Source: an uncultured Planctomycetia bacterium (GTDB lineage: Bacteria > Omnitrophota > Gorgyraeia > 1-14-0-20-64-10). From it: 54,943 bases of DNA. The translations under genes were made by a program, and so were the position numbers. Positions 1 to 54,943 of the stretch are shown here, one piece after another (within the stretch, counting starts at the first letter, position 1; each line of letters opens with the position of its first letter). The stretch is from positions 1-54,943 of the forward strand of contig CAZQXN010000012.1 of assembly GCA_964597545.1 (NCBI GenBank), read 5' to 3'. A model generated the notes under the pieces. It saw only the letters and a program-made list of their open reading frames with translations. It did no database searches and was not told where the DNA came from.

Positions 1-93
1 CAGCCCTTCAGAGGCTTTTGAGCGAGTAGTGTTGCGTTAGCCGTTTGAATCCGCCAGAAACAGCGTAAAGGATAATAAAACTTACTGATTTTG

Positions 94-122
94 TTGAATT
101 TTCCATTAAAAGCGGGTATACT
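94..122 (+). promoter_or_regulatory. Putative sigma70 promoter of the large GLEE protein gene
   Basis: TTGAAT (94-99), 17-nt spacer, TATACT (117-122), ending 26 nt upstream of the TTG start at 149. Confidence 0.55.
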
Positions 123-148
123 CTAGGCACATCAATCCCAAAAACAGG

Positions 149-3100
149 TTGCTCTCCGTGTATCGATTGTTACTCTTCAGATTTACCTCGCTTTTCCTAA
201 GCATCGCCCTTGCCCTGCCTCATTCCGCCTATGCATTACGGCGCCAGCAATCCCGCCAAGCAGACCACGTGCGCTCCGGCCTCGAGGAATCCCTTCAAGC
301 CGGCCTCGAGGAACGCTCCTCCAGCAAAAGCAAAAGCTCTGAGAGCATGGGTCCGCTGCGGGAAACAGACTGGCTGATCAGCGCCCAAGAGGCTGCGGAG
401 CAAGACGAAGCTGTTGAGGATGCCCTTGCGGTGGCTCTTCGGGAAATTGTTACAATCGCAGACACAGGGGTAATCGCGGTTAAGCCGGTCAGCCTGGACA
501 CGCTCCAGGTGCACCCGGGAAATCAGATCGAATCCCTGACCCTCAAGGAACTTAAGCAGCAGCTCAAATCCGGAAAGGTCCGGAGATTCCCGCGCTGGAA
601 GAAGCGAATCCTCGCAGCAATCCTGGCGATCGAGCACCACACCCAAAATACCAAAACCCTTTTCACCAAAGAGGGTGCGAAGCGGCAGATCGCTGTAGAG
701 CATGGCAGAATCTTCTCCTACGAGAGGAAAGAACCGCCTCCGGAACCTAAAATGGCTTCTCTTGTCGCGACGCTGGACCGACAACGTATACGGGCCCAAC
801 GCGAAGAGGCGCGCAGAAAGCGAGCAGAAGCAGAAGAGGCAGAGCCAGAAGCCCCTGGCTCACCTGAAGCTCAACCCGGGCAACCGGCAACCGCAGAAGA
901 ACCGTCCCGACCCCCTGATGCGGCATCTGCTCCGGGGGGAAAGCTCCAAACGGATGACACTCCGGCAGCAGAGAGTGGTAGCGCACTACACGATACCGAA
1001 CCTGCTCCAACTCAAGATAAAGACTTTCGCCTGAAACCCTCCGAAACAGCAGCGGGCAAGGCAGAGGGGGAGCAGCATGACGCCGGGTCTCAGCATGCTT
1101 TTAGCAGCGAACAGGATCCCGGCCTGAAGAAGTATGCAGCAGCCCTGGCAGATGCGCGCGATCCGGCTGCCCCTCAACCGCCCCACATGCTTGCGGTCTT
1201 GGAGCAAGCAAAGGTTTGGACGATCTTGGAGGAGATCAGAAGAGTCCTCTTGTCCGAGGATAAACCGAATGCCTGGAGGCGGGTTCGGACAGACCTGGAG
1301 AGTGTTCTGGACCGTCTCAACGAGGTCTATTTCAGGCGCTTACAACCCTCCAGAAAAGGCGTTACCATGGCTTCTTTTGGGGCCGACCAACGACTGGTCG
1401 GCAGAGAGGAAAGAGAATTCCCTCAGGATGTCCTTGCCGTCCCGCTGGCACTGCCCCCTGTGTCCCGCGCTGAACCGAAAGCAACAGGTGTGCCAGCAGG
1501 GAAAGCGGCATCTGCTGTCCCGGCACCGCACATGCCTTCGGACTCGCAGGCTCAAGAACCGCCAGACAAAGTAAGCGAAACTCTGCCGCTCAAACCCGAA
1601 GAACCAAAGCGAAAGGAAGAGACAGCGCAAGGGGAAGAGGCGTCTCAACTAAAACCCATAACGGTTCAAGATCTTCCCAGCTATATGTCCGAGATCGCCG
1701 CAACGGTTCAGGTGGCAATCCAGAATGTGGATAACTTCGAGGGATGGAGGGAGGATGTTGGGAAGATGGGGGTTCAAGCAGGAGCCCGGGCCGGGAGATG
1801 GGCAGCGGTTGTTGCTGCATTGGTGTTGGCCGGCGGGATCGCACTGCTTTCCCATGTGTGGAGCGCCTCCTCCGCTCCGGAGCGGGTCCCATCGGAAACT
1901 GAGCTTAAGCAGCTTCAGCAGGAGCCTCCGGCAACCACTCCGCAGGAGCAGGCGCAATCCGGTTTGGAGGAGGGTGGTCATCGGGAAGAGCTCGGCGGCC
2001 TGCCCATTGGGGCCACACCCATTCGGAAAGGGTTCTGGCTCATTTCCAAACCTACCAGGCATGAGCCCAGCCGGTTTTATCAGGTGGACGATATCGACGT
2101 AGATGGAACTTATGAGGCTCGCCTCATCGCTTGGCCGGAGGAAGAAGAGAAGTCGGCGGCACAACCGATCGAGATCCCGCCGGAAGCGTATCGACAATAC
2201 ATGCACTTCACACAGCCGTCTCCAACCAAACGGTCTGCCGGGCTGCCTGTTACAGGTGCAATCCTACCCTCTGGAACCCATTTCTCCTCTAAAAGAAACC
2301 CCCGTCAACTTTATCGACTCAGCGGTGTCAACACAGCGGTAACGTACGTGGCCAAGCCCATCCCTTGGCCGGAGGAAGCATCTAGGCTGACAAGGAGGGA
2401 GGCAGAAAAAGGCAGTGGTAAGGAAATCCGGATCCCCCCAGAAGAGCATGAGAATTTCGTACGCCTTGAAGGCGAAGCCGCCAAAACAGATCCTGGGCTG
2501 CCCCTTGGAGATGTGCCTCTGCTGAAGAGGGCCGAGATAGCCTCCGTGGCAGGCACCCAGCGTCAACTGTATCGAATTACCGATGTCGAAACAGTGGTAA
2601 CGTCGTACGTAGCCACCCCCATCCCTTGGCCGGAGGATGTACCCGGTTATCTGCAACCGGTCAGCCCACGGGAGCGCAAGCAGTATTGGTACCTACCGGA
2701 TTGGGGCGGCGACCTCATCTGGGAGACGGTCCGGCTGGAGCGAAAAATCAAGGCGCTGGGAACCGTTGCGGGAGCCTTTGAGCATTCGCAGCTGCCGACC
2801 CGCCTTGCCCAGATGCGTTATAGCGTCCTCACCAGATACCCTAGGATGAGAAGGATCGATGCCCAATTCGAACAGACCCGAGTAGGACTGCGTGCGTTTC
2901 TGGAGCGGGAAGGCGGGACATTTTCTTTGGCTGACCGAGAGGAGTTGAAACAGCTCATGGCCAACTTCCGCAGGGGAGCAACCCTCTGGATCGAGAAGGC
3001 GCGTCAAGAGCGCCTGGCCTACTGGTCCGGCTTCAGGCGCGGCATTCTCTCCCGTGGAACCCCGATCACCTTGGCTGGAACCGGTGTTCTCATTTTGCTG

Positions 3101-4744
3101 GGGTTGTGGGGCTTTGCCCGGTTTGGCCCATCCATCGCGGCATTTTGGCGCGACATGCAGGATGACGGGCAGAGTAAGGTTGTTTCGGTTGAGACCCCCG
3201 GAGCAGATCTGCCGATAAAGAAGAAGCTCGAGGCTCAGATCACACCAACAGCGCCACCTCAGTTCAACCTGTCCCTGTCAGACGCCGAAAGAACCAGCGG
3301 TCTCTCTGCCGAGCGGTTCAGAGTGAACTTCTATAAGCAGGTGGGCGGTAGCTATGAACTGCTACGATCAGTTGAGATCGACCCCCAGCAAAGCAGGCAG
3401 GTACCCTTTTCGAATTCTGCGGAAAAGAATGAGATAGATCTGGTTACCGTGGATCCGATCCGACCGGATGGTTCGTTCGAACCGCCCCAACCGCCGGATT
3501 CGTTGGATGAAGACCACAGAGATGCAAACGGCAATAAAGCGAGCTTGCGGAGGCCCCGGATTGGGGGTGCTTGGGGCATGATAGACGAGTGGCGCATTCC
3601 GCTCTCCGCAGCGCCTCATTCAGTCAGCGATGACGGCAATCGGATCACGGTGAACCTGCCAAAGGAGTTGTGGGGTTCGCTTCGAGATAAGGCGCTGGTT
3701 CTGTACGTTCAAGACCGGGTCGCGCAGCGTTTCTACCGGTACCGGTACGAACCTTCTCGCGGTGGAAACACAACCCATTGGGGCAAAGTAGGTTCTGAGG
3801 ATCCTGGTTGGGATGGGCACATTGCTTTTGTCAACCCAGGGAATGCGCCTGTCAAGCCAGGTGATGCGTCTGGCCGATGGCAGGCTTACCTGCTGGGTTT
3901 TCCCGGCCATGAAATCGCAGATGCTGCCGGGGAACCTCAAGCGTTGAACAAGTTCAAAAACCTCACCATTGTTATCAGGGTCCTCCTGGATGGGGGCACA
4001 GGCGGGTTGGAGATTTGGCCGCGGTTTCCAGGAACCCGGGCAGAAAGCAAACGGGGAGGCCTTGAAGAGATCTCTGCCCCTGTCTTAGAGCGCCCTGCCG
4101 CACCCATCACCCGCGCTGCGCAGCCCATCATTGGGCCGGGCCAGCACCTCCCTCCTTCTGCCGCCCGAATACATCCGCCGGCACCTCCTGTTGAGCTGAT
4201 GGATCCGGTTACGGCAGCAGACCAAACCTTTGCCCTGATGACCGCCTTTGACGAGTTTAACCGGCAAATGACAACCGCTCGGTTCCATGCCGCACCCGCC
4301 ACACCTTCAGCTACTCTTGATGTTTTTGATCTGGCGGCCAAACCTCATCATGCCCTTGCCCTGCCCTATTTGCCTGACGCAGTGGCCTTGGTTTCCTCCA
4401 GCAAGATCCTAGAGCCGGTGGAGTTGATGACGAATCGAGCGATCCCTGGGCGTAGGATTCTAGCCTTCAGTGTGGAGGGGGGGCTTGAGGAGGTACTTGG
4501 ACAGCTTGCTCAATCCTTCCCTGCTGCAGAGACAATCCGCATTCACTCCACCCGTCCGGATGCAGTGCGCGCTGCGGTCCATCAGGCTACAGCGGGTGGC
4601 GTGATGAGCGGTGTGCGCTTCGACGTAGTGCAGGCCGCAGGACTTCAAGAGCTGCTTCTTAACATAGGCGTGATCGATCAGGGCGCCCTGGATGTGCTGC
4701 TCAATCTGATCGAGCGCGCAGGGAAACTCATCCGATACCTCTAA
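149..4744 (+). CDS. Large (1531 aa) secreted/membrane protein of unknown function with recurring xGLEE motifs, two internal TM helices and three internal ~80-aa repeats
   Basis: Long ORF; signal peptide ending AYA|LR; GLEE at aa 43, 51, 604, 1303, 1444; TM segments WAAVVAALVLAGGIALL and ITLAGTGVLILLGLWGF; promoter upstream and hairpin downstream. Start could be TTG149 or GTG158. Confidence 0.85.
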   Translation: MLSVYRLLLFRFTSLFLSIALALPHSAYALRRQQSRQADHVRSGLEESLQAGLEERSSSKSKSSESMGPLRETDWLISAQEAAEQDEAVEDALAVALREIVTIADTGVIAVKPVSLDTLQVHPGNQIESLTLKELKQQLKSGKVRRFPRWKKRILAAILAIEHHTQNTKTLFTKEGAKRQIAVEHGRIFSYERKEPPPEPKMASLVATLDRQRIRAQREEARRKRAEAEEAEPEAPGSPEAQPGQPATAEEPSRPPDAASAPGGKLQTDDTPAAESGSALHDTEPAPTQDKDFRLKPSETAAGKAEGEQHDAGSQHAFSSEQDPGLKKYAAALADARDPAAPQPPHMLAVLEQAKVWTILEEIRRVLLSEDKPNAWRRVRTDLESVLDRLNEVYFRRLQPSRKGVTMASFGADQRLVGREEREFPQDVLAVPLALPPVSRAEPKATGVPAGKAASAVPAPHMPSDSQAQEPPDKVSETLPLKPEEPKRKEETAQGEEASQLKPITVQDLPSYMSEIAATVQVAIQNVDNFEGWREDVGKMGVQAGARAGRWAAVVAALVLAGGIALLSHVWSASSAPERVPSETELKQLQQEPPATTPQEQAQSGLEEGGHREELGGLPIGATPIRKGFWLISKPTRHEPSRFYQVDDIDVDGTYEARLIAWPEEEEKSAAQPIEIPPEAYRQYMHFTQPSPTKRSAGLPVTGAILPSGTHFSSKRNPRQLYRLSGVNTAVTYVAKPIPWPEEASRLTRREAEKGSGKEIRIPPEEHENFVRLEGEAAKTDPGLPLGDVPLLKRAEIASVAGTQRQLYRITDVETVVTSYVATPIPWPEDVPGYLQPVSPRERKQYWYLPDWGGDLIWETVRLERKIKALGTVAGAFEHSQLPTRLAQMRYSVLTRYPRMRRIDAQFEQTRVGLRAFLEREGGTFSLADREELKQLMANFRRGATLWIEKARQERLAYWSGFRRGILSRGTPITLAGTGVLILLGLWGFARFGPSIAAFWRDMQDDGQSKVVSVETPGADLPIKKKLEAQITPTAPPQFNLSLSDAERTSGLSAERFRVNFYKQVGGSYELLRSVEIDPQQSRQVPFSNSAEKNEIDLVTVDPIRPDGSFEPPQPPDSLDEDHRDANGNKASLRRPRIGGAWGMIDEWRIPLSAAPHSVSDDGNRITVNLPKELWGSLRDKALVLYVQDRVAQRFYRYRYEPSRGGNTTHWGKVGSEDPGWDGHIAFVNPGNAPVKPGDASGRWQAYLLGFPGHEIADAAGEPQALNKFKNLTIVIRVLLDGGTGGLEIWPRFPGTRAESKRGGLEEISAPVLERPAAPITRAAQPIIGPGQHLPPSAARIHPPAPPVELMDPVTAADQTFALMTAFDEFNRQMTTARFHAAPATPSATLDVFDLAAKPHHALALPYLPDAVALVSSSKILEPVELMTNRAIPGRRILAFSVEGGLEEVLGQLAQSFPAAETIRIHSTRPDAVRAAVHQATAGGVMSGVRFDVVQAAGLQELLLNIGVIDQGALDVLLNLIERAGKLIRYL

Positions 4745-4752
4745 ATGCGGGG

Positions 4753-4785
4753 GAGGCCCCACCTGCGCGAAGCAAGTGGGGCCTC
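4753..4785. terminator. Hairpin between convergent genes (possible bidirectional terminator)
   Basis: GAGGCCCCAC...GTGGGGCCTC 10-bp perfect stem just after the 4744 stop; weak U-tract. Confidence 0.55.
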
Positions 4786-4830
4786 TGTTAGCGAGCCGAC
4801 TTCGCCGAGTCAACTCACACGTAAGCTGTA

Positions 4831-5154
4831 TTAATTTGTCTCCCAGGGATCGTCCGGAAACTCCAGAATCTCTTCGTCTCCCGGATAGGTGTCCTCCCAG
4901 GGATCCTCGGGCAGTGGAGCTGGCGTTGGTGCAACTAAAGCGGACGTAAGATACAGCTCCATTGCGGTATCGATCGCAGTTACGAACACCAGCCATTCCT
5001 GGCCGGCATCCGGCTCCCCGGTTACTGCGATTTCAGCCGGAAGAACTGCTGATTCAACCGGCCCCGGGTTGGCAACCGGATCTGCATAAGTGCCCGGGAC
5101 TGCGCCCCACAGGGCGAAGCTCGCCACGAGCACACCGATCATTAAATTTTTCAT
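4831..5154 (-). CDS. Small secreted, highly acidic Pro-rich protein
   Basis: ATG with GGGGAG SD; Sec signal peptide MKNLMIGVLVASFALWGAVPGTYA; mature part has no K/R/H; DPWE occurs twice. Confidence 0.8.
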   Translation of the reverse strand: MKNLMIGVLVASFALWGAVPGTYADPVANPGPVESAVLPAEIAVTGEPDAGQEWLVFVTAIDTAMELYLTSALVAPTPAPLPEDPWEDTYPGDEEILEFPDDPWETN

Positions 5155-5300
5155 TGCATTGCTCCCCTAGTTTGTTTTTGATCAACGGTTAACCCTCCAA
5201 GCGTTGTCCTGCTCTTGACGCGTCTGGATGACGTACAAATAAATCCTCTTTTTAACGCTCAAATAAATAGGCAACACAAAGACCGCCTCAAAAGGCGGCA

Positions 5301-5345
5301 CAAAAGAAAAACGCCCTCGATTCACTCCCAGGTGAATCGAGGGCG
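5301..5345 (-). terminator. Intrinsic terminator in the leader (riboswitch expression platform)
   Basis: 14-bp perfect stem CGCCCTCGATTCAC/GTGAATCGAGGGCG (5312-5345), 6-nt loop, followed on the minus strand by TTTTTCTTTTG. Confidence 0.85.
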
Positions 5346-5371
5346 GCTTATGTGCTGTCCGTTCCAACACT

Positions 5372-5445
5372 TGGCAGCCCGGCTGGCGGTTCTCGCCCCG
5401 TGGCTTTGCGCCCCTCAGTTCCCTAAGGTTTGCCCCTCCGCTTTA
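5372..5445 (-). ncRNA. c-di-GMP-I (GEMM) riboswitch aptamer
   Basis: Minus strand reads GGGGCAAACCTTAG-GGAA-CTGAGG-GGCGCAAAGCCACGGG...GCCAGCCGGGCTGCC: GGCAAACC, GNRA-capped P2, GCAAAGC junction and CAGC..GG.TGCC end; lies upstream of a terminator and a CDS. Confidence 0.85.
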
Positions 5446-5536
5446 TCGGCGGGGGCGCGCTGTGATCCTCACAGCGGCTTTATCAAGTTATATTGTCACT
5501 GGTAATTCTATGGCGTTACTTGTGAATCCTAAAAGA

Positions 5537-5566
5537 AGCTTATCTGACCGCTGGCTCATTTGTCAA
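5537..5566 (-). promoter_or_regulatory. Putative sigma70 promoter for the riboswitch transcript
   Basis: TTGACA (5566-5561), 18-nt spacer, TAAGCT (5542-5537). Confidence 0.5.
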
Positions 5567-5621
5567 GGGTGGACAAAAATATTTTTGACATAGGGTATAA
5601 TGAGCCTGGGAGCTCTAACCC

Positions 5622-6041
5622 GTGAAAACGCAGGATGTTGCAAAATCACCCACGGAGCACAGACGCCTGGCCAAGGGGTGCCTGGTAGGCTATGTGGTCC
5701 TACTGCTGGCTACCCTGCCCATTGCCCTGCCCCTTTGGAACAACTGGCTCAAGGAGCGGATCGGCCCTGCGGTTTCGATCGAGCAGATCCATCTGATCCA
5801 ATATTGCCTGCTGGGGGGGCTCATCTGTTTCTATGCTGTAACCGGACCGAATCCCCGCAAGACCCTCACCCGCTTATTGGGAGTCGCGGCGGGGGTGGGT
5901 CTGGCAGATGAGTGCATTCAGGGGCTCTTGCCCGGGCGTTTCTTTCAGTGGATGGATGTCGCCTTAAACTGGGGTGGGATTTTAATCTCTGCGGGACCGG
6001 TGTGGATCTATTTAAAGCGCTTCCGCCCGCCGGCGAATTGA
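5622..6041 (+). CDS. VanZ-like membrane protein
   Basis: Hydrophobic helices; H..QY..L and DE..Q...PGR....D...N motifs typical of the VanZ family. Confidence 0.75.
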   Translation: MKTQDVAKSPTEHRRLAKGCLVGYVVLLLATLPIALPLWNNWLKERIGPAVSIEQIHLIQYCLLGGLICFYAVTGPNPRKTLTRLLGVAAGVGLADECIQGLLPGRFFQWMDVALNWGGILISAGPVWIYLKRFRPPAN

Positions 6042-6620
6042 CAGGACTCTCTGGCCGGCCTCTTCTACGGTAGCACCGGTTGCCACAAACCCATGGCCCT
6101 TCATCAGAAAGTACGGCTGCTCAGCCAACGGCTCAATAAGCTTAAGCAGCTCCGCGCAGCCCGGAGAAACCTCCCGCTCGGTCTGGGGAAGCTTCAGCCG
6201 CTCTGCGGCCTCAAGAACCTTGGGATCGTGGGCGTGAAGGACAGACTGAATTTCGGGCTTTAACTGATAGAGCGTCCAGTGGACCAAGCTGTCGGTAGAG
6301 GGTTCCCTGGCACCCCGGTATTGCACTGTTGGCGGCTGGGTGTTCAGATCGCACTCAACAATCTCTACAAAGAGATCTTCTTCCAGGGCGCCCAAAGGAG
6401 CCTGGGTCGCTGAGATGAGGCACCCCTGCTCTGTCCGGACCGAAAGATTCCCCGGAAAACCTTCTTTGCAGGGAGGCGTCCACCCCTTCTCATGAAAGAG
6501 CCGGCCCCAGCGGATCAGTTCAGGTAAAGCCGGATGCTGGGTGGGGGCTTCGCCGGTCGCCTGAGGCTTAAAGGGGAGGGGGCTTGCCTGCATGGAAAAG
6601 GGGTTAAGCAGAGGGGACAT
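6012..6620 (-). CDS. Class II aldolase/adducin family protein (MtnB- or Ald2-like)
   Basis: GNLSVR, PSTD, HAH and GHG metal-binding motifs; overlaps the end of mtnA. Confidence 0.8.
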   Translation of the reverse strand: MSPLLNPFSMQASPLPFKPQATGEAPTQHPALPELIRWGRLFHEKGWTPPCKEGFPGNLSVRTEQGCLISATQAPLGALEEDLFVEIVECDLNTQPPTVQYRGAREPSTDSLVHWTLYQLKPEIQSVLHAHDPKVLEAAERLKLPQTEREVSPGCAELLKLIEPLAEQPYFLMKGHGFVATGATVEEAGQRVLSIRRRAEAL

Positions 6621-7713
6621 GTCGATTCCCCCTCGCCTCCTTTGCTTTGGACAAGAAAGTGGTAATCGTCTTAGGGGTAGGTTCGATCACCCCGTGTTCA
6701 GTGAGGAAAGCGGTAATCTGATCTGCCGGGGTGACGTCAAAGGCAGGGTTGCTCACCTGAACACCCGGCGCAGCCACCCGAACCGAGGCCGCCTCTCCGC
6801 TCGAGAGCACCCCTTGGGCATACAAAACCTCTTGAGGCTCTCGCTCTTCAATCGGAATTTCCTGACCCGAGGGGCACTCTGCATCAAAGGTGGGTGAAGG
6901 GGCCGCCACATAGAAACCAACCCCGTGGTGCTTGGCCAGAACGCTTAAGGTGTAGGTGCCAATCTTGTTGGCAGTATCCCCGTTGGCGGCAATCCGATCG
7001 GCCCCGACGATCACCATGCCAATTTTATCTTGAGCGAAGAGGCTGCCGGCAGCGGTATCGGCGACGAGCTTGTGGGGCACGCCAGCCTGGGAAAGCTCCC
7101 ATGCGGTCAGCTTTGCCCCCTGGCCTCTGGGCCGGGTCTCTGTGGCATAGACAAAGACCGGCTGCCCCCCTCGGTGAGCCCAGTAGATGGGTGCCAAGGC
7201 AGTCCCCCAGCCTGCATACGCCAGCCAACCAGCATTGCAGTGGGTAAGAATCGCCTTTTCCTTAGGGATGAGATTCGCGCCAACCCGGGCGATCACCTCG
7301 GTCATCCCCACATCATCATCGTGGATCGCCTGGGCCTCGATGACGGCCTTGCGCCGAACCACTTCGGGGTCGCGCGTGCCTTGGATGGCTCCCAGAACCC
7401 GATCGACAGCATAGAAGAGGTTCTTGGCGGTCGGACGAGCTTCTCGAATGCGATCGGCAGCCTGCGCGATCTCCTCCCAAAAGTTTTGGTTCGGGGCGGT
7501 AAGCACCGCCTGGGCCATGGCAAAGCCGGCGGCCACCCCAATGGTCCCGGCACCCCGCACTGCCATGTCGCGGATCGCCTCAACAGTCTCAGGATAAGTA
7601 GCAAGCCTTAAGACCTCTGAGCGATGGGGCAGCTGCCGCTGGTCGATGAGGCAGATGACCTCCTCTTCCATCCAAACTGCCAGGCGTTCTTCTTGTTGAG
7701 GTAAATTTCCCAT
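6604..7713 (-). CDS. mtnA: S-methyl-5-thioribose-1-phosphate isomerase
   Basis: DQRQLP, VRGAG, RPTA, THCNAG, ETRP, GADRIAANGDTANKIGTY and NPAFDVTP motifs. Confidence 0.95.
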   Translation of the reverse strand: MGNLPQQEERLAVWMEEEVICLIDQRQLPHRSEVLRLATYPETVEAIRDMAVRGAGTIGVAAGFAMAQAVLTAPNQNFWEEIAQAADRIREARPTAKNLFYAVDRVLGAIQGTRDPEVVRRKAVIEAQAIHDDDVGMTEVIARVGANLIPKEKAILTHCNAGWLAYAGWGTALAPIYWAHRGGQPVFVYATETRPRGQGAKLTAWELSQAGVPHKLVADTAAGSLFAQDKIGMVIVGADRIAANGDTANKIGTYTLSVLAKHHGVGFYVAAPSPTFDAECPSGQEIPIEEREPQEVLYAQGVLSSGEAASVRVAAPGVQVSNPAFDVTPADQITAFLTEHGVIEPTPKTITTFLSKAKEARGNRHVPSA

Positions 7714-7789
7714 GAGATTGCGGGGTTTAACCCGAAGCTATTCTACCGGAAAAAAGCCTCCAGTCCCCAAGAAACAGCGGGATAATCAT

Positions 7790-7818
7790 GTAAACCTTTT
7801 CCAGCTCCCAACCGTCTA
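7790..7818 (+). promoter_or_regulatory. ECF sigma-type promoter (likely autoregulatory)
   Basis: GTAAAC-N17-CGTCTA fits the AAC...CGTC pattern of SigW/SigM-like ECF promoters; sits upstream of an operon encoding an ECF sigma. Confidence 0.65.
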
Positions 7819-7844
7819 ATCAGTAGCAAAGGGAGGACAATGCC

Positions 7845-8912
7845 ATGAAAAGCGTAATTGCACTTTTTATCGCAGCGGGGATCGCCGCCTGCTCGGGTGT
7901 AGCGCAGGCTCAAGAATCAGAGCCGGTTGGTCAAGATCTAGCGAGGGCATCGGAGGCAGCGCCTGCCGGTCCGGCCGCCAAGAAGCGGGCCCACGAGATC
8001 CAGAAACTCAAGCAGCTCAAGAAGGAAAACCCCCAGAAATATCAGGAGCTTGTCCAGAAGAAGCAGGCGAATGTCAGGCGGCGGCTTAATCATCTCAAGG
8101 AAACAGACCCTCAAGCATACCAGCGCCTTCAGTCCAAAATCCATGATCGCCGGCAGCGCCACATGGAAAAGCTCAAGGCGCAGCATCCCGAGGCGTACGA
8201 GCAAGCAAAGACCAAGCGGCAGGAGCGACTGCAGAATCGTCTGGAGAGGCTGCGCCAGGAAGATCCGCAGCGTTACCAGCAGCTGAATCAACAGCGCCTG
8301 CGCCACCGCGTGCAAAGACTCAAAAACCTCCGGGAGAAGAACCCCGAGGCCTATGAGCGCTTTATGGAGAACCATCCCCGCTGGGCTGAGCGGATTCAAG
8401 AGCGTCAAGAGCGAGCGGTAGAGCGGCGAGAACAAAGGCAGGAGCGACGGCAGGAACACCAGGAGCAACGCAGGCAGCGGCGTGAAGAGCGGCGCGAGGA
8501 GTTTGGGGATCAGCGTCCACTTGATCGAGATGTCAATCCTCCGGGGCGCCGGGGTGGACCTGGAACAGACTGGGAGAACCCTCCGGGACCTCAGGGGGGA
8601 GCCGGGGCCGGGCCGGATCAAAGGCGGCGCATGCGCGGCCCCCGCGAGGATGGGCCGGGCCGGAAGATTGGCCCTCCGGGTAAAGGGCGACATGGGCCGG
8701 GCCGGAAGGTTGGCCCTCCGGGTGAAGGGCGACATGGGCCGGGCCGGAAGGTTGGCCCTCCGGGTAAAGGGAAAGAGGGACCCGGCGTTCGGGGCCCTAA
8801 GCGCGGTGGCGGCAAGGGTCACGGCGGCAAGATGCAGCGCGGTGGCGGCAAGGGTTCAGGTGCTCGTCCCCATCGAGGTAGCGGCGGCCGCGGTGGAGGC
8901 GGCCAGCGGTAG
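7845..8912 (+). CDS. Secreted basic low-complexity protein: five helical xxxPxxY repeats, a charged coil and a Gly/Pro/Arg-rich tail
   Basis: GGAGG SD; signal peptide; KKENPQKYQ, KETDPQAYQ, KAQHPEAYE, RQEDPQRYQ, REKNPEAYE repeats. Confidence 0.8.
   Translation: MKSVIALFIAAGIAACSGVAQAQESEPVGQDLARASEAAPAGPAAKKRAHEIQKLKQLKKENPQKYQELVQKKQANVRRRLNHLKETDPQAYQRLQSKIHDRRQRHMEKLKAQHPEAYEQAKTKRQERLQNRLERLRQEDPQRYQQLNQQRLRHRVQRLKNLREKNPEAYERFMENHPRWAERIQERQERAVERREQRQERRQEHQEQRRQRREERREEFGDQRPLDRDVNPPGRRGGPGTDWENPPGPQGGAGAGPDQRRRMRGPREDGPGRKIGPPGKGRHGPGRKVGPPGEGRHGPGRKVGPPGKGKEGPGVRGPKRGGGKGHGGKMQRGGGKGSGARPHRGSGGRGGGGQR
8650..8771 (+). repeat. 42-bp intragenic tandem repeat, about 3 copies (GPGRK[I/V]GPPG[K/E]GRH)
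   Basis: Units start at 8650, 8692 and 8734 with 1-2 mismatches. Confidence 0.95.
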
Positions 8913-8945
8913 CCGCCAGGGGCTCTGCCCGGTATACTGTTTGCG

Positions 8946-9530
8946 ATGGCAAGTGATGAAGAACTCATTCGGGCTGTTTTGGCTGGAGAGGTGGACCGGT
9001 ATGGCGAGCTGGTGGAGCGATACCGGTCCGCCTCCTGGCGGATGGCCTTTGGGTTTGTGGGCAATAACGAGGATGCCAAGGATCTGTCCCAAAATGGTTT
9101 TGTTAAGGCGTATCAGCAATTGCGTCGGTTTCAAGGTCGGGCGAAATTTTCAACGTGGCTCTACCGAATCATTGCCAACGAGTGTAAGGATTTTCTCAGA
9201 CGAAAGGTTCGAGAGCCGCAGGCACTCCCGCTCCCATCCGACCCCGAAGAAGATCGCCCTGCCCTCTTTGATCTGGCCGATCCTGGCAGAGATCCCGGTG
9301 AGGCAGCATCCGATCGTGAGCTGGCCAAAGCACTCACGCAGGCCATTGGGAGGCTTTCGATGAAACAGCGGACTGTTTTTATCCTGCATCATTTAAGCGG
9401 TCTCACAATTGAAAAGGTTGCCGAGGTCATGAGAATCCGGCCGGGAACAGTGAAGGCTCATCTCTTTCGGGCCACTGAGACCCTCCGAACCGCCCTGGAA
9501 CCGCTGATGGACCAGGAGGTGCGCACGTGA
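8946..9530 (+). CDS. ECF RNA polymerase sigma factor (sigma-70 family)
   Basis: DAKDLSQ, F.TWLYRI..N region 2; region 4 GTVKAHLFRA. Confidence 0.95.
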   Translation: MASDEELIRAVLAGEVDRYGELVERYRSASWRMAFGFVGNNEDAKDLSQNGFVKAYQQLRRFQGRAKFSTWLYRIIANECKDFLRRKVREPQALPLPSDPEEDRPALFDLADPGRDPGEAASDRELAKALTQAIGRLSMKQRTVFILHHLSGLTIEKVAEVMRIRPGTVKAHLFRATETLRTALEPLMDQEVRT

Positions 9531-10048
9531 AGACCAGCGATTGGTACGGTTGGTTTCAAGGGTGGCTTAAGCGACATCCGGTTGCCCCCATGCCGCCTCA
9601 GATAGAAAGATCCTACCGCCAGGAGGTGATGGATAAAGTTCGCGCCCTGGGGAGCCCGCGTCCGGCCCTTCAGTGGCTTCCAAAACCCCGCTTAAGCCTG
9701 GCATGGGGGGCTGCCGTGGCAGCTGTGCTGATGCTGATCGTCCTGACACCCCAGGGCGCTGATCGTCTGGTCGATCAAGTTGAGGAGGAATGGCAAATTC
9801 TTCTTGAGGTCGGAGAGATGGCTCAGCTTGAACCTGAAACGCTCGAAGATGCGCTGCAGGCCGAAGACCGCATGATGCTGGCAGAGGCGATCTCGCAGGG
9901 GCCGGATGCCGATCAGATAGAGGCCACATTGGATCTCATCGAAGCGCTGGAGGAACTGGGTGAGTTCTCACCCGAAGAGACCCTAACCGACGAGGAGTGG
10001 CTTGAACTTCTCGGAGAGCTCGACGAGGAGGATCTGGCTCTCTCTTAA
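9527..10048 (+). CDS. Putative single-pass anti-sigma factor with an acidic extracytoplasmic domain
   Basis: GTGA overlap with the sigma gene; one TM helix; E/D/L-rich C-terminus. Confidence 0.7.
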   Translation: MKTSDWYGWFQGWLKRHPVAPMPPQIERSYRQEVMDKVRALGSPRPALQWLPKPRLSLAWGAAVAAVLMLIVLTPQGADRLVDQVEEEWQILLEVGEMAQLEPETLEDALQAEDRMMLAEAISQGPDADQIEATLDLIEALEELGEFSPEETLTDEEWLELLGELDEEDLALS

Positions 10049-10162
10049 CGCCCAAAAACCAGGGCACCTACGCATCGCCACCTTTTATCTACCCCCATGG
10101 GCCTGCTCGCGGTAAGATATTTTGCAGGTTTTTGTGCCCTGCAAACAGGAAGGAACCTTAAA

Positions 10163-10546
10163 GTGAAACCACTTCTATCTGCATCTATGGCCCTAATACT
10201 TCTGGTGACACCCTGCGCCTCTGTGCAGGCCCGTGAACCGATATCCATGTGCGAGGCGGCTGAATCAGACCACTATCTGACCAAGGCAGGGGGAATGTTT
10301 ATGCGGGGGGCTGCCAATGCAGGCTTGTGCTGGCTGGAATTTTTCCACCAACCGATGAAGGCAGCTGAGGAAGGGGATTCCATTCTCCTGGGGACGCTGA
10401 AGGGACCGCTCTACGCCCTCATCCGGGCAGGCCAAGGGGCCGGAGACATGCTCCTGGCCCTTGCCCCTCCCAACCGGGAGGGGGAATATCCCAGGGTTGC
10501 CTCGGGAGACTGCACCCTAGGCATCTTGGGGTTGGAAGAGCGTTAG
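10163..10546 (+). CDS. Secreted/membrane protein resembling the TIGR04073 exosortase-associated family
   Basis: GTG start after AGGAAGG; signal peptide; RG..N...W.E...P...G..G..KG...A..R...G pattern. Confidence 0.55.
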   Translation: MKPLLSASMALILLVTPCASVQAREPISMCEAAESDHYLTKAGGMFMRGAANAGLCWLEFFHQPMKAAEEGDSILLGTLKGPLYALIRAGQGAGDMLLALAPPNREGEYPRVASGDCTLGILGLEER

Positions 10547-10622
10547 TCAGCATTGCTTCTCGCTTCTACTTGAAACCTACATACCCCCAAGCAAGGACAA
10601 TGACAAAGAGAGAATTCTCACT

Positions 10623-11906
10623 ATGATCCAAAAGGGTTGGTGGATACCCTTCATCCTGGGTGGAGCGCTGTTGAGCAGCGGAGCGCCTGCTTTGGCATCC
10701 GAAGTGGATATCTTGGTCAATAAGTTGGTTGAGAAGGGCATCTTAACCGCCGAGGAAGCCAAAGAAATCCGCCAGGAGGTCAAGGAGGAATCCCGTCGGC
10801 TGGCCGCAGCCCCCCAACCCCCGAGCCAGCACGCAGCGGCACCCCAACCCACCCGGGCAGCCCTGCCGGATTGGATCCGGAAGACCCAGTGGTTCGGCGA
10901 TCTCAGGCTCCGGTATGAAGGACAACTAAAGAACTACACCGATGACCGCCATCGGGAGCGGTTCCGACTCCGATTAGGCTTTAAGACCCATCCGGTGGAT
11001 TCCCTGGAGGTGGGGGTGCGATTAGCCACCGGGGGCGGCGGAACACCGACCTCCACCAATCAGACCCTTACCGACACCTTTGACAACAAGGAGATCCGGG
11101 TTGATCGCGCCTATGCCCAATTTACCCCCTGGAAGTGGCTCTCGATCATCGGTGGAAAGATGGGGATCCCCTTCAAGAAAACAGATACCGTCTGGGACAG
11201 CGATGTCACGCCCGAAGGGGTGGCCCTGCGGTTAAAGAGCCCGAGCGATGATCCGATTCAACCCTTTGCTAACATCGCAGCCTTTCAGGTGGATGAGCTC
11301 AGTGGCGATGCCGGAGACCCGGGCCTGCTGGGTTTCCAGGGGGGAGCTCGAGTGGAACTGCCTTGGGGCCGCGATTGGATCTGGACCCCTTCGATCGCCT
11401 ATTATGATTTCACAGGAATTGATGGCAAGTTACCCAGTACCATTACCAATGCCCCCAACGGAAACAGCACCGATGCCACCGGCTCCTTCCGGGATGACTT
11501 TGACCTCATCCACGCCATCTCAAAGATCAAGATTCCTGCCCTTGCTGTATTGGAAAAACCGGTGACGCTTTCCGGCGATCTTGTCCACAACACCGACGCC
11601 GCTGATGACGGCACCGGTTATCAAATCGGCTTTAAAGTCGGCAAGGTCACCGATCAAACGGGAAGCTGGGAGGCCTCTTACTCATGGAAGCGGCTGGAGT
11701 CAGATGCAACCTTTGGAGCGCTCACCGACGGTGACTTTGGGCTTGGGGGCACCGGGCACAAGGGGCACAAGTTGGGCGTCAAGATGGGCCTGACCCAGCA
11801 TTGGAGTGCGGCACTCACCTATTTCCGCGTGGATGATATTGAACCCACCTCAGGAACCACCCGGCGGAACAACATTCTTCAGATGGATACCTTAGTCGGT
11901 TGGTAA
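10623..11906 (+). CDS. Putative outer-membrane porin
   Basis: Signal peptide; LVNKLVEKGILTAEEA N-domain; GDLRLRYE and R.RFRLRLG strands; C-terminal W. Confidence 0.85.
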   Translation: MIQKGWWIPFILGGALLSSGAPALASEVDILVNKLVEKGILTAEEAKEIRQEVKEESRRLAAAPQPPSQHAAAPQPTRAALPDWIRKTQWFGDLRLRYEGQLKNYTDDRHRERFRLRLGFKTHPVDSLEVGVRLATGGGGTPTSTNQTLTDTFDNKEIRVDRAYAQFTPWKWLSIIGGKMGIPFKKTDTVWDSDVTPEGVALRLKSPSDDPIQPFANIAAFQVDELSGDAGDPGLLGFQGGARVELPWGRDWIWTPSIAYYDFTGIDGKLPSTITNAPNGNSTDATGSFRDDFDLIHAISKIKIPALAVLEKPVTLSGDLVHNTDAADDGTGYQIGFKVGKVTDQTGSWEASYSWKRLESDATFGALTDGDFGLGGTGHKGHKLGVKMGLTQHWSAALTYFRVDDIEPTSGTTRRNNILQMDTLVGW

Positions 11907-12562
11907 TGCCAAGACAACAGTGGTACGCTCAGGAGCCATTCGCGGGCCTAAGCGCATCCACGCGGCGTAAGCTTCAAGCTGTGGCCAAAGAACAGCGAAT
12001 CCGCCGCGGGGAGTGCCTCTTTCGCGAAGAAGAGCCAGCGCGCGCTTTGTGGCTGGTCCGTTCCGGATGGGTACAACTCAAGCGCAAGGCCGGCAACCGC
12101 CAGGAGCTCACCCTGGACATTGTGACCCCCAAAGACAACCTCTGCGGTCTTTCTGCCTTCTTTGGCGGCCGCTACATGGGCACTGCGGTCGCGGCAACCC
12201 CGCTTGAGGCGGTAAGGATTCCGGCTGCGGCCCTGCGCACTGTGATTGGAAGTAACACGCGGTTAACAACCCGCATCGCGCAGCTGACCCTTGCCCGGTA
12301 CCGCCACATCACCTCAGCGTATGCCAATGCCTTCAGCTCCGCGCAACAGCGCATCGCAGCGGTCCTGCTGCGGCTGGAAGAGGATTTTGGCCGCCTCCTG
12401 CCAGTCACTCGCAAGGAGGTGGCAGAACTTTCCGGCACAACGGTTGAGACAGCCATCCGGGTCACGCGCCGGATGGAACGCAGGGGGGTGCTGCGCAGCA
12501 ACCGGGGTCAAATCAAGCTGTTGAAATCGGCGGCGCTCAAGGCAAAGGCTCGGCCCTCATGA
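11906..12562 (+). CDS. Crp/Fnr family transcriptional regulator
   Basis: cNMP-like domain plus HTH (TRKEVAELSGTTVETAIR); ATG overlaps the porin stop; no FNR-type Cys cluster. Confidence 0.9.
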   Translation: MPRQQWYAQEPFAGLSASTRRKLQAVAKEQRIRRGECLFREEEPARALWLVRSGWVQLKRKAGNRQELTLDIVTPKDNLCGLSAFFGGRYMGTAVAATPLEAVRIPAAALRTVIGSNTRLTTRIAQLTLARYRHITSAYANAFSSAQQRIAAVLLRLEEDFGRLLPVTRKEVAELSGTTVETAIRVTRRMERRGVLRSNRGQIKLLKSAALKAKARPS

Positions 12563-14289
12563 TCCAACTTCCAGGCGCAAAAGATCTTCGCACCTCTCAT
12601 CCTAAACGCACCACCTTCGGCTCGATGCTCCGCTTTGGGCGCAGGACGCGCAAGGGGAAAAATATCACCCCCTCCAAAACCAGCGGCTCAGAAACCGAAG
12701 CCCTGCCCTATCGGCTCCTGCTGACCTCTGTTTGCCGACCGCTGGGTCCGCGGCACGGAGATGGGATCTCGGTCGGCTACGAGCTCATGCACGGCCAGGT
12801 GACACGGGTTCAGGGGATGTTCAGTCCCCGCTCTTACCAGTGCCAGTTCTCGCTGGAATACATCGCCCACAACATCGACATCCCCGCGGTGGTCCTCCAA
12901 TACCCTTCAGAGCGGGAGCTGATCCGGGAGCTCAAAAAGGGCTACCGTTATGTCGGCATCTCCTTTGTCTTGAGCGTCTTTCACCGGATGAAGCGCATCG
13001 TGGAACTGGTCCGGCGCTACTCGCCCCATTCCAAGATCATCCTGGGGGGCTACGGAACGGTCTTGGGCAATGAGGAGCTTGCGCCCTACGGGGATTACAT
13101 CTGCCGAGGGGAGGGAGTGGGATTCCTGCGCCGGCTCTTTGGGGAACCTGAACAGCCAATGCCCTACGACCATCCCCTGGCCTTCAATGGCCTGACGATC
13201 TTTTCGGCTTCGCAGGGGGACAACGGCATGATCTTCGCAGGATTGGGTTGTCCCAACGGGTGCGACTTCTGTGTCACCTCTCACTTCTTTAAGCGCAAGC
13301 ATGTGCGGCTGCTGCCGACCGGGCGCGACATCTTCAATGTCATGATGAAGTACCGCGAGGCCCGCTCCCAAACGCGGTTCACGGTGCTCGACGAAGATTT
13401 CCTGCTCAACCGCAAGCGAGCCATGGAGTTTCACGCGTGTGTGCGGGAAGCGCAGGCAGATTTTCCGACGTCGGTCTTTGCCAGTGTAAAGGCCCTCTCC
13501 CAATTCACCATAGAGGAGCTCTTGGAGATGGGGATCTGCGGCGTCTGGATCGGCTACGAGGGGCGCCGGTCAGCCTATGCCAAACAGCAGGGGCGCAATG
13601 TCGATGAACTGATCCGAGACCTGCAGGGGCATGGGATTATGGTGTTGACCTCGATGATCGTCGGCTTTGACTACCAGACGCCTCAGATCATCCAGGAGGA
13701 GTTTGATCAGCTTATGGCTCTCTCCCCGATGTGCGCGCAGTTCTTAATCTATGGGCCGGCCCCCGGAACACCCTTTTACGAGCGGATCACCCGGGAGGGC
13801 CGCCTGCGCCGAAAATATCTGGTCAACCGCGACGCCTTTTACCGGCGCTGCACCGGATTTTACAACGTAGTACAGCACCCCACCATGAGCACACCGCAAA
13901 TTGAAGCCATTCAGCGCAACTGCTTCCGGCAGGATTTCAGGCGGCTGGGGCCTTCGATCATTCGCGGCGCTGAAACCTGGTGGGCCGGCTATCGGAGATT
14001 GAAGTCAACGCAGAACCCCCGGCTGCAGCTGTGTGTCGAGCGCTATCGAACCGACATCCTCAACTCCCTCCCTGCTGTTTCGACAGCGATGTGGTTGGGC
14101 CCCAGCGTCAGGGCTCGCAGGCGGGCCAAAAATCTCTACCAAGAGCTCACACGCGAGTTTGGACGCCCTCGGTTGCCGGGGCATCTCAAGAATGCAGCAA
14201 CCCTGGGGATGGCCTTGTGGACCGAGGCAACGCTGCGCATGGGGCTGTTTCAGCACCCACAGCTTGTCCGCACCGAATACCGAATGTAA
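12559..14289 (+). CDS. B12-binding-domain radical SAM protein
   Basis: VGIS...IILGGY...GEG cobalamin-binding-like domain; GCPNGCDFC; DEDF; true start uncertain. Confidence 0.85.
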   Translation: MIQLPGAKDLRTSHPKRTTFGSMLRFGRRTRKGKNITPSKTSGSETEALPYRLLLTSVCRPLGPRHGDGISVGYELMHGQVTRVQGMFSPRSYQCQFSLEYIAHNIDIPAVVLQYPSERELIRELKKGYRYVGISFVLSVFHRMKRIVELVRRYSPHSKIILGGYGTVLGNEELAPYGDYICRGEGVGFLRRLFGEPEQPMPYDHPLAFNGLTIFSASQGDNGMIFAGLGCPNGCDFCVTSHFFKRKHVRLLPTGRDIFNVMMKYREARSQTRFTVLDEDFLLNRKRAMEFHACVREAQADFPTSVFASVKALSQFTIEELLEMGICGVWIGYEGRRSAYAKQQGRNVDELIRDLQGHGIMVLTSMIVGFDYQTPQIIQEEFDQLMALSPMCAQFLIYGPAPGTPFYERITREGRLRRKYLVNRDAFYRRCTGFYNVVQHPTMSTPQIEAIQRNCFRQDFRRLGPSIIRGAETWWAGYRRLKSTQNPRLQLCVERYRTDILNSLPAVSTAMWLGPSVRARRRAKNLYQELTREFGRPRLPGHLKNAATLGMALWTEATLRMGLFQHPQLVRTEYRM

Positions 14290-14310
14290 CCCTCGCAAGG
14301 ATCGCTAGAG

Positions 14311-15762
14311 ATGACTGATCCACAATCTTCCCAGTTTCATCTCCTTATCGTCGGAGGCGGCATCACGGGTCTGGCAGCCGCCGAAGCACTGCTGGAGCAG
14401 GCTCAAACCCAGGGCAGATCCTTAAGGTTAACCCTGGTGGAAGCGGCCCCCCGCTTGGGGGGCGTCATCCAAACAGAATCCCGGGCGGGTTTCTTGTTGG
14501 AGGCGGGGCCGGACAGTTTTGTGAACAACACCCCGGAGGCCGTGGAGCTGAGCACGCGGCTGGGGCTCTCCGAGGAGCTCACTGGGGCCAACCCGGCCTG
14601 CCGAAAGAGCTTTGTGGTCCGCCAAGACCGCCTGGTACCGATCCCGGATGGATTCTCCTTGATCGGACCCTCGCGGCTGCTCCCATTCGCCCTATCACCG
14701 CTCCTCTCTCCTCAAGGAAAGGTCCGGGCTGCCCTGGAGGCAGTGATCCCAAAGCGCCCGGTCAACAGGCGCCCGGCCAACGGGGATGAAAGTGTAGCCT
14801 CCTTTGTCCGCAGACGGTTTGGGGGTGAGCTGTTTGACCGGTTGGCCGGACCTCTGGTGCGGGGCATCGGCTCAGGGGATCCGGAAAATTTGAGCATGCG
14901 CATCCTGCTGCCGCAGTTCCTCGAGATGGAAGCTCAACATGGATCGATTCTGCGCGGACTCCATGCCCTGGGACGCAAGAAAAAGGCAGCCGAGAAAAAC
15001 AGTGCCGGTCCCCGCTATGGACTCTTTGTCTCCTTCCGAGAAGGGATGCAGACGCTGGTGGATCGCTTAGGAAAACGGCTGCCACCCGAGAGCATCCGGT
15101 TGGGTGCGCGTGCCCAGAGCATTGAGCGGGGCCCCAACGGAAAGGGTTGGCGGGTGCAGATGGCTGACGGTCAGGCCCTTGACGCCCACGCCCTCTGTTT
15201 GACCCTCCCTCCTTTTGGGATTGCACAGCTGCTGCGCGGGCTTGATCCGGCATTGGCTGATGCCTTCAAACAGATCCCCTCTGCCTCTTGGGCAACGGTG
15301 AATCTTGCCTTCCGGGCAACCGATGTCTCTCACCCATTGGATGGATTCGGCTTTGTGGTGCCCGCCTCTGAGGATTTTCGGCTTACCGGATGCACCTTCA
15401 GCCATGTGAAGTTCCCGGGCCGAGCCCCGGCAGAGCACGTGTTGTTCCGCGCCTTTATTCCCTACGAGGGCACAACCGATGCCGCCAGCCCCAGTGACCA
15501 AGCGCTGCAGGATACGGCTTGCCGGGAGCTCAACCGGCTGGTGGGGCTTGCGGGCGAGCCTTGTTTTGCGGTGGTCCGCCGCATGAGTCAATCCCTGCCT
15601 AAGTTTCATGTGGGGCATCCCGACCGGATTGCACAAATTCAAGAAAGCCTTCGTCGGCACCGAGGATTGGTGGTGGCAGGCAATGCCTACGAAGGGCATG
15701 GCGTGACGCAATGTATTAAGAGCGGCCGGAAAGCGGCCGCATCACTTTTGGATCTCGTATGA
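14311..15762 (+). CDS. hemY: HemY-type proto/coproporphyrinogen oxidase
   Basis: GGGITGLAAA FAD site; RLGG; EAGPDSF; GFGFVVP; AGNAYEG.G. Confidence 0.93.
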   Translation: MTDPQSSQFHLLIVGGGITGLAAAEALLEQAQTQGRSLRLTLVEAAPRLGGVIQTESRAGFLLEAGPDSFVNNTPEAVELSTRLGLSEELTGANPACRKSFVVRQDRLVPIPDGFSLIGPSRLLPFALSPLLSPQGKVRAALEAVIPKRPVNRRPANGDESVASFVRRRFGGELFDRLAGPLVRGIGSGDPENLSMRILLPQFLEMEAQHGSILRGLHALGRKKKAAEKNSAGPRYGLFVSFREGMQTLVDRLGKRLPPESIRLGARAQSIERGPNGKGWRVQMADGQALDAHALCLTLPPFGIAQLLRGLDPALADAFKQIPSASWATVNLAFRATDVSHPLDGFGFVVPASEDFRLTGCTFSHVKFPGRAPAEHVLFRAFIPYEGTTDAASPSDQALQDTACRELNRLVGLAGEPCFAVVRRMSQSLPKFHVGHPDRIAQIQESLRRHRGLVVAGNAYEGHGVTQCIKSGRKAAASLLDLV

Positions 15763-16880
15763 TGGATTGCCACCAGCTGCTCTTCATCGTCATCTGGGAG
15801 CCAACACAGGCGTGCGACTTAGTCTGTGCGCACTGCAGGGCCGAAGCGCAACCTGCTCCCCTGCCCGGGGAGCTCAGCCACCCAGAAGGGTTAGGGCTTA
15901 TTGACCAGGTGGCCAAAATGCAAGCCTCGATCTTGGTCCTCAGCGGAGGAGATCCCTTAAAGCGCAAGGGACTGTCCAAGCTCATCGCGCATGGCAAATC
16001 CCGAGGTCTTCGGATCTGCACCATCCCAGCCGCGACTGACCTGCTGACCCGGCAAGCGGTGGCTCAGCTCAAGGAAGCAGGACTAGACCAAATGGCGCTG
16101 AGCCTCGATGCCGTTACCGCCGAGCGTCACGATCATTTCCGGGGATCACGCGGGGCATTTCAAAAAACCATGGAGGCCATCCAGTGGGCCCATGAGGTCA
16201 AGCTCCCCCTGCAAATCAACACGGTGATCAGCCAATACAATGTCCGCCAGATCAACCGCCTGGTGCAGCTCGTTGAGAAGCTTGGGATTGTATTCTGGGA
16301 GGTTTTCTTCTTGGTTCCGGTTGGGCGGGGCGCAGAGCTTGAGCCGCTGAGCGCCCAGCAGTGCGAGGAGGTTTTTGCCGCACTGTACCGAGCAGCCCAA
16401 AACAACCCCTTTATTGTTAAGGCAACCGAAGGGCCTCATTTCCGGCGTTATTACATCCAGCAGCAGCTTCAGGCCGCCCAGATAGATCCCGAGACCTTGG
16501 ACTTTAGCCCTACGGAGTTGCCGCATGAGCTTCGGCGCCTCACAGGACCCCATGGAACCATTGGGCGGGCACCCCAAGGGGTCAATGCCGGCAAGGGGCA
16601 CCTCTTCATTGCGCACGATGGAGAAATATACCCCAGCGGTTTCCTGCCGCTCTCTGCCGGGAACATCCGCAGGGTGGGCCTGAAGCAAACTTACCAATCC
16701 TCGGACCTTTTTCGGATGCTGCGTGATGCCGGCCGGCTCAAGGGGCGCTGCGGGATTTGCGAGTACCGTTGGATCTGTGGCGGCTCCCGCGCAAGGGCCT
16801 TTGCCGTCAGCGGCGACCCGTTGGCAGAAGACCCTTGCTGCGCTTACGTGCCCAGCCCCCAGGAGGCCGTTCGACAATGA
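15759..16880 (+). CDS. Radical SAM/SPASM protein (AhbD/NirJ-like; resembles TIGR04053)
   Basis: WEPTQACDLVCAHCRA; GVNAGKG; PSGFLP; C-terminal CGIC..R..CGGSRARA...DPCC. Confidence 0.85.
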   Translation: MMDCHQLLFIVIWEPTQACDLVCAHCRAEAQPAPLPGELSHPEGLGLIDQVAKMQASILVLSGGDPLKRKGLSKLIAHGKSRGLRICTIPAATDLLTRQAVAQLKEAGLDQMALSLDAVTAERHDHFRGSRGAFQKTMEAIQWAHEVKLPLQINTVISQYNVRQINRLVQLVEKLGIVFWEVFFLVPVGRGAELEPLSAQQCEEVFAALYRAAQNNPFIVKATEGPHFRRYYIQQQLQAAQIDPETLDFSPTELPHELRRLTGPHGTIGRAPQGVNAGKGHLFIAHDGEIYPSGFLPLSAGNIRRVGLKQTYQSSDLFRMLRDAGRLKGRCGICEYRWICGGSRARAFAVSGDPLAEDPCCAYVPSPQEAVRQ

Positions 16881-17965
16881 CCTCGACCGTCCCCACCCCT
16901 GAAGCGATTCGAGCCAAGCTTCAAACTCAAGACCCCGCTGAGGAACGCGACCTCTTTGCCAAGGCCCGCGCCCTCACCGAGCAGCGCTTCAACAATCGCA
17001 TCTGTCTGTTTGCGCCGCTGTATGTATCAGACTTCTGCGTCAACAATTGCCTTTACTGCGGATTCCGGCAGCAGAATACTGCGCTGGAACGCCGAGCCTT
17101 AAGCCCAGAAGCGGTTCGGACCGAGGCTGGCGCCATCGTCGCGATGGGACACAAAACCGTCTTGATTGTGGCTGGAGAACACCCCGAGCAAGCCGGATCT
17201 AAGGCCATTGCCCAGAGCATCCGTGCGGTCAAAACCTTTGATGCGGTCCGTGACATCAAGGTAGAGGTGATGCCGATGAGCCAAGAGGGGTATGCCGAGC
17301 TGTATGCCGCCGGGGCAAGGACGGTTGTCCTGTACCAGGAAACATACGACCGCGCCCTTTATGCGAAAGCGCATCCGGCTGGACCCAAGGCGGCATTTGC
17401 GTGGCGGCTCTCCGCGTTAGAGCGCGCCTTTGCTGCCGGTTTTAAGCGGGTCGGCATCGGCATCCTGGTCGGTTTGGGGGAGGTTGCCTTTGAGACCAGC
17501 ATGTTGATCGCTCATGCCCGTTCGATCCATGCCCGTTGGGGAATGTGGCCCTCCACCCTTTCCCTTCCCCGGCTGCAACCCGCCGAAACCGCACCGTGGT
17601 CACTTAAGCCCCCCAACCCAGTCGATGATGCAACATTCTCACGCCTGGTTGCTCTGCTGCGCTGTGAGCTGCCTGAGGTAGGGATCGCCCTCACCACCCG
17701 GGAATCGCCGGAGCTGCGGGATCGACTCCTTGAGCTGGGTGTGGGAATTACACATTTCAGCGCCGGCTCTAGGACTGAGGTGGGAGGATATGCCACAACC
17801 GCGCAGGATAAACTCAGCCCGAGCCTCCAGCACACCTCCCGGGAGGGACAGTTCTCTATTCAAGACGAGCGTCCGGCCCTTGAGGTCTCCGAACAGATGA
17901 GGCGCCTGGGACATACGCCGATTTGGATGGAGTCTGCGGCGTGCAGCGCTTCAACCGCATCGTAA
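16877..17965 (+). CDS. thiH: ThiH-like radical SAM aromatic amino-acid lyase
   Basis: FAPLYVSDFCVNNCLYCGF; YQETY; TRE; SAGSRTEVGGY; GQF.I.DER; ATG16877 overlaps the upstream stop. Confidence 0.7.
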   Translation: MTSTVPTPEAIRAKLQTQDPAEERDLFAKARALTEQRFNNRICLFAPLYVSDFCVNNCLYCGFRQQNTALERRALSPEAVRTEAGAIVAMGHKTVLIVAGEHPEQAGSKAIAQSIRAVKTFDAVRDIKVEVMPMSQEGYAELYAAGARTVVLYQETYDRALYAKAHPAGPKAAFAWRLSALERAFAAGFKRVGIGILVGLGEVAFETSMLIAHARSIHARWGMWPSTLSLPRLQPAETAPWSLKPPNPVDDATFSRLVALLRCELPEVGIALTTRESPELRDRLLELGVGITHFSAGSRTEVGGYATTAQDKLSPSLQHTSREGQFSIQDERPALEVSEQMRRLGHTPIWMESAACSASTAS

Positions 17966-18061
17966 GTGGTGTTCAAACCCGTTTAAGGTAAGACTGCCAC
18001 TTCTGGTACCGACTGTATTATAATAGTCTGACTGCTTATAACCCATTTAAGAGGATAATCC

Positions 18062-19342
18062 GTGGTTCCCATCAAACAAGCGAAGAAATCTGCAGCGCAA
18101 CCACCTGACGAAACCGAGGAGCGCGCCCGTCTCCATAAGCTCAGGCAGGTGGAGGACTATGAAATGCTGGTGGGCGCCCAGGTCGTTGACCGCATTCTCA
18201 ACAAATCGAAGCCCCTGCGCGGGATGCACGTGGTCAACATCAACTCCACCTACTATGGGGGCGGGGTTGCAGAGCTGCTCTCCTCCATGACGCTGCTCAT
18301 GAACGGTCTCGGGGTTGAAACCGGCTGGCGCAACCTCCATGGCCGCCCTGATTTCTTCGCGGTCACCAAAAAGATGCACAATGCCCTGCAGGGGGACTCC
18401 ATCCATCTGACCCAACGCAAGAAACAGATCTATGAAGAGGTCCTTTACGAAAATTCCGTTCTCATGCACATCAACCATGACTATGTGGTGATCCATGATC
18501 CCCAGCCGCTGGGAATCATCCGCCACTATCCCAAGAAGTGCCCCTGGGTGTGGCGCTGTCACATCGACCTCTCACGGCCCAACAAAGCACTTTGGAAGTA
18601 TCTGGCTCCGTTTGTTGAGCGGTACGATGCGGTGCTGGTCAGCAACCCCGAATATCAGCAGACGATCACCCCACCCCAGCGCATCTTCATGCCGGCCATA
18701 GACCCCTTCACCATCAAGAACCGCCCCCTCTCTGAGTATGAAGTTAATGAGCGCCTGCGCCATTACAACATCCCTACGGATCTGCCCATCATCGCGCAGA
18801 TCTCCCGTTTCGACCGGTGGAAGGACCCCGAAGGGGTCATCCGGGCTTTTCGCAAGGCGCGCAAGGAGGTCGACTGCACGCTGGTCCTCTTGGGCAATGG
18901 TGCGACCGATGACCCGGAGGGTCAGCAGGTCCTTGAGTCTCTACTGGGCAGCCAGGATGAGCGAACCTTGATTCTCTCCTGCGGGGATGACACCGCCCTC
19001 GTGAATGCCCTGCAGACCAAGGCCGATGTGATCCTGCAGAAATCCATCCGGGAGGGGTTTGGCCTGACAGTGACCGAGGCGATGTGGAAGGGTACGCCGG
19101 TTATCGGCGGCAATGTCGGAGGAATCCAGCTTCAGATCCAGGATGGCGTCAACGGTTTCCTTGTCTCCTCTGAGGAGGAGGCGGCCGAGCGAATCGTGCA
19201 GCTGCTCAAGAACAAAAGCTTAAGGGAGACCATGGGGCAGAAGGCCAAGGATTCGGTTCGGAAGCAGTTTCTGCTGACGCGCCTCTTAGAGCAGTATGTG
19301 GACTTATTCTGTTCGTTTGAACCCGTTTTTCAATTGAGGTGA
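18062..19342 (+). CDS. treT: TreT-like trehalose synthase (GT4 glycosyltransferase), copy 1
   Basis: NSTYYGGGVAE; HNALQG; IHDPQP; WRCHID; SRFDRWKDP; EGFGLTVTEAMWK. Confidence 0.88.
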   Translation: MVPIKQAKKSAAQPPDETEERARLHKLRQVEDYEMLVGAQVVDRILNKSKPLRGMHVVNINSTYYGGGVAELLSSMTLLMNGLGVETGWRNLHGRPDFFAVTKKMHNALQGDSIHLTQRKKQIYEEVLYENSVLMHINHDYVVIHDPQPLGIIRHYPKKCPWVWRCHIDLSRPNKALWKYLAPFVERYDAVLVSNPEYQQTITPPQRIFMPAIDPFTIKNRPLSEYEVNERLRHYNIPTDLPIIAQISRFDRWKDPEGVIRAFRKARKEVDCTLVLLGNGATDDPEGQQVLESLLGSQDERTLILSCGDDTALVNALQTKADVILQKSIREGFGLTVTEAMWKGTPVIGGNVGGIQLQIQDGVNGFLVSSEEEAAERIVQLLKNKSLRETMGQKAKDSVRKQFLLTRLLEQYVDLFCSFEPVFQLR

Positions 19343-19347
19343 ACTAG

Positions 19348-21522
19348 ATGGCAGGTTCGTTAGGCAGCATTTTTAATCCCAAAAGCACAGCAATCATTGG
19401 CGCCTCCCGCAGAGAGGAAGCGGTGGGGCATGCGGTTTTTAAGAATATGCTGGAGAGTGGTTACAAGGGGCCTCTCTATCCGGTCAATCCTAAATCCGAT
19501 TCTATTCTGGGTGTTCGCTGCTACACCTCGATCACGGAGATCCCGGATCCGGTCGAGTTGGCGGTCTTGATCGTCCCAGCTCCGGCAGCCATTCCAACGT
19601 TCCAAGAGTGCATCCGCAAGGGTGTGGGCGGCGCGATCTTGATCTCTGCTGGATTCAAAGAGATCGGACCCGAGGGGGCCCGATTGGAGCAGGAGTTGGC
19701 TCATCTTTCCAAGAAACACGGTGTTCCGCTGATTGGACCCAATTGTCTTGGGGTGATCAACACCGACCCGGCAGTTTCCATGAACGCCAGCTTCTCGCGC
19801 TCCATGCCCCAAGAGGGCAGGATCGGCTTTATCTCGCAAAGCGGAGCGCTGTGTACGGCAGTTCTGGATTATGCCAAGGGGACCAGCATCGGTTTTTCCA
19901 AGTTCATCAGCATGGGGAACAAGGCCAGCGTCAGCGAGCTGGACCTGATGAAATATCTGCTTGAGGATGCTCAAACCGATGTCATCCTCATGTACCTGGA
20001 AGATTTGGCTTATCCCCGGGAGATGCTGGAGCTGTGCGAGAAGATCGGATGGGACAAAACAGGCCGCAAGCCCATCTTGGCCATCAAATCCGGTCGGACC
20101 GTGGCAGGGGCCAAAGCGGCCTCTTCTCACACCGGCTCTCTGGCAGGATCGGATGAGCTCTACACCTCTGTCTTTAAGCAGGGCGGCATGCTGCGGGTTG
20201 AATCGGTCGCCGAACTCTTTGACTATGCGCGGGCCTTCTCTACCCGCAAGTTTCCCCGCCATAACCGAGTGGCGATCGTCACCAACGCCGGCGGCCCCGG
20301 CATCATGACAACCGATGCCTGCATCCGGCACAAGCTGCAGGTCCCCACACTCAACCAAGAAACTCAGACCGAGCTTAAGAAGCATCTACCCCCGACGGCC
20401 AACATCAGCAATCCGGTGGATGTGATCGGGGACGCCCAGCATGGGCGGTACGAGGCCGCACTCCAGGCGGTCTTGAAGGACAGCCAGGTGGATGCCTGTA
20501 TCGTGATTCTCACCCCGCAAGCCATGACAGACATCGAGGAGATTGCTCGGGTTATCGGAGAGGTTTCCAAGAAGAGCCGAAAACCGGTATTGGCCTCCTT
20601 CATGGGGATTGTCGACGTCTCCGCCGGCAAGGACATTCTGCGGAAATGGGGTGTCCCCCATTACCGGTTCCCGGAGTCAGCTGCAAGCACCTTGGCTGCC
20701 ATGGCCCGCTACACCGCCTGGCTGGAACGCCCCAAGACCAGAGTAAAGCAGTTCCGGGTCAACAAGAGTCGCGCCCAGTCGATCTTAAAGAAGGCGCAGC
20801 GGGAAGGCCGCACCAACCTCACCGGCCCCGAAACCACAGAGATCCTCAAGGCCTATGGTTTTCCCACCCTGCCGATGGAATTCTGCGCCACGGCTGAGAA
20901 GGCCCAGGATGTCGCAGAGGCGATGGGTTTTCCTGTGGTGCTCAAGATCAGCTCTCCGGATATCCTCCATAAGATTGATGTCGGCGGAGTCAAGCTGGGG
21001 CTGAAATCACGGGCCGAGGTGAGGAAGGGGGCTTCGGAGCTCTTGGCAACGGTCAAGCGAAAGGCCCCTTCAGCCAAGATCGACGGTTTGGTTGTCCAGA
21101 AGATGGCCTCTCCCGGACGGGAGATCATCCTGGGGCTCAACCGCAATCCCCAGTTCGGCCCGATCCTCATGTTCGGGTTGGGCGGAACCTATGTCGAGAT
21201 CATGAAGGATGTTACCTTCAGGGTCGCTCCCATTCGGGAGCTGGCAGCGCACAACATGATCCGCTCCATTCAGGGCCGACCGATCCTGCAGGGCATCCGG
21301 GGAGAGAAGCCGGCCGATATCCCTAAGCTTGAGGAGTGCCTCCAGCGCCTTTCGCAGCTGGCGGTGGACCTGCCTCAGATCGAAGAGCTCGACATCAACC
21401 CGATGTTTGCCTACAACAAAGGGGAAGGTTGCATGGTGGTGGACTCGCGCATCCTGCTCGAACACCCTGCTGACTCTGAAACGGCAGCCAGCCCCGCTAA
21501 ACTGAAGGCAAAGCGCCGCTAA
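19348..21522 (+). CDS. ADP-forming acetate/acyl-CoA ligase, fused alpha-beta
   Basis: CoA-binding domain (IGAS, PVNP); GPNCLG; SQSGA; ASSHTG phospho-His; NPVD; ATP-grasp HKIDVGGV. Confidence 0.92.
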   Translation: MAGSLGSIFNPKSTAIIGASRREEAVGHAVFKNMLESGYKGPLYPVNPKSDSILGVRCYTSITEIPDPVELAVLIVPAPAAIPTFQECIRKGVGGAILISAGFKEIGPEGARLEQELAHLSKKHGVPLIGPNCLGVINTDPAVSMNASFSRSMPQEGRIGFISQSGALCTAVLDYAKGTSIGFSKFISMGNKASVSELDLMKYLLEDAQTDVILMYLEDLAYPREMLELCEKIGWDKTGRKPILAIKSGRTVAGAKAASSHTGSLAGSDELYTSVFKQGGMLRVESVAELFDYARAFSTRKFPRHNRVAIVTNAGGPGIMTTDACIRHKLQVPTLNQETQTELKKHLPPTANISNPVDVIGDAQHGRYEAALQAVLKDSQVDACIVILTPQAMTDIEEIARVIGEVSKKSRKPVLASFMGIVDVSAGKDILRKWGVPHYRFPESAASTLAAMARYTAWLERPKTRVKQFRVNKSRAQSILKKAQREGRTNLTGPETTEILKAYGFPTLPMEFCATAEKAQDVAEAMGFPVVLKISSPDILHKIDVGGVKLGLKSRAEVRKGASELLATVKRKAPSAKIDGLVVQKMASPGREIILGLNRNPQFGPILMFGLGGTYVEIMKDVTFRVAPIRELAAHNMIRSIQGRPILQGIRGEKPADIPKLEECLQRLSQLAVDLPQIEELDINPMFAYNKGEGCMVVDSRILLEHPADSETAASPAKLKAKRR

Positions 21523-21524
21523 AG

Positions 21525-22580
21525 CTGAAGAGAACGGCTCAGAAGAAGCTGCTCGCCTGGTATCGGGAAAACCCCAGAGGGGTTCTGCCCTGGCGAGAAA
21601 GTCGGGATCCCTATCACATCTGGATCTCCGAGGCCATGCTTCAGCAGACGCAAGTCAAGACTGTCCTGCCTTACTACAAGCGCTTTCTTCGACGTTTCCC
21701 CACCCTAAAACAACTGGCCCAGGCGCCGCTTTCCGAGGTGCTGGTGCTCTGGGCAGGCTTGGGTTACTACTCCAGAGCCAAGCATCTCCATGCCGCCGCA
21801 CAACAGGTGATGGCGCGCCTCAGAGGGAAGCTGCCCTCTGAGGTTGCTGAGTTGATGAAGCTGCCCGGGGTAGGCCGTTACACAGCAGGTGCAATCTCCA
21901 GCATTGCTTTTTCTCGCCCGGCACCGATTCTGGATGGAAATGTCATCCGGGTCCTCAGCCGGTACTTTGGAATTCGAGGAGGTACCGCCACACCCGTCAG
22001 CCAGAGACGTCTCTGGAATCTCGCCGAGGAGATTCTCCCTGCAGCCCATCCGGGCGCCTTCAATCAAGCCCTCATGGACTTAGGGGCCTTGATTTGTCTT
22101 CGGCGATCTCCCCAATGCGCCGCCTGCCCCTTGGCTTCAAACTGTGTTGCGCGGGCGAAGGGTCAGCAGGAGAAGATTCCCCCTGCCCGGCCGGTGCCAA
22201 AGCGCAAGAAGATCCGTTATCTCTGCGGCATTGTAGAGCGCAACGGCTCCGTCTTGCTGGCGCGGCGTCCTGCGGCAGGACTGCTTCCCGGCCTATGGGA
22301 GTTTCCGGGGGGAGAACAGGGGCCGGAGGAGTCGCAGCTTGTGGGGTTGAGGCGTCTGCTGCGCGAGCGCCTTGCGATCCGCATGCGCACCGGGAAGGCC
22401 TGCGGGAAGATCACGCAGTTGCTGACGCACCGAGAACTGGAGATTCAGGCATTCCATGTGCGTGTCGCTGGCGGGAGCATTCGGCCCTGCTGGTACACCA
22501 AGGTGCGCTGGATGCCCAAAGCACGCTTAAGGTCAGTGCCGTTTACTGCCGGGATGAAGCGGGTTGCGCAATTGCTGTGA
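21525..22580 (+). CDS. mutY: A/G-specific adenine glycosylase
   Basis: LPWR..DPY.IWISE.MLQQT; HhH LPGVGRYTA; DGNV; Cys-rich Fe-S motif; NUDIX-like tail. The conserved N-terminus lies upstream of ATG21636, so a CTG start is inferred. Confidence 0.92.
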   Translation: MKRTAQKKLLAWYRENPRGVLPWRESRDPYHIWISEAMLQQTQVKTVLPYYKRFLRRFPTLKQLAQAPLSEVLVLWAGLGYYSRAKHLHAAAQQVMARLRGKLPSEVAELMKLPGVGRYTAGAISSIAFSRPAPILDGNVIRVLSRYFGIRGGTATPVSQRRLWNLAEEILPAAHPGAFNQALMDLGALICLRRSPQCAACPLASNCVARAKGQQEKIPPARPVPKRKKIRYLCGIVERNGSVLLARRPAAGLLPGLWEFPGGEQGPEESQLVGLRRLLRERLAIRMRTGKACGKITQLLTHRELEIQAFHVRVAGGSIRPCWYTKVRWMPKARLRSVPFTAGMKRVAQLL

Positions 22581-22605
22581 GGATTCCCTCTTGCGCGGGA
22601 ATGAC
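22581..22605. repeat. REP/dRS3-like palindromic element
   Basis: GG-ATTCCC-N8-GGGAAT-GAC in the gap between convergent mutY and treT2. Confidence 0.65.
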
Positions 22606-22614
22606 AACGTGTGG

Positions 22615-23883
22615 CTAGATGTTGATGACGTCCCCTTCCCGCTCTAGGGCAATCATCAGCAGAAGGTAATCCCTGAGATGCCGGGTGAGCAGGAAGTTTT
22701 GCCGGATGTGCTCCTGCCCATTCTCCCCAAGGCGCCGGGCAAAGGAGGGGGAATTCAGGCACTGCTTGATGGCAAAGGCAGCCCCTTCGATGCTCCTGCA
22801 GAGCATCCCGCTGAACTTGTGGGTAATCTGCAGCGGAATACCTCCTACCGCTGAGGCCACCACAGGTTTCGCCTTCCACAGGGCTTCGGTCACTGTTAAG
22901 GCAAACCCCTCCCGTATGGATTTCTGAACAATGACTGTTGAAGCCCGCTGAATGGCATTGATCTCAATGTCGCTGTGCGGGGGCAGCTCCAAGATATGCA
23001 CATCCGGCATCTCCTTGGCGCGTGTCTTGATCTCGCCGAGTACGCGCGAACCCTCCGGATCATCGCTGGCCCCTCCGCCGGCTAAGAGCAGCCGGCAGTC
23101 CACCGACCGCTTCACCAAGCGGAAGGCCTCAATCACACCCGCAGGATCCTTAAGGGCGTCGAAGCGAGAGACCTGTGTCACCAGCGGCTTGTCCCTGGGA
23201 ATTTGAAGGCGATCCATAATGGCATCGACCTGCTGGGGGGGTAAATCCTGGTTCTTCGCGCTCAAGGGGTCAATGGAGGGGGCAATCAGGAATTGGCGAA
23301 TCGGAAGCACCTGGGCAAATTGGGGCGCTGAGAAGATGGCGGCATCGTATTGATCCACAAAACGCCTCAAGAACCGCCAAGCCTCGGTCTGGGGGCTGGA
23401 GACATCCACGTGGCAGCGCCATACCCATCGATTGCGGTGCCTCTGTTTCTCAGAGATGAGTGCCGCCGGCTGGGGATCATGAATGAAGGTGACATCGCTC
23501 TCCAAAGGGAGCGTGCGGGCGTTTTGGCTGTTGGTCTCGAGGAATGTGCGCAAATCGTTCCTGCGGAATCGGGAGAGCTTTCCGTGCAAAGCATTGTGCA
23601 CCTTTTTGGTCACCTCAAAAAAGCGCTCATTGCCCTCCATCACATCCCAGCGGGTCTTAAGCCCCAACTCCTGCATGAGGGGCACCAACCGCACCAGGAT
23701 CTCGGCAACCCCTCCGCCGCTGGAGGTGGAGTTGATGTGTTGAATGCGCCGGCCGGCCAGGCGGCCGCCCAAGATCCTCAACTGCTCAATCACCTGGTGC
23801 CCCACCACCGGCTTGTAGGCACCGAGCCCCGGTCCCTCGGGGATGGTGACCCTGCTCTTTTCAGACTCCCCGGGCAAATTCAC
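22615..23883 (-). CDS. treT: TreT-like trehalose synthase (GT4), copy 2
   Basis: NSTSSGGGVAE; HNALHG; IHDPQP; WRCHVD; EGFALTVTEALWK. Confidence 0.88.
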   Translation of the reverse strand: MNLPGESEKSRVTIPEGPGLGAYKPVVGHQVIEQLRILGGRLAGRRIQHINSTSSGGGVAEILVRLVPLMQELGLKTRWDVMEGNERFFEVTKKVHNALHGKLSRFRRNDLRTFLETNSQNARTLPLESDVTFIHDPQPAALISEKQRHRNRWVWRCHVDVSSPQTEAWRFLRRFVDQYDAAIFSAPQFAQVLPIRQFLIAPSIDPLSAKNQDLPPQQVDAIMDRLQIPRDKPLVTQVSRFDALKDPAGVIEAFRLVKRSVDCRLLLAGGGASDDPEGSRVLGEIKTRAKEMPDVHILELPPHSDIEINAIQRASTVIVQKSIREGFALTVTEALWKAKPVVASAVGGIPLQITHKFSGMLCRSIEGAAFAIKQCLNSPSFARRLGENGQEHIRQNFLLTRHLRDYLLLMIALEREGDVINI

Positions 23884-24569
23884 TGCTTGATGATCTCCAA
23901 AATGCGTTGGTGCACCGAGCGCAGGATGGTGCGCCTGAGGTCTTCCATGGTATGGGTATAGGGATCAAGCTGCTCGAGGGTCCCGGCCAGATTGTCTTCG
24001 CCCAAACAGCATCTAAACCACAAGGAGAAATCATTGGTCTGGCGCCCCAAGCGAAGGGGGGCTTCAAAGATGTGGTAGTAGAGGCTCTCTACGGTTACCG
24101 CCTGCAGGCACTGCTCGAATTCCAACAGGTCGCCGGCCGCATGGGGAGTCTCCAAAACGATGCTTGTCACCTTGATAAAGTGGAAGGCGTCCTCGGGTGC
24201 CACAAAGCGTATTCGAATGAAGGGATGCGCCCAAATATAACGCTCGATCGTATCAATCAGCTGATTTCTCAACGCCCGGATGGTTTTAAATTCAGTGGTG
24301 CTCACGCTGGCAAGCTGCTCCCCCAGGGTCTTCTCCCCAAAAACGTTGTTGACCCAATAGGCAAAATCATTGGGGGCCTCTGGAATCAGGTATTGATGCT
24401 GCTGCAGGTAGTGATGGGTATGGTGAAAGATGACCGATCCGGGCACATGTTTTAAGAGCCTCAACAACTGCGCAATGGTAATGGCCCGAAAACCGGTCAG
24501 CTCTCGCAGGCAGACGCGGCTGAAGAACCGGAACGGTTCCGTTGCTTTGGGCAGTGGGGTTGCGGCCAT
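23880..24569 (-). CDS. TreT-associated hypothetical protein (DUF5752-like) with two homologous halves
   Basis: F.F...S..[F/Y]H...NDF..W...L...L pattern present twice; coupled to treT2 and otsB. Confidence 0.75.
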   Translation of the reverse strand: MAATPLPKATEPFRFFSRVCLRELTGFRAITIAQLLRLLKHVPGSVIFHHTHHYLQQHQYLIPEAPNDFAYWVNNVFGEKTLGEQLASVSTTEFKTIRALRNQLIDTIERYIWAHPFIRIRFVAPEDAFHFIKVTSIVLETPHAAGDLLEFEQCLQAVTVESLYYHIFEAPLRLGRQTNDFSLWFRCCLGEDNLAGTLEQLDPYTHTMEDLRRTILRSVHQRILEIIKQ

Positions 24570-25390
24570 TACGGTTTTCTTTTACTGCCTTGGAGTTCCA
24601 GGAGCAGCCGAAGCAGCCGCTGTACGCCCTGGGGTGAACCCAGCGTATAGCGGGCTCGCGTCCGGGGCAGGCGTGGAGCGACCGCGACAGTAATTCCCTT
24701 TTTGCCCAGCGCTCGAAAGGCATCTTCGTCCGTCACATCATCTCCCACGTAGAGCGGCAGCCGGGAAGCGCCTCGGGCTGCGGCAGGCCCCTTTGCCAAC
24801 AGCCAGGTGACAACGGTCCCTTTGTTCCATCGAACCGGAGGACGCACCTCGAAAATTTTCTTTCCTGAGGTGACGCGAATCTTTCCCGCGAGACGATGTA
24901 CCTGCACTGTCTCGTGGAAGCATTTGCGGGCGCGGGGTACCTCTTTAAGCGCAACCCCCCGAAAATGAACAGATAAGGTTAAACCCTTCTGCTCAACCCA
25001 GGAGCCGGGAATCGACTTGAAAGCCAAGCGCAGATTCCGCGCAAGGGTCTGTATCAAGGGCTTGACGCGCTGTGCAGCGGGATTGACGTATTTTAATCCG
25101 CGGCCTTGAAGCTCGAGGCCGTGGTTGCCCACATAGCAGAGTCCCGGCAGCCCCACCATGGACTTTAAATCCTTCAAAGCGCGGCCGCTGACCAGTGCAA
25201 CCCAGACACCCGGCTGAGCACTCAAGGCCTTAAGCAGCTGTCTGGTTCTCGCTGAGAGGCGGGCCCGGGCCGGATGACTGGTAATGGGGGTCAAGGTCCC
25301 ATCGTAATCCAGGAAAACCAGAAGGGTTTTGGTTTTGAGCAGACGCTTTCGAATCTGGGGCCAGTGGGCCCAAAGGGAGGGGGGAGGCAT
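24569..25390 (-). CDS. otsB: Trehalose-6-phosphate phosphatase
   Basis: LDYDGTL; SGR; GNHG.E; EVRP...NKG; GDDVTDEDAF; start re-placed at ATG25390. Confidence 0.92.
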   Translation of the reverse strand: MPPPSLWAHWPQIRKRLLKTKTLLVFLDYDGTLTPITSHPARARLSARTRQLLKALSAQPGVWVALVSGRALKDLKSMVGLPGLCYVGNHGLELQGRGLKYVNPAAQRVKPLIQTLARNLRLAFKSIPGSWVEQKGLTLSVHFRGVALKEVPRARKCFHETVQVHRLAGKIRVTSGKKIFEVRPPVRWNKGTVVTWLLAKGPAAARGASRLPLYVGDDVTDEDAFRALGKKGITVAVAPRLPRTRARYTLGSPQGVQRLLRLLLELQGSKRKP

Positions 25391-25400
25391 GCTGCAGTTA

Positions 25401-25626
25401 GGCTCGCTCGGCCGTTCGCGCTGCCACGCTCTCGGGCATTTCGCTCTGCCGAGCTTCATGCATTTCCTCGTCCACCCACCTCCGGTGGGTTCCCGGACTC
25501 GGTCACACTCTCTTCGCCGACCACGCCTGGGGCGTGGTGCCCGGCTCGGTCGGCCGTTCGCGCTGCCACGTTCTCGGCACTTCCTTCGCCGACCACGCCT
25601 GGGGCGTGGTGCCCGGCTCGGTCGGC
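25401..25626. repeat. Mosaic palindromic repeat element in the otsA-otsB gap
   Basis: Exact 43-bp direct repeat (25512-25554 = 25584-25626); 35-bp repeat with 2 mismatches (25401-25435, 25543-25577); several internal hairpins. Confidence 0.85.
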
Positions 25627-25661
25627 AGCGGTCATCATGGGGTGGGTTCGGGCTGCGTGGT

Positions 25662-27512
25662 TCATTTGGGTTTAGGTGGACCAATCCGATCGAGCTCAGT
25701 GACCAGATCGGCTGCCCATCGATACACGTTGTTCTCCTGGAGGATCTCCCGCATCCGAGCCATCCTGCCCTTCTGCTCTTCCGGGCGCATGGTGATGGCG
25801 CTGTGAATCGCATCGGCTACGCGATCGACGTCGTAGGGGTTGACCAGGAGCGAATCCCGCAGTTCTCGGGAGGCACCGGCAAACTGGCTTAAGATCAACA
25901 CCCCCTGCTCGTCGGATCGGGTCGCTACAAACTCCTTGGCGACAAGATTCATCCCGTCATGCAGAGAGGTCACCAAACAAACGTTGGCTGCGCGGTAGAA
26001 GAGGCGGATGGTATCGTGACCGTGATGCTCCTCAAGGAAGAGGATCGGCTTCCAGTTGCGCGTCTGGAAGCGCTGGTTGATCCTTTCTGCCTCCTCATTC
26101 AACTCTGCCCCCAGATCGTGGTACCGCTTGATGAGCGTCCTGGAGGGAGCGCCCAGCTCAACGAAGGTGAAGTTCCCCTGGAAACCCTGGTACTTCTCTA
26201 AGAACCGCTCGATCCCCCGGAAGCGTTCGGCAATGCCCTTGGTATAGTCAATCCGGTCTACTCCTACCCCGATCCACTTGGTGTCGAGCCCGAATTCCTT
26301 TTTGATTTCCGGGCGAGCGTCGGCAATTGAGGTTTCGGCCTCTTGCTCGGCAGGTGAGCGTTCTTCCGCAATGCTGATGGCAAAGGGCTTGACCCAGGTT
26401 TTGTGTCCGGCCCGGTTGACGGCAAACTGCTCCCAGCTGATTCGAGTCTCCAAGACCCGATCCACCGTGTCTAAGAAGTTGTTGCAGTGAAACTGGATGT
26501 GGAAACCCAGCAGGTCGGCCCCGAGCATGCCGTGCAGGAGGTTGCGCGACCAGGGGCAGATGCCGAAGGATTCCGGGTTGGGCCAAGGGATGTGCCAGAA
26601 AAGCCCGATCTTGGCATCGGGGCGTTTATCCTTGATGAGGCGGGGCAAAAGGGCAAAGTGGTAATCCTGGACCAGGACCAGGGGCTCTGGTTCTCCCTCC
26701 AACTCCTCTAAGACCGCTTGGGCGAACTTTTCGTTGACCTTGCGGTACTGCTCCCAATCCTCAATGCGGAATACAGGACGCGTATGGGCAATGTGGCACA
26801 AGGGCCACAGCCCTTCGTTGGAAAAACCATAGTAGTAGCCCTGCTCCTCTTCTTGAGTGAGCCATACCCGGCGAAGGGTGTAGAGGGGAGATTCCGGAGG
26901 AACCTGAAGCCGCCCGTGGGCATCGGCGGTCTCGCGGTCGGCATTCCCCAGACCGCTGGCAACCCAGGTGCCTCCGCAAGCGCGCAAGATCGGCTCCATG
27001 GCCGTGACCAACCCGCTGGCAGGAACCTCACACCGGATCTGGCGCCCCTCTCGAATGTGCATGTAAGGCTCACGGTTGGCCACAACAATCATGGGCCGAT
27101 CGCCTAAGACCGAACGAACATGCTCCCTGAGGCGCTCGGCAGTCCAGCGGGACTCACCGGAGATCCTCAGCCGCGCCTCCTCCTCTGCCGCAGCCCGAGC
27201 ATCCTTAAGACTTTTGCTGAGTAAAATCACCTCTTGAGCCAACGGCGCAAAGAGGGAGCCCTGCTTGGGCAGCTCCCGCACCTCAGCCTCTTCCCCAGAG
27301 CGCAGTTTCCTGATCCAGCGCACGGTCCTGTGCATGGGGCGCCTGAGGCTCCAGTGCAGCACACCCAGGAGAATACCCGCGCTTAAGGCAGCCAGGATGA
27401 TGAAGTGTAGGAGCAGATCCGGCCAGAAGGGGATACGGTGCGCCTCAAAGACAAACAGATATGCCCCGGCGGCAAGTGCTGCAGAGAAAATGATCCAGAT
27501 TCGAATTCGCAT
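25662..27512 (-). CDS. otsA: Trehalose-6-phosphate synthase with an N-terminal two-TM/HAMP-like extension
   Basis: VANREP; SGLVTA; LWPLCH; QDYH; FWHIPWP; VDRIDYTKG; DGMNLVAKE; two hydrophobic helices before the GT20 domain; start re-placed at ATG27512. Confidence 0.92.
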   Translation of the reverse strand: MRIRIWIIFSAALAAGAYLFVFEAHRIPFWPDLLLHFIILAALSAGILLGVLHWSLRRPMHRTVRWIRKLRSGEEAEVRELPKQGSLFAPLAQEVILLSKSLKDARAAAEEEARLRISGESRWTAERLREHVRSVLGDRPMIVVANREPYMHIREGRQIRCEVPASGLVTAMEPILRACGGTWVASGLGNADRETADAHGRLQVPPESPLYTLRRVWLTQEEEQGYYYGFSNEGLWPLCHIAHTRPVFRIEDWEQYRKVNEKFAQAVLEELEGEPEPLVLVQDYHFALLPRLIKDKRPDAKIGLFWHIPWPNPESFGICPWSRNLLHGMLGADLLGFHIQFHCNNFLDTVDRVLETRISWEQFAVNRAGHKTWVKPFAISIAEERSPAEQEAETSIADARPEIKKEFGLDTKWIGVGVDRIDYTKGIAERFRGIERFLEKYQGFQGNFTFVELGAPSRTLIKRYHDLGAELNEEAERINQRFQTRNWKPILFLEEHHGHDTIRLFYRAANVCLVTSLHDGMNLVAKEFVATRSDEQGVLILSQFAGASRELRDSLLVNPYDVDRVADAIHSAITMRPEEQKGRMARMREILQENNVYRWAADLVTELDRIGPPKPK

Positions 27513-27570
27513 TATAGCTTTAAGTTTACCATACTCGCGCGAAGCCCCCGCCCTGAAGCCCGGCGCTTGG

Positions 27571-27933
27571 CTACGAAGCCGCCTTGGGTTTTGCGCCGCC
27601 GCAGTCGTAGCAGACGGCATTAACGGCGGCGTTGGGGGTTTTGCAGGCAGGGCAACGCCAACCGCCTGCTTCTTGAAGATCTTTCTCCTCTTGCTGGCGC
27701 GACCGCATCAGTTTGCGCAGCCAGATCCCGCCGATGACGCCGTAGAAGACCGGGGTGAGCCACACCAGGCCCGGGATTCGGGTCATCTCAGTCGCATAAC
27801 CACACAACCAGGGAATCCCGGCCAAAACCAGCCCCACCCAGGCAACCCGGGTCCAGAGCTTGGAGAGCCCAATCGTCTCGCTGGCGATCACCGCGATCAA
27901 GAAGGCAGTCGTAGTAAAGCCTAACAGGCTCAC
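27571..27933 (-). CDS. Small membrane protein with a C-terminal RanBP2-like zinc finger
   Basis: GTG overlaps the Yip1 stop; three hydrophobic segments; W.CPAC...N.....C..CG. Confidence 0.7.
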   Translation of the reverse strand: MSLLGFTTTAFLIAVIASETIGLSKLWTRVAWVGLVLAGIPWLCGYATEMTRIPGLVWLTPVFYGVIGGIWLRKLMRSRQQEEKDLQEAGGWRCPACKTPNAAVNAVCYDCGGAKPKAAS

Positions 27934-28466
27934 CGCACCCCTGCAGGCACGCCGCCGAGCAGCGAGAGCAGCAGCAGGAAGATCATCACCTGCACCACCC
28001 AACTCAACAGGCAGACTCCAATGGCTCGGAATATGCTGGAGTAATTGAGGGCGGCCCGTGCGGCAATGACCATTGCAGCCAACATCCAGATTCCGGCAAG
28101 GGGAAAAACGATCCTGCCCACCCCGGGAATAAGCCCAAGGACACGGAAAATGCCCGGCACACTGGCAAAGCCGATGGCCCGGAGCATGGATCCCATGTCG
28201 GGGCGGTTCTTCTGTTCCGGCAGCAGGCGCGTACCGATAAAGTAGATGAGCACCGCCCACACGTACCAGCTGAGCATCGCTGCCACCGTCCCGACCAGGA
28301 TTCCGCTGGAACCGACCTGAGCAACAATGCCCAGACCAGCCGCAACGCTGGAGAGGACCACCACCCAAAGGGCTTGAGCCGTTAGGGTTGTTTCTCGTGC
28401 TGCCTCTTCGTAGACACTCGTCTCCAGTTTGGCGGCTTGGACCATTCGACTGACCATTGGAATCAT
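27930..28466 (-). CDS. Yip1-family membrane protein
   Basis: About five TM helices; YEE...T.QA..VV and LR.IGFA..P patterns; AAGGAG SD before ATG28466. Confidence 0.8.
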   Translation of the reverse strand: MIPMVSRMVQAAKLETSVYEEAARETTLTAQALWVVVLSSVAAGLGIVAQVGSSGILVGTVAAMLSWYVWAVLIYFIGTRLLPEQKNRPDMGSMLRAIGFASVPGIFRVLGLIPGVGRIVFPLAGIWMLAAMVIAARAALNYSSIFRAIGVCLLSWVVQVMIFLLLLSLLGGVPAGVR

Positions 28467-28705
28467 CTTTGTCTCCTTTTCACGATTCGAGCAAACCATT
28501 GCGTCAGCTTCGAGACAACACCGCCGGAAGTAATAATCTGATCCGGCGTGGGTACCCGGCGGATCTTAGAGAGGCGACGCAGGCAAGCACCGCAAAACTT
28601 CAGATGCCGATAGGTCCATTCGTTGAACTTCCCTTGGAGTTTTCCTTCGGCATATTCCCGCAGCCGAGCTTTAGGGGGACAGTCTTCCCAGGGTTCGCGT
28701 ACCAT
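28463..28705 (-). CDS. Small zf-HC2 (ZAS) zinc-finger protein
   Basis: C....L..Y..G.L...H.L..C..C (HLKFCGAC); ATGA coupling to Yip1; start uncertain (28705 or 28735). Confidence 0.65.
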   Translation of the reverse strand: MVREPWEDCPPKARLREYAEGKLQGKFNEWTYRHLKFCGACLRRLSKIRRVPTPDQIITSGGVVSKLTQWFARIVKRRQR

Positions 28706-28713
28706 GAGCTCTA

Positions 28714-28803
28714 TGATACCCTGGGGACGGTCCATTTTGTGATACCCTGGGGACGGTCCATTTTGGGACAGTCTAGCTAGTGTGTCCCAAAATGGACCGT
28801 CCC
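28714..28803. repeat. REP/MITE-like element: 26-bp tandem duplication plus 21-bp perfect inverted repeat
   Basis: TGATACCCTGGGGACGGTCCATTTTG x2 (28714-28765); arms 28750-28770 and 28783-28803 around a 12-nt spacer. Confidence 0.9.
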
Positions 28804-28844
28804 TTACTATCCTACGGCAGGGGTGCAGTCTTGTCGAGTTCGGC

Positions 28845-31800
28845 TTATGCAGCCTGTGTCGGCTGCGGATCAGCAGTGGGGCGCTTGCGCAAGCGATTGA
28901 ACCCACCCTTGAGGTCCTCGACAGCCACATAGACGCAGGGGATCAGGATCAGGGTAAGGGTGGTCGCTGTAGCCAGACCCCACACCATTGCCAGGGCAGC
29001 TGGCCGCACGAGGGGATCGGTCCCGCCGATTCCATAGGCAACCGGCGTCAGTCCCACAACGGTGGTCAGGGTCGTCAGGATGACCGGGCGGAAGCGTAAG
29101 AATCCAGCGGATAAGACGGATCGCTTCAGGGAGCTTCCAGCGCGCCGAGCCCGATTGATGAAGGTGACCAAGATGATCGAATCATTAAGCACAACGCCGC
29201 TTAGACCCACCACCCCCAGAAGGGTCATGAAGCTCAGAAACTCGCCGTGCAAGAAGAAGGCCCACATGACTCCGATGATTCCAAAGGGGATCGCCATCAT
29301 TACCGTCAGCGGCAGCCCCAGGGATTGGAAGGTGGTGGCCAAAATCACATAGATGACTCCCACCGCAATCACAAAGGCCTTCCTGAGGCTGGCCATCGAC
29401 TTTTCGGTCTCTTCCTGAATGCCGCCGTACCGGATGGTGTAGCCAGGATAGCGATGGGGCAAATCCGAAAACTTCTCAAAGAGCTTCTGGTGCACCTCGA
29501 GAGAGGTCGTGACGGATTCGTCCACCTCGGCTGAAACGGTAATGACCCGTCTGCGATCCAGGTGCTTGATGAAGGACAGTCCCGGTGCTTGAGCGGTGCT
29601 GACCACCCGGGTCAAGGGTACCAGGTGCCCTGCGGGGTTTTCCACGTAAAGATCCTTGAGAGAGTCCAAATCCCAGCGGCTGGCCTCCGGGAAGCGCACC
29701 AAGACGTCGATCTCCTCGTCGGTCCGCTTGATCGTGGTCGCTTCAACTCCCTCGTAGGCGGCCCGAACTGTCTGAGCAATGTCCCGAACCCTTAAACCGG
29801 CCCGCTGGGCTTCCTTGGCATCCACCGAGATTCTGTACTCCGGTTTTCCGGGCTCGTAGTCGTCACGCACATCCTGAACGCCGGAAATCTGCCCGAGGAA
29901 GGCCTGGCATTCGCCTGCAATCTCCTGCAGGGTTTCTAAATCTTCACCACGGATGCGCACTTCGATCGGCTTGCCCACAGGTGGGCCAGGACGCAGCAGC
30001 TCATAGGAGACCTCTAACCCCTCTATTGTCCCCACCTGTTTACGAATACGCTCCGCGATTTCATCGGCGGAAAATCTCCTGCTTCTAGAAGAGGGCAGAT
30101 ACGCCTGGATCTGTGCTAAGTTCGTGCCCCGCCGGGTAAAGGGGTCTGCGATCCGCTCCCGATGCATCCCCAGCTGGGTCACAAAGTGGCTTAAGTCTTC
30201 TTTCGGGACGCCCAAGAGAGCCTCCTCAAAGGGACGAATCTTTTCGCTCAGCTCCTCCAGCGAGGTACCGGCAGGGGCCTCGGCACGCACAAAGAAGGTC
30301 TGGGCGCCGACAGGCGGAAAGAGGGAAAAGCGCATCACCTTGGCGGCAAAGAAAACCGTCACAACCATCGCAACACAGAAAACCGCCAACACCCACCAGC
30401 GCATCCTAAAGGCCAGCTTGAGGAGCCGCATGTAGGAGTGCCGGAGATTCTTGAACCAACGCTGACGGGAACCAAAGATCTTGCCGGCCTTTGCCCACCG
30501 GTGGGCGCCTGAGAAATCGGCAATGTGAGAGGGGAGGATCAGCAACGACTCCACCCAGGAAGCCAAGAGTGCAATGATCACCGTCAGGGGGATCACCATG
30601 ACAAATCTGCCGATTAAGCCGGTCATGAACATCAGCGGTGCGAAGGCGGCAATCGTGGTCAAGATCGTCGCACTCACCGGAGCGATCACCTCGGAGGAGC
30701 CCCGAATGGCTGCCTCCCGGGGGGGTATCCCCTGCTCCAAGTAGCGGAAGCTGTTCTCAGCCACCACAATCCCATCGTCCACCAGCATCCCCAACACAAT
30801 GATGAAACCAAACAGTGAGAGCAGGTTAATCGTCTGCCCCATGGTGGGCAGCAGGAGCAGCGCCACAAAAAAAGCCAGGGGGATACCAAATGCGGTCAAG
30901 AAGGCCATGCGGGGGCTCAAGAAGAGGATGAGTACGATTGTCAGGAAAACAATCCCCACAGAAAGGTTGTTGAGCAGAATCCCCAGCCGCCGGCGGACAT
31001 ACGTCAGTGTCAGATCCTCCAGCGCCAATACCTCTACCCCGTTGGTTAAGCGCGTGCCAAACGCTTCGGTGAAATCCTGCACCCGCTTGGCCAGGCGAAG
31101 GGTGTCGGCCTTCTCCTTCTTGACAACGACGAGGTTCACCGCCCGTTTGCCGTTCATCTTGGTCCACTGCTCACTCTCCTCAAGGGCATACCGGATCTCG
31201 GCCACATCCCCGACGGTCAACCAATTGCCGGCATCATTGCCCCGAATGATGACGGCTTTGACCTCCTCTGGGGTTTCAAACTCTCCGATCGTCCGGATCA
31301 CATGCTGTTCTCTGCCCACATAGAGCTTTCCGCCCGGAAGATTCAGATTCCGGGCGGCCAGTGCCCGGGTGACTTCATCCAGAGAGAGATGGTAGGCAGC
31401 CAGCTTCTTGGGATCCACCTCCACCCAGACCTGCGTATCCCGCCACCCCTCCTTGCGGACCGAGGAGACCCCCGAAAGATCCTTTAAGAGCTCCTCCAGC
31501 CGCTTGGCGGTCCGCTGAACCTCCCAGATGTCCTCCCCCATGAGCGAAACAATCATGATCGGATGATCTCGGGTCTCGATCTCCTCCACCAGAGGTTCCT
31601 CGGCCTCTTCGGGCAGATCCTGTGTGCGGTCGGCAGCCCTTTGGATGTCGTTGACGATCTTGCGCTTGTCCGGCGCGTCGGAATCCAGCTGGATGGTGAT
31701 CATCGACATCCCTTCGATGGAGGCTGAATGCATCTCATCGATGCCATCAACCTCATTGAGCTCATCCTCAATCGGGATCGTGATCAGCTTCTCCACCTCT

Positions 31801-31985
31801 TGGGGGGTGGAGCCGGGGTAAAAGGTCTGCACCGTCACCATGTCGTAGGCGACATTGGGAAAGGCCTCCCGCTGCACCCCGACAATCGCCAGGACCCCGG
31901 CAACAACAATGAGAACCGAGAGGAGGTTGACCAGCAGGGAGTTCTTGACTGAGAAGCGCGGCAAGGGGTTTACGGGGATGGTCAT
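28845..31985 (-). CDS. RND efflux transporter permease (AcrB/CzcA superfamily)
   Basis: 1046 aa; E.FP start; GMLVDDGIVVAEN; RFRPVILTTLTT; two-repeat TM architecture. Confidence 0.95.
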   Translation of the reverse strand: MTIPVNPLPRFSVKNSLLVNLLSVLIVVAGVLAIVGVQREAFPNVAYDMVTVQTFYPGSTPQEVEKLITIPIEDELNEVDGIDEMHSASIEGMSMITIQLDSDAPDKRKIVNDIQRAADRTQDLPEEAEEPLVEEIETRDHPIMIVSLMGEDIWEVQRTAKRLEELLKDLSGVSSVRKEGWRDTQVWVEVDPKKLAAYHLSLDEVTRALAARNLNLPGGKLYVGREQHVIRTIGEFETPEEVKAVIIRGNDAGNWLTVGDVAEIRYALEESEQWTKMNGKRAVNLVVVKKEKADTLRLAKRVQDFTEAFGTRLTNGVEVLALEDLTLTYVRRRLGILLNNLSVGIVFLTIVLILFLSPRMAFLTAFGIPLAFFVALLLLPTMGQTINLLSLFGFIIVLGMLVDDGIVVAENSFRYLEQGIPPREAAIRGSSEVIAPVSATILTTIAAFAPLMFMTGLIGRFVMVIPLTVIIALLASWVESLLILPSHIADFSGAHRWAKAGKIFGSRQRWFKNLRHSYMRLLKLAFRMRWWVLAVFCVAMVVTVFFAAKVMRFSLFPPVGAQTFFVRAEAPAGTSLEELSEKIRPFEEALLGVPKEDLSHFVTQLGMHRERIADPFTRRGTNLAQIQAYLPSSRSRRFSADEIAERIRKQVGTIEGLEVSYELLRPGPPVGKPIEVRIRGEDLETLQEIAGECQAFLGQISGVQDVRDDYEPGKPEYRISVDAKEAQRAGLRVRDIAQTVRAAYEGVEATTIKRTDEEIDVLVRFPEASRWDLDSLKDLYVENPAGHLVPLTRVVSTAQAPGLSFIKHLDRRRVITVSAEVDESVTTSLEVHQKLFEKFSDLPHRYPGYTIRYGGIQEETEKSMASLRKAFVIAVGVIYVILATTFQSLGLPLTVMMAIPFGIIGVMWAFFLHGEFLSFMTLLGVVGLSGVVLNDSIILVTFINRARRAGSSLKRSVLSAGFLRFRPVILTTLTTVVGLTPVAYGIGGTDPLVRPAALAMVWGLATATTLTLILIPCVYVAVEDLKGGFNRLRKRPTADPQPTQAA

Positions 31986-33448
31986 GATTCCAGTCCGCAG
32001 GTTGTTAAAAGGGTGTTCTCGGTGCGCTCAAGCGCCACCCCAGCCTGATGGTGGCGGACCAAGGCCTCGGCCTTGCTGCGCTGGGCAGCAAGCAGGTCTT
32101 CTTGAAAGTCAATCAAGGTCTGGACATTGGAGCGCCCCAACTCAAAACGCCTTTCCTGGAGAATGAGGCGCCTCTGGTAGAGTTCCTCGATCGCCTCTCT
32201 GGATTCCACCGACGTCTCCCAGCGCAACAGCTCGCGCACCGCCTCATCCACATCCCGCAGGATCTTGCGCTCCAAGAAGGCCAGCTCCACCAAGGCCTGG
32301 GCCTTCTGAAGCTGAGCCTCTTCGTGATCGGCGGAGGCTGCCCTGTTTCCAAAGGTCCAGCTGGCCTTCAGTCCCATAAAATAAGTCGGGTCCTCAGCCT
32401 TGAGGGCCTGGTTAAGGCTGGGACCATACTTCTGGTCCAAACCGTTGGCCCGGAATGAGGCCACCAGATCCACGCTGGGCAATAGATCGTTTTGTGTCAT
32501 TCGGACCTTGACCCGCCTGCGCTTGACCTCGCGCCGGGCAGCCTTGAGATCGCGGCGGTACTCCCAAGCCCGCCTCAAGCTTTCCTGAAACTGAGCCGGA
32601 TGCTGACCGAAGGCGAGAGACTCAGTCGGTTCAATCTCCAGATTGCTCTGATCCGAGAGCAAGAGCTTGAAGTTCTGCAGGGCCGAGGCAGTCTGGTTTT
32701 GAGCAACCACCAGCTCCTCTTGGCGCAGATGGACATTGGCTGAAGAATGGAGAAGCTCCGGCTCTTCGATCAACCCTAAGCCGAACTTATCTTGATTGGC
32801 CTGATCCAGAGCTTGGGCCCGCTTGAGAGCCTCCTCCTGAATGCGCATCTGCTCGCGGGCGAGGACCAACTCCCAGTAGGCAGTGGTCACTTCGGCCACT
32901 GAAGCTTCAATCCGGTCCACGGCAGACAGGTCTTTCTTCTCCACTTCCAACCGCGCAATCTCTACCTTGGCTCGGTCAATGATGCCGCCGGCATTCTTAG
33001 CCATCGCCTGGGTGATCCCTGCCCCCAAGCTGGTGGTAAAGGAGGGGTTGAGAGAGGCAAAGGCAGAGTTGCTGGAAGCCCGCTCATTGGAGAAGGTTGT
33101 GGTAAGTGTGGTACCGGTCTGAAACTTCTTCTCCATCTCCAGATCCATCACCGTTTCGGTTGAGCGGGTCCCTGCGATGCTGCTGGCAGCCTTGGCCTCA
33201 TCCAGCTCATAGTGTAGATCGGCAGTCAGGACCGGATCAAAGGGGGCCAGTGCCGCTTTGTTGCGGGTCTGAGCAATCAGGCGGTCCAACTCTGCCAAGC
33301 GGATGTCAAAGCTGTTGGCAACCGCTAGAGCCACACTTTCTTGTAGGGAAAGCTTGAGCGCACCGTCCCCGGATGCCTCCTGCGCCCACGCGCCGGGCGG
33401 CAGGGCAATCCCAAGGACCAGAAGAAGGCAGAGAAGGCGTTGTGTCAC
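31982..33448 (-). CDS. TolC-family outer-membrane efflux protein
   Basis: Signal peptide; LSLQE....A..N; V..AYW.L; LLP..DL duplicated OEP pattern. Confidence 0.9.
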   Translation of the reverse strand: MTQRLLCLLLVLGIALPPGAWAQEASGDGALKLSLQESVALAVANSFDIRLAELDRLIAQTRNKAALAPFDPVLTADLHYELDEAKAASSIAGTRSTETVMDLEMEKKFQTGTTLTTTFSNERASSNSAFASLNPSFTTSLGAGITQAMAKNAGGIIDRAKVEIARLEVEKKDLSAVDRIEASVAEVTTAYWELVLAREQMRIQEEALKRAQALDQANQDKFGLGLIEEPELLHSSANVHLRQEELVVAQNQTASALQNFKLLLSDQSNLEIEPTESLAFGQHPAQFQESLRRAWEYRRDLKAARREVKRRRVKVRMTQNDLLPSVDLVASFRANGLDQKYGPSLNQALKAEDPTYFMGLKASWTFGNRAASADHEEAQLQKAQALVELAFLERKILRDVDEAVRELLRWETSVESREAIEELYQRRLILQERRFELGRSNVQTLIDFQEDLLAAQRSKAEALVRHHQAGVALERTENTLLTTCGLES

Positions 33449-33903
33449 CGGCTGCCCTCGATGGCCCGTGTCAGCGCCTCACGCATGGCGCGCATGAACC
33501 GTTGGACCGTTTGGCGCTCGGTTTTTGGGAATTGAAGGAGAACGCCGGTAAAAAGCTTGAGGGCCCTGCCTTGAGTCTGGGCGGCAACCTTAATGCCGGC
33601 CGCGGTCATCTCAATCAAGGTGACCCGCCGATCGGTGGGATGCGGCATGCGCCGGATGAGGCGCTTGGCCTCCAGTTGATCCACCAGGTGAGTCACCGCC
33701 GGCATGCTGACCACCAAGGCCTTGGCCAGCTCCCGCATCTTGAGTTTTCCCGCGCGTACCAACGCCACTAAGACAGAGAACTGGCGCAGGGTTACTCCCT
33801 GCTTGGCAAGGTTCGTCCCAAGAAAAACAGACATGCGCAGTTGTATCCCCCGGATCATCTCCTGGAGCTGGGTAACCTCGCTGCTTGTTTTTTTCTGTGT
33901 CAT
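33445..33903 (-). CDS. MarR-family transcriptional regulator
   Basis: T..QF.VL; ELA; VT..VD.LE...LI.R..HP.DRR...I.MT..G; start re-placed at ATG33903. Confidence 0.93.
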   Translation of the reverse strand: MTQKKTSSEVTQLQEMIRGIQLRMSVFLGTNLAKQGVTLRQFSVLVALVRAGKLKMRELAKALVVSMPAVTHLVDQLEAKRLIRRMPHPTDRRVTLIEMTAAGIKVAAQTQGRALKLFTGVLLQFPKTERQTVQRFMRAMREALTRAIEGSR

Positions 33904-33955
33904 GGCATCTCCCTGGCGGTCTGCCGCCGGCACCCTCATTTAGTTCAATAGTATA

Positions 33956-33976
33956 ATAGTTAACCTATTTAACTAT
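33956..33976. promoter_or_regulatory. Probable MarR operator
   Basis: Perfect palindrome ATAGTTAA-N5-TTAACTAT just downstream of the promoter. Confidence 0.7.
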
Positions 33977-33985
33977 CCACCACCA

Positions 33986-34014
33986 AATTTACCCGACATT
34001 TGCGTCTTTGTCAA
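33986..34014 (-). promoter_or_regulatory. Sigma70 promoter of marR-tolC-RND
   Basis: TTGACA (34014-34009), 17 nt, TAAATT (33991-33986). Confidence 0.7.
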
Positions 34015-34076
34015 GGGCGGTTGCTGGGGAGGCTGTCTAGGGGAAGTTGCTGCCTGCCGGGGGCGGCTTTGAGCGC

Positions 34077-34397
34077 TTACCCCTTGGTGGTGCGAGAACC
34101 TACATCTGCGCCGCACTGAGCGCAGAAGTAGCCGTACAGGTCTCCGTCAGGCAGGGTCAAGAGCAGCTTCTCCCGTGTCGGCATGGAGCGCCGGCAGTGG
34201 GGGCAGTAGAGAGAGGTGGCATTGAGGCTCTCAAACTGGGCCGGCCCCCCCTTCCCTGTGTTGGCGGAGGGTGCCTCTGTATCGGGGATCCCTGCCGCTT
34301 CAAGTGCTTTCTTGCGGCAGGCCTCAGAGCAGATCGGGGCATGGGGGTGTTTCCCGGTGGGGGATAATCTTTTTTGGCAAATCGGACAGGTCAGCAT
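34077..34397 (-). CDS. Small protein with two zinc-binding modules
   Basis: CPIC...CSEAC and CPHC...CAQC. Confidence 0.7.
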   Translation of the reverse strand: MLTCPICQKRLSPTGKHPHAPICSEACRKKALEAAGIPDTEAPSANTGKGGPAQFESLNATSLYCPHCRRSMPTREKLLLTLPDGDLYGYFCAQCGADVGSRTTKG

Positions 34398-34418
34398 CGG
34401 TAGGGGTGCGGCACCAGA

Positions 34419-35900
34419 CTAGAAGCGGTATCTCAAACCCAGGGAAGCGGCGAGAGACTCCCAGTTGGCCTCGTTGAAGCGAACGTCCGCGGCTCGCGCT
34501 GCCACTCCAAAGGTTCGGGCAATACCGGTTTCAGTCCACCACAACTGATAATTAGCGCTGAAGTGGAGCAGGAGGTCCTCAAGGATGGAGTAGGAAATAC
34601 CCCCGCCGCCTACAATCCCTTCTGCATTGGTGGTATCTCGAAAGCTCTTGGGGCGGGACAAATCTGTCCGCAAGTTCCAGTTCCCGATCCCCTGGTAATT
34701 GGCGAGATGGTATTCAAACAACCCAAAGCAGCGCCACTTCTCACCTGCCTTAAACTCAAAGCTCACGCCGGCCCAAGGCCCGATCCACCGGGCCAGGTAC
34801 TCTGAGTTTAGGTTGTCAAAGTAACCGGTGCGCGGGATGGTCTGAAAACCGTTGGTCATGGTGACGCGCTGCTCATGGAAGGAGTAGCCCAGCATGGGGA
34901 TAATGCTGAACTCATGGTCACCGGATTTAGGTTTAAAGGGGTAGCCCAATCCCAGCGAGATATCGACCAGGTGACCGTCATCCGAGGCGTTGTCTGACCG
35001 GGAGTACTCAGATGTCCGGTTGTCCCCCGAATAGTCGGAGTCCCGGTTATCCCCGTTAATGATCCAGGCATAATCCATGGAGCCGCGCACCGCGAGAATG
35101 GAGTCGACCACCAGCCAGAGATCCCCTTCGACCTGATAGCCCTGCAGATCCTCCCAGGTCAGCTCCGAAAGAACATTGGGGCTGGATCCGTCGATGTTGC
35201 CTGCAATGTTCCAATTAAAATCATCCTCCCGGTAGCCCCCCAGCAGCGAGACATCCCAGTGCACCCTGGACCACCAGCTGGTATCCGTAATCTCGCTCTC
35301 TTTCCAATCGGAATAGCCTGAGGTTGGCGGCAGGATCGGCCCTTCCTTGCCCCAGCGGTTCCATTCCAGCGGCTCGGTCCCTTGGGCAAGCGGGGATTCT
35401 GATCCAAAGGTATATGCAGAGGTTGTGTCGAGATGATCCCCGGCAGTCGGCGGAAGCAGTGCCGGTGTCGGCAAATTGACGGTGGCGCGCCCCTTCAGGC
35501 GGGTAAGCGCTTCTAAGTTCTTGTACCGAACAACCAGGTGGGGATGATCTTCCGCAAGAATGGCTTTATCGATGGCCAGGGCGCGCTCAAAGAGCGCCTC
35601 GGCCTCACCGTAGCGCTCAAGTGACATATAAAAGGCGGCCAGGTTGTTTGCTGCGGTTGCAATGTGGGGATCGTCCGGATGAAAAGATCTTTCTGCCATC
35701 CGAAGCGCCTCTTGCGCCAATGGAAGGGCTTCAGTGTGGCATCCCTGCTGATAAAAGGAGACCAGCTGGGCATTGAGCTCAAGCCATGCCAGCTCGTCGG
35801 CATCAGACCGGCTGGGTGCCGAGATGATCCAGGCCGTCGCCAGGGCGGCGGCAAAAAAGCGTTGGGCAGTGGTGTGAATCATCTTGAATGTTGCTTCCAT
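34419..35900 (-). CDS. TPR-repeat protein fused to an omptin-like outer-membrane beta-barrel
   Basis: Signal peptide; TPR (NNLA..Y....Y.EAE.L..RAL.I); SELTW and DSD motifs; amphipathic strands ending LGLRYRF; start uncertain. Confidence 0.7.
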   Translation of the reverse strand: MEATFKMIHTTAQRFFAAALATAWIISAPSRSDADELAWLELNAQLVSFYQQGCHTEALPLAQEALRMAERSFHPDDPHIATAANNLAAFYMSLERYGEAEALFERALAIDKAILAEDHPHLVVRYKNLEALTRLKGRATVNLPTPALLPPTAGDHLDTTSAYTFGSESPLAQGTEPLEWNRWGKEGPILPPTSGYSDWKESEITDTSWWSRVHWDVSLLGGYREDDFNWNIAGNIDGSSPNVLSELTWEDLQGYQVEGDLWLVVDSILAVRGSMDYAWIINGDNRDSDYSGDNRTSEYSRSDNASDDGHLVDISLGLGYPFKPKSGDHEFSIIPMLGYSFHEQRVTMTNGFQTIPRTGYFDNLNSEYLARWIGPWAGVSFEFKAGEKWRCFGLFEYHLANYQGIGNWNLRTDLSRPKSFRDTTNAEGIVGGGGISYSILEDLLLHFSANYQLWWTETGIARTFGVAARAADVRFNEANWESLAASLGLRYRF

Positions 35901-35950
35901 GGAGCAGTGTACAACAGCGAACGGGGTAAATCCAGAGAGCTTACAAGAGG

Positions 35951-35976
35951 GACGCCCCGCCAATCGGCGGGGCGTC
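35951..35976 (-). terminator. GC-rich hairpin terminating the micropeptide gene
   Basis: GACGCCCCGCC-AATC-GGCGGGGCGTC 11-bp stem about 25 nt after the stop; weak U-tract. Confidence 0.65.
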
Positions 35977-35999
35977 GTAGTTTCAGAAAGGATGGACTC

Positions 36000-36062
36000 T
36001 TATCGGCGCTTCTTCTTCTTGACGACCTTCTTCTTCTTTGCTGCTTTCTTTTTCTTTGCCAC
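36000..36062 (-). CDS. 20-aa Lys-rich micropeptide MAKKKKAAKKKKVVKKKKRR (not in the ORF track)
   Basis: AAAGGAGGG SD 8 nt before GTG; own promoter and downstream hairpin. Confidence 0.8.
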   Translation of the reverse strand: MAKKKKAAKKKKVVKKKKRR

Positions 36063-36119
36063 GATTGTTTCCCTCCTTTCCATCAAAGGAACAGGTATGA
36101 ACTGCTCACTGTTACAATC

Positions 36120-36148
36120 AGAATACATGATTGCGTATTAATGTGCAA
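36120..36148 (-). promoter_or_regulatory. Sigma70 promoter of the micropeptide gene
   Basis: TTGCAC-17-TATTCT with an A-rich UP-like tract upstream (36160-36180). Confidence 0.65.
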
Positions 36149-36185
36149 GCACTGATTGAATTTTATTTTTTATTTTTTTTCGGAA

Positions 36186-37265
36186 TTAATTCGCAGGTGT
36201 TGTCTGTGTGACGTAAACCTGCTGCGTGGGATAGGCGAACTCGATGTTCTGTTTTTCAAATTCTTCTTTGATCCGAACGTTGATCGCCTGCTGAACATCC
36301 ATGTAGGTGTTGTAATCAGGGCTTAACACGTAGAAAACCACTTCAAAGATCAATGCAAAGTCACCGTACGCTTTAAAGTGCGCGCGGTCAAACCGGGCCA
36401 TCTTCTGCTCTTTGACCGTCCCTTCAAGAATCTTGGGGATCGCTTTGACTTGATCTGATGTCGTCTGGTAAATGACGCCCAGGGTAAACAATACGCGGCG
36501 CTGTTCCATGCGCTTGTAGTTTCGGATGCGCGAGTTGGTCAGATCCGTATTGGAGAAGACCAGCTGTTCCCCGCCCAAGGAACGGACACGGGTCGTCTTA
36601 AAACCCACATGCTCGACGGTTCCGAGCATCTCGCCCACAATGATGAAGTCGCCCACCTTAAAGGGTTTGTCCAGGAAGATACAGAAGGAGCTGAAGGCAT
36701 CCCCCAGAATCGCCTGAGCGGCCAAGGCCACCGCGATGCCGCCGATCCCCAAGCCGGCCACCACAGAGGTGATGTTGATCCCCAGGTTGTCCAGAACAAA
36801 GACCAGTCCACCCACCCAGAGCATGACCCGGACAATCTTGGATAGGTTCTGGGCCACCACGGCGCTGGTGGGATCTTCTGCTTCAAAACGCCCCACCCAC
36901 TTGCGCAGGAAGAAGGTGAAGATCTCTTCAAGGATCTGCACCACCTTGAAGGTGATGACCACCACAAAGAAAATTTGCAGGGCCCGTTCGATGCCTGCCG
37001 GCAGCGCCAGGGACCGTGTGGCCGCGTAGAGGGCAACTAAGACGTAAACGATGGGCCCCAAGTGCCGCAAGAGGCCAATCAGGAAATCATCAATGTCGGT
37101 GGCGGTCTTCTTGGCAAGGGCGTGGAGGCGGTTGATCACCACCAGCTTGATCACCTGAAGGAGGATGAGGGCAGCGACGAAGGTGCCGAGGGCGGTCAGG
37201 TAGTTCAACACCGTGTTGCCAAAATAGCTGGCGGAAACCCAAGCCGGAAGTTGATCTGGACTCAT
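36186..37265 (-). CDS. mscS: Small-conductance mechanosensitive channel
   Basis: AGLGIGGIAVALAAQ; DKPFKVGDFI; G.VE.VG..TT; FAYPTQ. Confidence 0.93.
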   Translation of the reverse strand: MSPDQLPAWVSASYFGNTVLNYLTALGTFVAALILLQVIKLVVINRLHALAKKTATDIDDFLIGLLRHLGPIVYVLVALYAATRSLALPAGIERALQIFFVVVITFKVVQILEEIFTFFLRKWVGRFEAEDPTSAVVAQNLSKIVRVMLWVGGLVFVLDNLGINITSVVAGLGIGGIAVALAAQAILGDAFSSFCIFLDKPFKVGDFIIVGEMLGTVEHVGFKTTRVRSLGGEQLVFSNTDLTNSRIRNYKRMEQRRVLFTLGVIYQTTSDQVKAIPKILEGTVKEQKMARFDRAHFKAYGDFALIFEVVFYVLSPDYNTYMDVQQAINVRIKEEFEKQNIEFAYPTQQVYVTQTTPAN

Positions 37266-37331
37266 GGTCTTATTGTACCCAATTTAGGGCGTAGATAACA
37301 CCTTGGGGATATCTATGGGTTATCTCAGTTC

Positions 37332-37748
37332 TTATGATTGAAGCTGGACGCGCTGGATGACCCGAAGGGGAATGCTCTTTAGGCTGGAATTGTTAGCTAC
37401 AATCTCAATCCCATAGTCCCCAAACCGTTCAAACTTTAAGTTGGCAAAATTCAAAACTGATAGGAATCCGCATTTCCGCCCCGGAGTCACCTCATGAGTT
37501 GCTCCCGGCTGTAAGTCTCCCCCTACCGCTGCTATTCGCCTCCCGTCTGCATCCATAATGCTGATTTCAAACCTGTGCTTTCTTCCAACCTCGGCTGGAG
37601 TAAACAAAAGCCTCATTACCAGGGACAGTCTTGGACAGACGGCTGGAGCAGCTGGTGCCCAAATGGTGTCAAAAGCCCCACCTTGAACATATACTTTTTT
37701 GTTCACAGCCTCCGCCGCATCCGCAAGAAATGCAAAATCAAGTTCCAT
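37332..37748 (-). CDS. Hypothetical beta-rich protein (DUF6941-like), third gene of the TA locus
   Basis: A.LAD.A....K....G.FD and L.F...G.Y patterns; TAATG coupling to the antitoxin. Confidence 0.7.
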   Translation of the reverse strand: MELDFAFLADAAEAVNKKVYVQGGAFDTIWAPAAPAVCPRLSLVMRLLFTPAEVGRKHRFEISIMDADGRRIAAVGGDLQPGATHEVTPGRKCGFLSVLNFANLKFERFGDYGIEIVANNSSLKSIPLRVIQRVQLQS

Positions 37749-38206
37749 TAGCCCACCTGCTCTTCCCGATCAACGGGGGCAATATGCCCTTCGGTAAATG
37801 GTACTTCAACATTCGGGTCTAATCTGAATCTCGGCTTTGCTTCAAACTCATCAGGAGAATTCTCCAGCCCTGTCTGCAGCCCGCACGAGGCAGCAAATAC
37901 GCTTCCTCTCATTAAGAGCTCCGATGCAAAACTCTCCAGATCCTTTCGAAATTCTTCCCTCAATAGCGACTCTGATAGATAAAGCTTGATAAGCTGCTGA
38001 TAGCCGATGTCCCCTCTCCGCGAAGCGACCTCTCGAAGTTGGCGAATCATTCCCATTGGGAGTCGAATCGAAATCAGCTTGGCTTCCCGTCTCTTGGCCG
38101 GCACATGAAGCGCCTGAGATTCATCAAAATCCTTCAGGGCATCTTCACCCTTTGAAATGAGCTCCCGATCTGCCTCTCGTTTGGGTGGCATCCTTTTTCT
38201 AACCAT
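37748..38206 (-). CDS. CopG/BrnA-like antitoxin with a long C-terminal extension
   Basis: ISIRLP......L...A.....YQ.LI RHH signature; start re-placed at ATG38206. Confidence 0.75.
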   Translation of the reverse strand: MVRKRMPPKREADRELISKGEDALKDFDESQALHVPAKRREAKLISIRLPMGMIRQLREVASRRGDIGYQQLIKLYLSESLLREEFRKDLESFASELLMRGSVFAASCGLQTGLENSPDEFEAKPRFRLDPNVEVPFTEGHIAPVDREEQVG

Positions 38207-38220
38207 GATCCATACCCCCT

Positions 38221-38514
38221 TTATTTGTCGTCCCAAGCGGTAATCGGTCGGACCCAATTAGCTCCCAGGTGCTGAACAATGATGACCAGCTTCCTCCCAC
38301 CATCCGTAACACCCCGCACTACGTATCGATCCCCATATCTCTTGGGCTGAGATCTCGCCCTTCTGTGAGGGATGACTGTGCGCACATTCTCGAAACATCC
38401 CTCAATCTCGAAGTCTCGAATCCCGTGTTTCCAGATCTCCTCTTCGTTTCCCTCGTCCCAATCAAAGACCGGATCGTCTCCCCACGGCTCAAACTTTAGA
38501 ACCACAGCGTACAC
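38221..38514 (-). CDS. BrnT-like (DUF497) toxin
   Basis: FDWD..N....KHG...E; RY...G.T..GR.L; RPITA. Confidence 0.8.
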   Translation of the reverse strand: MYAVVLKFEPWGDDPVFDWDEGNEEEIWKHGIRDFEIEGCFENVRTVIPHRRARSQPKRYGDRYVVRGVTDGGRKLVIIVQHLGANWVRPITAWDDK

Positions 38515-38724
38515 ATCCTTAAGTTGCCACTCCTATTATTGTATATACCACGTATCTATAGAAATTTCAAGTCCTTATCACCTAGAATATGCTTCTGCTA
38601 TAGAAAATTCCGCCAAATATGTAGACAATATTCTACTATCATCAACAGAAATCATCAAGTACTTTCAGGGGGTAGTCCGGCAGAAATTTAAACGGATGGT
38701 AACTTCTGTCTGCGGGGGTGCGAG

Positions 38725-39804
38725 TTAGTGGGAACCCAAGGTATTGATGCGGTGAATCATCTCGATGAGGCGCCCATAGCCGCGCCGGTTGAACTTAAAG
38801 ACCAAGCGGGACATTTGAACCAGCTCCGGTTCATCCCCCTGCTCTTCCATCTCTTCTGCCAGCGCCCCACGCTGATCAATGTGGCCCGAGGCCATGATGT
38901 CCTTAAATTCTTTGGAAAGGGTCTTGATGGCCTGTGTCGGCAGCGGGCGGTGAGTGCGCAACACCAGTTGATTCCCCACCGTGCGCATGGAGTGGTAGGT
39001 GCTGTAAAAACGCTTCAGGTATTGAGCGGCCTCTTCGGCAGAGTGCACCACTTCAAAGACGGACCGCTCATCGGTTGAGACCATTCCCCTGCGCACCATG
39101 TCCTGCCGCATGAATTGAATGAGCGGCTTCCAATAGCTGCGCTGATGGGGCAAATCCACGAAAAGGATGGGGCGAACTTCGGCCTTGCCGGTCTGGACCA
39201 GAGTAAGGGTTTCAAAACCCTCATCCAAGGTGCCGAATCCTCCGGGGAAGAGAACCGTTGCGTGCGACTCCTTAAGGAAGAGAAGCTTCCGGGTGAAGAA
39301 GTATTTGCAGCTGACCAATTTTTCGTCCCGCGCAATGACTGGGTTGGCCTCCTGTTCAAAGGGCAGACGAATGTTCAAGCCGAAGCTGGCTTCACGGCCG
39401 GCCCCTTCATGCCCGGCCTTCATGATGCCGCTTGCGGCCCCGGTAATGACCATCCAATGGGCCTGCGCCATGAGGGAGCCGAAGCGCTCAGCCATGGCAT
39501 AGGCCGGTTGATTACGGGTGGTCCGGGCCGATCCAAAGATCGCCACCTTGCGAACATGGCGATAGGGCTGAAAGACCTGAAAGGCATACCGAAGCTCCTT
39601 GAGCGCGGAGTTGAGGATCTTTAGATCCAGCGTGGAGGCGTGGTCTAGCCCTAAGCGGTAGACAGAGCTGACCATCTCTGAGAGCAGGGTCCGGTCAAAA
39701 TCATCTTCAAAAGGCGCAAGCAGTTGGGCAATCTGCGCATCTGCCTGAGGTGTCCCGGTGGTGTAGCGGCGCGTGGGTGTTCGTCTGGAGCTGGATCGTT
39801 TCAT
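38725..39804 (-). CDS. LOG-family (TIGR00730-like) nucleotide phosphoribohydrolase, long form
   Basis: FGSAR; ITGA..GIM; LPFEQ; YFFTRK; PGGFGTLDE. Confidence 0.9.
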   Translation of the reverse strand: MKRSSSRRTPTRRYTTGTPQADAQIAQLLAPFEDDFDRTLLSEMVSSVYRLGLDHASTLDLKILNSALKELRYAFQVFQPYRHVRKVAIFGSARTTRNQPAYAMAERFGSLMAQAHWMVITGAASGIMKAGHEGAGREASFGLNIRLPFEQEANPVIARDEKLVSCKYFFTRKLLFLKESHATVLFPGGFGTLDEGFETLTLVQTGKAEVRPILFVDLPHQRSYWKPLIQFMRQDMVRRGMVSTDERSVFEVVHSAEEAAQYLKRFYSTYHSMRTVGNQLVLRTHRPLPTQAIKTLSKEFKDIMASGHIDQRGALAEEMEEQGDEPELVQMSRLVFKFNRRGYGRLIEMIHRINTLGSH

Positions 39805-39868
39805 GGATTTGTGCCTAACAGCTTACCTCATTTTAGGTACCGGGTACATGGGTACCGGGACCATCGGT

Positions 39869-40519
39869 CTACCACCCCTTGCGAATGGCCACATCCAGCA
39901 GGGCCTTGAGGTCAGGGACCAGGCAGTCTGGATGGAGGGCGCGAAGTTCGTCCTCGCTTACAAATCCGTGCGCAACACAGGCGGTCATGACGCCGGCCCT
40001 GCGACCGGTCTCAATGTCAATGGGGCTGTCCCCCACCCAAAGGGTCTCCTGAGGGGATACGCCCACTTGCTTCATGAGCGCCAGTAAGGCAGTCGGATCC
40101 GGTTTCCTGGGATATAGCGACTCCCCGGCCACAATCTCAAAGAAGAAATCGGCCACGCCGAGTGCGGCGAGGATCTCCTTGGAATAAGGATTGGGCTTGT
40201 TGGTGATAACCGCCTGGTGCTGTTCTTGGAAGTGGGTGAGAAATTCTCGGGCAGCGGGGTAAAGCTGGGTGTGATCCAGCATGTGTGCCCGGTAATGCTC
40301 GCGATAGATCTGCATCCCTTGATCCACCCGCTTGGGATCTTGGGTATTGAGAGAGCGTTCGATGAGCACGCGCAGCCCCATTCCGACACCGCGGCAAATT
40401 TCTTTTTGAGGCAGGGCGTCAAGCCCCAGTTTCAAGCGCATGTGGTTGGCAGCCTCTGCAATATCCTGCCGGGTATCCACGAGGGTGCCGTCCAGATCGT
40501 AGGCAATCAAGCGCTTCAT
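39869..40519 (-). CDS. gph: HAD-family phosphatase (phosphoglycolate phosphatase-like)
   Basis: DLDGTLVD; TNK; KPDP; VGDS..D. Confidence 0.8.
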   Translation of the reverse strand: MKRLIAYDLDGTLVDTRQDIAEAANHMRLKLGLDALPQKEICRGVGMGLRVLIERSLNTQDPKRVDQGMQIYREHYRAHMLDHTQLYPAAREFLTHFQEQHQAVITNKPNPYSKEILAALGVADFFFEIVAGESLYPRKPDPTALLALMKQVGVSPQETLWVGDSPIDIETGRRAGVMTACVAHGFVSEDELRALHPDCLVPDLKALLDVAIRKGW

Positions 40520-40579
40520 GGCAAGGGCATTAAGAGAGGGGGGTGAGTGTGAAGCAAGCGCGCTCCATAAGCCGCGTGC

Positions 40580-42268
40580 TCATTGAAAGTAAGCGTTGAG
40601 GATATACTGCTGCATCATGCGCTGCGTGTTGAAGTAGGAGCCGTTGAGTGCGATGGTTTGGCGCATAATGTTAATGTACTCCTCCCGTTTCTGGTAATAG
40701 AGTGGAAGGATCACAGCTTCAAGCTTCTGATAGAGTGAGGCGGCGTCCTCTTTTCTTCGATCCCGCTCCTCTAAGGCAGGAGAGGCATCCGGGCCGATGG
40801 CCCAGCCGGTCACGCCCTCTAAGTGCCCCTCGACCCACCAACCGTCCAGAACGCTTAAGGAAGGGACCCCATTGAGGGCGGCCTTCATGCCGCTGGTCCC
40901 AGAAGCCTCCAGGGGGGGCTGGGGGGTGCTCAACCAAAGATCTACACCTGACGTCATCAGCTTGCCCAGCGCCATGCCGTAATTCTCTAAGAAGGCAACC
41001 TTGATCTCTGCGCCCAAGGCCCTGCCGGCTTGAACAAGTCGGTGGATGGTCTCCTTGCCCCCTTGATCATGGGGATGGGCCTTGCCGCCCAAGATCACTT
41101 GGAGCGGACGCTCCGATGAGACAATGCGCTTGAGGCGCTTAAGATCCTCAAAGATCAGGTCCAGCCGCTTGTAGGCAGTGGCCCGCCGGGCAAAACCGAT
41201 GGTAAAGACTTCTTTGTCCATCGCAATGCCGGTCAGTGTCTTGACCTCGTCAAGCAGCGCTGTCTTGGCAGCGATGTGGGCTGCCCAAAGCTCCCCCTGT
41301 GGAATCAGGAGTGCGTAACGCAGATCAAAATTGTCCTCTTTCCAATCGGGGATGTGTCGGTCGTAGAGGGCCTGGATGGAGGGAGCAGTCCAGGTGGGCA
41401 CATGTACGCCGTTGGTGACCGACTCCACCGGGCGCTTGAACATGGAGCGGCAGACATCTCTGTGGCGTTCGGAGACGCCGCTGACGTAATGGCTGAAGCT
41501 GCTGGCGATGTGGGTGAGATCCAGCTCCCCCTCCCAGCAGAAGAGGTCCTGCATGATGCCGATCTCCTGGCGGCCCAACACCCGATCCACCAGATCCATG
41601 GGAAAGCGATCGTGCCCTGCTGAAACCGGTGTGTGGGTGGTAAAGACACACTTGCTGCGGACTGCCTCCACCTCCTCCTGCGTAAAGGTGCTCTTGCCGG
41701 CTTTGCGGGCCTGACCATCCAGCAGAGCCAGCGTCAGAAGGCTGGCATGGCCCTCGTTCATGTGAAAGTGGGTCAACCCTTCATATCCCAAGACACGCAG
41801 CATACGGATGCCGCCGATGCCGAAGATGGCCTCCTGGCAGAGGCGGTAGGTGATATCTCCTCCATAAAGATGATGGGTCAGCGTTCTGTCGGCCTCGCTG
41901 TTCTCCGGAAGATCGGTGTCTAAGAAATAAACCGGCACCTTGAAGCCGCCAATCCCAACCACCTCGTACCGCCATGACCGAAGATAGACGGTTCTGCCCT
42001 CCAGCTCAACCGAGGCGCGCTGCTTCATCTCCTGAAGATAGGAGCGGGGGTCCCACTCCACCGGCTCTTCCTGTTGGCGCCCTTCGGAATCGATCCGCTG
42101 GGTGAAGTACCCTTTGCGGTGCAGCAGGGTGACGACCACCATTGGAACCTTGAGGTCTGCGGCGGTGCGGGCCACATCCCCGGCCAGAACCCCTAACCCA
42201 CCGCTGTAGGTCGGGACCGCCGGGTCGATGGCAACCTCCATAGAGAAATAGGCGATTTCTCGGATCAC
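40580..42268 (-). CDS. glgP: Alpha-glucan phosphorylase
   Basis: YFSME; [11 protein letters not shown]; HMNEGH; TNGVH; FARR...YKR; [14 protein letters not shown]. Confidence 0.95.
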
Positions 42269-42305
42269 CGCACCACCGGTAGATGCCCTGAATTGGAAGG
42301 GGCGC

Positions 42306-43214
42306 TCATTGTGAGGCTCTTGTCAGCTGCTCAAGGGCCTGAAGGTACTTTTGGCTGGTCTTGGCGGCAATCTCCTTAGGCAGCTCCGGTGCCGGTGGGG
42401 TCTTGTCCCAGGAGATACCTTCTAAGTAATCCCGGACAAACTGCTTGTCGAAACTGACTTGCGCCCGGCCCGGTTCATACAGCTCCTGCGGCCAGAAGCG
42501 GGAGGAATCCGGAGTGAGCACTTCATCCACCAGCATCATTTGGTCGCCCCGGCGCGCGAATTCAAACTTGGTGTCCGCGATGATGATCCCCCGGGACGCG
42601 GCATAATCTCGCGCTATGGTGTAAAGCTGGATGCTGACAGACTTAAGCTGATCGGTTAACGCCTGGCCAACCTGACGGGCCATCTCCTCTTGAGAGATAT
42701 TCATGTCGTGGCCGGTCTCCGCCTTGGTGGCCGGGGTGAAGATCGGCTCCGGGAGCTGAGCAGATTCCTTCAGGTTCTCCGGCAATCGGATGCCGCAGAC
42801 CGATTGGTTTTGTTTGTACTCCTTCCAGCCGGAACCGGACAGATAGCCGCGCACCACGCACTCGATCGGGACGACCTCCCCCTTCTCAACCAGCATGGAG
42901 CGGCCCGCTAAGATTTCTCGATGGGGCGCCAGGGCGGGATGGCTTTTAAGAATGTTGTCGATGTCGGCACTGACAAAGTGGGAGGGGGTAATGGACTGAA
43001 TTCTCCCAAACCAGAAGGCCGACAGCTGCGTTAAGACCTCTCCCTTGCGCGGAATGGCAGTCGGAATCACTACATCAAAGGCAGAGATGCGGTCGGTCGC
43101 CACAATCAAGAGGTGCGGCCCTAAATCGTAGACATCCCGAACCTTTCCCTTCTTGAAGAGTTTCAGACCCTTGAGGTTGGTTTCCAGAACGGTTGCAGAA
43201 CTCATGTGAGACAC
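42306..43214 (-). CDS. purC: SAICAR synthetase
   Basis: GKVRDVY; DRISAFD; ECVVRGY; ADTKFEF; [12 protein letters not shown]; DKQ. Confidence 0.97.
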
Positions 43215-44146
43215 CAGCTCCTCTTGTTTTCTTGAATTAACTCCGTCAACAGCGTAACAAAATCCGGATGATCCATTACGGTTTTTGCCCTTAAGAATTG
43301 CAGCCCCTGGGATTGCGCCCGCTGCCGCGCCTCAATGTCCAGATCGTAGAGCACCTCCATGTGGTCAAAGAGAAAACCGATCGGAACCAGCAGGGCAGTC
43401 TCTTTGCCGTCCTCTTTAAGCCCATGGATCGCCGCCTCCACATCGGGGGCAAGCCATCGTTCGCCAGCCCCTCCGCCTCGCGACTGATAGGCGGTGGTCC
43501 AATCCTGAATGCCCAGGGCCTCGGCAACCTTGGCCGAGGAGGTTTGAATCTCCTGTGCATAGCCGCAGCGGGCCGCCATCGCTTCCGGAATGGAATGGGC
43601 TGCGAAGATGACCCGGACCCCCTGGCGCTGATCTGGGGCGATGCACCTTAAGATTTTACCTGTTTCCTCGGCCTGTGCCTGAATAAAAAGGGGGTGGTCA
43701 AACCAGGGCCCTAAAATCTCGTATTCAATGGCGTCTGCGCCGCCTTGGGCCTGGGCAGCTTCGAGGGCAGCCAAGGCGCGGTTGAAGTTGGCCTCACAGC
43801 GATGCGGAGCCAAAACCACGGCCAAGCCGCGCTTAAGCCCCTGGGCTCTTATTTGCGGCAGGAGATCCTTTAAGAAGGGGTGCCACTGCCACATGCCCAG
43901 GAAAAGAGGGAGTGTAAGACCCACAGAATCCAGCCGAGCCTTCAGCCGTTCTGACAACCGAACGGCATGCGACAGATAAGGGGAGGCACCGCCAATCTGG
44001 GCGTAGCGGTCTTCCGCTTGCTTGAGGCGCTGCTCCGGAATCGGTGTGCCGCGACCCATGGCTTTCAGGAAAGGGGTAACCGCTTCAGGACGCTCGGGGC
44101 CGCCGAAGCCAATCAGCAGGATATGATCAAACTGCTGCGGCATCAC
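43202..44146 (-). CDS. hemH: Ferrochelatase (probably coproporphyrin/CpfC-like)
   Basis: FGGPE; IGG.SP; AHSIP; YQSR; WL.PD; GF..DHMEVLYDLD. Confidence 0.92.
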   Translation of the reverse strand: MMPQQFDHILLIGFGGPERPEAVTPFLKAMGRGTPIPEQRLKQAEDRYAQIGGASPYLSHAVRLSERLKARLDSVGLTLPLFLGMWQWHPFLKDLLPQIRAQGLKRGLAVVLAPHRCEANFNRALAALEAAQAQGGADAIEYEILGPWFDHPLFIQAQAEETGKILRCIAPDQRQGVRVIFAAHSIPEAMAARCGYAQEIQTSSAKVAEALGIQDWTTAYQSRGGGAGERWLAPDVEAAIHGLKEDGKETALLVPIGFLFDHMEVLYDLDIEARQRAQSQGLQFLRAKTVMDHPDFVTLLTELIQENKRSWCLT

Positions 44147-45218
44147 AGGCGGGCTTCCCCTTGCAGCGACTGAACCGATGGATGGTCTCGATCAAGCAGG
44201 AGACATGGTCGAGGGGGGTGTTGGGAAGGATCCCCCGCCCTAAGTTAAAGATGTGGCCCGCGCGCCCACCGGCCTCGATTAAGATCTGCTCGGTCTGGGC
44301 TCGAATGGCCCGTGGATTGGAGCAGAGGGTTTCTGGATTAAGATTGCCTTGGATGCCGATGTGGCGGCCGATGCGCCCCCAGGCAGAATTGAGTGGTTCC
44401 TGATGATCAATCCCAACCACATCGGCCTGGGCCTTGGCAAAATGCTCCAGGAAGGGACCGGTGCCAGTCCCAAAATGGATGATCGGCACCCCTCGGGTAA
44501 CCCCCTGAATCAGCGTGCGGCTGTGCGGCAGGACGCAGCGCTCGTACTCAGAGGGACTGAGGCATCCCACCCAGGTATCAAAGATCTGGACCGCATCCAC
44601 TCCAGCTGCGATCTGGGCATTGAGCAGGAGGGTCAGCCCTCGAGTCAGCTTCTCCATCAAAGCGTCCCAGGCGCTTGAGTCGGCGCCCAAGAACTCTTTG
44701 GTGCGCGCAAAGGTCTTGGAACCACCCCCTTCCAGGAGATAGGCAGCCAGGGTAAAGGGGGCTGCACAGAAGCCGATTAACGGGATCTTGGCGTCCAGGG
44801 TGCGCCGGGCAAGCTTCACCCCTTCCAAGACAAAGGAAAGGCTCTCTTCGGGTTGAAGGTCGCGCAGACGGTCCACATCGTCAGCAGAATGGAGTCTGCC
44901 TTTGAGGGTGGGGCCTTTGTCGCCGTAGGCAAGAGCAAACCCCATGGGCTCTGCCACCAAGAGGATGTCGGAGAAAAGAATCGCTGCATCCAACCGAAAG
45001 CGCTTTAGGGGCATGGCCGTCACCTCGGCAATCACCGCCTTGTCCTTGCACAGGGTCAGGAAATCGAGGCGACTGCGCAGGGCACGATATTCTGGAAGAT
45101 AGCGGCCGGCCTGACGCATGAGCCACACTGGGGTGCGCTCGGTGGGTTGTTTCCGGCAGGCCCTTAAGAAGAGGCTCTCCTGGCGAGCGGCTGGGTCGGC
45201 TGTGTTAGGGAGACTCAA
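44127..45218 (-). CDS. hemE: Uroporphyrinogen decarboxylase
   Basis: PVWLMRQAGRYLPEY; FSDIL; PLIGF..APFTL; QGNL.P; start re-placed at TTG45218 after AGGAG. Confidence 0.93.
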   Translation of the reverse strand: MSLPNTADPAARQESLFLRACRKQPTERTPVWLMRQAGRYLPEYRALRSRLDFLTLCKDKAVIAEVTAMPLKRFRLDAAILFSDILLVAEPMGFALAYGDKGPTLKGRLHSADDVDRLRDLQPEESLSFVLEGVKLARRTLDAKIPLIGFCAAPFTLAAYLLEGGGSKTFARTKEFLGADSSAWDALMEKLTRGLTLLLNAQIAAGVDAVQIFDTWVGCLSPSEYERCVLPHSRTLIQGVTRGVPIIHFGTGTGPFLEHFAKAQADVVGIDHQEPLNSAWGRIGRHIGIQGNLNPETLCSNPRAIRAQTEQILIEAGGRAGHIFNLGRGILPNTPLDHVSCLIETIHRFSRCKGKPACDAAAV

Positions 45219-45987
45219 TGGAGCGCTCCTGAGCCTTTCCGGTGGATGTGCGCACAAAGTCCACGAGGGTTTTAAAATAAGGCTCTCCCCCCGCTATGTA
45301 GGTGTCGTTGTGGTCAGCGCCGGCGATTCTGTAAAAGGCCTTAGGTTCCTGAGCAGCCTGGTAAACGGTTTCACCCAAATCAAAGGGAATAACGGTATCT
45401 TGATCACCGTGCAGCACCAGAACAGGTACCTGAATTGCTTTAAGTCGACGGGCCAGATCAAACCGGGACTTCAGCATCAGTTCAACCGGCAGTCCACCCA
45501 ACAGCCGCCTGGCCACTGCCTTCACCGAGGGAAAGGGGCTCTCCAAGATGAGCCCGGCAACCGGCTGAGAGCGGGCCAGCTCTCCGGCAACCGCGGCCCC
45601 CAAGGATCGGCCATAAGCGATGATTCGGTGCGGCGGGATCTTCCGCTCAGAGGTCAGGTACGCCCAAGCCGCCTGCACATCCAGGTATAATCCGGTTTCG
45701 TCGGGAGCCCCTTCGCTCTGACCGTATCCCCGGTAATCAAAGATAAGGGTGGAGAGACCCCGGCGGTGGAGTTCGACTAAGTTGTCCAGCCGCGCAATTA
45801 CATTGCCTGCATTGCCGTGGCACCAGAGGAGCACCCCGGGGGAATCGGGTGCTTCCACATACCAAGCAAAGAGGCGAAGGCCGTCTTGGGTCTTGAGCCA
45901 CACCTCCTCTAAGGGCAGACCGCTCCCCTGGCCCCATGCCCCCTCCTGCCAGGGCTCGGGAAAGAATACGTATTGGCGATCCAACAT
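45205..45987 (-). CDS. Alpha/beta hydrolase (YfhR/BEM46-like)
   Basis: HGNAGN; DYRGYG.S.G.P; GRSLG; HG..D; HND. Confidence 0.9.
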   Translation of the reverse strand: MLDRQYVFFPEPWQEGAWGQGSGLPLEEVWLKTQDGLRLFAWYVEAPDSPGVLLWCHGNAGNVIARLDNLVELHRRGLSTLIFDYRGYGQSEGAPDETGLYLDVQAAWAYLTSERKIPPHRIIAYGRSLGAAVAGELARSQPVAGLILESPFPSVKAVARRLLGGLPVELMLKSRFDLARRLKAIQVPVLVLHGDQDTVIPFDLGETVYQAAQEPKAFYRIAGADHNDTYIAGGEPYFKTLVDFVRTSTGKAQERSIESP

Positions 45988-46020
45988 GATGACCTCTTCT
46001 GCGTTAGTGGTCGGCCCCGA

Positions 46021-46872
46021 TCAGGTGGCCAGGCGAAGTGGGTGGGGCGAGCGACAGACAGTCAGCACCGATCCGTAGCAGAAGGGAATAACATGGTGCC
46101 CTCCGTCCACACAAATCAAACCTTCCTTCATCAGAGAACCGATTCGGATCGGCCCCTGCAATGAAACAACACCCCCTCGAAGCCGGTAGGTCGTACGCAT
46201 CCCTCCATAAAGCTCACGGGGCCGATACTGCAGGGCCTGAGAGTCCTTAGGGATCAAGCGACCTCCTGCAGAGCGGATGGCTCCGGTGGAGCCGGCGGCA
46301 GTGGCCAACCACAAACCAGAAGAGCGCTGCTCCTCTGCCCTGCGGCCGATTTGAAGCCAGTATCGGCTCATGGCAGCCGGCTTGGCGTGCGTGATCAGAA
46401 GATCATTGAGCGCCGGGACCGGATGGGTCTTGCCTTCGATGACAAGGGTGAGTCTGTGAAGCCTTCGAAAGCGGGCTTTGCCTTCCAGGATTCGGTTGAG
46501 CTTCTTTTCAAAGGTTTTAGCGGTTGCCGCGCAGAAGGAGCCGACCGACCGAGCAGGATCAGAATTGACCCCCAAAACCCACGTGTTGCGGGCCAGCCGT
46601 GCGGCCTCTAGAAAGGTTCCGTCTCCGCCCACGGCGATGATGCCCTCCCACGTGCCGGCGCGCGGGGTTCGGGTTCGCTCAACCGATTGAAACTGGATTC
46701 CTCGGCTGCGAAGCACCCGGCGCACCACCTGAAGGGCTCTGCGATGGGCAGAGGCGGCCTGTTTTCGCCGGGCAACACTCTCCCGGATAAACCGGTGCTG
46801 CCGCCTGCCTTGAGACATCGGGCGCATCGGAGTTTTATAGACCAACAGAACCTTACGCGGCAACAGCGTCAT
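46021..46872 (-). CDS. NAD(H) kinase
   Basis: GGDGT; GVNSDP; ALND; SSG...TAAGST...SAGG. Confidence 0.88.
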   Translation of the reverse strand: MTLLPRKVLLVYKTPMRPMSQGRRQHRFIRESVARRKQAASAHRRALQVVRRVLRSRGIQFQSVERTRTPRAGTWEGIIAVGGDGTFLEAARLARNTWVLGVNSDPARSVGSFCAATAKTFEKKLNRILEGKARFRRLHRLTLVIEGKTHPVPALNDLLITHAKPAAMSRYWLQIGRRAEEQRSSGLWLATAAGSTGAIRSAGGRLIPKDSQALQYRPRELYGGMRTTYRLRGGVVSLQGPIRIGSLMKEGLICVDGGHHVIPFCYGSVLTVCRSPHPLRLAT

Positions 46873-47903
46873 TCGCTCCGAAAGGGATAGGTGGGTTTTG
46901 GCAGTCGACCTTTGTACAAAAGCTTGACCAAAGTGGCTGTGGTCTCTCGTTCCAACCGCTTCCAGGTTGCACTGCGGATGGGCCGTTTCAGGCGAATGGA
47001 GCCGCCGGCAATCGACCGGTGGCCGCCGGCCTTCTCCTTTTCCTGGAGGACCTTCTGGAGAAGCTTGCCGGCGTGGAAGCGAGGCCGGAGCGCTCGAACA
47101 GACAGGTGAAATCGGTCCTCATAGCGCCCGGTGCACAGGGCCCACCGCACCCCTTCATAGGTCAGTAGGAAGTCGGCGGTCTGCGCTACCAGATCCGGTG
47201 TGGCGACAAACCCCAGATGGGCCACCACCAAGTTCTTCAGCAGGAAGGCCCGCTCCAGAGAACAGCTCAGGGCACGAAAGAAGGAGAGGGGGCGCTGTGG
47301 ATTCTCGATTAAGGAGAGGGACTTGAGATCGCAGCGCGCCAGCAGCTCTTTGTAAACTCGGATGTCTGCATCTCGAACATCCCGTCCCAAATCCTGCGTC
47401 TCAGAGATGATGCCGTAGACCATGGCCGTTGCCAAGCGCCTGGAAAGGGGCACCTGCGCCCGCAACAGGGCCTGGGCGATGATCACGCTGGTTGCCCCTG
47501 CCTCTGGAATCAGGATGGAGCAGGCTGCCTTGGGGTGTTGAGTGACCGGATGGTGATCAATGACGATGTCCGCCCGCGAGGTGGCCGGAAACCGATTGTT
47601 ACCAAAGGCCGGCTGGGTATCGACCAGGGCCACGTGCTTGTACCGCTTGAAATCCGAACGGGGCTTGAGTACGTTCACTGGCAAATCTAAGAGACGCACC
47701 ATCGTTTGATTCTCAATCCGACCAATGATCCCTCCGTAGGCAATGCGACTGCGGATGCCAAAGCAGTGCTCCAAAAGAACCTTGAGCCCAAAGGCGCTGG
47801 CGACCGCATCCGGATCCGGGTGGTCATGCGTCAGGATGAGCATCGGAGAGAGGTGTTTCCGATTTGCTTGGAGAAAACTGAGGAGAGCGTTGACCCGTCT
47901 CAC
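46869..47903 (-). CDS. DHH/DHHA1 family phosphoesterase
   Basis: H..PDPDA; VDTQP; IDHH; AGGH..IAGG. Confidence 0.88.
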   Translation of the reverse strand: MRRVNALLSFLQANRKHLSPMLILTHDHPDPDAVASAFGLKVLLEHCFGIRSRIAYGGIIGRIENQTMVRLLDLPVNVLKPRSDFKRYKHVALVDTQPAFGNNRFPATSRADIVIDHHPVTQHPKAACSILIPEAGATSVIIAQALLRAQVPLSRRLATAMVYGIISETQDLGRDVRDADIRVYKELLARCDLKSLSLIENPQRPLSFFRALSCSLERAFLLKNLVVAHLGFVATPDLVAQTADFLLTYEGVRWALCTGRYEDRFHLSVRALRPRFHAGKLLQKVLQEKEKAGGHRSIAGGSIRLKRPIRSATWKRLERETTATLVKLLYKGRLPKPTYPFRSE

Positions 47904-49427
47904 TTACTTCTTTTCCGGGGTCGCAACAGGCTCGGTGGTATCTGTCACAACCACCTTGACCTCAACAACGGCAGAGCCGGTCTCGACCAAGCGAACATGC
48001 GCAGGGACAAGGAGTGTGGCCTGAAGGGTTTGGGTCTCTTCAATGGCTTTTAAACTCAGTGGCTCGGTCGGCAATTTCTGGGTTTTCTCACCAAGGGATT
48101 TCCAAACCTTCGCCTTGACCTGAGGTGGATGGGGAACCAGGGCGGTCAGCTCCAGGCCCCTGCGCAACCTTCCGGTGGTCTGGACCTCGACCGGAAGTTC
48201 GCGCGTGACCACCTGATGGGCCTTCAGCCCAATGACGTCGGGCTCTACGCGATAGAGGGACAGGTTGGAAGGGTTTTTCAGGCTCTTCGCGGTAACGGCA
48301 AGCTGCTGAGCACCTTCTTGAATCCCAGACAAATCCATCGAAAGGATGAGGTTGGTGGGATTGAGTAGATAAAAGGCCCGCTCAGAACCGGAGAGGGTGA
48401 TCTTGGCCTCGGCTTGCTTGGGACCCTCGAGAATCCAGTCGGCCGGAAGATTTCGGTACTCCACCGGAACCACGAAGGTGCGATGGATGGTCCCCAGCTG
48501 ATAGGCAAAGAAAAACCAGGCCAGGCAGGCCAGCGCTACCGAGAGCACTTTAATGCGGGCATCCTGCCTGAAGAGATTCCTCCAGAACCCTGCCCGGGAG
48601 GAGACGGACTGCGCCTGCCAGAAACGGTTGAGCTGATCCTTGAGCTCTGCGGCCGAACCCACCGTGGTCAGCCGTCCCCCCTTGGCGATGCTGATGTCTC
48701 CCCTCTCCTCGGACACCGCCAGGATCAGCGCATCGGAGCACTCTGAAAGTCCGAGCGCCGCTGTGTGGCGCGTCCCCCGCGTGCCCACCTCTCTGAGGTT
48801 CTTGGACAGGGGCAGCTGGCAGCCGAACCGGGCCATGCGGTCTTCTTCAATCAAGACCGCGCCATCATGCCCGGCGGAATGAGGATCAAAGATGCTGTAG
48901 AGCAAGGGCTTACTGATCTTTCCATGGAGAACGATCCCGCCCTGAATGTGGCGCTCCAGTGGTTCTTGCCCCTTGAAGACAACCAATGCTCCTGTCTTCT
49001 TTTCGGCAAGGGTCGTCATCACTTCAATGAGGCTGTCCAGCGAAACGGATGAGGAGATGGGTCTGCGCCGGTCACGAAAGGTCCCCAGCAGGGCAATGCG
49101 TTCGAACCCGCGCCGGATGTCCTCCTGAAAGACCACAACCAGTGCAACCACCAAAACAGCAAAGGCCCCCTGAAACAGGAGGGAGGTCAGCGTCAAGCTG
49201 AAGGTGCGGGCCAACAGATAAATCACAGTCACCACTGAAACGCCGACGATCATCGAGCGGGAGGCAGCATGCCTAAACCAGGTGATGGCAAGGTAGAGAA
49301 AGATGGCAATGACGGTAATATCAAAAAAATCAGCCATGCGAAAGTTCTGTCCGAGCTCCTGAAACATGGTCCCCTCAAAATTCATGCTGCAGATCTCCTT
49401 TTCGCTCTCGCTGTTTCTTTCCAGCAT
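47904..49427 (-). CDS. Diadenylate cyclase (CdaA-like, three TM) fused to TM and YbbR (CdaR-like) domains
   Basis: VVFQEDIRR; GALVV; HDGAV; GTRHTAALGLSE; VSEERG; second TM then two YbbR-like repeats; start probably nearer 49385 or 49367. Confidence 0.88.
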   Translation of the reverse strand: MLERNSESEKEICSMNFEGTMFQELGQNFRMADFFDITVIAIFLYLAITWFRHAASRSMIVGVSVVTVIYLLARTFSLTLTSLLFQGAFAVLVVALVVVFQEDIRRGFERIALLGTFRDRRRPISSSVSLDSLIEVMTTLAEKKTGALVVFKGQEPLERHIQGGIVLHGKISKPLLYSIFDPHSAGHDGAVLIEEDRMARFGCQLPLSKNLREVGTRGTRHTAALGLSECSDALILAVSEERGDISIAKGGRLTTVGSAAELKDQLNRFWQAQSVSSRAGFWRNLFRQDARIKVLSVALACLAWFFFAYQLGTIHRTFVVPVEYRNLPADWILEGPKQAEAKITLSGSERAFYLLNPTNLILSMDLSGIQEGAQQLAVTAKSLKNPSNLSLYRVEPDVIGLKAHQVVTRELPVEVQTTGRLRRGLELTALVPHPPQVKAKVWKSLGEKTQKLPTEPLSLKAIEETQTLQATLLVPAHVRLVETGSAVVEVKVVVTDTTEPVATPEKK

Positions 49428-49478
49428 CCATTATACGCCGTCGGAGGCGTGGTATCATACCCCTGAAAGGAACCCGCC

Positions 49479-49955
49479 ATGAAAGAAAAACCGGTCCAAG
49501 AGCGCTTAAAGAAAACGAAGATCTCTGAGGTCGTTACGCCTAAGTGCGTTCAAGCCAAGGCCAGCATCTCCGTCGATGAGGCCATCTCCTTAATGCAAAC
49601 CAACAGGTCCGGCTACATCATTTTGGTGGAAACCGGCCAGGTGGCGGGGATCTTCACTGAAACAGATGTTGTGCGTAAGGTCCTGGCTCAAAAAATCGAC
49701 CGCGGAGGCCCTGTCCGGGAGCTGATGACCTCCAGCCCGCACATACTTGCCCCCAACGACTCCGTAGCCGACGCCATTGCCCTCATGGGCAAGCACCGGG
49801 TCTACCACATTCCGCTCACTGACAAGGCCGGAAAGCTCGCCGGCGTCCTGTCGGTCCGGACACTCATTCGTTTCCTGGCAGCATTCTACCCCAAAGAAAT
49901 CTACAACCTGCCTCCGGATCCAAATCAAATCATGGACACGCCGGAAGGGGGCTAA
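49479..49955 (+). CDS. Stand-alone CBS-pair protein
   Basis: GIFTETD and GVLSVR CBS motifs. Confidence 0.88.
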   Translation: MKEKPVQERLKKTKISEVVTPKCVQAKASISVDEAISLMQTNRSGYIILVETGQVAGIFTETDVVRKVLAQKIDRGGPVRELMTSSPHILAPNDSVADAIALMGKHRVYHIPLTDKAGKLAGVLSVRTLIRFLAAFYPKEIYNLPPDPNQIMDTPEGG

Positions 49956-51820
49956 TGAAGAAAGCATCTCAGCCGCTCGCCCAATCCCGAAAGAAACAAC
50001 AGGAGGCTGGCGCCATTACTGTGCGTTTTGCCGGCGACTCGGGCGACGGAATACAGTTGGCAGGCGACCAGTTCACCGATACTGCTGCGGTGATGGGCAA
50101 TGATTTTTCTACCTTCCCGGATTTTCCGGCAGAGATCCGCGCCCCTGCCGGGACCCTGCCGGGGGTCAGCTCCTTTCAGATTCAGTTCTCAGATTCGATC
50201 ATCTTCACCCCTGGTGATCAAGCCGACGCCTTGATCACCATGAACCCGGCGGCACTCAAGGTCGATTTAAAGCGGGTCAGGCCCGGGGGGTTGGTGATCG
50301 TCAATGAAAATGCCTTCAACGAGATGAGCCTCAAGAAGGCGGCCTGGCAGACCAACCCCCTCACGGACAAAACCCTCGAGGGTTTTGAGCTCGTTAAGGT
50401 CCCCCTGGGGGAGCTGACCATCCAAACCCTCAAACCCCTGGGACTGGTACCCGGCGAGGTGGATCGGTGCAAGAACTTCACCGCCTTAGGGATCATCTTC
50501 TGGATTTACAACCGAAGCATGGACCACACAATCCGCTGGATCCAAAATCGGTTTGCCAAGCGCCCTGAGATCGTCCAGGCCAATATTGCGGCCCTTCAAG
50601 CCGGCTTTAGCTATGCGGAGGCCACAGAGCTTCTTCCGGTTCAGTTTCACGTCAAAAAAGCGGCCCTGGAACCCGGCACCTACCGCAAGATTACCGGCAA
50701 TGAGGCGGTAGCGCTGGGGCTCATTACCGCTGCACGGCTGGCAAATAAAACCCTCTTCTACGGCTCCTATCCGATCACCCCAGCCAGCACCATCCTGCAT
50801 GAGTTGGCGCTGCACAAGAATTTTGGGGTTAAGGTCTTTCAAGCAGAGGATGAAATTGCCGCCATGGGGGCGGCAATCGGTGCTGCTTATGGAGGTGAGG
50901 TGGGCGCAACAGGCACCAGCGGGCCTGGAATGTGTCTCAAATCCGAAGCCCTGAACTTAGCGGTCATGGTGGAACTTCCGGTGGTAGTGGTCAACGTCCA
51001 GCGGGGCGGCCCCAGCACCGGGATGCCGACCAAAACCGAGCAGACCGACCTGCTGCAAGCTTTATTCGGTCGCCACGGAGAGTCTCCCATCGCAGTCGTG
51101 GCGGCTCGATCCCCTGCCGACTGCTTCTGGATGGCGCTTGAGGCGACACGGATCGCCATCCATCACATGACTCCGGTGATTTACCTTACCGAATCGTATC
51201 TGGCTAACGCTGCCGAGCCTTGGAAGCTGCCTGACATTGAACAGCTGCCTGAGATTCTGGTAAAGCACCCGGCAGCATCTGAGGCCGCGTATTTCAAGCC
51301 CTATGCGCGTGACCCCAAGACCTTTGCCCGCCCGTGGGGGATTCCCGGTATCGCGGGGCTCGAACACCGGGTCGGCGGCTTGGCAAAAGCAGATCAAACC
51401 GGTCATGTCAGCTATGCTCCGGAGAACAATCAAAAGCTGACAGCGCTCAGGGCAGAAAAGATCCTCCGGATTGCCGAAGAGATCCCGGAGCAAGAGCTCT
51501 TAGGGCCCCCAAAGGGCAAGCTGCTTATCCTGGGTTGGGGTGGAACCTTTGGGACCATCCGCCAGGCGGCTGCAATGCTTAAAGAATCCGGCATCACCAT
51601 CTCCCACGCCCACTTGAATTACCTCAACCCCTTTCCGAAGAATTTAGGGGAGATCCTCAAGCGTTTCGAGCAGGTCTTGGTTCCGGAGCTGAACATGGGT
51701 CAGCTGCTCTTCATCTTAAAATCCCAATTCCCCGAAGTTTGCGCTGTGGGGCTCCATAAGGTGCAGGGAATCCCGTTGGAGGCGCGCGAGATCATAGAAA
51801 AGGTACGAAAGCTCCTATGA
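49955..51820 (+). CDS. korA: 2-oxoacid:ferredoxin oxidoreductase alpha subunit (gamma-alpha fusion)
   Basis: FAGDSGDG; PAEIRAP; YPITPAS; QAEDEIAA; QRGGPSTG.PTK.EQ. Confidence 0.93.
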   Translation: MKKASQPLAQSRKKQQEAGAITVRFAGDSGDGIQLAGDQFTDTAAVMGNDFSTFPDFPAEIRAPAGTLPGVSSFQIQFSDSIIFTPGDQADALITMNPAALKVDLKRVRPGGLVIVNENAFNEMSLKKAAWQTNPLTDKTLEGFELVKVPLGELTIQTLKPLGLVPGEVDRCKNFTALGIIFWIYNRSMDHTIRWIQNRFAKRPEIVQANIAALQAGFSYAEATELLPVQFHVKKAALEPGTYRKITGNEAVALGLITAARLANKTLFYGSYPITPASTILHELALHKNFGVKVFQAEDEIAAMGAAIGAAYGGEVGATGTSGPGMCLKSEALNLAVMVELPVVVVNVQRGGPSTGMPTKTEQTDLLQALFGRHGESPIAVVAARSPADCFWMALEATRIAIHHMTPVIYLTESYLANAAEPWKLPDIEQLPEILVKHPAASEAAYFKPYARDPKTFARPWGIPGIAGLEHRVGGLAKADQTGHVSYAPENNQKLTALRAEKILRIAEEIPEQELLGPPKGKLLILGWGGTFGTIRQAAAMLKESGITISHAHLNYLNPFPKNLGEILKRFEQVLVPELNMGQLLFILKSQFPEVCAVGLHKVQGIPLEAREIIEKVRKLL

Positions 51821-52833
51821 GCGGACAGCCCCCTCGCCCCCCGAACACCAAAAGCGATTTCGTCTCCGATCAGCAAGTGCGCTGGTGCCCGGGGTGCGGC
51901 GATTATGCCATCCTCTCGATGGTCCAGCGGACCCTGGCCAAGCTTGACCTGCCCAAAGAGAACTATGTCTTTATCTCCGGCATCGGCTGCTCCAGTCGCT
52001 TCCCCTACTACATGAATACCTACGGCTTCCACGCCATTCACGGTCGGGCGCTGACGATCGGCGCGGGACTTAAATGCGTTAACCCTAAGCTTTCCGTCTG
52101 GGTCATCACCGGTGATGGGGATGGGCTTTCCATCGGAACCAATCACCTGATTCATGCCCTGCGCAAGAATTTAGACCTCAAGGTCCTCTTGGTCAACAAC
52201 CGGATCTACGGCCTGACCAAGGGTCAATATTCCCCCACCTCAGAGATGGGCAAGAAGACCCGCTCCTCGCCCCTCGGCACCATAGAACGTCCCATCAACG
52301 CCCTGGCCGTCGCCCTGGCCTCTGAGGCTACCTTTGTTGCCCGCGCAATCGATGCCGTCCCCAATCACTTAGGGGCCGTGTTGGAGCGGGCAGCCCTTCA
52401 CAAGGGATCGGCCTTTGTTGAGATCTATCAAAACTGCCTCATCTTTAACGACAAGGCCTATGACCCGATTGCGGGGCGGGACCACCGGGAAGATCGAATG
52501 GTTCAGCTCCAGGACGGCCAACCCTTGATTTTCGGCAAAGAGAAGGATCGAGCCATTCGGATTCGCTCGATGCAGCCGGAGGTGGTGAAGCTCTCTGAGG
52601 TTCCAAGGGAGGAGTTGTGCCTTCATGATGAAAAACGGGACCCGCAGTATGCGTATCTCTTGGCCCACATGGAGCACCCGGAGCTGCCGGTCCCCATTGG
52701 CGTCTTCCGGGCAGTCCAGCGCCCCACCTACGAAACACTGCTGGACGACCAAATCCGATCTGCCGTGGAAACAGACGGGCCTGGCGACTTAAGATCCCTC
52801 ATCTATGGTGCTGATACCTGGAGGGTTGTGTAA
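51817..52833 (+). CDS. korB: 2-oxoacid:ferredoxin oxidoreductase beta subunit
   Basis: WCPGCGD; SGIGCSSR; HGR; TPP motif GDGD...NN; YGLTKGQ.SPT. Confidence 0.93.
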   Translation: MSGQPPRPPNTKSDFVSDQQVRWCPGCGDYAILSMVQRTLAKLDLPKENYVFISGIGCSSRFPYYMNTYGFHAIHGRALTIGAGLKCVNPKLSVWVITGDGDGLSIGTNHLIHALRKNLDLKVLLVNNRIYGLTKGQYSPTSEMGKKTRSSPLGTIERPINALAVALASEATFVARAIDAVPNHLGAVLERAALHKGSAFVEIYQNCLIFNDKAYDPIAGRDHREDRMVQLQDGQPLIFGKEKDRAIRIRSMQPEVVKLSEVPREELCLHDEKRDPQYAYLLAHMEHPELPVPIGVFRAVQRPTYETLLDDQIRSAVETDGPGDLRSLIYGADTWRVV

Positions 52834-53366
52834 TGGAATCTGTCTGCCCTGCGTGCCATTTTAAGAACTTCCCGGGTGAGGAACGCTGCACCCAGTGCCT
52901 GCATTCTTTGATGCAGCGGGAGCTTCCCAAACCCCGCAAGGAGGATGCGTACCAGAACGCCATGATGACCGCACCCATTGAGGTCTTGATCACCGGAAAT
53001 GACCTGCTGGTCGCCAACAAGACTGACTCGGTCAAGAAGGTCTCGGAGGTGCTCAGCAAGGAAAAGAAAGATGCAGTCCTAATCTACGAAAAGAAGAAGT
53101 TGGTGGGGATTGTCTCGGTGCGGGATCTGCTCAAAAAAGCGTCGGGCGGCACCTTTGACGTCGACTCTCCGGTGGGTAATGTCATGACCCCTTGGCCCGA
53201 GGCGGTGGGACTCAAGGATCCCATTGCTTTTGCCGTCAACAAGATGGCCATGGGGGGGTTTCGTCACGTGCCGGTTTTGGCGGCAAACGGCGCCCCGGTC
53301 ACCATCGTCTCCATCAAGGATGTCTTAAATTATCTCGCCGGCGACAAACCCAGATCAGCATCCTGA
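52833..53366 (+). CDS. Zinc-ribbon plus CBS-pair protein
   Basis: CPAC...N......C.QC followed by CBS motifs (GIVSVRD, GFRHVPV). Confidence 0.85.
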   Translation: MESVCPACHFKNFPGEERCTQCLHSLMQRELPKPRKEDAYQNAMMTAPIEVLITGNDLLVANKTDSVKKVSEVLSKEKKDAVLIYEKKKLVGIVSVRDLLKKASGGTFDVDSPVGNVMTPWPEAVGLKDPIAFAVNKMAMGGFRHVPVLAANGAPVTIVSIKDVLNYLAGDKPRSAS

Positions 53367-53975
53367 CGCCGCAAAACCCTTACGCTTGGCCAGAAGCTCA
53401 ACCCATCTCCCGGGCCTGACATCATTGCAGCTGGACTTAAGGCTTACAATCTCCCACTTGCCAAAGAAACGGGCCAATTCCTGGTGGGTATAGCAAGCAA
53501 CATACCGACCCGGAATCCAGTCGCTCTGAGCAATGTCCTTACGCCTGCCCCAAGCAAAAACAGATCCCAAAAACCCACCCGGCTTTATGGCGCGGCACAG
53601 CTTCGTAAGCTCCGCGGTCAGCTGCCGGGGAGTCAAGTGAATCAGGGAGGCGTGGCACCAGATTCCATCGTACTGCGCTGATGCTAAGCGCGTTGTCTCG
53701 AACCGGCCCTGGATGATCCGAGCCTTGGGGTTGCGTGCTCTCGCCGCTTCCACAAAATCCGGTGTTGCGTCGAGCCCTTCGACCGCAAGGCCCCAAGAAG
53801 ACATCCAAGCCAGATCTACGCCAATTCCGCAGCCATAATCCAAGACAGCGCCCCCGGGTGGAAGCGTTTTCGCAAATTGGCGCAGAAATCGAGAGGGTTT
53901 CTTTCGGGTTTGGGCCCAGTTTTCGATCGCCTGGGCAGCATGGTAGCGATAGGCAACGAGTGTGCTGTCAGTCAT
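53355..53975 (-). CDS. Class I SAM-dependent methyltransferase
   Basis: VLDYGCG.G.D; G.D; YDGIW..ASL.H; KPGG; start 53975 or 53993. Confidence 0.88.
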   Translation of the reverse strand: MTDSTLVAYRYHAAQAIENWAQTRKKPSRFLRQFAKTLPPGGAVLDYGCGIGVDLAWMSSWGLAVEGLDATPDFVEAARARNPKARIIQGRFETTRLASAQYDGIWCHASLIHLTPRQLTAELTKLCRAIKPGGFLGSVFAWGRRKDIAQSDWIPGRYVACYTHQELARFFGKWEIVSLKSSCNDVRPGRWVELLAKRKGFAASGC

Positions 53976-54384
53976 TCTCTGTGGGTCTGGCACGCAGCTG
54001 CTTGGTGCGGGAGCGGTGTTTTTTGTTGGCCAACATCTTCTCCTTGGCCCGGCGGCTTCTGCGCCGCTTCTGCTTTCGGAGTTTGTGGATGCGTTTCTGT
54101 TCGGCGCTCAACTTGCCGAGTCTTTGGGTCTCCAAGCGCTCCACCAACAAGCGCCTGGCCATAAAGCGGTTTAAAGCCTGGGAGCGTTCCTGTTGAACCT
54201 TGACCTCGAATCCAGAAGGCCGATGCTTCAGCCAAACGCAGGTAGAGACCTTATTGACATTCTGGCCCCCTGGGCCGCCGGCCCGAATAAACCGCTCGGC
54301 CAAATCCTTCTCCCGGATCCCAAAGCGGCTCATCCGCGCTTTCAGCGCTTCATGCTTTGCGTCACTGACACCAAAAGGATTCAT
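53968..54384 (-). CDS. Stand-alone GGQ peptidyl-tRNA hydrolase / ribosome-rescue factor
   Basis: GPGGQNVNK; Q.ERSQ..NR; long basic tail; GGAGG SD before ATG54384. Confidence 0.88.
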   Translation of the reverse strand: MNPFGVSDAKHEALKARMSRFGIREKDLAERFIRAGGPGGQNVNKVSTCVWLKHRPSGFEVKVQQERSQALNRFMARRLLVERLETQRLGKLSAEQKRIHKLRKQKRRRSRRAKEKMLANKKHRSRTKQLRARPTEND

Positions 54385-54395
54385 TGATCCTCCCA

Positions 54396-54430
54396 AAGAA
54401 AAAGCGGGCCCAGGAAATCCTGGGCCCGCT
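54396..54430 (-). terminator. Intrinsic terminator after csp
   Basis: AGCGGGCCCAGG...CCTGGGCCCGCT stem followed by TTTTCTTT on the minus strand. Confidence 0.85.
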
Positions 54431-54457
54431 GACAAACAATCGAAAAGGGTCTTAGCC

Positions 54458-54676
54458 TTACGACTGATCGACCGGGGAAAGCCGCGTCACGTTGGAAGCC
54501 TGCTCTCCCTTGGGGCCGGTGGTAACATCAAACTCCACCGCTTCGCCCTCACGAAGGGTCTTAAAGCCATCGCCCTGAATTGCGGAGAAATGGACGAAAA
54601 CGTCCTTTCCTGCCTCAGTTGCGACAAAACCATATCCCTTCTGGTCACTGAACCACTTAACTGTTCCTTTTGCCAT
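54458..54676 (-). CDS. cspA: Cold-shock protein
   Basis: GTVKWF; KGYGF (RNP1); DVFVHFSAI (RNP2). Confidence 0.95.
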
Positions 54677-54888
54677 TTTCTTGTGTTTCCTTTCATTCGT
54701 TTTTTTGGAACGACTAAGATATATAAGACCCTACAAACAAAAAAGGCTGTCGCTTAAGTTAAAGCCGACAGCCGTTAAACTCGTCTTGCCTATAAAATCC
54801 TCACTCAGTCGTCTTTCACTTACCTGTACTTCAACTACAGGGATAGTGTACCATTTTCCGTCGAAGAGTCAAGAGAAATCGACGCAAT

Positions 54889-54943
54889 TGTCAAACCAAA
54901 ATAGAAATGTCCGGTTTTCACCAAGATAGAAATGTCCGGTTTT
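54889..54943 (+). mobile_element. Probable insertion-sequence terminus (IS1202/ISNCY- or IS21-like), truncated at the window edge
   Basis: TGT start followed by two 24-bp direct repeats ACCAA[A/G]ATAGAAATGTCCGGTTTT (54895-54918, 54920-54943). Confidence 0.55.

Follow-up and report, generated by a model that had tools for sequence, protein, structure and literature searches.

A recurrent five-residue motif at the borders of shuffled modules in large, predicted exported proteins of one bacterial order

The open reading frame at 149-4744 of the window (the whole 54,943-nt stretch of DNA analysed here) encodes P0001, a large protein in which the initial annotation had noticed a recurring GLEE motif. 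The motif is not peculiar to this gene: 42 large proteins encoded in the small (2.04 Mb) genome of this marine bacterium carry [A/S/T/G/V]-G-[L/Q]-E-[E/D], and they make up 12% of its ORF residues. The data support selection on the motif at the peptide level and show that it marks the borders of modules shuffled between carriers; the mark probably guides cutting or sorting. On our best reading, P0001 is one of ~40 Sec-exported, hypervariable, modular proteins per genome, forming an order-restricted superfamily. A literature search returned no description of the motif, and this five-residue border mark is apparently undescribed. Overall, the interpretation given in the initial annotation is partly supported.

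Results

Motif copies in P0001

All seven motif sites placed by the initial annotation in 149-4744 were correct in both position and peptide (Table 1). P0001 holds five exact GLEE, against 0.071 expected from its composition; among 20000 residue shuffles, five copies were reached in none and three copies in two. Codons vary among the copies. The neighbouring genes encode a VanZ protein, an aldolase, an IF-2B family (MtnA-like) protein, a sigma factor and a porin. Translation may start at the GTG three codons downstream of the TTG, and the database copy, P0002, has 1528 aa. A Pfam scan of P0001 gave two insignificant matches only (E 0.067 and 0.64), neither related to P97/P102, and self-BLAST did not pick up the three ~85-aa tandem repeats. 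Pieces of the gene occur with 0 differences on contigs from the runs of two studies labelled seawater/marine metagenome.

Table 1. Features of the P0001 gene, in window coordinates
Feature	Position	Strand	Remarks
P0001 ORF	149..4744	+	1531 aa, TTG start; alternative GTG at 158; member of the leader-plus-junction-motif family
Sec-type signal peptide (predicted)	149..235	+	aa 1-29; ends in LPHSAYA, a family-typical c-region
LR dipeptide	236..241	+	aa 30-31; conserved xLR element of the leader
SGLEE, first leader copy	275..289	+	aa 43-47
AGLEE, second leader copy	299..313	+	P0001
Hydrophobic helix 1	1799..1861	+	aa 551-571; hydrophobic stretch also in P0004 and the G007 homologue
SGLEE	1958..1972	+	aa 604-608; low-complexity linker, 33 aa past helix 1
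Tandem repeats (three, ~85 aa each)	1964..2698	+	aa 606-850; each ends ...TY.A.PIPWPEE; from alignment
Hydrophobic helix 2	3065..3118	+	aa 973-990; conserved in P0004
GGLEI variant	4001..4015	+	P0001; without support as a functional copy
GGLEE	4055..4069	+	aa 1303-1307; predicted coil between beta-rich region and C-terminal domain (low-confidence model)
C-terminal alpha/beta domain	4193..4741	+	~aa 1349-1531; common to P0003, P0005, P0006 and G010:C170
GGLEE, last copy	4478..4492	+	aa 1444-1448; 83 aa from C-terminus
AGLQE	4637..4651	+	aa 1497; conserved helix L-x-L-[EQ]-E-L-L-x-N-x-G of C-terminal domain

The copies at aa 44 and 52 are part of the leader, and the later ones lie at aa 605, 1304 and 1445. 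The linker around the aa 605 copy is poorly conserved; the position of the copy itself is kept, as AGLEE in P0004 (29% local identity) and as AGLEG in the G007 homologue. Homologues have a copy just ahead of this C-terminal domain. A low-confidence model places the aa 1445 copy within the C-terminal alpha/beta domain, where a strand turns into a helix; the copy is not retained in homologues, and P0003 (68-69% identical) has QGLPD there. AGLQE at 4637-4651 was rejected as an independent motif copy, belonging instead to the conserved domain helix. The two transmembrane helices claimed earlier are present as hydrophobic helices, at aa 551-571 and 973-990.

Enrichment of the motif across the genome

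GLEE occurs 164 times genome-wide against 24 expected, and reversed and permuted tetrapeptides occur at about the expected rate (~1x). In the 37 ORFs with at least two GLEE, [ASTGV]GLEE was counted 140 times against 1.4 expected and [ASTGV]GQEE 94 times against 0.64; in the remaining ORFs the motif is at background (0.042 vs 0.035 per 1000 aa). The motif named in the initial annotation is real but too narrow: this genome uses small-G-[L/Q]-E-[E/D], and in relatives the middle residue can be A, M, V or I. Counting it across the proteome and in relatives, as had been proposed, gave a strong and lineage-restricted excess. A chance origin in a Glu-, Leu- and Gly-rich protein could appeal to the composition of P0001 alone (G 7.1%, L 9.3%, E 8.4%), and is refuted by the shuffles, the permuted controls and the enrichment; the motif also recurs in other genera, besides the 42 proteins of this genome.

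Only positions -1 to +3 of the motif have a high information content; elsewhere it is at most 0.42 bit, and the flanks are without conservation among the carriers of this genome. The flanks of internal motifs, averaged, are not markedly disorder-like, which tells against a cut site. The carriers range from 500-7000 aa in size, contain folded domains and have Sec leaders; their genes have housekeeping genes as neighbours and often lie at contig ends. This last feature, together with the ending of homology blocks at the motif and a mild codon skew (GGC 52% vs 34%, GAG 74-79% vs 69%), would suit a DNA-level signal in which 12-15 conserved bases serve as microhomology or as a cassette recombination site and the peptide is a by-product. 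We consider this very improbable: all four Gly, six Leu and two Glu codons are in use, L, Q and other middle residues interchange, and what constrains the position before Gly is how large the residue is (A, S, T, G or V in 151/160 cases), not its bases. Moreover, the DNA pattern was found 224 times against 124 for the reversed control, an excess that roughly equals the in-frame motif count. The use of all synonymous codons also bears out the earlier claim that selection acts on the peptide.

A shared leader and a terminal module

The carriers have a common leader consisting of a signal peptide, xLR, 0-25 residues and [A/S/T]GLEE; NCBIfam and Pfam scans gave no significant match of a curated model to it. 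Among 16 aligned leaders, the R of xLR is invariant, L is found in at least 90%, and the signal-peptide pattern is the same. In P0001, aa 1-29 have R6 and R11, a hydrophobic core and LPHSAYA|LR, as predicted for a type I signal peptide, so that the AYA end of a canonical Sec signal peptide is followed by LRRQ (aa 27-33). No Tat motif (S/T-R-R-x-F-L-K plus a hydrophobic region) was found at the P0001 N-terminus. Tat-like stretches occur in some other carriers, after the leader or internally.

P0001 is the top match of the leader model (7.6e-19) and scores 7e-9 with a model of the signal part only, cut at ALR and lacking GLEE. The latter model matched 23 of 1681 ORFs, all 23 of them carriers, 16 of which had served to train it. 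The first motif copy directly follows the leader, and takes the L form in 34/38 carriers. In 33/36 carriers, P0001 among them, 40-200 aa separate the last copy from the C-terminus, compared with 38% under the null (p ~2.5e-11), and a common terminal module of ~80-140 aa comes after it. In many carriers the last copy (aa 1445 in P0001) comes after a hydrophobic strand in an apparent folded alpha/beta unit, which tells against cutting there. The ~230-aa C-terminal domain that the initial annotation had expected carriers to share was absent from the other carriers of this genome.

The motif lies at module borders

BLAST between carriers gave 62 blocks, and 69% of these begin no more than 25 aa from a motif; in 500 randomisations the mean was 21% and the maximum 40%. 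The comparison is slightly favoured by the shared motif letters themselves. Several blocks span from motif to motif, at differing positions in different proteins, and L and Q forms occupy homologous sites of paralogues. Together with the leader models, the shuffled blocks uphold the proposal of a family of paralogues that have the signal-ALR leader in common and can exchange the modules inside. In the Pfam scans of carriers other than P0001, WD40 propellers at 183-468 and 817-1107 are flanked by motifs at 170/476 and 808/1113. In an AlphaFold model of the WD40 module (mean pLDDT 81), the confident fold runs from the L of AGLEE to 5 residues before TGLEE, residues outside it have pLDDT <50, and the L-E-E half of the motif is already in the first strand of the module. 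The earlier placement of the motifs at module and linker borders thus stood for the ends of shuffled blocks and the edges of domains, but not for the aa 1445 copy, inside a folded domain.

Such placement could also arise if the motif were a purely structural junction with no reader in trans, a cap or hinge starting each module, with Gly interrupting the chain ahead of it and L/Q-E-E initiating a strand or helix, spread by module duplication and shuffling. In the models the motif does stand exactly at the onset of structure (a strand for the WD40 module, a helix for the P0001 C-terminal domain), and the ordinary composition of the flanks, the shuffling of modules and the missing aa 1445 copy in the P0003 homologue all agree with this. 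We nevertheless think it unlikely, since a generic cap would not be expected to be ~100-fold enriched in the exported set of one order, at background in other ORFs and absent from other families of the class. The same five residues are found on modules unrelated in sequence and fold, and the first copy stands behind the signal peptide, with no module ahead of it from which to be set apart.

Lineage restriction and divergence of the carriers

Among the genomes compared, the leader-plus-motif system is confined to a single bacterial order and absent from other families of the class. The same marks are borne by large ORFs from other genera and from the sister family, and each of five sampled genomes of the family has 17-21 leader matches. 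Genomes vary in the residue favoured at the middle position: L/Q here, L/A/Q in G009, V in G010 and G019, and L/M/I in G005.

Comparison with sequence databases shows that the carriers diverge beyond recognition while the motif stays conserved. A search of 5.8 billion protein clusters with P0001 returned only P0001 itself, and four partial relatives were found among 1.84 billion representatives. Fragment matches to P0001 occur in 5/19 genomes of its family, and another carrier has matches in 2/19.

Possible processing or docking role

Tentatively, and with slightly less than even confidence, we take the motif to signal a junction between modules, most probably one at which an endoprotease cuts, the cutting being what we infer. 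The motif would be read in trans: after export, cleavage at the first copy would take off a short propeptide containing LR, and cuts or nicks in the chain at later copies would give modules each starting ...LEE or ...QEE. The outcome would be a polyprotein-like maturation of surface or effector proteins. If each of the two hydrophobic helices of P0001 crosses the membrane, the aa 605 copy would be cytoplasmic and the other copies outside, an arrangement awkward for a single protease.

The initial annotation had suggested looking for a co-occurring peptidase, and this search yielded no cognate enzyme. C39 peptidase (PF03412) was not found in this genome (G000, 93% complete), with the control matching in 7/14 genomes, and a double-glycine (C39) leader substrate was rejected for this lack of C39. 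Neither sortase (PF04203) nor rhomboid was found in the genome, and no L-P pattern of the sortase-type LPXTG kind precedes the motif. Peptidase_C80 (PF11713) had no match, but its control also matched nowhere; Pfam scans of P0001 and 14 carriers likewise gave no Peptidase_C80. The genome encodes four S8 subtilases, on other contigs than the P0001 gene, and no S8 subtilase turned up in G005 or G007, two genomes rich in the motif. A TPR-peptidase adjoining one carrier was not found in G009 or G007. A second signal peptidase I specific to the order is no more than a lead, resting on a single evolutionary event. Of the two positions that matter to signal peptidase I, -1 holds A, S, T, G or V in 151/160 cases, and -3 shows no preference for the small/aliphatic set expected, falling in it in 54% of cases against a background of 52%.

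That no protease tracks the motif cleanly would be explained if it were not cut at all, serving instead as a docking or sorting signal. As a short linear motif, it would then offer a binding site, first in the leader and afterwards at every module border, to one receptor, chaperone or secretion component common to the carriers. Through such binding, long chains might be held while they are exported, or modules anchored to the envelope or sent further on. A sharp five-residue motif with unconserved flanks, a first copy adjoining the signal peptide, the joint limitation of motif and leader to one order, a genome-specific middle residue, and copies both in coil and at a surface turn of folded units are all in keeping with docking. 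We regard it as somewhat unlikely, in that no candidate receptor was found and strict placement at module borders and shuffled-block ends is not required by it; a docking motif also usually needs to be free, whereas in the one confident model the L-E-E half is in the first strand of the module.

Comparison with known systems

A precedent for a processing site is found in the P97/P102 adhesins of Mycoplasma hyopneumoniae, which PMC3322551 describes as cut at S/T-X-F|X-D/E on mass spectrometric evidence, by a protease not known at the time of writing. As depicted there, those proteins are similarly paralogous, large and at the surface, come from a small genome and have a short shared motif between functional fragments; the motif is also alike in format, with a small or hydroxyl residue at P3, a hydrophobic P1 and an acidic P2'. 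Here, in contrast, G is invariant, L/Q replaces F, two acidic residues follow, and the motif is found in a conserved export leader and marks shuffled modules. Cutting is proven in the cited account of P97/P102, whereas we infer it. Homology of P0001 to P97/P102 was rejected on the Pfam scan and the 5.8-billion-cluster search, and the likeness is functional only.

PatA, of the cyanobactin systems, is subtilisin-like. It cuts after GLEAS of cyanobactin precursors, according to PMC4282754. The analogy drawn in the initial annotation comes down to the letters G-L-E: cassettes are delimited by the motif in both cases and four S8 subtilases are encoded here, but cyanobactin precursors are short peptides from a dedicated gene cluster, whereas the present proteins have 500-7000 aa and no adjacent subtilase genes, so that size, context and gene neighbourhood all differ. 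P0001 was rejected as a PatE-like precursor, having 1531 aa and no PatA/PatG-type or heterocyclase neighbours.

MARTX toxins have a cysteine protease domain of their own, which frees effector modules by cutting after Leu in the linkers between domains. The carriers resemble them as very large exported proteins with exchangeable modules and short linker sites between these, but have a Sec-type leader, not a type I secretion signal, and a different motif.

RxLR-dEER of oomycetes and PEXEL (RxLxE/Q/D) of Plasmodium are bipartite host-targeting leaders of eukaryotic parasites. Like them, the present leader has a signal peptide followed within tens of residues by LR-containing and acidic elements, and heads a large, fast-evolving secreted family. 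The two belong to another domain of life and show no homology to it; the likeness lies in the layout of the leader, and the acidic element here recurs at internal module borders. Lineage-specific elaborations of the Sec signal peptide that mark a set of large surface proteins are also known in bacteria, in the family-specific variants YSIRK-G/S and KxYKxGKxW. These sit inside the signal peptide and do not recur internally, unlike the motif described here, which does.

Motif copies in P0001

The ORF for P0001, the exported protein under study, has a TTG start (three codons further downstream in the database copy) and is surrounded by housekeeping genes. Pieces of this gene occur with 0 differences on contigs of four DNA sequencing runs, labelled seawater or marine metagenome and drawn from two studies, so the sequence is not an assembly accident and these runs reveal no sequence variation in it; no RNA run holding the gene was among the runs listed. 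P0001 opens with a typical Sec signal peptide, which ends in LPHSAYA and is followed by LR. The initial annotation had assigned seven motif copies to P0001 and proposed GLEE as a processing, secretion or docking signal; the coordinates of all seven are correct, and codons differ between copies. Exact GLEE occurs five times against 0.071 expected from composition, a number reached by none of 20000 residue shuffles, two of which gave three copies. Should both hydrophobic helices cross the membrane, the motif copy at aa 605 would lie in the cytoplasm and the remaining copies on the outer side. Alignment also reveals three tandem repeats, each with GLP.G...P, Y-R/Q-hydrophobic and TY.A.PIPWPEE, though self-BLAST gave no signal for them.

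Coordinates of the features discussed in the text
Feature	Location	Detail
P0001 ORF	window 149-4744 (+)	1531 aa
P0001 helix 1	aa 551-571	hydrophobic
P0001 helix 2	aa 973-990	hydrophobic
P0001 tandem repeats	aa 606-850 (window 1964-2698)	~85 aa each
P0001 C-terminal domain	~aa 1349-1531	alpha/beta
Motif-to-motif block	C22:40 aa 119-549	matches C58:96 aa 370-801
Motif-to-motif block	C40:156 aa 976-1192	matches C11:4569 aa 49-267
Motif-to-motif block	C24 aa 303-448	matches C6:72133 aa 1276-1421
Twin-arginine-like stretch after motif	G000:C18:24114-29531 aa 1175-1200	
Twin-arginine-like stretch after motif	C3:62128-65709 aa 1014-1040	
Twin-arginine-like stretch after motif	C6:36415-42414 aa 213-240	
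Twin-arginine-like stretch after motif	C10:41490-45710 aa 52-80	
Giant ORF	G000:C2:13-46266	15417 aa, open at contig start
TPR plus Peptidase_MA_2 gene	G000:C23:28838-29887	directly upstream of next entry
Carrier	C23:30037-30279	truncated by contig end
Very large S8 subtilases (three)	G000:C11:29199-39702, C26:15301-21486	1423, 1988, 2061 aa
Second signal peptidase I gene	G000:C15:34983-35567 (L112:4984-5568)	195 aa
Secreted-protein gene	window 7845-8912 (+)	355 aa
ECF-type sigma factor gene	window 8946-9530	

GLEE is a sharp peptide motif under selection

In the genome that encodes P0001 (G000, 61 contigs totalling 2.04 Mb, 93% complete, with the window as contig C12), GLEE occurs 164 times against 24 expected, all genome-wide counts resting on a crude set of 1681 ORFs. 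Control tetrapeptides that permute or neighbour it (GLEQ, GLQE, EELG and GLER) stay at about onefold expectation. Copies are concentrated, with none in 1620 ORFs and at least two in 37, and 151 of 160 copies have A, S, T, V or G immediately before the motif G. A position-by-position scan revealed GQEE as a second frequent form. Within the 37 ORFs, [ASTGV]GLEE reaches 140 (1.4 expected), [ASTGV]GQEE 94 (0.64 expected) and GLED 11 (1.0 expected), and chance as the source of the motif has a negligible probability. A position matrix from 138 sites holds 1.7-3.7 bits at -1 to +3; position -2 (Ala) contributes 0.42 bit, and no other position exceeds 0.23 bit. With information confined to -1 to +3, the profile is that expected of a short linear motif and not of a domain. 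All four Gly, six Leu and two Glu codons are used within it, and a signal acting at the DNA level is very improbable.

By a wider definition (small residue-G-[L/Q]-E-[E/D]), 42 ORFs carry the motif. These carriers hold 79.7 of the 648 thousand ORF residues (12%) and are spread across the genome. Flanks of 218 internal motifs have an average composition near the carrier background with no clear disorder signature; the motifs mostly do not lie within long disordered linkers. On contig C2, a giant ORF with a single GLEE is followed, up to 155963, by motif carriers of 7348, 3526, 3869, 3089, 5062 and 2232 aa.

The motif is tied to an export leader

An alignment of 16 carriers defines a specific leader: a signal peptide, P-x-x-A-[YWFL]-A-L-R, 0-20 residues and [AST]GLEE, with A27, R31 and G-L-E-E invariant. 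A model of the signal part only, cut at R and free of GLEE, matched 23 of the 1681 ORFs, every one of them a carrier (16 of the 23 were training sequences). In some carriers the conserved xLR lies far downstream of the predicted signal peptidase site (TLR..., HHLR...), making LR a separate leader element. Of 38 carriers, 34 have the L form as their first motif copy. Where another copy follows within 170 residues it often has the Q form (10 Q, 7 L), and internal copies are divided between 114 L and 103 Q. Pfam and NCBIfam hold no model of the leader.

Signal peptides ending in AYALR without GLEE are present in other families of the phylum; at loci L030-L034, from families f54 and f19, such GLEE-free signal peptides end in PAYALR or PAYAAR and are followed by a helix-like ...EL..AL stretch. 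The leader therefore seems older than the motif. Separately, twin-arginine-like stretches (SRRQFLRR..., SRRDLLK...) with a hydrophobic run occur 5-20 residues after several motif copies, in carriers that nonetheless open with a Sec-type signal peptide.

Motifs delimit modules and shuffled blocks

Pfam found nothing in 10 of 14 other carriers, WD40 propellers in three and a borderline GGDEF in one (24.0 bits, cut-off 23.8). The Pfam propellers at 183-468 and 817-1107 are enclosed by motifs at 170/476 and 808/1113. In an AlphaFold model of carrier C6:36415 (aa 780-1140, mean pLDDT 81), the confident propeller begins at the L of AGLEE, which forms the first strand, and ends five residues ahead of TGLEE, with pLDDT below 50 outside. 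Aligned propeller borders of paralogues pair AGLEE with AGQEE and TGLEE with AGQEE, so that L and Q forms interchange at homologous sites.

The motif also marks the ends of shuffled blocks. Among 62 BLAST blocks between carriers (at least 80 aa, leader excluded), 69% begin within 25 aa of a motif; in 500 randomisations this share averaged 21% and never exceeded 40%. The test is slightly biased by motif letters common to both sequences. Several blocks span motif to motif at differing positions in different proteins. A terminal module is fixed: of the 36 carriers that are complete, 33 have their last motif 40-200 aa before the C-terminus (median 112 aa; null expectation 38%, p ~2.5e-11). Terminal modules themselves fall into several mutually unrelated sequence groups.

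A purely structural junction, one of the readings that bear on these borders, is in our judgement possible but less likely than processing. We favour, tentatively, an endoproteolytic processing site. The motif stands exactly at the start of folded modules, its first copy would release a short LR propeptide, and exchangeable modules suit a polyprotein logic. Its format also matches S/T-X-F|X-D/E, the motif at which P97/P102 adhesins of M. hyopneumoniae are cleaved (PMC3322551).

Relatives of P0001

P0001 has no match in Pfam or NCBIfam. Against the ORFs of its own genome, BLASTP and phmmer matched the leader alone and no module paralogue; a search of 5.8 billion protein clusters returned only P0001 itself, and in the ESM Atlas no score for aa 1330-1531 exceeded 0.80, which yields no lead. 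HMMER against 1.84 billion representatives found four partial relatives (P0003-P0006). P0004 covers aa 343-1069, with 36% and 29% identity in two blocks. The two helices are preserved in it, as is the motif that follows helix 1 (QSGLEE in P0001, EAGLEE in P0004). A 1027-aa homologue in genome G007 has AGMEE, SGLEG and AGLES in its leader and AGLEG after helix 1.

The C-terminal domain is common to P0003 (68-69% identity), P0005, P0006 and a contig of another genome, G010:C170. Three of these relatives have AAGLEE, ASGLEE or AAGTEE directly before the domain; the counterpart GGLEE of P0001 lies about 30 residues further upstream. GGLEE 1445 is kept in none of the domain homologues and sits, at low confidence, at a strand-to-helix turn, and AGLQE 1497 is part of a conserved helix. 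The AlphaFold model concerned (aa 1000-1531, 6 sequences, mean pLDDT 44, 50-75 in the C-terminal domain) was used for coarse secondary structure alone. On the minus strand of G010:C170 (locus L088), a 755-aa open frame encodes an FtsH-like AAA protease whose P-loop is split (GPPGCGK|C...HN|TLLAKA) by an apparent intein with a homing endonuclease part.

Fragments of P0001 match in 5 of 19 family genomes and those of carrier C19:15665 in 2 of 19; judged by sequence matches, carriers thus conserve only the leader and motif. Divergence is too fast for a conservation test on ortholog alignments, which was ruled out.

The system is restricted to one order

A leader model found at least 17-21 genes per genome in all five family genomes sampled. 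Elsewhere in the phylum it gave weak matches in 22 of 295 genomes, mostly covering the signal-peptide part only. Among the genomes counted at the DNA level, the motif pattern exceeds its reversed control only in the family and its sister family.

DNA-level counts of pattern GGNYTNGARGAR and its reversed control, per genome
Genome	Relation	Pattern	Control
G000	this genome	224	124
G002	same family	317	148
G005	same family	168	162
G008	same family	233	126
G009	same family	115	29
G016	same family	167	106
G020	sister family, same order	83	33
G021	sister family, same order	115	50
G022	other family of class	40	54
G024	other family of class	51	87
G029	other family of class	54	78

Large ORFs of G009, G020 and G021 share the motif layout. 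The middle position is taken by L, A or Q in G009, mainly by L in the sister family, by L, M or I in G005, and by V in G010 and G019.

Candidate readers

We infer that a trans-acting factor reads the motif. Such a factor could bind the motif as a docking site and leave the chain uncut, a reading we regard as possible but less likely than processing. No C39 peptidase, sortase or rhomboid gene was found in G000, and Peptidase_C80 had no match there, its control matching nowhere. Four S8 subtilases are encoded in G000, one of them at C23:8623-9987, along with two M48 peptidases and a pair of proteins that combine TPR with Peptidase_MA_2. One gene of the last type lies directly upstream of a carrier and has close matches in 17 of 19 family and both sister-family genomes, with weaker homologues in 9 of the 19 sampled from other families. 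It was rejected as a necessary partner, being found in neither G007 nor G009, which is 98% complete and has the strongest motif excess. Among leaders, that of the adjacent carrier is most closely related to the leader of P0001.

S8 matches occur in 15 of 19 family and 1 of 2 sister-family genomes (16/21) versus 5 of 19 elsewhere; the subtilases were rejected as a clean partner, with no match in G005 or G007. Three very large secreted S8 subtilases of G000 carry FG-GAP, PKD and Ig-like domains, and one a dockerin.

Signal peptidase I (PF10502) has the cleanest distribution of the candidates, in a pattern that amounts to a single evolutionary event and no statistical association: at least two matches in 16 of the 19 genomes of the family, as against a single gene in 17 of 19 genomes of other families. 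The remaining two of these have two pieces of one frame (G029) and a weak second match (G039); of the sister-family genomes, G021 matches twice and G020 once. Used as a query against 301 phylum genomes, the second signal peptidase I had matches of 43-51% identity in five of five family genomes only, the best match outside the family reaching at most 42% identity and 88 bits. It retains the catalytic S-M-x-P and K-R motifs, and its gene is close to secD and recJ in three genomes. The motif has no signal peptidase-type preference at -3. A complex prediction for P0001 aa 586-625 and residues 45-195 of the enzyme, the latter represented by a 4-row alignment, scored 0.00, which speaks neither for nor against an interaction. 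We treat this enzyme as a lead only; it may simply process the signal peptides of the family.

A broader proposal, which we advance as speculative, is that export in this order evolved into a polyprotein-like system whose marks are read by a dedicated enzyme, for which the second signal peptidase I beside secD is the candidate. About 40 hypervariable proteins per genome (~12% of coding capacity) would share a bipartite leader of signal peptide, LR and GLEE, and this enzyme would read more than 250 junction marks per genome. Cutting of the chains during emergence would yield a library of exchangeable surface or effector modules. If true, bacteria would here have their own equivalent of viral polyproteins and of the host-targeting leaders of parasites.

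Novelty and significance

The phrase 'GLEE motif' has 0 occurrences in the full-text literature searched, and searches for AGLEE, SGLEE, AGQEE, TGLEE and SGQEE returned only unrelated papers among the matches listed; the string GLEE has 0 occurrences in two preprints on Omnitrophota long proteins. We thus found no published description of leader and motif in full text, supplementary files being outside the scope of these searches. Family-specific export leaders and processing or sorting motifs are an already known kind.

Most large and giant proteins from uncultivated bacteria with small genomes lack annotation. A giant-gene preprint on one such phylum states that lacking cleavage-point information blocks analysis (10.1101/2023.11.21.568195). 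A five-residue mark at module borders would supply a rule for splitting such proteins into segments suited to structure prediction and annotation. It would also group about 40 exported proteins per genome, covered by no curated model, into a family, and make the question of whether long proteins function whole or in pieces testable at the peptide level. Should the motif serve as a signal for processing or sorting, the factor reading it would play a central role in cell-surface biology in this lineage.

A further secreted protein in the window, with no Pfam match, is encoded directly upstream of the ECF-type sigma factor gene. A DP-x-x-Y-Q motif recurs in its first half, which is rich in Arg, Glu and Gln, and its second half contains Gly/Pro/Lys-rich repeats (GPGRKVGPPGEGRH, three copies).

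Follow-up and report, generated by a model that had tools for sequence, protein, structure and literature searches.

We found that the 54,943-nt contig CAZQXN010000012.1 of an uncultured Omnitrophota bacterium (GCA_964597545.1; analysed over its whole length and called the window here) carries, between a gene for a mscS-type mechanosensitive channel and a gene for a TPR protein with an outer-membrane barrel, a micro-gene that would be expressed separately and whose 20-residue product would most likely be a free polycation binding polyanions without sequence specificity, a reading to which we give an even chance. The initial annotation had proposed a hidden stand-alone gene at this place, and all of its minus-strand elements, from the A/T tract through the two promoter-like boxes with their 17-nt spacer, the Shine-Dalgarno (SD) sequence, the GTG start, the 20 codons and the TAA to the 11-bp hairpin, were recovered base for base (Table 1). 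Counterparts in relatives, whose absence the same annotation had named as grounds for discarding the gene, were found both by synteny in a sister genus and as look-alike units in seven further families, which lends the stand-alone gene good support.

Table 1. The micro-gene, its presumed expression signals and its two neighbours (positions in the window, listed in the direction of transcription)
Feature	Position	Strand	Remarks
mscS-type mechanosensitive channel gene, upstream neighbour	36186..37265	-	Pfam MS_channel_1st, MS_channel_2nd, MS_channel_3rd
A/T-rich UP-element-like tract	36159..36180	-	directly 5' of the -35 box; presumed UP function
-35-like box TTGCAC	36143..36148	-	3/6 match to TTGACA
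-10-like box TATTCT	36120..36125	-	4/6 match to TATAAT; 17-nt spacer from the -35 box
Shine-Dalgarno AAAGGAGGG	36071..36079	-	8 nt 5' of the GTG start codon
Micro-ORF, MAKKKKAAKKKKVVKKKKRR	36000..36062	-	GTG 36062, 20 codons, TAA 36002-36000
11-bp GC hairpin GACGCCCCGCC-GATT-GGCGGGGCGTC	35951..35976	-	23 nt past the TAA; probable terminator without T-run
TPR + Pom (outer-membrane barrel) gene, downstream neighbour	34419..35900	-	Pfam Pom E 2.1e-59 and TPR families

The predicted 20-mer (MAKKKKAAKKKKVVKKKKRR) contains 12 K and 2 R arranged as xx-KKKK with a period of six; 70% of its residues are basic, none is acidic, and aromatic residues, a signal peptide and a hydrophobic segment are all absent. 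The hairpin has a calculated stability of -27.2 kcal/mol (z = -4.7), and an equally good fold was obtained in 0 of 200 shuffles. A consensus scan called no promoter at the micro-gene, because the boxes match sigma-70 at just 7 of 12 positions, and no terminator, because a T-run is absent 3' of the hairpin. Read from an ATG further upstream, at 36128, the same frame would give 42 aa; this form was dropped because its ATG, which also overlaps the putative -10 box, lacks an SD. The region is spanned in addition by a plus-strand ORF of 163 aa (35664-36155) without a Pfam family, and nothing at the locus reached the gathering score in an Rfam search. For the TPR-Pom gene, ATG 35900 is the likely start, picked by eye, while the longest ORF reaches 35963. 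The stretch or part of it is contained in 7 DNA runs from 3 studies, 2 of which contain at least half of its words; when the reads of 4 DNA runs were compared, one X1 contig was found to span 35905-36077 with 0 differences, and no variants were seen. Matches of the remaining contigs were all short, of low complexity and derived from other organisms. No RNA run containing the locus is present among the sequencing runs listed.

Within the source genome (G000; 2.04 Mb, 57.3% GC, 93% complete) the micro-ORF exceeds chance expectation, because at 57% GC this genome has just 24 (AAR)4 runs over its two strands, of which 3 lie inside the micro-ORF, spaced 18 nt apart. Among 76 ORF/start combinations of 10-80 codons with at least 50% K+R, the micro-ORF ties for the top K+R share (0.70), and it is one of only 4 that are preceded by an SD core of at least 5 bases. 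The flanking signals are also infrequent: the A/T tract at 36180-36159 is among only 7 regions of the 2.04 Mb genome with at least 22 A/T in 24 nt, and perfect 8-bp GC-rich hairpins number only 44 genome-wide.

Analysis of a genome from the sister genus (G007) revealed an orthologue of the channel gene (62% identity, E 1.2e-152) and, 92 nt past it, the SD AAGGAGGGG, an ATG, a 30-codon Lys/Arg ORF (MPVKKRKRPTKRKTAKKRTTRKKATKKRRR) and a GC hairpin (GCCCCGCC...GCGGGGC) at the place matching that of the G000 hairpin. In the alignment of the two loci the boxes (TTGCAY-17-TAWYCT) and the SD coincide: G007 has TTGCAT at the aligned -35 position, followed by TAACCT after a 17-nt spacer as in G000, and AAGGAGGG of the SD is invariant, so that the layout is kept despite 33% of the aligned bases differing. 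A search with the G007 peptide as query, which is blind to low complexity, did not retrieve the G000 peptide. Among all the units described here, it is for the G007 unit alone that synteny would argue for orthology. The position following mscS is common to these two genomes only. At that place the two mscS orthologues next in similarity (60-63% identity) are accompanied by ordinary genes, a flanking poly-K micro-ORF occurs at only 1 of the 29 mscS-orthologue loci in the class sample, and none adjoins mscS at the 6 metagenome loci or at the 2 loci from named Omnitrophota MAGs, for which reasons linkage to mscS was dropped as a rule. In a further genome (G349) the micro-gene adjoins mscS independently, on its upstream side.

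Stand-alone units with a strong SD recur across the phylum. We collected 13 of them from eight families, all with 10-30 codons, 55-75% basic residues and no acidic ones; a clear hairpin lies 3' of the reading frame(s) in 12 of the 13, and in every unit the SD-defined start chooses the Lys frame of the (AAG)n tract, not the Arg or Glu frames. A strict whole-ORF pattern, ATGGCN-N0-3-(AAR)4-N3-33-(AAR)3-TAR, was searched in 401 genomes of the phylum and matched 7 of them, against 1 match for the reversed-pattern control. These 7 matches come from 6 families and are all in frame from ATG to stop, though the pattern does not impose the frame, and at all 5 new loci the ORF is flanked by an SD on its 5' side and a hairpin terminator on its 3' side. 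In G222 the SD precedes an upstream in-frame ATG, which adds a Cys-bearing N-terminus. A single family (f33) contains 7 units of 10-29 codons, with TTGACA-type promoter boxes in 6, the SD AAAGGAGGTG in all 7, and a clear terminator hairpin past the reading frame(s) in 6, none being seen in L066.

Searches by similarity returned little. A DNA search of 40 relatives gave only a 21-nt hairpin match, in G034; the KKKK-xx-KKKK-xx-KKKK pattern was absent from all 19 further genomes of the family, and a relaxed Lys/Arg pattern gave real counts in the family about equal to those of the reversed control and is uninformative. A profile built from 8 peptides failed even on its own genome owing to low complexity, and its blank result carries no weight. 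The 30-aa G007 peptide had no phmmer hits among 1.84 billion representatives, and in the ESM Atlas it fell near unnamed clusters of 34-39 aa (0.90-0.91). Synteny of the C7 Cys+Lys micro-gene, followed through its DUF2721 neighbour, led to nothing in 5 sister genomes. Because homology is not demonstrable by sequence, the units of other families could be convergent.

Comparison of 8 aligned peptides shows that the only invariant columns are M1 and one K, and that the differences in length, within 10-30 residues, take the form of repeat-like gain or loss of units. The Arg share of the basic residues is 0 in 11 loci (GC <=0.49), 0.14 in G000 (GC 0.57) and 0.42 in G007 (GC 0.66), a trend that partly reflects how the loci were discovered, as the low-GC set was found with Lys-only patterns. 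Since Arg replaces Lys with rising GC, charge is the property that is kept, with a sequence that is not conserved and a length that is variable. The same replacement argues against a purine element acting at the RNA level.

We suggest that an mRNA of about 150 nt is transcribed, probably from its own promoter just past mscS; read-through from mscS would also be possible, because no hairpin lies between the two genes. Translation from the SD-led GTG would yield 20 residues, 14 of them positively charged; devoid of acidic and aromatic residues, such a peptide could not fold, and it would most likely bind polyanions, perhaps chromosomal DNA, rRNA or ribosomes, or RNA of other kinds. The bound peptide would offset charge and aid compaction, in the manner of a detached histone-H1 or Hc2 tail or of a gene-encoded polyamine. 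It is from the nucleotide sequence that we infer transcription, translation, abundance and binding target alike. The C-terminal tails of histone H1, the Arg-rich protamines of eukaryotes and the polyamines, which are metabolites, are unstructured polycations by which nucleic acids are neutralised and compacted; we regard all three as functional analogues only, with no ancestry implied.

The chlamydial hosts of the histone-H1-like, DNA-condensing protein Hc2 (HctB, PF07382) and the host of the micro-gene belong to related bacterial groups. Both Hc2, along with similar nucleoid proteins of Lys/Ala repeats, and the micro-peptides are Lys-rich, Ala/Val/Thr-spaced sequences of low complexity, and both vary in length by gain or loss of short Lys-rich units; the nearest named ESM-Atlas cluster to the G007 peptide carries HC2, with a weak score of 0.79. 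They differ in size and architecture: Hc2 measures 165-237 aa, set by the number of its pentamers (PMC2848022), whereas the micro-peptide has 20 residues, about one tenth of this, follows a six-residue xxKKKK period, and is a stand-alone unit without a structured part. Searches of Pfam, including PF07382, with the 20-mer and the 42-mer gave no family at E <=10, and no HC2 match above the cut-off was found in G000, the best one (18.2 bits vs the 40-bit cut-off) falling in an unrelated 437-aa frame.

The initial annotation had also drawn an analogy with the tiny basic ribosomal proteins. We consider it unlikely that the product is a stoichiometric ribosomal or ribosome-associated micro-protein held in a defined rRNA pocket. 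Proteins bS22 and bL37 (actinobacteria, Bacteroidota), bTHX (Thermus) and eL41 (eukaryotes and archaea) have 24-33 residues with >50% Lys/Arg, and the micro-peptide agrees with them in size and charge, as well as in being encoded by a tiny gene, of a kind that often goes unannotated, with strong translation signals. In f33, moreover, the unit is immediately preceded by rsfS, a ribosome-silencing gene (both of the 2 upstream ORFs tested match Pfam RsfS; 6 of 7 resemble the rsfS region of G000). The known proteins, however, have conserved sequences, whereas the poly-K peptides keep their composition only, over 10-30 residues, and the bS22-like peptide of the phylum itself is by contrast strongly conserved, with MPCGRKRKRAKMAKHKRKKRMR..RHKKR in 3 of 3 loci and MPNLKKKRRKKIAKHKRKKRLRRDRHKKKQK in G000. 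The G000 gene for this bS22-like peptide (C27) matches PF08213 (COX24_C) with E 3.9e-4 and 20.7 bits, below the 23-bit cut-off, and NF047430 with E 0.23. The 20-mer, for its part, has no NCBIfam model (including bS22, NF047430) or Pfam model at E <=10, and the bS22 core AKHKRKKR..RHKK is absent from it. In G000, argS comes immediately after rsfS (C14), leaving no micro-ORF between them, and the micro-gene lies outside any ribosomal-protein operon. The ribosomal analogy is a poor fit on these grounds, and by comparison a loose nucleic-acid-binding polycation would appear to fit better.

We think it quite unlikely that the micro-ORF is a regulatory leader or uORF, in which translation of poly-Lys or stalling on it would govern the hairpin and downstream read-through, or would sense the status of Lys-tRNA or of the ribosome. 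Such a device would be suited by a hairpin that lies 23 nt behind the stop without a T-run, by a same-strand gene about 50 nt beyond it, and by a fold of the whole G000 mRNA in which the SD pairs with CCAUCCUUUCU just past the stop. This SD/anti-SD pairing is nevertheless not reproduced in the G007 fold (z = -1.7) and was dropped as a conserved feature. An attenuation leader would also be expected to precede a constant gene, whereas the downstream genes vary between lineages: TPR-Pom in G000, a Crp-type regulator in G007, a lumazine-binding-domain gene at one f33 locus, and others (an assignment of the f33 downstream gene as hypA was not confirmed by Pfam). Of the 13 loci, 11 end in a hairpin with a T-run within a few bases, resembling a complete terminator, and it is the G000 hairpin that, unlike most low-GC units, is devoid of the T-run. 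Replacement of Lys by Arg, finally, would defeat a sensor of Lys codons.

It is very improbable that the tract is no gene at all, i.e. that Lys codons arose by chance or are decaying beside the mscS terminator, for instance as the remnant of a Lys-rich N-terminal tail. The absence of a promoter call from the consensus scan would agree with this, and many longer proteins of the phylum do begin with MAKKKK; at 13 of 20 hand-picked loci we found proteins of 122-154 residues with such tails. Among the longer proteins are small beta barrels with a Lys tail (122-177 aa, outside any Pfam family), which occur in the same Omnitrophota genomes as the micro-peptides and, like them, begin with MA(x)KKKK and contain a tract rich in Lys, Ala and Val. 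They differ in that a folded domain (...THYFPHV..IKIKGHTTDF...) carries their Lys tract as a tail, whereas in the micro-peptide it is the whole product; G000 has one tailed (C7, 177 aa) and one tailless (C10, 95 aa) protein of this kind. Against a remnant stands the sequence past the stop of the micro-ORF, in which no coding remnant was seen, and against chance the need for three in-frame KKKK blocks, a properly spaced 9-base SD, an in-frame stop and a hairpin to coincide at 57% GC, as well as the preservation of the layout in the diverged G007 locus. We give the lowest probability to export of the polycation as an antimicrobial or cell-penetrating agent against prey or hosts, or to an action on the membrane or the adjacent MscS channel: Omnitrophota have been proposed to be predators or parasites (PMC10066038), and the micro-gene adjoins mscS in three genomes (G000, G007 and G349), but the peptide has no export signal or hydrophobic segment, no transporter gene lies beside the micro-gene, and the mscS linkage is wanting at nearly all class loci and at all metagenome and named MAG loci.

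Returning to the free polycation, we may extend it to the phylum, in a form that we hold only tentatively and consider doubtful. The bulk intracellular polycation of Omnitrophota, whose cells measure about 0.2 um (PMC10066038), might be gene-encoded, with abundant poly-Lys/Arg peptides of 10-30 residues serving as free "histone tails" or peptide polyamines that would offset the charge of DNA and ribosomes and compact both in these cells, perhaps replacing polyamines of the spermidine type; the Cys-bearing sister peptides would then be a metal- or redox-switchable version. Like the small cell size, two features of G000 agree with the free polycation in its narrower form as well: it has one HU gene, and a single search of this 93%-complete genome found no Spermine_synth domain, which does not imply that polyamines are absent. 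The distribution of the micro-gene is patchy as seen with the narrow patterns used, and an essential bulk polycation would be expected to be more universal.

The micro-gene class has no match in the Pfam or NCBIfam libraries, and we found no description of it in the literature searched; two phylum-wide Omnitrophota genome papers contain no mention of lysine, histones or small proteins. Provided that the peptide is made, its gene is one of a class overlooked by standard gene callers, whose length cut-offs exclude such ORFs, and few known bacterial gene products with a structural, as opposed to regulatory, role would be shorter. Its genomic position is not fixed, being after mscS in G000 and after rsfS in f33. 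The micro-gene persists in a high-GC lineage against mutational pressure, and the takeover from Lys by Arg with rising GC points to selection on charge. It may also offer a direct test of nucleic-acid compaction in ultra-small cells.

Every element of the minus-strand unit claimed in the initial annotation (A/T tract, TTGCAC-17-TATTCT, SD, GTG, TAA and hairpin) is present in the sequence, as listed in the table. The codons following the GTG (GCA AAG AAA AAG AAA GCA GCA AAG AAG AAG AAG GTC GTC AAG AAG AAG AAG CGC CGA TAA) give the translation MAKKKKAAKKKKVVKKKKRR. The frame is also open from further upstream, where an ATG at 36128 would yield 42 aa. This candidate was rejected because it lacks an SD and overlaps with the -10 box; the likely start is therefore the GTG behind the SD. 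The hairpin is predicted to fold with -27.2 kcal/mol (z = -4.7; 0 of 200 shuffles equally stable), and the T-run behind it is absent. A consensus scan called neither promoter nor terminator at the micro-gene, the former because just 7 of the 12 box positions agree with the sigma-70 consensus. In a fold of the whole mRNA, base-pairing of GGAAAGGAGGG, the SD region, with UCCAUCCUUUCU directly past the stop closes the ORF into a loop (36085-35985, minus strand). A 163-aa plus-strand ORF spanning the micro-gene has no Pfam family and is antisense to the 5' end of the adjoining gene; it was treated as spurious. The sequencing runs listed as containing the locus include no RNA run, and the contigs of the DNA sequencing runs compared contain no variants over it.

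Elements of the micro-gene and neighboring genes in the window
Feature	Position	Strand	Remarks
A/T tract	36180-36159	minus	sequence read
-35-like box TTGCAC	36148-36143	minus	sequence read
-10-like box TATTCT	36125-36120	minus	spacer to TTGCAC exactly 17 nt
SD AAAGGAGGG	36079-36071	minus	8 nt from SD to GTG
ORF start GTG	36062	minus	stop TAA at 36002-36000
Hairpin GACGCCCCGCC-GATT-GGCGGGGCGTC	35976-35951	minus	23 nt past TAA
mscS-type channel gene	36186-37265	minus	upstream of micro-gene
RND efflux operon	28845-33939	minus	MarR regulator, outer-membrane efflux protein, AcrB-type transporter in a row

The gene downstream of the micro-gene, coding for a TPR and Pom outer-membrane protein, lies on the same strand as the micro-gene and mscS. 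The Pom domain would point to Chlamydiae, but the closest named relatives of mscS are from Candidatus Omnitrophota MAGs (59% and 66% identity), which makes an Omnitrophota the probable source. There is no hairpin between mscS and the micro-gene, hence transcripts reading through from mscS may add to those from the micro-gene's own promoter. The efflux operon is ordinary. The 21-nt core of the micro-gene hairpin (35953-35973) has 100% matches at three sites of another genome of the class, G034 (contigs C41, C32 and C6; L002, L003 and L005); hairpins of the CCCCGCC/GGCGGGG type, of which the source genome G000 has four, may be a shared form of terminator.

The micro-gene ORF is not a chance occurrence. 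The source genome (2.04 Mb in 61 contigs, 93% complete, GC 57.3%) contains 24 (AAR)4 runs on both strands, three of them inside this ORF, spaced by 18 nt. Across the whole genome, 76 combinations of ORF and start (10-80 codons) reach at least 50% K+R; the micro-gene shares the highest K+R fraction among them, 0.70, and is one of only four with an SD core of 5 bases or more. The tract ahead of the -35 box is one of seven regions with at least 22 A/T in 24 nt, and perfect 8-bp GC-rich hairpins number 44 in all of G000. Codon choice for lysine (10 of 12 AAG) is close to the genome-wide AAG share of 0.70 and therefore uninformative either way.

The micro-gene has a counterpart in a related genome. 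Of 19 further genomes in the family, none of them from the same genus, only the sister-genus genome G007 has a close mscS orthologue (62% identity, E 1.2e-152), the remaining five matches showing 24-28% identity. In G007, 92 nt past the mscS stop, the SD AAGGAGGGG precedes an ATG-started 30-codon ORF (MPVKKRKRPTKRKTAKKRTTRKKATKKRRR) and a hairpin (GCCCCGCC...GCGGGGC). The intergenic alignment pairs TTGCAC with TTGCAT and TATTCT with TAACCT across an equal 17-nt spacer, and AAGGAGGG is invariant. The conserved block consists of mscS and the micro-gene alone, since the flanking genes differ: DUF6941 in G000 vs DUF4870 in G007 upstream of mscS, and TPR-Pom vs a Crp-type regulator downstream of the micro-gene. 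The two peptides have a common composition and the ...KKRR(R) end, their sequence is not shared, and the G007 peptide as query did not retrieve that of G000.

Units with an SD, a basic ORF and a hairpin recur among the 401 phylum genomes sampled. A first pattern, GGAGG-N4-10-DTG-N3-12-(AAR)4, matched 196 of them, a number that, like all counts from these narrow patterns and partly hand-picked loci, is proof of existence and not a frequency. The majority of the 30 loci returned are Lys-rich N-termini of ordinary proteins; besides the query, one locus (L057, genome G300) contains an ORF of 24 codons that stands alone and has a hairpin. Twenty further matches, hand-picked for recurring N-termini, comprise six stand-alone ORFs of 10-29 codons (e.g. 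MAKKKKATKKKAAKKKKK, MAKKKKAATKKAAPKAKKAKKK, MAVKKKKAAKKKTTKKKAAKKKKK), 13 proteins of 122-154 residues in which a Lys tail extends a conserved barrel-like domain, and one 52-residue Cys/Gly-rich peptide. All seven stand-alone units belong to family f33 and have the SD AAAGGAGGTG; six have TTGACA-type promoter boxes, and six a clear hairpin and T-rich run past the reading frame(s), no terminator hairpin being seen in L066. Six are preceded by an rsfS homologue (similar by tblastn to the rsfS region of G000), with a Pfam RsfS match in both upstream ORFs tested; in G000 itself argS directly follows rsfS, with no micro-gene in between. A strict whole-ORF pattern, ATGGCN-N0-3-(AAR)4-N3-33-(AAR)3-TAR, matched seven of the 401 genomes vs one match with the reversed control, a lower bound since it misses longer and Arg-containing members, including those of G000 and G007. 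These matches span six families (f50, f33 twice, f7, f47, f52 and f32), all run in frame from ATG to stop, which the pattern does not require, and all five new loci have an SD ahead and a hairpin terminator behind. In G222 the SD precedes an in-frame ATG further upstream, from which the peptide (L090, probably MSCGRCGSMAKKKKKKAKKK) gains a Cys-bearing N-terminus; another Cys-bearing poly-K peptide, read by eye as MVTCSCCCVKKTSKKASKKAKKK, is encoded by the second ORF in an f33 unit (L070), and such Cys+Lys peptides may be a sister class. As orthology is demonstrable only as far as G007, the units beyond it could be of convergent origin.

Thirteen peptides compared contain 55-75% basic and no acidic residues, with Ala, Val, Thr or Pro as spacers, and among eight aligned members only M1 and one K are conserved. 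Arginine makes up none of the basic residues in 11 loci (local GC <=0.49), 0.14 in G000 (GC 0.57) and 0.42 in G007 (GC 0.66), with the caveat that the low-GC loci came from Lys-only patterns. The SD-defined start always selects the Lys frame of (AAG)n tracts, never the Arg or Glu frame. Together, the arginine trend and this choice of frame argue for a translated product that would be selected for positive charge, and they make an RNA-level purine element and a Lys-codon sensor less likely.

The initial annotation had suggested a nucleoid-compacting or ribosome-binding peptide. The best-supported reading is a putative free, unstructured polycation that would bind to nucleic acids or to ribosomes in a sequence-independent manner. 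Omnitrophota cells are described as ~0.2 um in PMC10066038, no Spermine_synth domain was found in the 93% complete G000, and the genome has one HU gene; these features are compatible with a putative compaction role, though no proof of it. A search of G000 with the HC2 profile gave no match exceeding the cut-off.

A link with mscS seemed possible, as in a third genome (G349, family f50) the micro-gene lies immediately upstream of an mscS orthologue. As a rule, however, such linkage is disfavored by the systematic check: a basic micro-ORF flanks mscS at one of 29 orthologue loci (151 class genomes), at none of six metagenome loci and at neither of two named Omnitrophota MAG loci, and the two closest orthologues (63% and 60% identity) are directly followed by ordinary genes. 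The analogy to ribosomal micro-proteins of the bS22 type is weakened by an internal control, a bS22/COX24_C-like gene of 31 codons (MPNLKKKRRKKIAKHKRKKRLRRDRHKKKQK), a size that typically goes unannotated, located directly after hisG in the same genome (G000 C27:15573-15668 (+) = L033:3574-3669). Its peptide matches PF08213 with E 3.9e-4 and 20.7 bits (cut-off of 23 bits not reached) and NF047430 with E 0.23, and its AKHKRKKR..RHKK core is kept in all three other loci (L039, L040 and L043; MPCGRKRKRAKMAKHKRKKRMR...), whereas only M1 and one K are kept among the eight aligned poly-K peptides. The reading as a leader peptide is likewise weakened: the predicted pairing of the G000 SD with CCAUCCUUUCU behind the stop has no equivalent in the G007 fold, the genes downstream of leader candidates differ between lineages, and the relatives mostly end in complete terminators.

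Other basic ORFs were observed alongside. G000 has a second stand-alone micro-gene (C7:15635-15709 (+) = L031:3636-3710) with a TATAAT-like box, SD AGGAGG, 24 codons (MTCKCKCTAKKKKAKKKVKKAKRK), a hairpin and a T-run; its peptide likewise carries Cys and may belong to the Cys+Lys sister class, and a synteny search via its DUF2721 neighbor found nothing in five sister genomes. A 27-codon Arg/Lys-rich ORF (MSIPRKRKSRRRRKRMSGKAHRSKKRK) with SD AGGAG (C19:26927-26844 (-) = L032:3928-3845) stops 2 nt ahead of the ATG of a PilZ-domain gene. The Lys-tailed proteins form a family of 122-177 residues without a Pfam family (L071-L073, L075-L084 and G000 C7:27401-27934, with a 95-aa form on C10), in which a long Lys-rich N-terminal tail is joined to a conserved domain (...THYFPHV.AAV.KLK.PL..GD.IKIKGHTTDF...). 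The 52-codon ORF of L074 (G369:C9, minus strand; MAKKKKTYEKPNVKK...SCGACVGCGSCACGSCGCAGCS), with its basic leader-like N-terminus and Cys/Gly/Ala-rich C-terminus, is reminiscent of a modified-peptide precursor.

The 20-mer has no match in Pfam or NCBIfam, Rfam gave nothing above a gathering score at the micro-gene, phmmer with the G007 peptide returned no matches among 1.84 billion representatives, and the ESM Atlas returned only unnamed clusters of 34-39 aa. Poly-lysine micro-genes of bacteria were not the subject of any paper found by full-text literature searches, and the terms lysine, histone and small protein/small ORF do not occur in the main text of the Omnitrophota genome papers searched. 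Besides the negative test of the mscS link and the Lys-to-Arg trend, the window contributes to the poly-lysine micro-gene class a GTG-initiated member of high GC, and a new genomic position, after mscS and not rsfS.
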